Below are positions 1-64,000 of a stretch of DNA of 64,000 nucleotides, piece after piece. Both the position numbers and the translations under genes were made by a program. Below the pieces are notes generated by a model, which saw nothing but the letters and a program-made list of their open reading frames with translations, was not told the DNA's origin and searched no databases. The first letter of the stretch is position 1. Every line of letters starts with the position of its first letter. This stretch comes from an uncultured Clostridium sp. (lineage in GTDB: Bacteria > Bacillota > Clostridia > TANB77 > CAG-508): the NCBI GenBank assembly GCA_948468275.1, contig CAOKHI010000002.1, positions 166-64,165 on the forward strand, written 5' to 3'.

Positions 1-1
1 A

Positions 2-460
2 AAAAAATTAGAAATAGTATCAGCACTAGCACACAAACCAAAGTTACTAATATTAGATGAGCCAACAAGTGGATTAGATCCAGTTGTTCGAGCTGAAGTA
101 TTAGATATATTCCAAAAATTCATAGAAGATGAAGAACATTCTATATTATTATCAACACATATAACAAGCGATTTAGAGCATATAGCAGATGAAATTATAT
201 TTATTGATAAAGGAAAAAAAGTGTTACAAAAGTCAAGAGATGAAATAATTGATAACTATGGAATTTTAAAATGTGATATTGATTATTTTTCAAATATTGA
301 TAAAAAAGACATTGTAGCATATAAGAAAACAAAATATGCTTATGAAATATTAGTTAGCGATAAGGAACAAGCTAGTAGAAAATATAATGGATGTGTAATA
401 GATAAGATTACACTTGAAGATTTAATGTTATTAGTGATTAAGGGGGAAAAGATATGTTAG
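2..460 (+). CDS. ABC transporter ATP-binding protein, C-terminal part (5' end outside window)
   Basis: Frame 2 reads ...LAHKPKLLILDEPTSGLDPVVR... (signature/Walker B region), continuous with the 221..460 ORF. Overlaps the downstream permease start. Confidence 0.85.
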   Translation, partial: KKLEIVSALAHKPKLLILDEPTSGLDPVVRAEVLDIFQKFIEDEEHSILLSTHITSDLEHIADEIIFIDKGKKVLQKSRDEIIDNYGILKCDIDYFSNIDKKDIVAYKKTKYAYEILVSDKEQASRKYNGCVIDKITLEDLMLLVIKGEKIC

Positions 461-1086
461 GGTTAATAAAAAAAGATTTTTTACTTATAAAAGCAAATTC
501 AAAATCAATGATAATTATATTTATAATTTATTTAATGATGGCATTTCAAGGAACCTTTGATGTTACATTTATAGTTCCACTAATTGGAATCATGTTATTT
601 ATATCAACATTTAGTTATGATGATTTTAATAACTGGAACTCTTATGCAGTAACCTTGCCAGATGGAAGAAAAAATGTAGTTAGAGCAAAATATATAGCAT
701 CAATAATTCTAACAATTATATTAGGAATAGTATCTTTGGCTATAGGAGTAGGAATAGATTATGCTAAAACAAATAGTATAAATTTAGATGAAACTATATC
801 ATCATTAATGGAAACAGTATTGTCAAGTGTTATTATAATTTCATTACTTTATCCAATAGTATTCAAATTTGGAGCAACAAATGGAAGAATAATATTATTT
901 GCAGTAGTATTTGGAATAGCAGGAATAGGAGCTTTAATTTCTCAATTTGTAGATATGACTTATATTATAAATATGATAAATGGATTAGACAGCTATTCAC
1001 TTATAGCAATTCCAATAATTTCTGTAATATTACTAGGTATCTCATATCTAATATCAAACAAAATATATCAAAGCAAAGAATTTTAA
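454..1086 (+). CDS. ABC-2 type transporter permease
   Basis: 210 aa, multiple hydrophobic segments, translationally coupled (7 nt overlap) to the ABC ATPase. Confidence 0.7.
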   Translation: MLGLIKKDFLLIKANSKSMIIIFIIYLMMAFQGTFDVTFIVPLIGIMLFISTFSYDDFNNWNSYAVTLPDGRKNVVRAKYIASIILTIILGIVSLAIGVGIDYAKTNSINLDETISSLMETVLSSVIIISLLYPIVFKFGATNGRIILFAVVFGIAGIGALISQFVDMTYIINMINGLDSYSLIAIPIISVILLGISYLISNKIYQSKEF

Positions 1087-1156
1087 GAATATAACCTACG
1101 AAAGTAGTCTATATATAGAAACTCTAAACAAAACATTTTTTGAAGGAGGAATCATT

Positions 1157-1402
1157 ATGAATAGGAAGTTATCCTATGATGGAAAAGAATTACACGAAAT
1201 GACACAAGAAGAATTGAAAGAGCAAGCAGAAACTAACAAAAAGCGAATTGTTCGTAATAATTTATTTGTTGCAACAATTACAGGAGTAAGTCTATTCGCT
1301 TTTCCACCAGCAGCATTGCTTACACTTGGTGTAGGTGTAGTTAGGAGAAACTGGATACTAGAAAATAATAAGGAAATCCAGAAAGAACTCAACAATAGGT
1401 AA
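1157..1402 (+). CDS. small membrane protein, unknown function
   Basis: 81 aa ORF with GGAGG RBS 7 nt upstream, one hydrophobic hairpin (FVATITGVSLFAFPPAALLTLGVGVV), followed by a terminator. Confidence 0.5.
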   Translation: MNRKLSYDGKELHEMTQEELKEQAETNKKRIVRNNLFVATITGVSLFAFPPAALLTLGVGVVRRNWILENNKEIQKELNNR

Positions 1403-1423
1403 GATAGTTTTTTATTTGTAATG

Positions 1424-1455
1424 AATGAGAGTCTAGCAATAGACTCTCATTTTTT
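1424..1455 (+). terminator. intrinsic terminator
   Basis: aatgagagtct-N6-agactctcatt perfect 11 bp stem followed by TTTTT. Confidence 0.8.
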
Positions 1456-1537
1456 AAAGAATTGAAAAATTGTAGTAATTTGTGTTATAATCATCTTGAG
1501 AAATTACAATAAATCGCTAGGAAGGGAGGAATAATAA

Positions 1538-2395
1538 CTGAACTTTAAAGAATACGGAGATAACAGTAAAGATACAATAATGCTATTACATGGTGGTGGT
1601 CTTTCTTGGTGGAATTATGGAGAAGAAGCAGAAAAACTAAAAAATAGTTATCATATTATTCTTCCAATATTAGATGGTCATTCAGAAAGCGATAGAAATT
1701 TTACAAGTATAGAAGATAATGCACAAGAAATTGTAGAGTATATAATTAATAATTATAATGGTCATATTCGTTTAATAGGAGGATTATCTTTAGGAGGACA
1801 AATTCTTTTAGAAATTTTATCAAAAAAAGAAGATATTTGTGATTATGCTATTGTTGAAAGTGCATTAGCAATTCCTATGAAAGCAACATATAAAATGATT
1901 AGACCAGCTTTTTCTATGAGTTATGGACTAATATCGAAAAAATGGTTTTCACAAATGCAATTTAAGTCTTTAAAAATAAGAGAAGATTTATTTAATGAAT
2001 ATTATAGAGATACTTGTAAAATTAGTAAGGAAGATATGATTGCTTTTATGGAAGCAAACTCAAAATATGAAATTAAAGATTCTTTATCAAGTACAAAAGC
2101 AAAAGTTTTAGTAGTTGTAGGAGATAAAGAAAGACCAATAATGAAAAAATCAGCGAGTATAATTCATCAAAAGATAAATGAAAGTAGAATGGAAGTATTA
2201 CCTAACTATTATCATGGAGATTTTAGTATAAATAATCCCCAACAATATGTTATAGCAATTAACGAGCTTATTGCTAATAGAGATAGAATCTTGAAAAGCA
2301 AGTCAGTTAGTAATACTGGAACAAAATTTGAAAGTAAGCAAATACAATTAGAAGAAAGAAATAGAACAAATACAAAATTTTTAGATGAAAGATAA
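1538..2395 (+). CDS. alpha/beta hydrolase
   Basis: LLHGGG oxyanion-type motif and GGLSLGG nucleophile elbow. ORF is open from CTG 1538 (RBS gaagggagga 1521-1530). First ATG is 1580, inside the conserved N-terminus. Confidence 0.75.
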   Translation: MNFKEYGDNSKDTIMLLHGGGLSWWNYGEEAEKLKNSYHIILPILDGHSESDRNFTSIEDNAQEIVEYIINNYNGHIRLIGGLSLGGQILLEILSKKEDICDYAIVESALAIPMKATYKMIRPAFSMSYGLISKKWFSQMQFKSLKIREDLFNEYYRDTCKISKEDMIAFMEANSKYEIKDSLSSTKAKVLVVVGDKERPIMKKSASIIHQKINESRMEVLPNYYHGDFSINNPQQYVIAINELIANRDRILKSKSVSNTGTKFESKQIQLEERNRTNTKFLDER

Positions 2396-2716
2396 ATTTA
2401 ATTTATAATGGAGATATATTTTCAAATATAAGAAAGTATATCTTTTTTTAATAGAATTTTCAAAAGTTGTTGTATAAAAAGTAAACCAAAAATGTAGCAA
2501 ATCCTTATGCTACAAGACATTCTGAAAAAAATATTAATAAATTTTGTATGAATAGAAACATCTAATAGTGTGAAAACATTATTTGGTGTTCTTTTTTTGT
2601 GCTTTTTTAAGACATTAATATTTACAAATATACTTACTATAAGTGTCATACCAAGTCATTTCCTCTAATATTCTGTATTAGAATACTTTGACAAAAATAT
2701 AGGAGTTGATGCCAAT

Positions 2717-2863
2717 GTGAAGAAAGATAAACAAACTATAAAAGCAGATAAATTAGAATTTAATACATATTGTATTTTTACAGAAGAAAAACAAGATGTG
2801 AAAGAAACAGTAGGGCTAATTTTTAAAGATTATATTGAAAAATTAAAAACGGATAAAAGGTAA
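2717..2863 (+). CDS. small hypothetical protein upstream of serine recombinase
   Basis: 48 codon GTG ORF with taggag RBS. An ORF of similar size, position and charge sits upstream of the LSR at 51298..51435. Confidence 0.3.
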   Translation: MKKDKQTIKADKLEFNTYCIFTEEKQDVKETVGLIFKDYIEKLKTDKR

Positions 2864-2948
2864 CCTTTACGAAAATGAAATAATATTTGCAAATTGAAAC
2901 AGAGCACGTTAAAATAGTACTTGTAGATGATTACGGATAGGAGGGTAG

Positions 2949-4612
2949 ATGTTAGATTTAAAAGTCCAAAACTTCAAAGTACGGACTATATATAAGACTA
3001 TCTAGAGAAGATGGCGACAAGCAAGAAAGTGAAAGTATCGGTAATCAAAGAAATATTTTGCAAAGATATGTAAAAGAGAATAATTTAACGCAAGTTAAAG
3101 AATACATTGATGATGGTATATCTGGAACTACATTTGACAGACCTGGATTTAATGAAATGCTACAAGACATTGAAAATAAAAGTATTAATATGGTAATAAC
3201 AAAAGATTTATCAAGACTTGGAAGAGATTATATTAAAACGGGACATTACATAGAAAATTACTTTCCACAAAACAACATAAGGTATGTTGCAATAACAGAT
3301 GGAATAGACACCTATATTGATAGCACAAATAACGATATAACGCCTTTTAAAGCAATTATGAATGACTATTATGCTAAAGATATATCTAAGAAAATTAGAA
3401 GTGTGTATAAGGAAAAACAAAGACAAGGCGAATATCTATGTAGTACTCCAGCATATCGGATATAATAGGCATCCTACAATCAAAAATAAACTAATTATTG
3501 ATGAAAAGGTAAAAGGCATTGTAGAGAAAATATTTGATATGTATACACATGGACATGGAAGTGTAGAAATAGTAAATTACTTAAATTCCAACAAATACTT
3601 ATCTCCTACTGGTTATAGAAAAACTGATATTATACAAGATGAGAATAAAACAAACTATGACTGGAATGAGGTTACCTTATGCAATATGTTAAAAAACGAA
3701 GTGTATATTGGAAATACAGTCCAAAATAAGAAATCCGTTGTTTCATACAAAGTACATAAAATAAGAACTGTTGAAAAGGAAAATCAAATAAGAGTTGACA
3801 ATACACATGAATCTATTATCGACAAAGACACCTTTGAAAAAGTACAATGTATTCTTGAAAAAAGAGGAACAAATAAAAAACTCAAATATGATTACTTATT
3901 AAGGGGATTACTTTACTGTTATCATTGCAAAAGAAAACTGCAAATCGTGCTTAAGAAAAATTCAAGAAGAAACGCACAATCACATCCATATATAATATGT
4001 GCAGACTATAAAAAAAGAGGTTGTTTTCCATTAAGTATTAATTATGAAAAGTTTGAAAAGCATATTATGTATGTTGTAAAAAAAATCTGTCAGATATATG
4101 CAGACAAAGAAATTTTTTATAGTGTTTATGAAAAATTTCAAAACAAAACACTTGATATTCGAGATGGATATAAGAAGAAATTAGAACAAATTGATAAGGC
4201 TATATTGGATATAAATAACAACTTAGACAAAATGTATATGGATAAATTACAAGGCATCATTCTTGAAGAAGATTACATTAGAGTATCACAAAAATTCATA
4301 TTTGACAGAACAAACCTAATGAAACAAAAAGAAGAACTAGAACAAAAACTAATTGGAGTAGAAGAAAAAGTAAGTACTAAAAATAAAACAAAAGAAGAAA
4401 AAGAATTAGATGAACTAATAGAAAACTTTTTAAAATTAGAGCAAATTGATAAAATGTATTTATACAGACTAATTAACAAAATTGAGATTGACAAAGATAA
4501 AAATGTATACATATATTTTAACTTTTCAAAACTAAATTCTATTAATGAAAATCTAGATGAATTTATCAAAATTGAAGAATTAATTAGTGAGAAATCTTTA
4601 AAGATAAGTTAG
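2949..4612 (+). pseudogene. large serine recombinase (LSR-1), two +1 frame breaks
   Basis: YIRLSREDGD catalytic Ser motif, DDGISGTTFDRPGF, LSRLGRDY, recombinase and zinc-ribbon (CYHC...C) regions, coiled-coil tail. Frame broken by an extra C at 2982 and at 3457. Confidence 0.85.
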
Positions 4613-4675
4613 AGAAATTTTTAACATGCACACTCAAGTTGCTATTTAGAATATAGATAGTAGAGGTGAAAAAAG

Positions 4676-5620
4676 ATGAATTATGATTATTATACTTCAA
4701 ACAATAATGGACAGGATGATTATGGACTAAAATACATAGACCATCAAGGGTATGGTAGAATATGTAAAGACTATAGAATAGAGTTTCCACTACAACATCA
4801 AGATAAACAACCAGGAATGGAATACTTAATGACACCAAGACCTATATTTAATAATCCATATTACAGGCCAGCTAGAAAACTATATAATAAAGTTGCAATC
4901 ATAACAGGAGGAGATTCTGGAATTGGAAGAGCCACAGCAGTTGGATTTGTAAAAGAAGGAGCAACCGTTGTAATTGTCTATTATGATGAACATAAAGATG
5001 CCCAAGAAACAAAAGAATTCGTTGAAAAAATGGGAGGAACATGTTTATTACTTGCAGGAGATATAAAAGATATTAATTTCTGTGATAAAATTGTAGAAGA
5101 AACAATAAAAACATTTGGGAAAATTGATATATTAGTAAATAATGCAGGAGTACAATATCAACAAAAAAGCTTGTTAGATATTACAGATGAACAATTCGAT
5201 TTAACTATGAAAACCAATATATATTCTATGTTTTATTTAACAAAAAGAGCATTAAAACACATGAAATCAGGAGCAAGTATTATAAATGTAACATCAATTA
5301 CAACATTTAAAGGAGAGCCAGAACTAATAGATTATGTAACAAGTAAAGGAGCAATTGTAGGTTTTACAAGATCACTTGCTACTAATTTAGCAGATAAAAA
5401 TATAAGAGTAAATGCAGTTTCACCTGGTGTATTTTGGACTCCATTACAACCAGCATGTTGGGAAGCAGAAAAAATACCAACACTCGGTTCAGATGCACCA
5501 ATGGGAAGAGCAGGGCACCCTTATGAAATAGCACCACTATTTATATACTTAGCAAGTGATGATTCATCCTACGTTACAGGTCAAGTAATGCATATAAATG
5601 GAGGAGAGTACAAAGGGTAA
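4676..5620 (+). CDS. SDR family oxidoreductase (YhdF/YghA-like)
   Basis: TGGDSGIGRA Rossmann motif, NNAG, YxxxK (YVTSKGA), 314 aa, good RBS. Confidence 0.9.
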   Translation: MNYDYYTSNNNGQDDYGLKYIDHQGYGRICKDYRIEFPLQHQDKQPGMEYLMTPRPIFNNPYYRPARKLYNKVAIITGGDSGIGRATAVGFVKEGATVVIVYYDEHKDAQETKEFVEKMGGTCLLLAGDIKDINFCDKIVEETIKTFGKIDILVNNAGVQYQQKSLLDITDEQFDLTMKTNIYSMFYLTKRALKHMKSGASIINVTSITTFKGEPELIDYVTSKGAIVGFTRSLATNLADKNIRVNAVSPGVFWTPLQPACWEAEKIPTLGSDAPMGRAGHPYEIAPLFIYLASDDSSYVTGQVMHINGGEYKG

Positions 5621-5632
5621 ATAAAAAACAGA

Positions 5633-5666
5633 CAAAGTCTTGTAAATCAACACCTACAAGACTTTG
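5633..5666. terminator. hairpin between convergent genes
   Basis: caaagtcttgta-N10-tacaagactttg, 12 bp perfect stem. The T-run is on the minus-strand side. The stop codon of the truncated M14 ORF lies inside it. Confidence 0.6.
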
Positions 5667-6307
5667 CAATTTGGTTGGTAAGTTTTTAAATCCACACCTG
5701 TGATATTTGCTTTCCAACCATTTGGAAAAGGAATATCTGGAAAATTATTTGCAATTTTTTCACCTTCAATATATGCTACACTGTTTTTAGATAAATTATT
5801 AGTAACTAAATCAACTCCATCTGGATTAACCATAGGTAGTATGTATAAAGAAGTAGAATTAAATAAATCACGAGCGTTGTAACCATAAATTTTTCCATTT
5901 AAAGTGTATGCAATACAATAGTCTTCAATAAACTTCATAAGAAGTAGTGAAGTTATCCATTCATTTGCATGAAATGAACCATTATAAAAAATCTGTTTTG
6001 AACCAGTGCCTATTTGGATTACTGGTAAATACTTACCAAGTACACTATATCCAATACTACTTGTTTTTAAAAAAGGATAAATACGACTTAATGAATTAAT
6101 ATCTAAAATCATACTATCATAATTATAATTTACATTTGTATTTACAACACTGCCAACAGGAATAATAATTATATTTGAAACTCTTAAATTGTTAGATACA
6201 ATTCCAGGGTTTGCCATTATAATGCTATTTTCTTCTATCCCAAAAGACTTTGCAATTGAATATAAAGTATCTCCATTTTTAATAGTATAGTATGTATAAC
6301 CATTCAT
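5654..6307 (-). pseudogene. LysM + M14 gamma-D-glutamyl-DAP-type peptidase, 3'-truncated
   Basis: LysM (YTIKNGDTLYSIAKSFG), zinc motif HANEW, NPDGVD. ORF ends at GVDL(K) where M14 enzymes continue GVDLNRN. The third Zn ligand and catalytic Glu are missing. Confidence 0.65.
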
Positions 6308-6425
6308 AAAAATCACCAGTAATAGTATATTAAAAAACTATATAAAATGTGTTATCAAATGCTTGACAAAGCATTTTTTTGTGATAAAATGTTAGTTGAA
6401 GCTAACAAAATAAAAAGGAGGAAAT

Positions 6426-7142
6426 ATGCTAGAACTAAAAAATATATGTTTTACAAGAGATAATAAGAAAATATTGGATAATATAAATATTAAAATTGAT
6501 ATAGGTAAATTTATAGCCATTACTGGACCAAATGGTTCTGGAAAGTCTACTCTTGCAAAAATTATTATGGGGATAGAATCGCCTGATGAAGGACAAGTAA
6601 TATTTGATGGGATTGATATTACTAATATGAGTATAGATAAAAGAGCAAAATTAGGAATAGGATTTGCATTTCAACAACCAGTAAAATTTAAAGGAATAAC
6701 AATATATGATTTAATAAAGCTATCTGCTAAAAGAGATATAAATAAGAAAGAAGCATGTGAGATTTTAGCACAAGTAGGTTTGTGTGCAAAAGAATATGTA
6801 GATAGAGAAATAAATTCATTATTATCAGGAGGAGAATTAAAAAGAATAGAAATAGCATCTGTAGTGTCAAAAAAATCTAAACTTACAATATTTGATGAAC
6901 CAGAAGCGGGAATTGATTTGTGGAGTTTTAATAATTTAATAGAGGTATTTGAAAAACTGCAAAATGAAATAGATGGTTCTATATTAATAATTTCTCATCA
7001 AGAAAAAATATTAAATATAGCAGATAAAATTATCCTTATGAAAAATGGAAAAGTTGAAAAAGTAGGATTAAAAGAAGAAGTATTACCAATACTTTTAGAT
7101 AAACCAAAATGTTGCAAACTAAAAGGAGGAACTAATGGATAG
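6426..7142 (+). CDS. sufC: Fe-S cluster assembly ATPase SufC
   Basis: Walker A GPNGSGKST, LSGGELKR signature, FDEPEAGID Walker B. Overlaps the downstream SufB/D gene. Confidence 0.8.
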   Translation: MLELKNICFTRDNKKILDNINIKIDIGKFIAITGPNGSGKSTLAKIIMGIESPDEGQVIFDGIDITNMSIDKRAKLGIGFAFQQPVKFKGITIYDLIKLSAKRDINKKEACEILAQVGLCAKEYVDREINSLLSGGELKRIEIASVVSKKSKLTIFDEPEAGIDLWSFNNLIEVFEKLQNEIDGSILIISHQEKILNIADKIILMKNGKVEKVGLKEEVLPILLDKPKCCKLKGGTNG

Positions 7143-8052
7143 TATAGAAATGAAACTGTTAAGACAGATATCAGATTTAGAAGATAATTTTGTTGGTGCG
7201 TATAATATTAGAAAAGATGGAGAAGGAATAAAGAAGAATATAACTGAAAATGTTAATATAGTGACTAAACAAGATGCTTCTGGAATAGATATATATGTAA
7301 AAGAAAATACAAAATTTGAAGTTATACATATTCCTGTAATTATAACTAAAAGTGGACTAAAAGATGTTGTATACAATGATTTTTATATAGGAAAGAATGC
7401 AAATGTAGCAATAATTGCAGGATGTGGAATACATAATGATCATAATAAAGATTCTGAACATAATGGAATACATAGATTTTTTTTACAAGAAGGTGCAAAA
7501 GTAAAATATATAGAAAAACATTATGGAGAAGGAAATGGAACAGGAAAAAGAATATTAAATCCAATAACTGAGATAGAATTAAAAAAAGGTGCAACATTAG
7601 AAATGGATACAATACAAATTAAAGGAGTAGATTCTACAATAAGAACTACAAAAGCATTGTTAGAAAATGATACAAACTTAATTATAACAGAAAAAGTAAT
7701 GACACACGGTATACAAACTGCTACAACTGAATTCGAAGTGACATTACAAGGAGAGAATTCAAGTACACATGTAACATCAAGATCAGTTGCAACTGAAAGG
7801 TCAAAACAAAAATTCGTTTCTAAAGTATTTGGAAATACAAAATGTTTTGCACATGTAGAATGTGACGCCATAATAAAAGATGTAGCATGTGTACAAGCTA
7901 TTCCAGAAATAATTGCAAATAATGTAAATGCAAATCTAATTCATGAAGCAGCAATAGGAAAAATTGCAGGAGAACAATTAATAAAGTTAATGACACTAGG
8001 ACTTAGTGAAAAAGAAGCGGAAGAAACTATTATAAATGGTTTTTTAAAGTAG
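7135..8052 (+). CDS. SufB/SufD family Fe-S assembly protein (short form)
   Basis: 305 aa beta-helix-like repeats. C-terminus HEAAIGKIAGEQLIKLMTLGLSEKEAEETIINGF is typical of SufB/D. Coupled to sufC. Confidence 0.7.
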   Translation: MDSIEMKLLRQISDLEDNFVGAYNIRKDGEGIKKNITENVNIVTKQDASGIDIYVKENTKFEVIHIPVIITKSGLKDVVYNDFYIGKNANVAIIAGCGIHNDHNKDSEHNGIHRFFLQEGAKVKYIEKHYGEGNGTGKRILNPITEIELKKGATLEMDTIQIKGVDSTIRTTKALLENDTNLIITEKVMTHGIQTATTEFEVTLQGENSSTHVTSRSVATERSKQKFVSKVFGNTKCFAHVECDAIIKDVACVQAIPEIIANNVNANLIHEAAIGKIAGEQLIKLMTLGLSEKEAEETIINGFLK

Positions 8053-8065
8053 TAAGATTACATAA

Positions 8066-8094
8066 TTGATTTTTGTATTAAAATTTGTTATAAT
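8066..8094 (+). promoter_or_regulatory. sigma-A type promoter of multi-HTH gene 1
   Basis: TTGATT -35, 17 nt spacer, extended -10 TGtTATAAT. The block is repeated almost verbatim upstream of the two paralogs. Confidence 0.6.
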
Positions 8095-8123
8095 TAGTTT
8101 ACAAAAAATATTGGAGGTATGGT

Positions 8124-8900
8124 ATGAGTACAATAACAGAAGTAACTAAACAAAAACGGTTAAGAAAAGAGGAGGAATTAAAACAAGATTTAATACATTC
8201 ATCTAAAACAATTCAAATGCAAATTATCTTGAAAAGTAGCGAAATTAATTATGATCAACCAATAGGACAGATAATAAGACAAGCAAGGGAAATGCAAGGT
8301 CTTACATGTAAAGAACTATCAAAATTAAGCAATATATCTAAGGATCAAATAGATAATATTGAATCAGGTAGAACTAAGCAACCACAGTTAAATACTATAA
8401 GAAGGTTATTCCAAGCGCTAAAGCTAGATAGAGAAAAACTTATTTCGAAAGGTAAAGAAATTAACTATGACTTACCATTTGGACAACTAATAAAACAAGC
8501 AAGGGAAATTCAAGGTATTACGTGTAGAGAACTTTCAGAATTAATCGATGCATCTGAGAATCAAATACATAATATTGAATCAGGTAGAACTAAGCAACCA
8601 CGGTTAGATACTATAAGAAGGTTAATCCAAGCTCTAAAGTTAGATAGAGAAAAAGTTATATCAAAAGGTAACGAAATTAACTATGACTTACCATTAGGAC
8701 AAATAATAAAACAAGCAAGGGAAATGCAAGCTCTTACACTTAAAGAACTATCAGAAATAAGTGAGATATCTATATCTCAAATATATAGTATTGAATCAAG
8801 TACGACAAAACGTCCAAATTCATATACCATAATAAAGTTAACACAAGCTCTAAATTTAGAATTAGATCTTGTACTATATGTGCTAAATACCAAATGCTAA
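8124..8900 (+). CDS. protein with 3 tandem XRE-type HTH modules
   Basis: About 40 aa leader, then 3 units of about 72 aa (INYDxPxGQIIKQAREMQGLTCKELSELSxISxxQIxxIESGRTKQPxLDTIxRLxQALKLDxEKLISKGNE). Confidence 0.85.
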   Translation: MSTITEVTKQKRLRKEEELKQDLIHSSKTIQMQIILKSSEINYDQPIGQIIRQAREMQGLTCKELSKLSNISKDQIDNIESGRTKQPQLNTIRRLFQALKLDREKLISKGKEINYDLPFGQLIKQAREIQGITCRELSELIDASENQIHNIESGRTKQPRLDTIRRLIQALKLDREKVISKGNEINYDLPLGQIIKQAREMQALTLKELSEISEISISQIYSIESSTTKRPNSYTIIKLTQALNLELDLVLYVLNTKC

Positions 8901-8916
8901 CAACAAAAAATTTTTT

Positions 8917-8963
8917 ACGAACTAAAACAACCTTACAAGAATTTGGAGGTTGTTTTAGTTCGT
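8917..8963 (+). terminator. long hairpin terminator, copy 1
   Basis: acgaactaaaacaacct-N13-aggttgttttagttcgt, 17 bp stem. The same element follows all three paralogs. Confidence 0.6.
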
Positions 8964-9058
8964 ATATTTATTGGAAAAAGATAATTAACATTTGCTTAAT
9001 TCAAAAAAAGAGTGGTTTTTTTTAGTGGTTAGGCTATTAAGCAGTAAAGATTACATAA

Positions 9059-9087
9059 TTGATTTTTGTGTTAAAATTTGTTATAAT
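9059..9087 (+). promoter_or_regulatory. promoter of multi-HTH gene 2
   Basis: Same TTGATT / TGtTATAAT block as at 8066. Confidence 0.6.
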
Positions 9088-9116
9088 TAGTTTACAAAAA
9101 ATATTGGAGGTATGGT

Positions 9117-10095
9117 ATGAGTACAATAACAGAAGTAACTAAACAAAAACGGTCAAAAAAGGAGGAATTAAAAAAAGATCTAATACTTTTATCTAGACCA
9201 ATTCAAATGCAAGTTACCTTGCAAAATAGCGAAATTAATTATGACCAACCATTAGGACAGATAATAAGACAAGCAAGGGAAATGCAAGGTGTTACACGTA
9301 AAAAACTATCAGAATTAAGCGATATATCTGAGGATCAAATACTTAATATTGAATCAGGTAGAACTAAGCAACCATATTTAGATACTATAATAAGGTTAAC
9401 AAAAGCTCTAAATTTAGATAGTAAAAGACTTATTTCGAAAGGTAAAGAAATTAACTATGACTTACCAATAGGACAAATAATAAAACAAGCAAGGGAAATA
9501 CAAGGCCTTACGTGTGAGAAGCTGTCAGAAATAAGTGAGATATCTAAGAGTCAAACATATAGTATTGAATCAGGTAAGACAAAAAAACCAAAGTTAGATA
9601 CCATAATAAAGTTAATACAAGTTCTAAATCTAGATAGTAAAAGAGTTATTTCGAAATATAACGAAATTAACTATGACTTACCAGTAGGACAAATAATAAG
9701 ACAAGCAAGGGAAATGCAAGGTCTTACATGTAAGAAGCTATCAGAAATAAGTGAGGTATCTACAGCTCAAATATATAGTATTGAATTATGTAAGACAAAG
9801 TGTCCAAGATCATCTACCTTAATAAAGTTAACACAAGCTTTAAATCTAGATGTTGAAAAACTCATTTTGAAATGTAATGAAATTAATTATGACTTACAAG
9901 TAGGACAAATAATAAGACAAGCAAGGTCTTACGTGTAAGAAGCTGTCAGAAATAAGTGAGATATCTATGGTTCAAATATTTAGTATTGAATCAGGTAGAA
10001 CAAGAAAACCAAAGTTAGATACCATAATAAAGTTAACACGAGCTCTAAATTTAGAATTAGATCTTGTACTATATGTGCTAAATACCAAATACTAA
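9117..10095 (+). pseudogene. protein with 4 tandem XRE-type HTH modules, frameshifted in module 4
   Basis: Identical architecture to the neighbours. At 9926/9927 an 11 bp unit (gacaagcaagg, present at the homologous site near 12170) is missing. The last module continues in another frame to TAA 10093-10095. Confidence 0.8.
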
Positions 10096-10122
10096 AAACA
10101 AAAAAATTTTTTACGAACTAAA

Positions 10123-10159
10123 ACAACCTTACAAGAATTTGGAGGTTGTTTTAGTTCGT
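10123..10159 (+). terminator. long hairpin terminator, copy 2
   Basis: Same stem as 8917..8963. Confidence 0.6.
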
Positions 10160-10256
10160 ATATTTATTGGAAAAAGATAATTAACATTTGCTTAATTCAA
10201 AAAAAGAGTGTTTTTTTTAGTGGTTAGACTATTAAGCAGTAGTAAGATTGCATAAT

Positions 10257-10448
10257 GTCAATGATTTACGAATATTTCACCATATATGTTCTTGGCATTG
10301 GGTCTCTATAAATATGTTTTATTAGCCATTAGGAGCAAGCATTATAATTTTATAAATGGCTTGCCCTTATGCATAATGCTAACATATTTATTCTCAATAT
10401 CAAGAAATCGTTTCACTCATATAGGGTGAAATATTTATAAATAAAATA
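10257..10448. mobile_element. MITE-like 192 bp insertion with subterminal inverted repeats
   Basis: aatatttcaccatata (10271-10286) vs tatagggtgaaatatt (10420-10435). Flanked by a 20 bp direct repeat, cagtagtaagatt[g/a]cataat, at 10237-10256 and 10449-10468. Absent from the equivalent spacers of copies 1 and 2. Confidence 0.45.
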
Positions 10449-10467
10449 CAGTAGTAAGATTACATAA

Positions 10468-10496
10468 TTGATTTTTGTGTTAAAATTTGTTATAAT
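10468..10496 (+). promoter_or_regulatory. promoter of multi-HTH gene 3
   Basis: Same TTGATT / TGtTATAAT block. Confidence 0.6.
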
Positions 10497-10525
10497 TAGT
10501 TTACAAAAAATATTGGAGGTATGGT

Positions 10526-12355
10526 ATGAGTGCAATAACAGAAGTAACTAAACAAAAACGGTTAAAAAAGGAGGAATTAAAAAAAGATCTAATACTTTTA
10601 TTTAGAACAAATCAAATGCAAATTACCTTTGAAAGTAGTGAAATTAATTATGAGCAACCAATAGGACAGATAATAAGACAAGCAAGGGAAATGCAAGGTC
10701 TTACGTGTAAAGAATTATCAGAATTAAGCGATATATCTAAGGATCAAATATGTAATATTGAATCAGGTAGGACAAAAAATCCAAGTTTATATACTTTAAC
10801 ACAGATAATACAAGCTTTAGAGAATGTAAAAGATATTTGGAAAGGTAACGAAATTGACTATGAGCAACCAATAGGACAGATAATAAAACAAGCAAGGAAA
10901 ATGCAAGGTCTTACATGTAAAGAACTATCAGAATTAAGTAATATATCTGAGAATCAAATATATCGTATTGAATCAGGTAGAACTAAGCAATTACATTTAG
11001 ATATCATAATACGGTTAACACAAGCACTAAAGCTAGATAGAGAAAAACTTATTTCGAAAGGTAACGAAATTAACTATGACCAACCAATAGGCCAAATAAT
11101 TAAACAAGCAAGGGAAATGCAGGCTCTTACGCGTAAAGAACTATCAGAATTAATCGATGTATCTAAGGAGCAAATATATAATATTGAATCAGGTAAAACT
11201 AAGCAACCACAGTTAGATACTAGAAGAAGGTTATTCCAAGCACTAAAGCTAGATAGAGAAAAACTTATTTCGAAAGGTAACGAAATTAACTATGACTTAC
11301 CATTAGGACAAATAGTAAAACGATTAATGGAAATGAAGGGTCTTACGTGTAGAGAACTATCAGAATTAAGTGGTATATCTGAGACTGAAATATATCGTAT
11401 TGAATCAGGTAAGAGAAAATATTCAAGATTATATATTTTAGCACAGATAATACAAGCTTTAAAGAATGTAAAAGATATTTCGAAAACTAGCAAAATTAAT
11501 TATGACCAACCATTAGGACAGATAATAAGACAAGCAAGGGAAATGAAGGGTCTTACGTGTAGAGCACTATCAGAATTAAGCGATATATCTGAGACTCAAA
11601 TATATAATATTGAATCAGGTATAACTAAGCAACCATATTTAGATACTATAATAAGGTTAACAAAAGCACTAAATCTAGATAGTGAAAAACTCATTTCGAA
11701 ATGTAATGAAATTAATTATGACTTACAAGTAGGATCAATAATAAGACAAGCAAGGGAAATGCAAGGTCTTACATGTAAGAAGCTATCAGAAATAAGTGAG
11801 GTATCTACAGCTCAAATATATAGTATTGAATCAGGTAAGACAAAAAAACCAAATTTAGATACCATAATACGGTTAACACAAGCTTTAAATCTAGATGTTG
11901 AAAAACTTACTTCGAAAGGTAATGAAATTAACTATGACTTACAAGTAGGACAAATAATAAGACAAGCAAGAGAAATACAAGGTATTACATGTGAGAAGCT
12001 GTCAGAAATAAGTAAGATATCTATAGCTCAAATATATGATATTGAATTAGGTAAGATAAATCCTATACCTTTAGATACCTTAACACAGTTAACACAAGCT
12101 CTAAGGCTAGATAGCGAAAAACTTATTTTGAAAAATGACAAAATTCAAGTAGGACAAATAATAAGACAAGCAAGGGACAAGCAAGGTCTTACGTGTAAGA
12201 AGCTGTCAGAAATAAGTGAGATATCTATGGTTCAAATATTTAGTATTGAATCAGGTAGAACAAGAAAACCAAAGTTAGATACCATAATAAAGTTAACACG
12301 AGCTCTAAATTTAGAATTAGATCTTGTACTATATGTGCTAAATACCAAATACTAA
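10526..12355 (+). CDS. protein with 8 tandem XRE-type HTH modules
   Basis: 609 aa. Same leader as the paralogs, then eight HTH_XRE-like units, two with a short variant linker (ALENVKDI / ALKNVKDI). Confidence 0.85.
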   Translation: MSAITEVTKQKRLKKEELKKDLILLFRTNQMQITFESSEINYEQPIGQIIRQAREMQGLTCKELSELSDISKDQICNIESGRTKNPSLYTLTQIIQALENVKDIWKGNEIDYEQPIGQIIKQARKMQGLTCKELSELSNISENQIYRIESGRTKQLHLDIIIRLTQALKLDREKLISKGNEINYDQPIGQIIKQAREMQALTRKELSELIDVSKEQIYNIESGKTKQPQLDTRRRLFQALKLDREKLISKGNEINYDLPLGQIVKRLMEMKGLTCRELSELSGISETEIYRIESGKRKYSRLYILAQIIQALKNVKDISKTSKINYDQPLGQIIRQAREMKGLTCRALSELSDISETQIYNIESGITKQPYLDTIIRLTKALNLDSEKLISKCNEINYDLQVGSIIRQAREMQGLTCKKLSEISEVSTAQIYSIESGKTKKPNLDTIIRLTQALNLDVEKLTSKGNEINYDLQVGQIIRQAREIQGITCEKLSEISKISIAQIYDIELGKINPIPLDTLTQLTQALRLDSEKLILKNDKIQVGQIIRQARDKQGLTCKKLSEISEISMVQIFSIESGRTRKPKLDTIIKLTRALNLELDLVLYVLNTKY

Positions 12356-12372
12356 AAACAAAAAAATTTTTT

Positions 12373-12417
12373 ACGAACTAAAACAACCTTACAAGAATTT
12401 GGAGGTTGTTTTAGTTC
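12373..12417 (+). terminator. long hairpin terminator, copy 3
   Basis: Same stem with one mismatch. Confidence 0.55.
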
Positions 12418-12572
12418 ATATATTTATTGGAAAAAAGAATTAACATTTGCTTAATCCAAAAAAAAGAGGAGCTTTTTGATCATCTTTTAGGTTAGACTAT
12501 TAAGTCAAATTATTGACACAAATAAAGGGATATGATAATCTTTAAGAGAGTAAAATAAAAAGGAGATTTGCT

Positions 12573-14303
12573 ATGAATAATTTGCCAGAAAAATATTTTG
12601 ATGCAACTGAGTTTGAGAATATAAAAGAATTAATTTATAATTGTGCTAAAGTGTATGAGAAAAATACAGCTTTTATTATTAAACATAAGGATAATAAAGA
12701 GGTAGAATATGAGTATATTACTTATAAGCAGCTATTAGAAGATGTTAATTGTTTTGGAACAAGTTTATATGAATTAGGATATAAAGGAAAAAGAGTAGCA
12801 ATAGTTGGTAGAAATAAATATGAATGGGTAGTAGCTCATTTAGCAAATCTTTTAGGCGGAATTATTTCTATACCTTTAGATAAAGAATTACAAGTAGATG
12901 AATTAGAAAGTTGTTTGTGTAGAAGTAAAGCAGATGTTGTTATATTTGATGAAAAATATTTAAAAAATATTGAGGAAATAAAAAGTAGAAATAATAGTGA
13001 ATTAAAAGAATATATTTGTATGAATAAAATTGATAACTATAAAAATATACATGATTTAATACAAGAAGGTAGAAGCCATATAAAACAAGGAAAAAATGAA
13101 TATATAGATGCTAAAATAGATTCATATAATATGTCTATATTATTATTTACATCTGGAACAACCTCAAAATCTAAAGCAGTAATGTTATCTCAAAATAACA
13201 TTACATCAAATGTATATGCAATGCAATTAGTAGAAAAATTTTATACAACAGATGTAAACTTAGCATTTTTACCATTCCATCATATTTTTGGTTCAACAGA
13301 AATGATAGTAATGCTTGCTTGTGGAGTTCCAATAGCATTTCCAGATGGATTAAGATATATAGCTCAAAACTTAAGAGAATATAAAGTATCTGTATTTGTA
13401 GGAGTTCCAATATTAATAGAAAGTATATACAAAAAAATAGAAAAAGAAGTAGAAAAACAAGGAAAAGAAAAAGTAGTAAATATAGCAAAAAAAGTTAGTA
13501 ATGTATTTTTAAAATGTAAAATAGATATTAGAAAAAAATTATTTAAGTCTATATTAGATGCATTAGGTGGACATATGCGTTTTGTAATATCAGGTGGAGC
13601 ACCATTAGATAAGAAAGTTGCAAAAGGATTTAATGAACTTGGAATAAAAATTGTTCAAGGATATGGATTAACAGAAACATCACCAGTTATTGCAGCTGAA
13701 AACGATAAAAAAGTAAAATATGGTTCTGTTGGATTTCCTATGTATAATGTGCAAATAGAATTAGAAAACAAAGATGAAAATGGTATAGGAGAAATAAAAG
13801 CAAAAGGACCAAATGTAATGCTTGGATATTATGAAAATGAAGAAGAAACAAAAAAAGTACTAAAAGATGGATGGTTTTATACAGGAGATTTAGGATATTT
13901 TGATAAAGAAGGTTATTTATTTATAACAGGAAGACGAAAAGATATGATAGTACTAAAAAATGGAAAAAAAGTATTTCCAGAAGAATTAGAAACATTAGTA
14001 AATAGAATAGATGTTGTAGAAGAATGTATGGTGTTTGCATTGCCAGATGGAAGGGACAAAAATGATGTAAAACTTTCTGTAAAAGTAGTGTACAATAAAG
14101 ATGAAGTAAATGAAAAGTATCCTAATATTACAATAGAAGAATTACAAAAAAATATATGGAATCAAATAAAAGAAATAAACAAAACTTTACCACCATATAA
14201 ATATATAAAAAATATGATATTAACTAATGAAGAATTAATAAAAACTACAACAAAGAAAGTAAAAAGAAATGAAGAAATGAAAATAATTTTGGGAACAAAT
14301 TAA
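12573..14303 (+). CDS. long-chain fatty acid--CoA ligase (AMP-binding family)
   Basis: FTSGTTSKSKAVMLS AMP-binding motif, GYGLTETS, YTGDLG...GRRKD. Confidence 0.85.
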   Translation: MNNLPEKYFDATEFENIKELIYNCAKVYEKNTAFIIKHKDNKEVEYEYITYKQLLEDVNCFGTSLYELGYKGKRVAIVGRNKYEWVVAHLANLLGGIISIPLDKELQVDELESCLCRSKADVVIFDEKYLKNIEEIKSRNNSELKEYICMNKIDNYKNIHDLIQEGRSHIKQGKNEYIDAKIDSYNMSILLFTSGTTSKSKAVMLSQNNITSNVYAMQLVEKFYTTDVNLAFLPFHHIFGSTEMIVMLACGVPIAFPDGLRYIAQNLREYKVSVFVGVPILIESIYKKIEKEVEKQGKEKVVNIAKKVSNVFLKCKIDIRKKLFKSILDALGGHMRFVISGGAPLDKKVAKGFNELGIKIVQGYGLTETSPVIAAENDKKVKYGSVGFPMYNVQIELENKDENGIGEIKAKGPNVMLGYYENEEETKKVLKDGWFYTGDLGYFDKEGYLFITGRRKDMIVLKNGKKVFPEELETLVNRIDVVEECMVFALPDGRDKNDVKLSVKVVYNKDEVNEKYPNITIEELQKNIWNQIKEINKTLPPYKYIKNMILTNEELIKTTTKKVKRNEEMKIILGTN

Positions 14304-14526
14304 AATATATTTATTATTACTTGATATAGCGATTTCTTTGAAGATTTAATTGTATATTAACAGTATAAAAATTTTCAAAGGGTATGCTATATCAGATGTA
14401 ATCTCGATTATAAATCGAAGGATAAAGTGTAAGTTTTTTATTTAATACTATGCTTAACAAAGATTTTTCATTAATTTACTCTAATTTTAAGTAATAAAAA
14501 AGCAACACATAAGTGTTGTTTTTTTA

Positions 14527-14715
14527 CTAATTTTCTTCAGTTTGACCTTCTAAAACTTTTTTACCATTATAGTATCCACAATTAGAACAAGCTGTATGTT
14601 GCATAACTGGTTCATGACAATGTGGGCAAGTAGCATAATTTGGTTTACCTAATTTCCAAGTAGATCTTTTTAAACCAGTTCTTGCTTTTGACCATCTTCT
14701 TTTTGGTTGTGCCAT
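14527..14715 (-). CDS. rpmF: 50S ribosomal protein L32
   Basis: MAQPKRRWSKARTGLKRSTWKL... with CxxC...CxxC zinc ribbon. AAGGAGGG RBS. The longer ORF in the track starts upstream of the RBS. Confidence 0.9.
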   Translation of the reverse strand: MAQPKRRWSKARTGLKRSTWKLGKPNYATCPHCHEPVMQHTACSNCGYYNGKKVLEGQTEEN

Positions 14716-14787
14716 TTTAATTCCCTCCTTGTAACTTGAGATATTTATATATCTTTTTGAAATTTGCTTTTTTAAATTCACCTTAAA

Positions 14788-14816
14788 AGTATACTAATTA
14801 TTTTTGACTTTGTCAA
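14788..14816 (-). promoter_or_regulatory. rpmF promoter
   Basis: On the minus strand: TTGACA, 17 nt spacer, TATACT. Confidence 0.55.
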
Positions 14817-14981
14817 CAGGAATATTAAATTTTTTTCAAAAATGCTAGATATTGAGCTTTTTTTGTGCTATAATATATAGATAAGTGTTATACAAAAGAT
14901 TTCTCATATTCACTAATTAGTGAAAAAGCTATATCTCCAACTAGCTTTTTTATAAATACTAACAAGAAAGGAGAAAAGGCT

Positions 14982-15182
14982 ATGAGATTACAGCCAATTA
15001 CCAATGGGCAAGCAATGATAGTTTGCTTAGTGGTTTTGGCAGTAAGTGCAGTTGCTTGCGTCAAAGTTATTTTAGATGCAAAAGATAGCTGGAAAAGAGG
15101 AGAAAAAGGTAACTTCGTAAAACAAGTTTTTAATTCTCTTAGATTAGTGGTTTTAATTGTACTTATTGCCAATCTGATGTAG
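14982..15182 (+). CDS. small two-TM membrane protein, unknown function
   Basis: 66 aa, AAGGAGA RBS, extended -10 TGcTATAAT at 14866-14874, leader hairpin plus T-run at about 14925-14953. Locally elevated GC. Confidence 0.45.
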   Translation: MRLQPITNGQAMIVCLVVLAVSAVACVKVILDAKDSWKRGEKGNFVKQVFNSLRLVVLIVLIANLM

Positions 15183-15183
15183 C

Positions 15184-15213
15184 AAGGGCGGGGGCTTTTT
15201 AGCCTCCGCCTTT
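15184..15213 (+). terminator. GC-rich hairpin
   Basis: aagggcgggggct-tttt-agcctccgccttt directly after the stop codon. Confidence 0.65.
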
Positions 15214-15318
15214 GCAATGCATTATGATTATTTGTAAAATATTACAGAATTTTTTTGTATTTGTAAAAAATGTGCAAATATGGTAAAATGACTTAAATAA
15301 AAGTAAAGAAGGTGCAAT

Positions 15319-15822
15319 ATGTGTGTTAATAAAAGATTAGATAAGATAAATTATTATTTAGATATAGCAGAAACAGTAGCTAAAAGAGGAACATGTTTAA
15401 GGAAAAATTTTGGTTGTATTATTGTAAAAAATGATGAAATAATTTCAACCGGATATAGTGGTGCACCACGAGGAAGAATTAATTGTATAGATTTAGGATA
15501 TTGTACTAAAAAGCGAAAATTTCCTGAAATACGACATGGTGGATATGATGCATGTAGATCAGTTCATGCTGAGCAAAATGCAATGCTTAGTGCTTCACGA
15601 AAAGATATGATAGGTGCAACAATGTATTTAGTAGGTAAAAGAACTGATACAGGTGAATATGAACCAGGTGCAAATTCATGTCAAATGTGTAGAAAGCTTA
15701 TAATTAATGCAGGAATAAAACAAATAATAATAAGAGGACAAAAACAAGGAGAATATTTAACAGTAGATATAACAGATTGGGTAGAGCATGATGACTTATT
15801 AGAAGGCAAAATAACATATTAA
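15319..15822 (+). CDS. comEB: dCMP deaminase (ComEB family)
   Basis: HAEQNA zinc/catalytic motif and SCQMC (PCxxC-type) motif, 167 aa. Confidence 0.85.
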   Translation: MCVNKRLDKINYYLDIAETVAKRGTCLRKNFGCIIVKNDEIISTGYSGAPRGRINCIDLGYCTKKRKFPEIRHGGYDACRSVHAEQNAMLSASRKDMIGATMYLVGKRTDTGEYEPGANSCQMCRKLIINAGIKQIIIRGQKQGEYLTVDITDWVEHDDLLEGKITY

Positions 15823-16089
15823 ATTAATTATGAAACTATGGATAACAAATGTTAATGTTTTCAACTTATTTTTAAATGTAGTAGTAGGAATAGCAATTTT
15901 TTTGATTATGATATACACAAAATAATATGTTTAGAATTTACAGTACTATTCTAATGAAAATAAATTATATTTTAGCAGTATTGTGTAAATACAAATTTTA
16001 CCACAACGAATTGACAAAATTTACATAATATGATATAGTGAGATATGTAACTAGATTATATTATGTTCAATTAGTCGAAAGGAGACAAA

Positions 16090-16401
16090 ATGGAGTTTAA
16101 ATTAGTAAGTGAGAAGAAGATTTATAGTACAAAACGGTATAGTTTTAGCTTAGAAGGATTGAAAGGGCAACTAACATTGAAGTTTCATGGTTCTGTTAAG
16201 CCAACTATAAAGGATTGTGCCCAAATAATTTTTAAATTATTTGAAAATTGCAATAAGGAAGTAACTAGTATAGTTGTTGAAGTACAAGGTTGCATAACAT
16301 GCCAGAAGGTTGAGCTTCTAAAAACAGATAATGAGTCAGATATTATATTTAAACTAAGTGATGTTGTTGTTATATTACCTCCTAAAAAGATAATCGACTA
16401 A
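16090..16401 (+). CDS. hypothetical protein
   Basis: 103 aa ORF with AAGGAGA RBS and a downstream hairpin. No recognisable motif. Confidence 0.45.
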   Translation: MEFKLVSEKKIYSTKRYSFSLEGLKGQLTLKFHGSVKPTIKDCAQIIFKLFENCNKEVTSIVVEVQGCITCQKVELLKTDNESDIIFKLSDVVVILPPKKIID

Positions 16402-16416
16402 AAAGATTTAGAGAAT

Positions 16417-16446
16417 GCGAAACCATGAAAATTTTCACGGTTTCGC
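16417..16446 (+). terminator. hairpin terminator
   Basis: gcgaaaccatgaaaa / ttttcacggtttcgc, 15 bp stem with one mismatch. Confidence 0.6.
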
Positions 16447-16580
16447 ATTCGCGCTTTGTAGATAAACAATTCAAATTTATTGACTAAACAATTAAATTAA
16501 CCATTAAAGAATTTTAAATTTTGATTGACTATATTATAGAATTAGTATAGAATATCATTATAGAAAAAGAGGTGAGAGTG

Positions 16581-17903
16581 ATGTCTAAGCCAATAGTTGC
16601 AATAGTTGGTAGACCAAATGTTGGAAAATCAACATTTTTTAATTATATAATTGGAAGTCGTCTTTCTATTGTTGAAGATAAACCAGGTGTTACAAGAGAT
16701 AGAGTATATGCAAATACAAATTGGCGTGGAAGAGATTTTACTGTAATAGACACAGGAGGAATAGATACAGATAGTTCAGATTTAATAACAACAGAAATTG
16801 CAAACCAAGCAAATATTGCAATAAACTTAGCTGATGTTGTAATATTTTTAACAGATATAAAACAAGGTGTTACACAAATAGATAAAGAGATAGCATTAAT
16901 TTTGAAAAAATCTTTAAAACCAATTATACTTGTATGCAATAAAGCAGATAATTATGGTAAAACATCTGATGATATATATGAATTTTATAATTTAGGTTTA
17001 GGGGAACCATATCCACTATCTGCTACAAATGCAATTGGGATTGGGGACATATTAGATGCAATATATGAACAATTTCCAAAAGAAGATGTAAATGAAAATG
17101 ATGAAGAAATTATTAAAGTTGCAATAATAGGAAAACCAAATGTAGGAAAATCTTCTTTAGTAAATAAAATATTAAATGAACAAAGAGTAATAGTTAGTAA
17201 TATTGCAGGAACAACAAGAGATGCTATAGATTCATACTATGAAAATGAATTTGGAAAGTATATATTTATAGACACAGCAGGTATTAGAAAAAAAAGTAAA
17301 ATATATGAATCAATAGAAAAGTTTAGTGTTATGAGAACACAGCTTGCTATACAAAGAGCAGATGTATGTTTAATGATGATAGATGCAACAGAAGGTGTAA
17401 CAGAGCAAGATGCAAAAATAGCAGGTCAAGCACATGAAGAAGGTAAAGGAATAATTTTAGTAATAAATAAATGGGATGAGATAGAAAAAGATACATATAC
17501 AATAGAACAATTTAAAAAAGATGTATACAACAAATTGTCTTACCTAACATATGCACCAATAATATTTATATCTGCAAAAACAGGACAAAGAGTAAATAAA
17601 TTATATGAAATGATAAATAATGTAGCAAATCAAAATGCAATGAGAGTTTCAACATCAATGCTAAATCAAGTTCTAAATGAAGCAATAGCAATAGTACAAC
17701 CACCAACAGATAAAGGCAAAAGATTAAAAATATATTATATGACTCAAGCTACTACTAAACCACCAACTTTTGTAGTTTTTGTTAACAATAAAGACCTCTT
17801 TCACTTTTCATATGAAAGATACTTAGTAAATCAAATAAGAAAAGAATTTGGAATGCAAGGAACACCAATAAGGATAATAACAAGAGAAAAAGGAGGAATG
17901 TAA
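16581..17903 (+). CDS. der: ribosome biogenesis GTPase Der (EngA)
   Basis: Two G domains (GRPNVGKST and GKPNVGKSS; DTGG/DTAG; NKAD/NKWD) plus a KH-like C-terminus. ATG 16581 preferred over the upstream GTG. Confidence 0.92.
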   Translation: MSKPIVAIVGRPNVGKSTFFNYIIGSRLSIVEDKPGVTRDRVYANTNWRGRDFTVIDTGGIDTDSSDLITTEIANQANIAINLADVVIFLTDIKQGVTQIDKEIALILKKSLKPIILVCNKADNYGKTSDDIYEFYNLGLGEPYPLSATNAIGIGDILDAIYEQFPKEDVNENDEEIIKVAIIGKPNVGKSSLVNKILNEQRVIVSNIAGTTRDAIDSYYENEFGKYIFIDTAGIRKKSKIYESIEKFSVMRTQLAIQRADVCLMMIDATEGVTEQDAKIAGQAHEEGKGIILVINKWDEIEKDTYTIEQFKKDVYNKLSYLTYAPIIFISAKTGQRVNKLYEMINNVANQNAMRVSTSMLNQVLNEAIAIVQPPTDKGKRLKIYYMTQATTKPPTFVVFVNNKDLFHFSYERYLVNQIRKEFGMQGTPIRIITREKGGM

Positions 17904-17905
17904 AA

Positions 17906-18535
17906 ATGACAATATATATAGTAATTGCAATTATTGCATATGCAATAGGAAGTATTAGTTTTTCTGTAATATTTAGTAGAAAATTTGCAGGATTTGATGT
18001 TAGACAAAAAGGAAGTGGGAATGCTGGTTCAACAAATGTTTTGCGAACAGTTGGAAAAAAAGCAGCTATATTAACTTTATTATGTGATGCTTTAAAAGGT
18101 GTAGTAGCTGTTTTAATAGCTGTAATTGCAGGTATAATAATAAAAGAAGCAGATAGTTCATTATTAGTACAAATAGCTGCTATTGCTGTAATATTAGGGC
18201 ATACTTTTCCTATATTTTTTGAATTTAAAGGTGGAAAAGGTGTTGCAACATCATTAGGAGTATTACTTATAGTAAATTGGCAAATGGGATTAATTTGTTT
18301 AGTATTTGCACTTATTATAATGGCTTTAACAAGAATGGTATCAGCAGGTTCTGTTGTTGCAGCTATATTATTTCCTGTTTTAACATTATTTTTGGGTCAA
18401 GAGCATTTTATAGCTAGTGGAAATTATTTTGTTTTTAGTATAATTATGACATTAATTGTTATGTTTAATCATAGAACTAATATAGGAAGAATATTAAATG
18501 GAACAGAAAATAAATTGAGTTTTAAAAAGAAATAA
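17906..18535 (+). CDS. plsY: glycerol-3-phosphate acyltransferase PlsY
   Basis: SGNAGSTNVLR and FKGGKGVAT motifs, polytopic membrane protein, conserved der-plsY-gpsA order. Confidence 0.92.
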   Translation: MTIYIVIAIIAYAIGSISFSVIFSRKFAGFDVRQKGSGNAGSTNVLRTVGKKAAILTLLCDALKGVVAVLIAVIAGIIIKEADSSLLVQIAAIAVILGHTFPIFFEFKGGKGVATSLGVLLIVNWQMGLICLVFALIIMALTRMVSAGSVVAAILFPVLTLFLGQEHFIASGNYFVFSIIMTLIVMFNHRTNIGRILNGTENKLSFKKK

Positions 18536-18550
18536 TTAGGGGGAATAATT

Positions 18551-19534
18551 TTGAAAACAATAGCAATAATAGGTAGTGGAAGCTGGGGAGTAGCATTAGC
18601 TACGCATTTGGCAAATGCTGGAAATAAAGTGAAATTGTGGTCTTTTTCAAAGGAAGAAGCAAATCTTATTAATAATGAAAAAAAATGCAAATTTTTACCA
18701 CAAATAATTTTACCAAATAATATAGAATGTTATACAGATTACAAATCTACAATAGAAGGTTCTGAATTAGTATTACATGTTACACCTTCTAAGTTTACAA
18801 GAGATACTATAAGGCAATATAAAGAATATATAGATGAACAGCCAATAATTATGTGTTCTAAAGGTTTTGAAAAGGAAACTTTATTTACATTAGATGAAGT
18901 TATAAAAGATGAACTTCCAAATAAAAAATATGGAGTTTTATCAGGTCCTAGTCACGCAGAAGAAGTATCTAGACAAATTCCAACAGCAATGGTTGTTGCA
19001 TCTGAATATGAAGATGTAAAACAAATGGTTCAAGACATTTTTATGAATGAAAAAATGAGAATATATACATCTTGTGATGTAAAAGGTGTCGAGCTTGGTG
19101 GAGCATTAAAAAATATAATAGCTTTTTGTGCAGGAATTTCATCTGAATTAGGATTAGGAGATAATTCTTTTGCAGCATTAATAACAAGAGGATTAAATGA
19201 AATAAATCGTTTAGGAACTAAAATGAATGGAAATAAAGATACATTTTATGGTTTAACTGGTCTTGGAGATTTAATAGTAACATGTTTAAGTGAACATAGT
19301 AGAAATAGAAAAGCTGGAAAATTAATAGGTGCTGGAAAAAGTATTGAAGAAGTAAGAAAAGAAGTAGGTATGACAATTGAAAGTATAGATAATATTGAAG
19401 TTGCATATGAACTTAGTAAAAAATATAATATAGAAATGCCAATAGTTAATGCAGTGTATGATGTATTATATAATAATTTAAATCCAAATGAAGCTGTTAC
19501 AATTCTAATGACACGTGATAAAAAAGCTGAATAA
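18551..19534 (+). CDS. gpsA: NAD(P)H-dependent glycerol-3-phosphate dehydrogenase
   Basis: GSGSWG Rossmann motif, LSGPSHAEEV, GALKNIIA, TTG start. Confidence 0.92.
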   Translation: MKTIAIIGSGSWGVALATHLANAGNKVKLWSFSKEEANLINNEKKCKFLPQIILPNNIECYTDYKSTIEGSELVLHVTPSKFTRDTIRQYKEYIDEQPIIMCSKGFEKETLFTLDEVIKDELPNKKYGVLSGPSHAEEVSRQIPTAMVVASEYEDVKQMVQDIFMNEKMRIYTSCDVKGVELGGALKNIIAFCAGISSELGLGDNSFAALITRGLNEINRLGTKMNGNKDTFYGLTGLGDLIVTCLSEHSRNRKAGKLIGAGKSIEEVRKEVGMTIESIDNIEVAYELSKKYNIEMPIVNAVYDVLYNNLNPNEAVTILMTRDKKAE

Positions 19535-19585
19535 TATTAGAAAATCTACCAATACTAAGATTAAGTATTTTGGAGGTATAAAGAA

Positions 19586-20017
19586 ATGGATTTTTTTGAT
19601 AAGTTAGGTCAAAAGGCAACACAAACATATAAATATACTACTGAAAAAACATCAAAAATAGCTAAAGAGGCTAAATTAAAGATGGCTATGAATGAACATA
19701 AAGATAGTATTGAAGAAATATATACAGAAATAGGAAAAAAGATATATCAAAATCATATAGCTAAAGAAGATGTTGATATAGATATAACATTAGAGCTAGA
19801 AGAATATTGCATACAAATAGATGAACTATCAGATAGAATAGAAGAAGAAAGAAAAGAATTATTAAAATTAAAGAATAAAAAGCAATGTACAAATTGCTAT
19901 TATGAAATTCAAAATGATTATAATTACTGCCCCAATTGTGGTAAAACACAGCAAGATATAGAGGAAGTTAATGATAAAACAGATGAAAATATGGATAATA
20001 TAGTTGAAGAAGAATAA
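19586..20017 (+). CDS. zinc-ribbon domain protein
   Basis: Coiled-coil N-terminus and C-terminal CTNC...CPNC ribbon. Followed by the hairpin ttgtgagtacta...tagtactcacaa. Confidence 0.6.
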   Translation: MDFFDKLGQKATQTYKYTTEKTSKIAKEAKLKMAMNEHKDSIEEIYTEIGKKIYQNHIAKEDVDIDITLELEEYCIQIDELSDRIEEERKELLKLKNKKQCTNCYYEIQNDYNYCPNCGKTQQDIEEVNDKTDENMDNIVEEE

Positions 20018-20080
20018 TTTTTTTAGTTGTGAGTACTATAAACAATAGTACTCACAATATAAAAATTTGAAGGAGTAAAT

Positions 20081-20518
20081 ATGAAGTTAGTTATACAAAA
20101 AGTATCAAAAGCAGATGTAACAGTAAATAATGAAGTGGTAGGAAAAATAAATAAAGGATTTGTAGTACTATTAGGAATATCTAATTTTGATACAGAAGAA
20201 AAAGCTGATTATTTAATAAAAAAACTCTATAATTTAAGAGTTTTTGAGGATGAAAATAAAAAAATGAATTTGTCTTTAAAAGATGTAGCAGGAGAATTAT
20301 TAATTATTTCACAATTTACATTATTTGCAGATTGTTCAAGAGGAAATAGACCAAGTTTTACAGATGCAGGAAAGCCAGAAGTTGCTAAAAATTTATATGA
20401 ATATTTTATACAAGAATGCAAAAAACTTGGTTTAAAGGTAGAAACAGGAATTTTTGGAGAACATATGCAAGTTAGTTTAATTAATGATGGACCAGTTACC
20501 ATATTAATTGAAAAATAG
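20081..20518 (+). CDS. dtd: D-aminoacyl-tRNA deacylase
   Basis: MKLVIQKV..., [14 protein letters not shown] motifs, 145 aa. Confidence 0.9.
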
Positions 20519-20577
20519 TTAATTAATATTTAAAGTTAATTATCTGCTATATAATAAAAATAAATTTAAGTGAATTT

Positions 20578-20859
20578 TTAATATGGGTATCTTTCATATA
20601 GATATTTTATAATAGAATTGACATTATTATTAGTTACATTAATAAATGTGCCTTCATCTATGCTAATCCACATATTTATTTGATATTTATCGTTGTTATC
20701 AATAAATGTACCAATAATTTCTGCTATTTCTATTGGGTTAGTATATTTATTCTCCCATTTTAAATCATTTTGAATTTCAATGTTTTTATCATAAAATTTA
20801 TTTAGAAAGTTTAGTATTTCACCTTTTTTATTACTATATAAATTTACAATTGTATACAT
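20578..20859 (-). CDS. hypothetical protein
   Basis: 93 aa ORF with GGAGA RBS. No motif recognised. Confidence 0.4.
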   Translation of the reverse strand: MYTIVNLYSNKKGEILNFLNKFYDKNIEIQNDLKWENKYTNPIEIAEIIGTFIDNNDKYQINMWISIDEGTFINVTNNNVNSIIKYLYERYPY

Positions 20860-20971
20860 ATAAAAAATCTCCTTTTATTTTAGTATTGTATTTTATTTAT
20901 TTATATATACTTGAGAATAAAAGGTAATTTTTTTGGTAATACTATTAAAAAAGTGTAAAGGTGATTAATAA

Positions 20972-21904
20972 ATGAAAAAAAGATTATTTAGAGATTTAGT
21001 AGTATTACAAATTTTGGCTATTTTAGCAATAACATGTCTTGCAGGATGTAGTAATAATGCTAATGCTAATGATAATGATACTTTAATATCTAAGGTTGAT
21101 AATGAAATGTCATTTCTTGATGTTCAATTAATAGATATGTTAAATGAGCTAAATGGAATATCGTTTACAAATTATATAGTTTCTGCAACAGAAGTAAAAG
21201 AAAGTGAAACAACATCATCTAATTCAAAATCGGAAAGTTCTACAAAGCAAGATTCACAATCAGGAGAAGGAGAAGGGAGCTCTTCATCTGACTCTAGCGA
21301 TTCTAGTTCAGAGGAGAGTGGAGCAAAAGATAAAAAAAGTGCTTCACTAGATTATGGTATGCAAGCAAATGGAGTACTACTAAATAAGCAAGAAATTGAT
21401 TGGAATAATTTGAAGTACGATGTAGAGCAACTGTATACTTCATGGGCTACAATAATTTTAGATTTATATAAATTAAATATTAACAATGATATTATTCTAG
21501 CATTTAGTGCAGAATTAGACACAGTAACAAAAGCAATAAAGGAAGAAAATAAAAAAGAAGCACTAGTCCGAATTGCAAAGCTTTATAGTTATTTACCAAA
21601 ATATGTAGAATCGTATTCAAAAAATAATAAAAAGATAAATGTTTTAAAAACAAAATCTAATATTCTAAATGCATATTCTATTGTAGAGGACAATAGGCAA
21701 GAAGAAGTGAAAAAAGAACTTACTAATGCAGAACAGGCTTTTTTACCAATTATAAACAATATGGAAACAAGTAATATACAATATAATATAAATAAAGCAT
21801 ATATACTAATTAAAGAAATTCAAAATACATTAGATTCAAGTGACAGTGATATATTCTACATTAAATATAAAAATTTAATGGAAGAGTTAAATATAATTCA
21901 ATAA
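20972..21904 (+). CDS. lipoprotein with Ser/Glu-rich linker
   Basis: Signal peptide ending in the lipobox LAGC. Low-complexity SSSDSSDSSSEES linker. Confidence 0.7.
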   Translation: MKKRLFRDLVVLQILAILAITCLAGCSNNANANDNDTLISKVDNEMSFLDVQLIDMLNELNGISFTNYIVSATEVKESETTSSNSKSESSTKQDSQSGEGEGSSSSDSSDSSSEESGAKDKKSASLDYGMQANGVLLNKQEIDWNNLKYDVEQLYTSWATIILDLYKLNINNDIILAFSAELDTVTKAIKEENKKEALVRIAKLYSYLPKYVESYSKNNKKINVLKTKSNILNAYSIVEDNRQEEVKKELTNAEQAFLPIINNMETSNIQYNINKAYILIKEIQNTLDSSDSDIFYIKYKNLMEELNIIQ

Positions 21905-21945
21905 CGAAATTGACTTTTGAAAAAAAAAATATTAAAATATAAAAA

Positions 21946-22291
21946 GAGTAAATTGAATAGTCGCGTGTACAAATCGCAAGGTTGTATATGAGGAAAGTCC
22001 GGGCTCCACAAGAGCAATGATGCTGGATAACGTCCAGTGAAGGAAACTTCAAGGAAAGTGCAACAGAAAATAACCGCCTAATTTTTTAGGTAAGGATGAA
22101 AAGGTGAGGTAAGAGCTCACCGCAGATATGGTGACATATCTGGTCAGTGTAAACCCCATCTGGAGCAACACCTAAGCATGAGAAGGTTAAGATGCTCTTT
22201 CGTCTTCTCAAATTGGTGGCATGAGGTATATAGTAATATATATCCTAGATAAATGACTATTCACGACAGAACCCGGCTTATAGATTTACTT
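21946..22291 (+). ncRNA. rnpB: RNase P RNA (bacterial, Bacillota type)
   Basis: Universal GAGGAAAGTCCGGGCTCC near the 5' end and ACAGAACCCGGCTTA near the 3' end. P1 pairing gtaaat/atttac. GC far above background. Confidence 0.9.
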
Positions 22292-22424
22292 TAAAATATG
22301 ATAATACAAGTAAAGTTCTTTGCTAAAAAATGTAATATATTATTCGATAGTTTTTAAGTATTTTAATCGAATATACTTCTAAAATAATAATCATTTTTTA
22401 GCAAAGGGCTTTACTTATCTATTT

Positions 22425-23300
22425 TTAATATATAATATTAGATAAATCATAAGGCAAAGGTGTTTCAAAATTAAGGGGTAGTTTTGTTATAGGATGTATA
22501 AAAGAAATTTTATATGCATGTAGTGCTTGACGATTTATAAAAATACTTGAATTACCATACAAAGTATCGCCAATTAATGGATGACCTATATATGACATAT
22601 GTACTCGTATTTGATGTGTTCTTCCTGTTTTTAATTCTATATTTAGTATAGACATATTATTTTTTTCTTTTATTACTGTGTAATTTGTAATAGCAATATC
22701 TCCTAAATTATTTACACATCGTTTAATTATACTATTTTCTTCTCTAGCAATAGGAAGATTTATAATGCCACTTTTTTCATTAAAAATACCCTCTACAATA
22801 GCAATGTAATATTTTTTAAATACATTGGATTTCATTTGTCTTACTAGACATTCCTGAATATATTCATTTTTAGCAAAAATTACAAGTCCTGAAGTATTTT
22901 TATCTAATCTATTTACAGGTCTAATTTTCTTTTTTAAATTAATACTGTCAAAATAATATCTAACTCCATTAGATAAACTATTTTCAAAATTATCCATACA
23001 AGGATGAATAGCTAAATTAGGCGGTTTGTTTAGAATAAGCATACAATCATCCTCATATACTATATTCAAATTTATCTTTGTAGGAACAATATTAGAATTA
23101 TCCTCTTCAAAATCTATAAAAACATCAATAATATCTTCTAAATTTACTTTATGATTTAAATAAGTAGTATTATTATTCAAAAAGATTTTGTTATTATTTT
23201 TTAATTTTAACAATAATCTATCAGAAATACAAAATTCTTCTTTTAAAACGTGTTTTAAATTTTGATACTTATTATTTACTATATGATAACACAAATGCAT
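22425..23300 (-). CDS. RluA family pseudouridine synthase
   Basis: S4-like N-terminus. Catalytic motif NRLDKNTSGLVIFAK. TGRTHQIRVH. Confidence 0.88.
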   Translation of the reverse strand: MHLCYHIVNNKYQNLKHVLKEEFCISDRLLLKLKNNNKIFLNNNTTYLNHKVNLEDIIDVFIDFEEDNSNIVPTKINLNIVYEDDCMLILNKPPNLAIHPCMDNFENSLSNGVRYYFDSINLKKKIRPVNRLDKNTSGLVIFAKNEYIQECLVRQMKSNVFKKYYIAIVEGIFNEKSGIINLPIAREENSIIKRCVNNLGDIAITNYTVIKEKNNMSILNIELKTGRTHQIRVHMSYIGHPLIGDTLYGNSSIFINRQALHAYKISFIHPITKLPLNFETPLPYDLSNIIY

Positions 23301-23453
23301 AGCAATCTCCTTAAAATAATATACAATGATTATAACAAATACATCAAATAAGGTAAATATATAATAGCTTTATAGAAAGGAAATTTGGTTAAAAATATTG
23401 TGCTTTTTAAAGATAACATATATAATATAGAAAAATGAATGGAGGAGATAAAA

Positions 23454-24450
<997 letters not shown>

Positions 24451-24611
24451 TATATAATAACAAATAAATGCATTATGCAAACAAATGCACAACAAGTAAA
24501 ATAAAAAATACTTGTTGTGTGTTTTTAAGTTGACAATAAAGAATAATTAGAATAGAATATGGGTACAAATACAAATAGAAAAATAAATAAAAAACGAAAG
24601 GAAAATATTTA

Positions 24612-26015
24612 ATGGAAAAAAGATTAGATTTAGTAAAAAAATGGAATGAAAGGGCAAATAGAGATTTATCAATAAGAAAAAACAAATCACAAAAAGGAAT
24701 AACATTAATAGCATTAGTAATAACAATAATAGTACTATTAATTTTAGCAGGAGTGACGATAAATATATTGTTTGGTGAAAGAGGAATACTAAAAATATCA
24801 GAAGAAGCAGCACTTTCAACAAGAGGAGCAAATGTAAAAGAGCAGGTAGAACTATGGAAAGCAGAAAAACAAACAGACAAAAAAACAGGACACAGTGGCA
24901 ATACAAAAACAGAAAAAGAATTATTAGATGATTTAGAGATAAATCAAAAAATACTAAAAAATGAAGAAAGAAACCAACTAGAAGAACAAAGAACAGTAAC
25001 AATAGGGAATCAAGTTATAACATTAGGAGAATACGAAGAAAATATACCTACAGGAGTATATCCTAAATTGTACTCATATAAAGATGGTAGAGAAGGAAAA
25101 GTATTAGAATTATCTCACGATGTAAATTATATAGACAGTGAGTTGCAGTTAGAAGATGATTATGATAATGTTGATGTGGGGGATATGAAGCCGATTGATG
25201 ATTTTTATCCTGGATATAGTTTTATGAACTATCCATGGATTGAGTCAGAATATCAAGGAGCAGGAGTATGGGTACAATACAATTATGAAATAGTTGAAGT
25301 GAAAATAGTTGATAGGATTTTGCCTAATATTTTGCAAGATTATTTTATTGGATGTGAAAGATTAAAAAATATAGAAGGGCTAAATAATATTGATACTTCA
25401 AACGTAAGTAATATGCAGGGGATGTTTTTAAGATGTAGTAGTCTAACAAATCTAGATATAAGCAATTTTAAAACTGATAATGTTACTAATATGGGGAGTA
25501 TATTTTCAGGATGTAGTAGTCTAACAAATCTAGATATAAGTAATTTTAAAACTGATAATGTTACTAATATGTGGAGTATGTTTTCAGGATGTAGTAGTCT
25601 AACAAATCTAGATGTAAGCAGTTTTAAAACTGATAATGTTACTAGTATGGGGAATATGTTTTCAGGATGTAGTAATCTAACAAATTTAGATGTAAGCAGT
25701 TTTAAAACTGATAATGTTACTTATATGGGGAATATGTTTTCAGGATGTAGTAGTCTAACAAATCTAGATGTAAGCAATTTTAAAACTGATAATGTTACTA
25801 ATATGGAGTATATGTTTTCAGGATGTAGTAGTCTGACAAATCTAGATATAAGCAATTTTAAAACTGATAATGTTACTAATATGAGCTATATGTTTTCAGG
25901 ATGTAAAAATTTAATAAAGATATATGTAAATCCATTAACATGGGTAACTGGTCAAGCTAATACAGATAACATGTTTAATGAATGTGGTACAAGTGAGGTA
26001 ACATATAAGGAGTAA
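24612..26015 (+). CDS. surface protein: prepilin-like N-terminal segment + BspA/DUF285-type leucine-rich repeats
   Basis: KGITLIALVITIIVLLILAG after a 28 aa leader. Seven 25 aa units NMxxMFSGCSSLTNLDxSNFKTDNVT. Confidence 0.75.
   Translation: MEKRLDLVKKWNERANRDLSIRKNKSQKGITLIALVITIIVLLILAGVTINILFGERGILKISEEAALSTRGANVKEQVELWKAEKQTDKKTGHSGNTKTEKELLDDLEINQKILKNEERNQLEEQRTVTIGNQVITLGEYEENIPTGVYPKLYSYKDGREGKVLELSHDVNYIDSELQLEDDYDNVDVGDMKPIDDFYPGYSFMNYPWIESEYQGAGVWVQYNYEIVEVKIVDRILPNILQDYFIGCERLKNIEGLNNIDTSNVSNMQGMFLRCSSLTNLDISNFKTDNVTNMGSIFSGCSSLTNLDISNFKTDNVTNMWSMFSGCSSLTNLDVSSFKTDNVTSMGNMFSGCSNLTNLDVSSFKTDNVTYMGNMFSGCSSLTNLDVSNFKTDNVTNMEYMFSGCSSLTNLDISNFKTDNVTNMSYMFSGCKNLIKIYVNPLTWVTGQANTDNMFNECGTSEVTYKE
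25404..25910 (+). repeat. 75 bp in-frame tandem repeats (LRR units)
   Basis: About 7 near-identical 75 bp units (…ggatgtagtagtctaacaaatctagat…tttaaaactgataatgttactaatatg…). Confidence 0.9.
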
Positions 26016-26123
26016 AATTTATAATAAGTTAAAATGATTGTATATGTAAATATATGATCATTTTTTTGTATAAGTATAGACATAGTAGAATGTAGCAATA
26101 TTATGACATTATGGTTAAGTGGG

Positions 26124-26175
26124 AATAGTTTTGTATATAAAAATTTTAAAAGAGATTGATATATACAAAACTATT
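26124..26175. repeat. perfect 16 bp inverted repeat upstream of ackA
   Basis: aatagttttgtatata (26124-26139) / tatatacaaaactatt (26160-26175), 20 nt loop. Confidence 0.7.
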
Positions 26176-26273
26176 AAGTACTAATGCATTATAAAAAGTT
26201 AGTGAAAAAAGTACTAGAATTACTTGCATATGTATGGTATAATAATAATAATTTTTTATAGGGGAGGTAACTA

Positions 26274-27461
26274 ATGAAGATATTAGTATTAAATTGTGGA
26301 AGTTCATCACTTAAGTATCAGTTAGTAGATATGGAAACAGAAAATGTATTAGCTCAGGGAAAGTATGAAAGAATTGGAGAAGATGAAGCTTTTATTACTC
26401 ATAAGGTTGATGGTAGAAAAATAGAGATAGTATATCCAGCCAAAACACATGAAGAAGCTGTAGATTTTACTTTGAAACAATTGGTAAATCCAGAATATAA
26501 GGTAATAGATAGTTTAGATGAAATTAATGCTGTTGGACATAGATTAGTTCATGGTGGAGAAAAAATTACAAGTTCAGTTGTTATTGATGATGGTGTAGTA
26601 GATATTTTAAAACAATGTACAGACTTAGCACCATTGCATAATCCAGCAGGAATTATTGGTATAGAAGCATGTAAAAAAGTAATGCCAGGTAAACCAATGG
26701 TTGGTGTGTTTGATACTGCATTTCATCAAACAATGCCAAAAGAAAGATACCTATATCCTATTCCATATGAATATTACGAAAAATACGGTGTAAGAAAATA
26801 TGGATTTCATGGAACATCTCATATGTATGTATCAAACAGACTTGCTGAAATTGAAAATACTCCAATAGAAAACTTAAAAATAGTTACATGTCATTTAGGA
26901 CAAGGATCTAGCATATGTGCTGTTCAAGCAGGAAAATCTGTTGAAACAAGTATGGGACTTACTCCTCTTGCTGGAATCCCTATGGTAACAAGAAGTGGAG
27001 ATTTAGATCCTTCTGTTGTTACATTTTTAATGAAAAAAGAAAATAAAACTGCTCAAGAAATTGAGGATATATTAAATAAAAAGTCAGGAGTACAAGGTCT
27101 ATCTGGACTTGCACCAGATTTTAGAGTTATTGAAGAAGAATCTGTAAATGGAAATGAACGTGCAAAAATTGCTATGGATACTTTTAAATATACAGTTGCC
27201 CAATATATAGCAAGATATGCAGTTAGTATGAATGGAATTGATGCGATAGTATTTACAGGTGGTGTTGGAGAAAACCAAATAAATATACGAAAAGGTATAT
27301 GTGAACAATTATCTTTTATGGGAGTAGAAATAGATGTAGATAAAAACAATATAAGAAGTGAAGAAAAACTAGTTTCTAAAGATTCTTCAAAAGTTAAAAT
27401 ATATGTAATTCCAACAAATGAAGAATTAATGATAGCAAAAGAAACTTTGAGATTAATTTAA
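26274..27461 (+). CDS. ackA: acetate kinase
   Basis: MKILVLNCGSSSLKYQL, HRLVHGG, GFHGTSH, TGGVGEN motifs. Confidence 0.93.
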   Translation: MKILVLNCGSSSLKYQLVDMETENVLAQGKYERIGEDEAFITHKVDGRKIEIVYPAKTHEEAVDFTLKQLVNPEYKVIDSLDEINAVGHRLVHGGEKITSSVVIDDGVVDILKQCTDLAPLHNPAGIIGIEACKKVMPGKPMVGVFDTAFHQTMPKERYLYPIPYEYYEKYGVRKYGFHGTSHMYVSNRLAEIENTPIENLKIVTCHLGQGSSICAVQAGKSVETSMGLTPLAGIPMVTRSGDLDPSVVTFLMKKENKTAQEIEDILNKKSGVQGLSGLAPDFRVIEEESVNGNERAKIAMDTFKYTVAQYIARYAVSMNGIDAIVFTGGVGENQINIRKGICEQLSFMGVEIDVDKNNIRSEEKLVSKDSSKVKIYVIPTNEELMIAKETLRLI

Positions 27462-27540
27462 AAATTGAAGGTTAGAAGTTACTTATATATTTTTTAGTTT
27501 CTAACTTGAAATAAATAATATAATAATAGGGGGAATTTAT

Positions 27541-29049
27541 ATGGCAAAAATTTTAGAAGATATTTCAAGAACATTTAATGAATTTTTATTGTTACCAAAT
27601 TTAACAACAGAACAATGTATACCTAGTAATGTATCTTTAAAAACACCACTTGTAAAATTTAAGAAAGGTGAAGAACCAAAATATTCAGCTAATATACCTA
27701 TGGTATCTGCTATAATGCAATCTGTTTCAGGTGAAGAAATGGGAATTGGTCTTGCTCGTGAAGGTGGAGTAGCATTTATATATGGAGCACAATCTATTGA
27801 AGCACAAGCAGAAATGGTTTACCATGTAAAAAAACATAAAGCTGGTTTTGTAATTAGTGATTCAAATGTAAAAAGTGGAACATCTTTAAGAGAAGTTATA
27901 GCGTTAGTAGAAGAAACAGGACATTCAACAGTTATTGTTACAGATGATGGCACAGCTAATGGCAAATTTTTAGGGATAGTTACTGATAAAGATTATAGAA
28001 TTACAAGGGACAATCAAGATGAACCAATTGATAATTTTATGACTAAAGCTGATAAGGTCGTTTGTGCTAAAAAGGGTATAACTTTATCAGAAGCAAATGA
28101 TATAATATGGGAAAATAAAATAAATTGTTTGCCAATATTATCAGAAGAAGGAAATTTAAAATATTTAGTATTTAGAAGAGATTATGAAGAAAGAAAAAAT
28201 AATCCAAATTCTTTATTAGATGAAAATAAGAGATACATTGTTGGGGCTGGTATAAATACTAGGGATTATGAACAACGAATACCTGCTTTAGTTGAAGCTG
28301 GTGTTGATATGGTGTGTATGGATTCTTCTGATGGATATTCTGTATGGCAAAAAAGAACTATCGATTTTGTAAGAGAAAAATATGGAGATAGTGTTAAAAT
28401 TGGTGCAGGAAATGTAGTAGATAAAGAAGGATTTAGATATTTGGCACAAGCAGGAGCAGACTTTATAAAAGTTGGTGTTGGTGGAGGTTCAATATGTATT
28501 ACTAGAGAAACTAAAGGTATTGGACGAGGACAAGCAAGTGCACTAATAGATGTAGTTACTGCACGTGATGAGTATTTTGAGGAAACAGGCATATATATTC
28601 CTGTTTGTTCTGATGGAGGAATTGTACATGATCATCATATAACAATAGCTTTAGCATTAGGTGCAGATTTTGTTATGATGGGAAGATATTTTGCAAGATT
28701 TGATGAAAGTCCAACAAGATTATTAAAAGTAGGAAACAATTATGTAAAAGAATATTGGGGAGAAGGATCAAATAGAGCAAGAAACTGGCAAAGATATGAT
28801 TTAGGAGGAGATAAAAACAAGTTATCTTTTGAAGAAGGTGTTGATTCATATGTACCATATGCAGGATCTTTAAAGGACAATTTAGCTGTAACAGTTTCTA
28901 AAATAAAATCTACTATGTGTAATTGTGGTGCAACAACTATTCCAGAATTACATGAAAAAGCAAGACTAACCCTAGTATCTGAAATAAGCATAACAGAAGG
29001 TAGTGCACATGATGTTATGTTAAAAGAGATTGATAAGAGTTATAAGTAA
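27541..29049 (+). CDS. guaB: IMP dehydrogenase family protein
   Basis: TIM-barrel with inserted CBS pair, [10 protein letters not shown] catalytic-loop motif, 502 aa. Confidence 0.75.
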
Positions 29050-29141
29050 AATATACACCCTTTTATTGACATATTTTGTCGAATAATATATTATATTGGC
29101 AGGAATATTATTGCTATATTATAATATATTAAAATAAAAGG

Positions 29142-30134
29142 GTGATTATTTTGAATATAAAGTTTGTTAACAAAAAAAGATTTATTGCATGTATAGTTCT
29201 AATATTTGTTTTAATAGCATTATCTTCTGTGGTAGTTTTTGCTACTTTACAAGAAAAGCAGACAGTACTAACAGCTTCAAATGTTGATGATGAAACTATA
29301 AAGTTATATATATATGACAAATATGAAGAATTAAATTATAAGGATGTAGATGTTGCATATGGTTCATTAAAAACAGATAATACATCAAAAAATGAAACAA
29401 AAAAAACAGATGCTGAATCAAATAAAACAGTAACAAAAGATAATAAAAGTACAAATGTAAAAACAAATACAGCTAAAAGAGGACTTCCCATATTGATGTA
29501 CCATTTTTTCTATAATGCAAAAGCAGGTGAAAAGGGTGCAGATAATAATTGGATGGAAATTTCAGCATTTGAACAACAAATGAAATATTTAGCAGATAAT
29601 AACTTTTATTTTCCATCTTGGGATGAAGTAGAAAGCTATATTGATGGAAAAAAGAGCTTACCTGAAAAAAGTGTTGTAATAACTATTGATGATGGAGATG
29701 AAACTTTTATTAAACTTGCCATACCTATAATCAAAAAATATAATGTTAAGGCAACCTCATTTGTTGTAACAAGTTGGAATGGTGATTGGTTACCAAAACA
29801 ATATAAATCTAATAAATTAGATTTTCAGTCGCATTCACATGATATGCATAGACCTGGTGCGAATGGAAAAGGTAGATTTGTTAATTTAAGTTACAAAGAA
29901 GCATTAGAAGATGTAAAAAAATCTAAAAACATTATAGGCAATTGTACTGTATTTTGTTATCCATTTGGACATTATAATGATACAGCAGTGAAAGTATTAA
30001 AAGATGCAGGATATAGACTTGCTGTTACTACTAATGGAGGTAGAGTATATCCAGGACAAAATAAATATCAATTACCACGTGTACGTATATCAAAAGGAAT
30101 AAGCATGTCTGCTTTTAAGGATGCTGTAAAATAG
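29142..30134 (+). CDS. polysaccharide deacetylase family protein
   Basis: N-terminal TM anchor. NodB-type motifs ITIDDGD and HSHDMH. The start could be TTG 29151. Confidence 0.75.
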   Translation: MIILNIKFVNKKRFIACIVLIFVLIALSSVVVFATLQEKQTVLTASNVDDETIKLYIYDKYEELNYKDVDVAYGSLKTDNTSKNETKKTDAESNKTVTKDNKSTNVKTNTAKRGLPILMYHFFYNAKAGEKGADNNWMEISAFEQQMKYLADNNFYFPSWDEVESYIDGKKSLPEKSVVITIDDGDETFIKLAIPIIKKYNVKATSFVVTSWNGDWLPKQYKSNKLDFQSHSHDMHRPGANGKGRFVNLSYKEALEDVKKSKNIIGNCTVFCYPFGHYNDTAVKVLKDAGYRLAVTTNGGRVYPGQNKYQLPRVRISKGISMSAFKDAVK

Positions 30135-30232
30135 TTGCAAGGATACATAAAGTAGTGTATAATATAAATATAGAAACTGCAAAATAGTTTGACTGTTTTT
30201 ATAGTCAAGCAAACTTTTAAGGAGGATGCATT

Positions 30233-30421
30233 ATGATTAACGTGTGCAAAGAACAAGTTGTAAATGGAATATTAACTAAGCTTCGGCTAGGAGTAATTCA
30301 GCCAATTCCAGAGCGTATACAAGCAGCGCTTAGCTTCTATGTATTTATTCGAAAAGAAGAGGCAATATCCATGACAGAGTTAATTCTTAAAAGGTACAAT
30401 GAAGAAAAAAGTCGCATTTAG
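30233..30421 (+). CDS. hypothetical protein
   Basis: 62 aa, AAGGAGG RBS, GC above background. Ends in the hairpin gaagaaaaaagtcgc/gcgacttttttcttc. Confidence 0.4.
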   Translation: MINVCKEQVVNGILTKLRLGVIQPIPERIQAALSFYVFIRKEEAISMTELILKRYNEEKSRI

Positions 30422-30449
30422 CGACTTTTTTCTTCATTGTTACAATTGA

Positions 30450-31988
30450 TTATTCCCATTCAATTGTAGCAGGTGGTTTTCCTGTTATATCATATACAAC
30501 TCTATTTACATGAGAAACTTCATTAACAATTCTAGAAGATACTTTTTCTAATATTTCATAAGGAATTCTAGCCCAAATAGCTGTCATAAAATCAGAGGTA
30601 CTAACAGCACGTAGTGCAATTGTATAGTCATATGTTCTATCATCTCCCATAACACCAACACTTTTTAAGTTAGTTAGTACTGCAAAATATTGGTTAATGT
30701 CTTTATCTAATCTAGCTAGCTTTATTTCTTCTCTAAAAATTGCATCTGCATCTTTTAGTATTGTTAGTTTATCATCTGTAATATCTCCAATAACTCTTAT
30801 AGCAAGTCCAGGTCCAGGGAATGGTTGTCTGTACACTAAATTTTCTGGAATACCTAATTCAAGTCCTGTTTTTCTAACTTCATCTTTGAATAAATCTCTT
30901 AATGGTTCTACTATTTCTTTAAAATCTACATAGTCAGGTAATCCTCCTACATTGTGATGACTTTTTATTGTAGTACCTTTTCCTAAACCACTTTCTATAA
31001 CATCAGGGTAAATTGTTCCTTGGACTAAATAATCTACTGTACCTATTTTTTTAGCTTCTTCTTCAAATACACGAATAAATTCTTCACCAATTATTTTTCT
31101 TTTTGTTTCTGGATCTGTAACACCTGCAAGTTTTTCTAAAAATCTATCTTTAGCATTAACTCTAATTAAATTAATATCAAATTGATTTCTAAATATATCC
31201 TCAACTTCATCACCTTCATTTTTACGAAGAAGTCCATGGTCTACAAATATGCAAGTTAAATTTTTACCAATTGCTTTATGCAATAGTACAGCTGCAACTG
31301 AAGAGTCAACTCCTCCTGATAGAGCGCATAAAGCTTTTTTATCTCCAATTTTTTCTTTTAATGTATTTATAGTTTCGTTAACAAATGAAGACATCTTCCA
31401 ATCTCCAGTACAATCACAAATATTATATAAAAAGTTTTTAATTATATTTGTACCATTAACAGTATTATTAACTTCAGGGTGAAATTGGATACCATATAAT
31501 TTCTTTTTAGAATTTTCCATGGCAGCAGTAGGACAATTAGAAGTCTTACCTATTATTTTAAAACCTTCTGGAACATTAGATACATAATCTGTATGACTCA
31601 TTAGGCAATCATTTGTATTATTAAAATTGGTAAAAAGTAAAGAAGAGTTATCGATTTCAACTGGTAATACACCATATTCACGAGTAGAGGCTCTAGTTAC
31701 ATTTCCACCTAAAATATGTGTCATAATTTGCATACCATAGCAAATTCCTAAAATTGGAATACCCAATTCAAAAATCTTTTCATCACACATTTTAGCATCT
31801 TCTACATATACACTAGATGGACCTCCTGTAAAAATTATTCCTTTAGGATTTTTTTCTTTAATTTTCTCTATTGAAATATCATAAGGTACAATTTCGCAAT
31901 AAACGTTACACTCTCTAACTCTTCTTGCAATTAACTGATTATATTGACCAAAAAAATCTAGTATTAAAACTAATTCATTATTCTTCAC
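30450..31988 (-). CDS. guaA: GMP synthase (glutamine-hydrolysing)
   Basis: GATase domain (GICYGMQ, HPE), ATP-PPase SGGVDSS, C-terminus ...PPATIEWE. Confidence 0.95.
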
Positions 31989-32068
31989 AATAAATCCCCC
32001 TATACAACAAATTTGTATACATTATAACATAATTTGATAATGTTGTATAGAAGGATTTTTCATTATAT

Positions 32069-32656
32069 TCATAATAATATAGGCTGAATTTGCTCTTTAT
32101 CTAATGCCAATTCTAATGTTTTTACTATATATTCTGGATCAAACACTAGTGAACGTGGTTTTGTTATTGGGTTATCTTGCCTAAATGGAACAAAAAAATA
32201 ATTATGCCTATTTAGCAATGTACCAATATTTGATGCATTTCCACTTAGTGCATCATTTGTAGATACAGCAATTACTAAAGCATTATTATTTCTTAAATGA
32301 GATTTTGCAGCCATTGTTGCAGGTGTATCTGTTATACCATTTACAAGTTTTGCAATTGTATTTCCAGTACATGGGGCAATTATCATTATATCAGTCATTT
32401 TCTTCGGTCCAATAGGCTCTGCATCAGGTATAGTATGAATTATTTTATTACCTGTAATATCTTCTATTTCTTTTATAAAATCATTTGCTTTTCCAAATTT
32501 TGTATCAAGATTATAAGCATTAAAAGACATTATAGGAACTATACTCGCACCATTTTCTATTATTTTTTTCATTTGGGGAATAGTAGATTTAAATGTACAA
32601 AAAGAACCTGTCATGACAAATCCAACTTTTTTTCCTTCTAATTTCAAAATAAACAC
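32069..32656 (-). CDS. dpaB: dipicolinate synthase subunit B-like flavoprotein
   Basis: 195 aa. GSFCT, IAPCTGNTIAKL, STNDAL and C-terminal QPIL. Colinear with SpoVFB as I recall it. Confidence 0.65.
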   Translation of the reverse strand: MFILKLEGKKVGFVMTGSFCTFKSTIPQMKKIIENGASIVPIMSFNAYNLDTKFGKANDFIKEIEDITGNKIIHTIPDAEPIGPKKMTDIMIIAPCTGNTIAKLVNGITDTPATMAAKSHLRNNNALVIAVSTNDALSGNASNIGTLLNRHNYFFVPFRQDNPITKPRSLVFDPEYIVKTLELALDKEQIQPILL

Positions 32657-32787
32657 TCCCTTCTTTTGTTATTTATATATAATATGTAAAGTTAAAAAAA
32701 TTGCTACTAAATAAAGTACTTAAAAAATGCTAGAAATTAAGGTATAAATATGCTAAAATAAATACATTAAAACTAATAGGAGGGAAT

Positions 32788-34155
32788 ATGAATCATATAC
32801 CAGTAGAAAAAAATAAGGAATATATTGTAGATATCTTAGATAATGGATATGAAGGTGAAGGAATAGCTAAAATAGATAATTACACAATTTTTGTACCAGG
32901 TGCAATAAAAGATGAGAAGGTTAAAATATTAATTATAAAAGTGAATAAGTCATATGGATATGCTAAAATAATTGAAATATTAGAAGAATCTAATATTAGA
33001 ACAACTGTTGGTTGTGAAAAGTACAAACGTTGTGGTGGATGTAATTTAAGGCATATTAGATATGAAGATACTTTATTATTAAAAAGAGATATTGTAAAAA
33101 ATTTAGTAGAAAAGAATTTGAATACAAATATTGAAGTTAAAGAAACAATTGGAATGGAAAATCCATATAATTATAGAAATAAAGCACAATATCCTGTTTC
33201 ATATAACAAAGCTCATGAAATAGTAACAGGAGTATATGCAAATAGATCTCATGAAGTTATTTCGGTGCAAAATTGTAAAATACAAAAACCAATTTCAGAG
33301 CAGATTGCAAAATTTATTATTGATTTTATGAAAAGAAATAATATTTCAGCATATGATGAGAAAACACAAAAGGGAATTGTAAGACATATTGTAACAAAAG
33401 TTGGAATTTTTACAAATGAAATAATGTGTATAATAGTAGTTAATAATCCAAAACTTCCTAAAGAGAAAGAATTAGTAGAAGCTTTATTAAATAATTTTAA
33501 AAATATAAAGACTATTGTAAAAAATATAAATATGAAAAATACTAATGTAATAATGGGAAAAGACAATGATGTATTACATGGAGATGGATATATAAAAGAT
33601 AAACTTGGAAAATACACATTTAAAATTTCTCCATTATCATTTTATCAAATTAATCCTATACAAACAGAAAAATTGTATAATTTAGCAATTAAAAGGGCTA
33701 ATTTAAATAAAGATGATGTAGTACTAGATTTATATTGTGGAATAGGAACAATTGGCATTTTTATAGCAGATTACGTAAAAAAAGTATATGGAATAGAAAT
33801 AATTCCACAAGCAATAGAAGATGCAAAAGATAATGCAAGATTAAATAAAGTTCATAATATACAATTTTATTGTGGAGATGTAGAAAAGGTTTTAGGTAAA
33901 ATATTAGAAAAGGAAAATATAAAGCCAAATATAATTTTTGTTGATCCACCACGAAAAGGACTAGATAAGAATACAATACAAAATATTTTAAGCATTAGAC
34001 CAAAAAAGGTTGTTTATATTAGCTGCAATCCTGCTACTTTGGTAAGAGATTTAAAGGAAATAGAAGATATATATGAAATTAAATCGATAGAAACTATAGA
34101 TTTTTTTCCATTTACATCACATGTGGAAACGATTTCTGTTTTAGAACTAAGATAA
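32788..34155 (+). CDS. rlmD: 23S rRNA (uracil-5-)-methyltransferase RlmD/RumA family
   Basis: TRAM domain, Cys cluster CEKYKRCGGC, SAM motif DLYCGIGT, DPPRKG, catalytic ISCNP. Confidence 0.88.
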   Translation: MNHIPVEKNKEYIVDILDNGYEGEGIAKIDNYTIFVPGAIKDEKVKILIIKVNKSYGYAKIIEILEESNIRTTVGCEKYKRCGGCNLRHIRYEDTLLLKRDIVKNLVEKNLNTNIEVKETIGMENPYNYRNKAQYPVSYNKAHEIVTGVYANRSHEVISVQNCKIQKPISEQIAKFIIDFMKRNNISAYDEKTQKGIVRHIVTKVGIFTNEIMCIIVVNNPKLPKEKELVEALLNNFKNIKTIVKNINMKNTNVIMGKDNDVLHGDGYIKDKLGKYTFKISPLSFYQINPIQTEKLYNLAIKRANLNKDDVVLDLYCGIGTIGIFIADYVKKVYGIEIIPQAIEDAKDNARLNKVHNIQFYCGDVEKVLGKILEKENIKPNIIFVDPPRKGLDKNTIQNILSIRPKKVVYISCNPATLVRDLKEIEDIYEIKSIETIDFFPFTSHVETISVLELR

Positions 34156-34323
34156 ATCTTGAAAGCATTGATATTAATAAGATGTATTGCTGAATTTAAA
34201 ATATAGATTAATAAAACAAAGAATTAAGGTAATAATATAAATAAATAGTATATGGCAAATATATAAAATTTTGAAAGAAAGGGGAAATAATCTGTATTTT
34301 TATAACTTTAATATATAGATTAT

Positions 34324-35110
34324 ATGTATAATATGCAATTAGCAATAGGTTTATTAATACCTTTTTTAGGAACTACTTTAGGTTCAGCAATGGTATTCTT
34401 AATGAAAAATAAAATGAATATAAAATTCGAAAAATTACTTTTAGGTTTTGCCTCAGGAGTAATGCTAGCTGCTTCAATATGGTCTTTAATTATACCAGCT
34501 ATAAATATGTCTGAAGAACAAGGAAATATAGCGTGGATTCCAGCTAGTATAGGTTTTTTATTTGGAATTATTTTTTTACTTGCTTTAGATTGTTTAATAC
34601 CTCATTTGCATTTAAAAAGTAACAAACCAGAGGGAATAAAATCTAAATTGAAAAAAACAACAATGATGATGTTTGCAGTGACTCTTCATAATATACCAGA
34701 AGGAATGGCAACTGGAGTAATTTTTGCAGGGGCAATGATTGGGAATACAGGGGTAACAATAGTTGGTGCTTTTATATTAGCAATTCGGACTTGCTATACA
34801 AAATTTCCCAGAAGGTGCAATTATTTCAATGCCTTTAAAAAGCCAGGGTGTATCTAAGGGAAAAGCATTTTGGTATGGAACTTTATCAGGAGTAGTTGAA
34901 CCAGTTGGAGCAATTATTACAATATTACTTACAAATGCAGTTGTATCAATACTTCCATATTTATTATCATTTGCAGCAGGTGCTATGATTTATGTTGTGG
35001 TTGAAGAATTAATACCAGAATCTCACAATGGAGAACACTCAAATATTGGAACAATAGGAGTGGCATTAGGCTTTGTTATTATGATGATATTAGATATAGC
35101 TCTTGGATAA
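34324..35110 (+). pseudogene. zupT: ZIP family zinc transporter ZupT, frame broken by one extra C at 34786
   Basis: ORF 1 ends ...GAFILAI. The +1 frame continues GLAIQNFPEGAIISMPL...YVVVEELIPE (ZIP signature). Confidence 0.85.
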
Positions 35111-35143
35111 AATAAATATATTTTATTTTTTTAATAAAAGTAT

Positions 35144-35200
35144 TGACAGTTGAATATATATTCACATATAATATAGAAGAGTTGAATAATTATTCAACTC
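35144..35200 (+). promoter_or_regulatory. cad operon promoter with two ArsR/SmtB-type palindromic operators
   Basis: TTGACA 35144-35149, TATAAT 35167-35172, palindrome tgaatatatattca 35151-35164, perfect 22 bp palindrome gagttgaataattattcaactc 35179-35200. Confidence 0.65.
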
Positions 35201-35224
35201 TAATCTAAAATAAGGAGGAATTAA

Positions 35225-35587
35225 ATGCCAAGGAATGAATTTATATGTGATTGTAATGTAATTCATCAAAATGTAGTAGATGAGACAATAAATAATATGC
35301 TAGAAAAAGATACATTTAATAAATTAGCAGAGTTCTTTAAAATTCTTGGAGATACCACACGTGTAAAAATATTATTTGCTTTAGATAAAAATGAAATGTG
35401 TGTGTGTGATATTGCAAATGTTTTAGGAATGAGTAAGTCTTCTATTTCACATCAATTAGGAACATTAAGAAGAAGTGGAATTGTTAAATGTAGAAAATCT
35501 GGTAAAGAAGTTTTTTATACATTAGATGATGACCATATAAAAAAAGTATTTGAAATAGGTGTAGAACACATAGAACATAAAAAATAA
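35225..35587 (+). CDS. cadC: ArsR/SmtB family metalloregulator (CadC-like)
   Basis: N-terminal Cys pair, MCVCDIANVLGMSKSSISHQLGTLR wHTH, adjacent to a P1B ATPase. Confidence 0.8.
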   Translation: MPRNEFICDCNVIHQNVVDETINNMLEKDTFNKLAEFFKILGDTTRVKILFALDKNEMCVCDIANVLGMSKSSISHQLGTLRRSGIVKCRKSGKEVFYTLDDDHIKKVFEIGVEHIEHKK

Positions 35588-35603
35588 AAATTTGGAGGAA
35601 ATT

Positions 35604-35825
35604 ATGAAAAGTAAGTTTAGAATTGAAGGATTAGACTGTGCAAATTGTGCAAATGATTTAGAAAGAATTATACAAAAGTTAGATGGTGTAGAAAGTGTTA
35701 ATATAAGTTTTATGACACAAAAAATGATACTAGAATATGATGAAATGCGAAAAGATGAAATTATACAAAATGTAAAAAAAGTTATAAAAAAAGAAGAACC
35801 AGATGTAGAAATACAAGAAGCTTAG
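35604..35825 (+). CDS. heavy-metal-associated (HMA) domain protein
   Basis: GLDCANCA metal-binding motif, ferredoxin-like size (73 aa), GGAGG RBS. Confidence 0.75.
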   Translation: MKSKFRIEGLDCANCANDLERIIQKLDGVESVNISFMTQKMILEYDEMRKDEIIQNVKKVIKKEEPDVEIQEA

Positions 35826-35837
35826 GAGGCTGTTATC

Positions 35838-37682
35838 ATGAAGAAAAAAGGATTTAAAATTATAATAGCTACAATACTAACTTTAATTTCATTCATAATT
35901 GATTTTAACAATGATTGGATAAAAAATATACTATTTATTATTTCTTACATTATAGTTGGATTTGAGATTGTAAGAAAGGCAATAAAGAATATTATTAGAG
36001 GAAAAGTTTTTGATGAGAATTTTTTGATGACAGTTGCAACTTTAGGAGCATTTATAATTGGAGAATTTCCAGAAGCAGTAGCTGTTATGCTATTTTATCA
36101 AATAGGAGAATTATTCCAAAACTATGCAGTAAATAGATCTAGAAAATCAATTTCGAATTTAATGGATATTAGACCTGATTTTGCAAATGTACAAAGAGAT
36201 GGAAAAATTCAAAGAGTGGATCCTAATGATGTGAAACTTGGTGAAACGATAGTGGTCAAACCAGGCGAAAGGGTTCCATTAGACGGTTTTGTAATAGAAG
36301 GAAAATCAAGTCTTGATACGAAAGCTTTAACAGGAGAAAGCTTCCCCCGTGAACTAACAAAAGGAGATGAAGTATTAAGTGGTTGTGTAAATTTAAATGG
36401 TGTAATTAAAATAGAGGTTACAAAAGAGTATGGAGATGCTATAGTAAGCAAAATATTAGACTTAGTTGAAAATGCAAGTAGCAAAAAATCAAAGTCAGAA
36501 AACTTTATAACAAAGTTTGCAAGATATTATACACCAGTAGTAGTTATAATAGCATTAATTCTTGCCGTTATTCCACCACTTGTTATAAAAGGTGCAATGT
36601 TTTCAGATTGGTTATATAGAGCTTTGTCATTTTTAGTAGTATCTTGTCCTTGTGCATTAGTTATTTCTATACCACTAAGCTTTTTTGGTGGAATAGGTGG
36701 AGCTTCTAAAATAGGAATTTTGATAAAAGGAAGTAACTATTTAGAACAATTGTCTAATACTGAAATAATTGTATTTGATAAGACAGGAACATTAACAGAA
36801 GGGGTTTTTGAGGTACAAAGAGTTAAAGCAATAGGAATAAGTGAAGAAGAATTACTAAAAGTTACAGCATATAGTGAATATTATTCAAATCATCCAATAT
36901 CTGTATCTCTTAGAAAGTCCTATGGCAAGGAAATTGATGAAAAACAAATAGTAAAAATAGAGGAATTATCAGGTCGTGGAATTTATTCTATAATTGGTGA
37001 GAAAAATGTTTTAGTAGGAAATGAAAAATTAATGAATGAAAACCAGATTGAATTTGCAAAATGTGATGATGTAGGTACTATCTTATATGTGGCAATAGAA
37101 GGAAAATATGTAGGATATATATTGATATCAGATAAAATAAAACAAGATTCAATAAATACAATTAAAAGCCTAAAGAAGAATAATATTAAACAAACAGTAA
37201 TGTTGACAGGAGATAGAAAAAATGTAGGAGAAAATGTAGCAAGAGAATTAGGATTAGATAAGGTTTATACAGAATTATTACCAGATGGAAAAGTAGAAAA
37301 AGTAGAAGAATTACTAAAAGGAAAAAGTAAAACTGGTAAGCTAGTATTTGTAGGAGATGGAATTAATGATGCACCTGTTTTAGCTATTTCTGATATAGGA
37401 ATAGCTATGGGAGGTTTAGGAGCAGATGCAGCTATAGAGGCAGCTGATATTGTAATTATGACTGATGAACCTTCAAAAATAGTAAAAGCTATTGATTTAT
37501 CCAAGAAAACGATGAGAATTGTAAGAGAAAATATATTATTTGCTATTAGTGTAAAAATATTTGTTTTAATATTAAGTGCACTTGGAATAGCAACTATGTG
37601 GGAGGCAGTATTTGCAGATGTAGGAGTATCTTGTATTGCTATTATAAATGCTTTAAGAATATTAAGGGTAAAAAATAAATAA
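35838..37682 (+). CDS. cadA: Cd/Zn-type heavy metal translocating P-type ATPase
   Basis: TGES, CPC (SCPCALV), DKTGTLT, GDGINDAP. Confidence 0.9.
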   Translation: MKKKGFKIIIATILTLISFIIDFNNDWIKNILFIISYIIVGFEIVRKAIKNIIRGKVFDENFLMTVATLGAFIIGEFPEAVAVMLFYQIGELFQNYAVNRSRKSISNLMDIRPDFANVQRDGKIQRVDPNDVKLGETIVVKPGERVPLDGFVIEGKSSLDTKALTGESFPRELTKGDEVLSGCVNLNGVIKIEVTKEYGDAIVSKILDLVENASSKKSKSENFITKFARYYTPVVVIIALILAVIPPLVIKGAMFSDWLYRALSFLVVSCPCALVISIPLSFFGGIGGASKIGILIKGSNYLEQLSNTEIIVFDKTGTLTEGVFEVQRVKAIGISEEELLKVTAYSEYYSNHPISVSLRKSYGKEIDEKQIVKIEELSGRGIYSIIGEKNVLVGNEKLMNENQIEFAKCDDVGTILYVAIEGKYVGYILISDKIKQDSINTIKSLKKNNIKQTVMLTGDRKNVGENVARELGLDKVYTELLPDGKVEKVEELLKGKSKTGKLVFVGDGINDAPVLAISDIGIAMGGLGADAAIEAADIVIMTDEPSKIVKAIDLSKKTMRIVRENILFAISVKIFVLILSALGIATMWEAVFADVGVSCIAIINALRILRVKNK

Positions 37683-37712
37683 AAGAATTGAAACAGCAAA
37701 ATAGATATGTAA

Positions 37713-37914
37713 TGATGTGTGGAGATGGAATAAATTATAGTCCAACTTTGATAACATCAAACTTGGCATTAATGTGAATACTGAGACAGATTTAGCAATA
37801 GTGTTATTTATAAAACTTGGAATTACTATAAATCCTATGATTGCAAGTCTTGCTATGATGTTTAGTAGTATAACTGTAATTTTAAATGCATTAGGGTTAA
37901 GAAAAATAAAATAA
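37713..37914 (+). pseudogene. relic of the 3' end of a second P-type ATPase
   Basis: Degenerate MCGDGINYSPTL (cf. GDGINDAPAL) with stops, then ...MIASLAMMFSSITVILNALGLRKIK* typical of the last TM helix. Confidence 0.5.
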
Positions 37915-37915
37915 G

Positions 37916-38731
37916 ATGGAGGATATGATGAATAAGTTAATAGTTTTAGGAACTGGGAATGCAATGGTAACTAAATGTTATAATACATGTTTTGCTATAT
38001 TTAATGGTAATGAATATTTTTTGATAGATGGAGGTGGAGGAAACAATATTTTGTCTATATTAGAAAACAAAAATATAGATATAGCACAAATTAGAAATAT
38101 ATTTGTTACTCACTCACATACTGACCATATATTAGGTATTATATGGATTTTAAGAAAAATTTCACAGATGATATTACAAGAAGAATATACTAAAAATGTT
38201 AATATATATTGTCATAGTGAGCTTATAGAAAAGATAAAAACTATTTGCAATTTAACTTTTCAACACAAATTTACAGATTTATTTGATAAAAGAATTATTT
38301 TTAAAGAAGTAAAAAATGATGAAAAACAAATTATTATGAATAAACAAGTTACTTTTTTCGACATATATTCAACAAAAGAAAAACAGTTTGGTTTTTCTAT
38401 TAATTTAGAAGACAACGAAAAATTGACATGTCTAGGAGATGAACCATTAAATGATTTATGTAAAAAATATGTAGAAAATGCTACATGGCTATTATGTGAA
38501 GCATTTTGTATGTATAAAGATAAAGAAAAATATGAACCATACAAAAAGAATCATAGTACTGTAAAAGATGCAGCAGAAATTGCACAACAATTAAACGTAA
38601 AGAATTTGGTGTTATGGCACACAGAGGACAATGACTTGATTAATAGAAAATTTAATTATACAAATGAAGCAAAACAATATTATAGTGGTAATATATTTGT
38701 TCCCAATGATTTAGAAGAAATTAAGCTATAA
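37916..38731 (+). CDS. MBL-fold metallo-hydrolase
   Basis: HSHTDH zinc motif, 271 aa. Confidence 0.75.
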   Translation: MEDMMNKLIVLGTGNAMVTKCYNTCFAIFNGNEYFLIDGGGGNNILSILENKNIDIAQIRNIFVTHSHTDHILGIIWILRKISQMILQEEYTKNVNIYCHSELIEKIKTICNLTFQHKFTDLFDKRIIFKEVKNDEKQIIMNKQVTFFDIYSTKEKQFGFSINLEDNEKLTCLGDEPLNDLCKKYVENATWLLCEAFCMYKDKEKYEPYKKNHSTVKDAAEIAQQLNVKNLVLWHTEDNDLINRKFNYTNEAKQYYSGNIFVPNDLEEIKL

Positions 38732-38793
38732 TTAAAGTAACAAATATAAAACTTCTTTCATAAGATATACAAAAAATGAAGGGAGTTTATTTT

Positions 38794-38946
38794 ATGGATT
38801 ATGAAGTAATGATGAATGGAAATGTTAGAATAGGAATGTATGCACCTGATTTTGAAGCCCCATCTACGATGGGAAATATATGTTTAAATGATTATAAAGG
38901 AAAATGGATAGTATTATTTTCCCATCCACGGTGACTTTACCCCCGT
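38794..38946 (+). pseudogene. peroxiredoxin (1-Cys/Prx6-like), fragment 1 of 3
   Basis: MDYEVMMNGNVRIGMYAPDFEA...KGKWIVLFSHP|GDFTPV. Extra C at 38929. Ends at the attL core gactttacccccgt (38933-38946). Confidence 0.85.
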
Positions 38947-39116
38947 GTAACCCTAATGTTAGAAACAAATCAGCAAAATTTAGATATACCAAAGGTTTGG
39001 AGAAGATTAAATAATTGTTAAAATGGAACGAATTGCAAAAGCAGTTTGTTCTTTTTTTACACATTTGTATAAATCCTTATATTAAATTAAAATCAATATT
39101 GAAAGGTAGGTAATGA

Positions 39117-39503
39117 ATGATAGAACTAAAAAATGAATATGTTGATAAAAGAACAGGAATAACTTATGTATTGAAAGGGGACTATTACTACCCTAATCTA
39201 TCAATACCAAAAGATACAAATTTTACTATTGGAAGATATGGAAAAGCACATATAAGATATATAAAAGAGAATAAGAGGGTATTATATACAGACTTATTGC
39301 TAGACGGAAAGCTAAACAATTATTTACATTCAATAGATGAAAAGTGCAAAGAACTTTTAGAAAGCATAATAACAAAACTAGCTAAAAAAGAAAATGTTAC
39401 AGAAGAGTTAAAAGCAAATCATCAGTTAGAATGGGTTGCTAGAATGAAAAATATTAAGCAAAGAGCAGAAGAAATAGTTTATAATGAGTATGTATATAAC
39501 TAA
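39117..39503 (+). CDS. tnpV: TnpV-like transposon protein
   Basis: GRYGKAHIRYIKENKRVLYTDLLLDGKLNNYLHSIDE...VTEELKANHQLEWVARMKNIKQRAEEIV matches the TnpV pattern as I recall it. Confidence 0.65.
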   Translation: MIELKNEYVDKRTGITYVLKGDYYYPNLSIPKDTNFTIGRYGKAHIRYIKENKRVLYTDLLLDGKLNNYLHSIDEKCKELLESIITKLAKKENVTEELKANHQLEWVARMKNIKQRAEEIVYNEYVYN

Positions 39504-39638
39504 AAACAAAAATTTAATACAAAGGAAATACATAGCCTTATATTTAATGCAAAAGCATTGATATAGGGTTTATTTTTTTACTAACTGAAAGAGCAATATA
39601 CTTTTTCAGCTAGTAAAAGGAAAGGAGGTTAAAATCAA

Positions 39639-40673
39639 ATGCAAGAGTTACAAACAGTTGACGCAGAAAATTTATTATACAATCCATTAGAGCAAGTAAA
39701 GTATATTATTGATGAGATTTTACCAGTTGGACTACATCTATTTTGTGGTGCATCTAAAATAGGTAAAAGTTGGTTAATGCTAAAAATATGTTTACAAGTA
39801 TCAAAAGGCGAGCCTATATGGGAATTGAAAACACAAGAAAGTGATGTTTTGTATTTGTGTTTAGAAGATACACTGGCAAGAATACAAAATAGACTATTTA
39901 AAATAACAAACGAAGCAAATAACAAACTACATTTTGCTATATCTACAAATAGAATATCAAACGGATTAATAGAACAATTAGAAAACTATATAAAGAAATA
40001 CCCACAAACAAGACTTATAGTAATTGATACATTGCAAAAAGTAAGAAACACAAGTAATGATATTTCATATGCTAGTGATTATGGCGATATATCAAAACTA
40101 AAAGACTTCGCAGACAAAAACAAAATAGCAATAATAGCAGTTCATCATATAAGAAAACAAGGCGACAATGATGTGTTCAATAGAGTTTCTGGAACAAATG
40201 GGATAATGGGAAGTGCAGACACAACTTTTATACTAGAAAAGAAATCGAGAACAGAAAGCACAGCAACATTATATATAACAGGTAGAGATGTAGAATATCA
40301 AGAACTTGTTTTGAGATTTAATAATTGTGATTGGGAACTTATTAGTAGAGCAAATCAAACAGAATTAGAAAAAATGGCAACACCACAAGCTATATTTAAA
40401 GTTATAAACTTTATGGAAGATAAGAACGAATGGCGAGGTAGTGCAACAGATTTATTAAAAGAATTACAAGAAACAGAAATAGCACCAAACATTATTACAA
40501 AGATATTAAATGAATATCACTTTACAGAGTTAAGAAATAACAATATTTCATATAGCTTGTATCGTAATAAAGAAGGCAGACAAATTATATTAACAAAAGA
40601 TGACAATGATGACAGTAATGACAGCAATATTGGGATACCCCCTGTAATTGACACTAGACAAAAGTCATCATAA
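39639..40673 (+). CDS. RepA/AAA_25-like ATPase
   Basis: Walker A GASKIGKSW, Walker B LIVIDTL, acidic DDNDDSNDS tail. Confidence 0.7.
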   Translation: MQELQTVDAENLLYNPLEQVKYIIDEILPVGLHLFCGASKIGKSWLMLKICLQVSKGEPIWELKTQESDVLYLCLEDTLARIQNRLFKITNEANNKLHFAISTNRISNGLIEQLENYIKKYPQTRLIVIDTLQKVRNTSNDISYASDYGDISKLKDFADKNKIAIIAVHHIRKQGDNDVFNRVSGTNGIMGSADTTFILEKKSRTESTATLYITGRDVEYQELVLRFNNCDWELISRANQTELEKMATPQAIFKVINFMEDKNEWRGSATDLLKELQETEIAPNIITKILNEYHFTELRNNNISYSLYRNKEGRQIILTKDDNDDSNDSNIGIPPVIDTRQKSS

Positions 40674-41026
40674 TAATTTTTTTTAGAAAGGAAAGTGAAA
40701 TTTTATGAAATTTATAGACAATGAACACAAAAGATTTTATAACGAAAAAATGTTACAAGTGCCATATCAAGATAGTTATAATAGGAGTTTAATTTATTTA
40801 ATGGTTGTGCTAATGATAACCCAAGATATAATACAATGAGCAAAGAATATAGCATATATAATTTATTTTGCACATCTGGTGCATTATATTTTTTTGAAGC
40901 AATAAAATTAAGATACCCAGAATATACAAAAGAAAAAAATCATGAAAGAGATGTGAGGTAATTCATAAAAAATAAATGATAATAGGGGTATATCAAAAAT
41001 GTCGTCATCACTGTCATAACTGTCAT
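40599..41026. repeat. imperfect 43 bp inverted repeats bracketing a 341 bp segment
   Basis: gatgacaatgatgacagtaatgacagcaatattgggataccccc (40599-40642) vs the reverse complement of 40984-41026, about 80% identity. Confidence 0.7.
40705..40961 (+). pseudogene. DUF6075-like protein, frameshifted/shortened
   Basis: MKFIDNEHKRFYNEKM... in one frame. ...LYFFEAIKLRYPEYT (family-typical C-terminus as I recall it) in another. Confidence 0.4.
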
Positions 41027-41150
41027 CATATATTTATCTACAAGTGTAGCGAGCATAGGTTTTGTGTCGCACCCAAAACCGACAACTACGTTGAAAGGGG
41101 AAAAATCCCCTATAACCCCTATCCGAAAATGTGAAAGGAAGTGAAAATTT

Positions 41151-41459
41151 TTGAAAGAAAAGATTGTAGATTTACACGTAAGAGTTAGTGAAAATGAAAA
41201 GAAAAAATTGCAAAGAAATGCTAAAAAAAGTGGTTTAAGTTTATCATCTTATTTAAGAAAAGTTGGACTAAAACAAGAAATATATTCTATACCAGATAAA
41301 GAGTTTTACAAAATATATTTAGACATTTGTAAAATAAAAGATAACATTTATAAGCTAGAAAAAGAAACAATAATAAAATGTTTAGATGTAGTGGAAAAGA
41401 AATTCTTAGAGCTTTATAATTCAAAAAGTAAAGGTGGTGATGATATTGGCAACAACTAA
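41151..41459 (+). CDS. mobC: MobC-family relaxosome accessory protein
   Basis: RHH-like VRVSENEKKKLQRNAKKSGLSLSSYLRKVGL, immediately upstream of the relaxase. Confidence 0.7.
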   Translation: MKEKIVDLHVRVSENEKKKLQRNAKKSGLSLSSYLRKVGLKQEIYSIPDKEFYKIYLDICKIKDNIYKLEKETIIKCLDVVEKKFLELYNSKSKGGDDIGNN

Positions 41460-42819
41460 AATATGGGCAGTAAAAGACAGTTTATCACGAGTAGTTGATT
41501 ATGCAAGTAACCCAGAAAAAACAAAATTTAATGACTTAAAACAAGTATTAAAGTATGCAGAAAATAGGGATAAGACCATTGATGAAAATGAGCAAACTTT
41601 ATATGTAACAGGAGTAAATTGTAAAGCCGAAACAGCCTTTGAAGAAATGAAAAAAACACAAGAAAAGTTTGGAAAATGTACAGGAAATATTGCATATCAC
41701 GCATATCAAAGTTTTAAAACAGGAGAGGTTACACCAGAACTAGCACACGAAATCGGAGTAAAACTTGCAAGGAAAATGTGGAGAGAACATCAAGTAATAG
41801 TTGCAACACATTTTAACACAGGCACATATCATAATCATTTTGTAGTGTGCAGTGTAAATATGTTTACAGGGAAAAAGTTTAATTGTAACAAAGGTGCATA
41901 TTATCGTTTTAGAGGTTTATCAGATGAATTATGTAGCGAAAATAATCTAACAGTTATTAAGAATCCAAAAGGAAGAACCCCAAGAAATATATATTTTGCA
42001 GAAAAAAGAGGAGAGCCTACAAAGTATAATCTAATGAGAAAAGCAATAGATGAAACACTAGAAATGTGTATAAGCTATGCACAATTTAAGAAAGCAATGT
42101 ATAAAAAAGGTTATATTATAAATGATGACCCAAACCGAAAATATGCTACTATTCGTTCAATAAATGATAAAAGAGTAACAAGAATGTACCAACTAGGAGA
42201 AAAATATACACCTAAAAATATTGCAGATAGAGTCTTCAATAACCCTTATTATGTGCAAGAACAGTATTATAAATTTATAAAACCTAGAAATACATATAAG
42301 AAAAATAAAGTATATATGTTTAATGGAAAATTCAAAGATATAAGTAAAATTACAGGGCTTGAAGCTCTTTTTTTATTGCTATTTCACTTATTAGGACTAT
42401 ACCCAAAAGGGCAACAATGTAGACAACCATTATCGCCAGAAATGAAACGAGAAGTAAGGAAAATGGAAAGGTATTCTAATGAAATTAGGCTAATAGCAAA
42501 AGAAAAACTAAAAACAATAGATGATGTCAAACAGTATATTTCACAGACTGAAAAGAATATTGTAGAAGTAAATGGCATAAGGCAAAAGTACAGAAACAAA
42601 TTAAGAAATTGTAAAGATGATGAGTTAATAAAAGAATACAAAACCAAAAGAGATGAATGCACAACAATTCTAAAGGATTATAGAAATAGCTTGAAAGTTG
42701 CTAATCAAATTATCGAAGATGATCCAAAAATCAAAGAAGTAATAAGAATAGAAAAACAAACAAGAAATGAAGAATTGCAACAAACGAAAACAAAATATAA
42801 AAATAAGGAAGTGAGATAA
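41446..42819 (+). CDS. MobA/VirD2-family relaxase
   Basis: (M)ATTKIWAVK... N-terminus. Histidine triad HFNTGTYHNHFVV. Coiled-coil C-terminus. Start at TTG 41446 or ATG 41440. Confidence 0.8.
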   Translation: MATTKIWAVKDSLSRVVDYASNPEKTKFNDLKQVLKYAENRDKTIDENEQTLYVTGVNCKAETAFEEMKKTQEKFGKCTGNIAYHAYQSFKTGEVTPELAHEIGVKLARKMWREHQVIVATHFNTGTYHNHFVVCSVNMFTGKKFNCNKGAYYRFRGLSDELCSENNLTVIKNPKGRTPRNIYFAEKRGEPTKYNLMRKAIDETLEMCISYAQFKKAMYKKGYIINDDPNRKYATIRSINDKRVTRMYQLGEKYTPKNIADRVFNNPYYVQEQYYKFIKPRNTYKKNKVYMFNGKFKDISKITGLEALFLLLFHLLGLYPKGQQCRQPLSPEMKREVRKMERYSNEIRLIAKEKLKTIDDVKQYISQTEKNIVEVNGIRQKYRNKLRNCKDDELIKEYKTKRDECTTILKDYRNSLKVANQIIEDDPKIKEVIRIEKQTRNEELQQTKTKYKNKEVR

Positions 42820-42820
42820 A

Positions 42821-64000: not shown

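Follow-up and report, generated by a model that had tools for sequence, protein, structure and literature searches.

What might a bacterium gain from a protein that carries up to eight XRE-type helix-turn-helix (HTH) modules on one chain? Three multi-HTH genes of this sort lie in tandem, all on the + strand, in an uncultured gut Clostridia bacterium, within the 64-kb stretch of DNA that we analysed as a whole (hereafter the window). On balance, we think it likely that they form a species-specific tandem family of single-chain, heterotypic, multi-site XRE DNA-binding proteins that diversify by module recombination.

Architecture and expression signals of the three genes

Gene 1 (8124..8900, +) encodes a protein of 258 aa, in which an N-terminal region of ~46 aa precedes three XRE modules whose helices 1 start at 8265, 8481 and 8697 (+) and the last of which has the C-terminal end ...LELDLVLYVLNTKC. 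Gene 2 as encoded (9117..9938, +; 273 aa) comprises the N-terminal region, three intact modules and helix 1 of a fourth, and gene 3 (10526..12355, +; 609 aa) the N-terminal region and eight modules, with helix 1 starts at 10664, 10874, 11090, 11306, 11516, 11732, 11948 and 12152 (+). The first ~45 codons are common to the three genes, in agreement with an earlier note on this DNA that described adjacent genes with a shared N-terminal region. That note also counted 3, 4 and 8 modules. This is correct for the DNA, where the module unit of 204-216 bp occurs in 3, 4 and 8 copies (TRF: 216-bp period, 2.9, 3.9 and 7.8 copies in genes 1, 2 and 3), but the encoded proteins have 3, 3 (plus a stub) and 8. 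Short linkers with a conserved (K/S)-x-N-E-I-N-Y-D-L/Q-P motif join the modules, and a hydrophobic helix that sets it apart (LELDLVLYVLNTKY/C) closes the last module.

The intact form of the last module, as found in gene 3, contains a perfect 2 x 11-bp tandem of GACAAGCAAGG (12165..12186, +), and a single copy is present at the deletion site in module 4 of gene 2 (9916..9926, +). Because one copy is missing, the gene 2 reading frame is shifted and ends ...QARSYV* at 9938; putting the 11 nt back yields a 329-aa four-module protein with the same C-terminus. The out-of-frame rest of module 4 (9939..10095, +) falls inside a 242-bp exact repeat, 9916-10157 being identical to 12176-12417 at the 3' end of gene 3. 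In module 3 of gene 2, conserved motifs are changed non-conservatively (ESG to ELC, LDT to SST), and together with the frameshift these changes look like decay.

Each of the 14 modules that are in frame is recognised as an XRE/Cro-C1 HTH domain. The Pfam families HTH_19, HTH_3 and HTH_31 match three, three and eight separate stretches in genes 1, 2 and 3, with scores of 81-220 bits against cut-offs of 23-30.2. For gene 3, AlphaFold2 predicts eight sets of five helices (pLDDT 70-88) joined by linkers with pLDDT <50 (pTM 0.27), and for gene 1 the mean pLDDT is 77 (pTM 0.43). Single predicted modules superpose in Foldseek on SinR-DNA (3zkc), the P22 c2-operator complex (3jxb) and C.AhdI (1y7y) at TM 0.82-0.89 and rmsd 1.2-1.4; the matches also include Stl complexes with dUTPase. 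By sequence, the solved structure that matches best is 7p4a (E = 7e-4), through the N-terminal HTH of the SaPI repressor Stl, and the sequence and Foldseek searches of solved structures returned no multi-XRE chain. In these models, the modules have the five-helix lambda-repressor-like fold with its helix 2-turn-helix 3 motif. Profile search and structure prediction are thus in accord with the initial assignment of the modules as XRE-type HTHs.

Each gene is predicted to be transcribed on its own, from a near-consensus sigma-A-type promoter to an intrinsic terminator, and has a strong ribosome-binding site. The putative promoter of gene 1 (8066..8094, +) matches the consensus (TTGATT, 17 nt, TATAAT, with a TG extension), that of gene 2 (9059..9087, +) has identical hexamers and spacing, and that of gene 3 (10468..10496, +) is also a consensus match. 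The ~85 nt upstream are the same or almost the same in the three genes, with GGAGG followed by ATG. Downstream, a 17-bp stem (ACGAACTAAAACAACCT/AGGTTGTTTTAGTTCGT; folding energy -27.5 kcal/mol, z = -9.3) is common to the terminator hairpins at 8917..8963 (+; 13-nt loop, then AUAUUUAUU), 10113..10159 (+) and 12373..12419 (+; one stem mismatch). The near-identical promoters and 5' UTRs and the common stem terminator pointed out in the earlier note are therefore both present.

Recombination and substitution among the modules

The three genes had been thought to differ only in the number of modules between shared ends. This is not the case, as DNA identity between modules is 64-90%, except for the terminal modules of genes 2 and 3, which are the same DNA save for the 11-bp deletion. 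The idea of a common last module applies to these two genes; the terminal module of gene 1 has just 82-86% DNA identity to theirs. The CKKLSEISEVSTAQIYSIE block is indeed common to gene 2 module 3 and gene 3 module 6; the DNA identity of these two modules is 90%, and they coincide exactly over a tract of 95 bp. Exact repeats occur within the window at lengths of 242, 110, 95 and 83 bp.

The only close relatives are on four short metagenome contigs from the same species (L001, L002, L090 and L091), which are short-read assemblies of a repeat-rich locus at 2.7-4.6x coverage, several of them beginning or stopping inside repeats. The number and order of the genes, the mosaic of modules and the state of the 11-bp indel all vary across the contigs. 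Along 3.7 and 9.9 kb of flank, L001 and L091 agree with the window at 99.6% identity, and their last gene is a different eight-module mosaic. Its modules 3 and 4 correspond to modules 1 and 2 of gene 2 (98-99%), and its modules 6 to 8 to the same-numbered modules of gene 3; in L091, a gene 1-like gene directly precedes this mosaic gene. In L002, gene 3 modules 1-5 recur in order at 99-100% identity and are joined to gene 2 module 3, with the crossover within the shared 95-bp tract. L090 has a gene ending in gene 3 modules 7 and 8 upstream of a gene 2-like gene, and the gene 2 structure recurs there. Where module 7 is followed by module 8, the window and L090 have the 11-bp site intact, whereas L001 and L091 carry the deletion, which truncates the last gene of both. 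The unit occurs in one or two copies, two at most, and its state was compared between samples; it is at most a candidate for phase variation by slipped-strand switching. A palindromic, MITE-like insert of ~190 nt, with no strand assigned, lies between cassettes 2 and 3 (10257..10448), bracketed by a 20-nt direct repeat, CAGTAGTAAGATT[G/A]CATAAT, and it recurs in L001 and L091, in front of their last gene.

The same-species contigs, with their other mosaics, gene numbers and orders and their polymorphic indel, uphold the earlier view of mosaic, recombining modules. As for the suggestion that the locus is built to vary in copy number, the differences between samples are consistent with it, but the contigs that show them are short-read assemblies of low coverage, and with exact repeats of up to 242 bp some of the mosaics could be assembly chimeras.

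Variation along the modules is uneven. Column entropy between modules is highest in helix 3 and in the helix 3-helix 4 loop, and the modules differ mainly in the loop after recognition helix 3 and at its exposed positions 1, 2, 5 and 6; the 434 and P22 repressors make base contacts at these variable positions. We calculated pN/pS over seven non-overlapping nearest-neighbour module pairs, with helices as defined by AlphaFold; the counts are small, and gene conversion breaks the independence of sites. Helix 3 has 26.5 non-synonymous versus 0.5 synonymous differences (pN/pS about 10, binomial p = 0.008, which falls just short after Bonferroni correction for seven elements, at p about 0.05), and the loop 33.5 versus 4.5 (ratio 2.3). 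Scaffold helices 1 and 2 have ratios of 0.5-0.6, and helix 3 plus loop, a window partly picked after the data had been seen, differs from the rest with Fisher p = 6e-5. The low ratios point to purifying selection on the scaffold helices. From these codon counts, the variation of the recognition helix favours sequence-specific, heterotypic DNA reading over non-specific coating.

Distribution and likeness to known systems

A relative was found at the syntenic position in none of 80 related genome loci, and searches of the genome collection and of IMG/VR, GenBank phages and plasmids returned none. The family is known from a single species, which makes a conserved cellular role doubtful. The flanking genes, for a SufC-like protein, SufBD and an AMP-binding ligase, are of the housekeeping type.

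Membership in several known classes was rejected. The HipB/Y4mF antitoxin model (TIGR03070) exceeds its cut-off only as a score summed over the eight repeats, and no toxin gene is adjacent. For a phage CI/Cro repressor or a restriction-modification (R-M) controller, the HTH is the only domain, with no C-terminal oligomerisation or S24 domain of the CI kind, the flanks are housekeeping genes and there are no phage or plasmid relatives among those searched. PADLOC gave matches at the level of the HTH (HTH_VI, the RmrA N-terminal HTH, CapH and control proteins), with no partner genes nearby. The model for Wmk (NF047948), the male-killing protein of Wolbachia phage WO with two HTH_XRE domains (PMC9203015), gave 82.8 bits with gene 3 and 37.2 bits with gene 1 against a cut-off of 300, so that the window proteins are not members. 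Wmk shares with them the presence of more than one XRE HTH per chain, and the model aligns over two adjacent window modules; however, it has two modules, resides in a prophage and exerts its effect in a eukaryotic host.

Chains of several XRE modules also occur elsewhere. An exhaustive search yielded 1312 cluster representatives; the best 150 of these all carry 2-19 modules, and 12 of those 150 lie outside the window's gene family and have 8-19. The remark in the earlier note that it knew of no characterised regulator with eight XRE modules on one chain agrees with the literature searched, in which we found neither a characterised multi-XRE regulator nor a paper about such chains, but sequence databases do contain chains of this length. 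None of ten such proteins looked up has an informative name, 'helix-turn-helix domain-containing protein' being the only source name seen. The tandem one-chain architecture is the same in these uncharacterised proteins, as exemplified by WP_358359983.1 of Streptodolium elevatio with 12 modules and by P0126 with 19, but their identity to the window family is 41% or less, and those whose context was examined are single genes, unlike the tandem family described here. P0005 reaches 41% and has the NIExGKTKxP signature in common with the window proteins; the gut-Firmicute group that it forms with P0018 is encoded just after rplQ. P0008, the only array compared module by module, adjoins a phage integrase and is homotypic, as its recognition helices are nearly identical, whereas the window modules are heterotypic.

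Single-domain XRE/Cro-C1 regulators (434, P22 c2, SinR, R-M controller C-proteins, HipB, DdrO and CapH) are alike in module fold and sequence family. They have one HTH per chain and assemble non-covalently into dimers or tetramers by way of a distinct oligomerisation domain, whereas the window proteins chain 3-8 HTHs covalently, lack any other domain and have no prophage, R-M or toxin partner in their vicinity. Single-chain 434 repressors with two DNA-binding domains head to tail were reportedly engineered by Simoncsits et al. (J Mol Biol, 1997). They follow the same principle of linked lambda-like HTHs that read a composite operator without a dimerisation domain and are retargeted by recognition-helix swaps, but they are artificial and have two domains, in contrast with the natural proteins of 3-8 domains found here. 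By analogy, C2H2/KRAB zinc-finger arrays, TALE repeats and CUT-repeat proteins (CUX1) appear to obey the same module-array logic, in which base-contacting residues vary and modules duplicate and shuffle. These readers are eukaryotic proteins or secreted effectors, with folds unrelated to XRE except for CUT and POU-specific domains, which are lambda-repressor-like.

What the arrays may do

We propose that each protein consists of a charged N-terminal helix followed by three to eight independent five-helix HTH domains on short linkers. The scaffold is conserved and the differences lie mainly in helix 3 and the loop; from this we infer that every module recognises a short DNA half-site of its own. 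The chain would then read a long composite site with high avidity, although the 64-kb window yielded no candidate operator array. Diversification probably follows two routes, homologous recombination, in which single 204-216-bp modules or entire cassettes take part by unequal crossing-over or gene conversion, and 11-bp slippage indels that would remove or restore the last module. Our preferred guess is that these proteins repress or silence fast-evolving targets such as mobile DNA.

Other explanations deserve consideration. Neutral churn, in which slippage and unequal crossing-over multiplied an originally functional XRE gene and its copies drift to pseudogenes under relaxed constraint, would explain the frameshift of gene 2, the recurrence of the same deletion in L001 and L091, the loss of the ESG and LDT motifs in gene 2 module 3 and the restriction to one species. 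Nevertheless, we consider it unlikely, given frames that are open in all 15 modules bar one indel, in-frame modules that score as HTHs, and intact promoters, ribosome-binding sites and terminators. Moreover, neutrality predicts a pN/pS of about 1, whereas scaffold helices are at 0.5-0.6 and helix 3 is well above 1. That the three-gene arrangement and the sample mosaics are mis-joins of a simpler locus, collapsed or expanded by assembly, is quite unlikely. The exact repeats of the window and the low coverage and repeat-bound ends of the comparison contigs speak for such errors, but most modules are <90% identical to one another and hence carry unique k-mers, the modules exclusive to L001 and L091 cannot arise by mis-joining window sequence, and these two contigs, from two samples, agree at 99.9%. 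In addition, L002 repeats the order of gene 3 modules 1-5, L090 repeats the gene 2 structure, and unique sequence immediately upstream is linked to the frameshift site.

Two further alternatives accept the genes as functional. An abundant, low-specificity nucleoid-associated or bridging protein would make many weak HTH contacts on AT-rich DNA, module number setting the length of its footprint. The near-consensus promoter with its TG extension and the GGAGG suggest high expression, and the predicted beads-on-a-string structure with flexible linkers and the genome GC of 27% are also in keeping with such a protein. However, non-specific binders should not gather non-synonymous changes on the base-reading face of helix 3, and a core nucleoid protein would be expected in the related species, where it is missing from the loci and genomes searched; we see little probability in it. 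Alternatively, the modules might be protein-interaction surfaces, as in Stl, SinR-SinI and HipB-HipA, and the array a decoy or sensor that captures partners, e.g. phage proteins. Although the Stl matches by sequence and in Foldseek, and the diversifying selection also typical of protein-protein arms races, point in this direction, the modules resemble Stl no further than the generic HTH, the adjacent genes include no partner toxin, kinase or defence gene, and the variable positions correspond to base contacts in the 434 and P22 repressors. We regard this possibility as very improbable.

To return to heterotypic DNA readers, it is tempting to speculate that the family, built from XRE HTH modules, plays in bacteria the part of KRAB zinc-finger or TALE arrays, a bolder reading to which we give, taken as a whole, a fairly low probability. 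With one half-site per module, recombination of modules and cassettes would keep making new composite specificities, an arms race with the phages or transposons being silenced would lie behind the diversifying selection on the recognition helix, and the 11-bp indel would be an on/off switch of the C-terminal module. If so, the ~1300 unstudied multi-XRE clusters would together make up a general class of DNA reader that is natural, works as a single chain and can be re-targeted. Closer to the locus itself, the gene 1 promoter sits within an inverted repeat, TTTTTGT-N24-ACAAAAA (8070-8107), which brackets the -10 box and through which autoregulation is possible.

Three duplicated cassettes and a frameshift

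The locus at 8051-12417 is mosaic and differs between samples, and its substitutions are concentrated on the recognition helix. XRE-type helix-turn-helix (HTH) domains are among the commonest DNA-binding domains of bacteria, and they are understood almost wholly as dimers with one domain per chain. The earlier note on this DNA had described here a family of genes encoding several such domains in a row. That finding is real and holds up in most respects, and the locus represents a known domain family in an unusually dynamic form, with an architecture that is widespread but unstudied.

Three ORFs lie head to tail, all on the + strand: gene 1 (8124-8900, 258 aa), gene 2 (9117-9938, 273 aa as encoded) and gene 3 (10526-12355, 609 aa). 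Tandem Repeats Finder (TRF) detects a 216-bp period in them, with 2.9, 3.9 and 7.8 copies, respectively, and about 80% matches. GC content is about 27% across the window, from which the poly-XRE locus does not stand out in composition. The upstream regions are the same or nearly so from about 75 nt 5' of the ATG, with a TTGATT hexamer, a 17-nt spacer and a TG-extended TATAAT; GGAGG precedes the ATG by 7 nt. Codons 1 to about 45 are near-identical as well, and the 3' sides share a 17-bp stem, ACGAACTAAAACAACCT / AGGTTGTTTTAGTTCGT (-27.5 kcal/mol, z = -9.3), directly followed by AUAUUUAUU. Sequence comparison thus bears out the near-identical promoters, N-termini and stem terminators reported for the three adjacent genes. 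Each gene thus lies in a duplicated cassette that brings along a promoter and a terminator, and by these signals forms an autonomous transcription unit.

An inverted repeat, TTTTTGT-N24-ACAAAAA, brackets the -10 box. As it is confined within the window to the three duplicated promoters, it is uninformative; autoregulation through this repeat is possible, and its conservation is no guide in the matter since the whole cassette has been duplicated. A search of the UTRs and of the insert described below against Rfam gave no match above threshold, and 'sucC RNA' matches at the starts of genes 1-3 (22-23 bits, for a gathering score of 50) were attributed to chance. The insert, of about 190 nt (10257-10448), separates cassette 2 from the promoter of gene 3. 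It has a MITE-like look, being a long and imperfect palindrome (RNA MFE -59.7 kcal/mol) flanked by a 20-nt direct repeat, CAGTAGTAAGATT[G/A]CATAAT. It is also found on two metagenome contigs of the same species, at L001:69-246 and, in L091, upstream of the last gene; no further copies were detected in the window or in 80 related loci.

The count of three, four and eight HTH modules stands at the DNA level. At the protein level it fails for gene 2, whose fourth module is frameshifted by the loss of 11 nt, and this frameshift is the main correction to the initial description. The last module of gene 3 contains a perfect tandem, GACAAGCAAGG GACAAGCAAGG, at 12165-12186. Gene 2 has just one copy, at 9916-9926, so that its frame is shifted and the predicted protein ends in ...QARSYV*. 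Putting the 11 nt back into gene 2 yields a protein of 329 aa with four modules and the C-terminus of gene 3. From the deletion onward, through the stop codon and the terminator, genes 2 and 3 share an exact repeat of 242 bp.

Strain-to-strain variation

In an exhaustive HMMER search, the window family amounts to just two 50%-identity clusters, and word-index searches, including one with gene 1 run to seek more family members, combined with cluster look-ups, brought up four further contigs with relatives, all in gut-type metagenome assemblies from ENA. These counts are lower bounds, as a word-index search with gene 3 missed genes 1 and 2, both of which are in the collection; the tool undercounts relatives of repeat proteins.

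Two of these contigs, L001 and L091, agree with each other at 99.9% identity although they stem from two samples. Their flank is that of the window (AMP-binding ligase, L32 and onward), to which it is 99.6% identical along 3.7 and 9.9 kb, respectively. The last gene of both is another eight-module mosaic, in which modules 3 and 4 correspond to modules 1 and 2 of window gene 2 (98-99%), modules 6 to 8 correspond to modules 6 to 8 of gene 3 (97-99%), and modules 1, 2 and 5 are new (86-90% to any window module); an 11-bp deletion in the last module shortens the product to 551 aa. In L091, what directly precedes this gene is the 3' end of a gene resembling gene 1, with the terminator and palindromic insert, which makes one cassette fewer than in the window. 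On L002, modules 1-5 of gene 3 (99-100%) are joined to module 3 of gene 2 and a frameshifted module, and the switch point falls within the tract that module 3 of gene 2 and module 6 of gene 3 have in common. On L090, a gene ending in intact modules 7 and 8 of the gene 3 type lies upstream of a gene 2-like, again frameshifted gene. Gene number and order, module composition and indel state thus vary among strains about 99.6% identical in their flanks, and the mosaicism noticed in the window recurs in other combinations.

The comparison contigs have coverages of 2.7-4.6x only, and the locus contains exact repeats of up to 242 bp, so that individual joins could be chimeric. Nevertheless, the presence of the L001/L091 arrangement in two samples, the modules absent from the window and the independently confirmed module orders of genes 2 and 3 argue that the polymorphism between samples is largely real. 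The 11-bp indel itself is polymorphic in the same context of module 7 followed by module 8: the window and L090 have the intact form, L001 and L091 the deleted one. The alternation between two copies and one copy of GACAAGCAAGG could reflect a switch, by slippage or gene conversion, that removes the terminal module, or else recurrent decay. In the mechanism proposed, slippage at the 11-bp duplication would delete the terminal module along with its hydrophobic helix, and a paralogue could restore that module by gene conversion.

Module structure and the recognition helix

Profile searches and structure prediction agree that the modules are XRE HTH domains, as the earlier note had it. The Pfam families HTH_19, HTH_3 and HTH_31 match three, three and eight separate stretches in genes 1, 2 and 3, far above their gathering scores, and NCBIfam returns generic XRE-type matches only. 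Membership in the Wmk family, named after a Wolbachia phage WO protein, was rejected, as the two-HTH Wmk model of NCBIfam gives 83 bits for a cut-off of 300. AlphaFold2 predicts eight five-helix units for gene 3 (pLDDT 70-88, with linkers and residues 1-38 below 50; pTM 0.27) and three for gene 1 (mean pLDDT 77, pTM 0.43). The prediction is thus one of independent domains of five helices each, joined by short linkers that carry a conserved EINYD(L/Q)P motif. The low linker pLDDT and low pTM values give no confident packing between modules and so no case for a fixed superstructure; the models rather depict beads on a string. Single modules compared with the PDB using Foldseek match SinR on DNA (3zkc), P22 c2 on its operator (3jxb) and C.AhdI (1y7y) best, with TM scores of 0.82-0.89 and rmsd values of 1.2-1.4 Å, followed by HipB, CapH and DdrO, and no solved chain in that search contains a tandem array of such domains. 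A sequence search of the PDB yielded only the N-terminal HTH of Stl (E = 7e-4).

The genes had been thought to differ between their ends only in module number. This does not hold, since pairwise DNA identities between window modules are 64-90%, except for the terminal modules of genes 2 and 3, and the modules are thus not interchangeable copies. The block noted in both module 3 of gene 2 and module 6 of gene 3 was confirmed, with 90% identity and an exact tract of 95 bp. In an alignment of the 15 window modules and eight L001 modules, the conserved scaffold comprises GQIIRQAREMQGLT in helix 1, a helix 2 core L-S-E-L/I-S, an I-E-S-G cap and A-L in helix 4. Variability, measured as entropy, is highest at helix 3 positions 1, 2, 5 and 6 and in the loop that joins helices 3 and 4. 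From the alignment, we take the variable positions of helix 3 to be those of the base-contacting Gln28, Gln29 and Gln33 of the 434 repressor (TQQSIEQLENG).

Substitutions were counted in seven non-overlapping pairs of nearest-neighbour modules, with helix boundaries taken from the AlphaFold models. Helix 3 has 26.5 non-synonymous and 0.5 synonymous changes (pN/pS about 10, binomial p 0.008) and the loop between helices 3 and 4 has 33.5 and 4.5 (pN/pS 2.3, p 0.04). Helix 1 (16.0 and 6.0, pN/pS 0.64), helix 2 (13.0 and 7.0, 0.48) and the turn between them (7.0 and 9.0, 0.29) show no significant deviation. Helix 3 plus loop differs from the remainder with a Fisher p of 6e-5, to be read with the small counts, the breach of independence by gene conversion and the partly post hoc choice of this wider region in mind. 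Even with these limits, the pattern is that of a scaffold under constraint whose reading surface is diversifying. Were the modules decaying, this is not what one would see; it would rather be expected of functional heterotypic DNA-binding modules.

Genomic setting, candidate roles and the wider multi-XRE class

The array lies in chromosomal housekeeping surroundings. It is preceded by genes for a LysM-M14 peptidase, a SufC-like ABC ATPase and a SufBD protein and followed by those for an AMP-binding acyl-CoA ligase and ribosomal protein L32, with about 4.5 kb between the SufBD and ligase genes; class A RNase P RNA (296 bits) and tRNA-Leu genes at 21945-22296 and 57013-57096 confirm the chromosomal context. 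No toxin, restriction-modification, integrase or defence genes adjoin the array, and on this gene context a toxin-antitoxin system, a restriction-modification controller and a prophage repressor were rejected. Matches in PADLOC are generic, at the HTH level only, so that membership in a defence system was also rejected. A mobile-element origin was likewise set aside, since close relatives are lacking in IMG/VR, GenBank phages and PLSDB, the latter giving seven weak plasmid matches of at most 39% identity that span one or two modules. No relatives of gene 3 were found in GTDB species genomes or JGI metagenomes. The 80 loci around homologues of the AMP-binding ligase (best 77% aa identity) all come from gut Clostridia that are uncultured and have small, CAG:389-like genomes (about 1.5 Mb); they yielded no XRE module matches, and upstream synteny is not conserved. 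Together, these absences and weak matches indicate that the family is restricted to one species or lineage.

We consider this structural and evolutionary description of the locus probably correct. As to function, on our reading each module would bind its own half-site, the chain thereby recognising a long composite site with avidity; it would then be a natural version of the single-chain 434 repressors made by engineering. New combinations would arise as modules and cassettes undergo homologous recombination with one another. TRF over the whole window gave no candidate operator array. Diversifying selection, shuffling at the strain level and lineage restriction suggest fast-evolving targets such as mobile DNA, and we regard the resulting picture of a programmable reader engaged in an arms race as unlikely.

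The architecture itself, which had seemed unprecedented, is widespread. The exhaustive HMMER search, which sized the wider multi-XRE class, returned 1312 cluster representatives at E <= 1e-3, of which 98 reach E <= 1e-10. By HMM count, the best 150 of the 1312 all have at least two XRE modules, most often three (57 of the 150); five have eight, two have nine, two have eleven, and one each has 12, 14 and 19. Pfam confirms ten of these. Among ten representatives looked up by name, the only names given are 'helix-turn-helix domain-containing protein', as in Streptodolium elevatio. Literature searches on multi-XRE or tandem HTH chains found no study except that of the two-domain Wmk, so that the absence of characterised regulators with many XRE domains stands as far as checked. 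The poly-XRE chains offer a natural alternative to one HTH per chain, with up to eight different modules on one polypeptide. They form a small gene family; strains that are almost identical differ in its module content, and its recognition helices bear the mark of diversifying selection. Should the modules read DNA independently, such chains would be a compact scaffold from prokaryotes for recognition sites that are long and can be re-targeted, and would give a first handle on this sizeable unstudied class. The locus also lends itself to the study of how recombination drives the evolution of regulator specificity in a gut commensal.

The nearest group outside the family, represented by P0005 (five modules, 41% identity) and P0018 (three modules), is encoded immediately 3' of rplQ in similar gut Firmicutes. 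This subfamily (L084:910-1995, L085:8001-8627 and L086:2441-3067), with an MPNNLG... start and 3-5 modules, sits at the end of the rpsM-rpsK-rpsD-rpoA-rplQ cluster on several gut Firmicute contigs, a conserved position for an unstudied protein. Another multi-XRE protein, P0008 (L089:2518-5284), has five near-identical modules with almost identical recognition helices, and is thus homotypic, whereas the window array is heterotypic. Its gene adjoins that of a phage-type integrase, a slot usually occupied by a CI-like repressor.

The sole other XRE-type protein of the window is a single-domain HTH_26 protein of 92 aa (43718-43993, - strand), whose similarity to the modules of the array is weak (14 bits). 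Elsewhere in the window, a coding region at 25422-25905 contains a 78-bp tandem repeat (6.2 copies, 93% matches), whose 26-aa unit, ...SGCSSLTNLDISNFKTDNVTNMGN..., resembles the LRR_5 repeats of BspA-type surface proteins; a second LRR_5 protein is encoded on L085, from a related organism.
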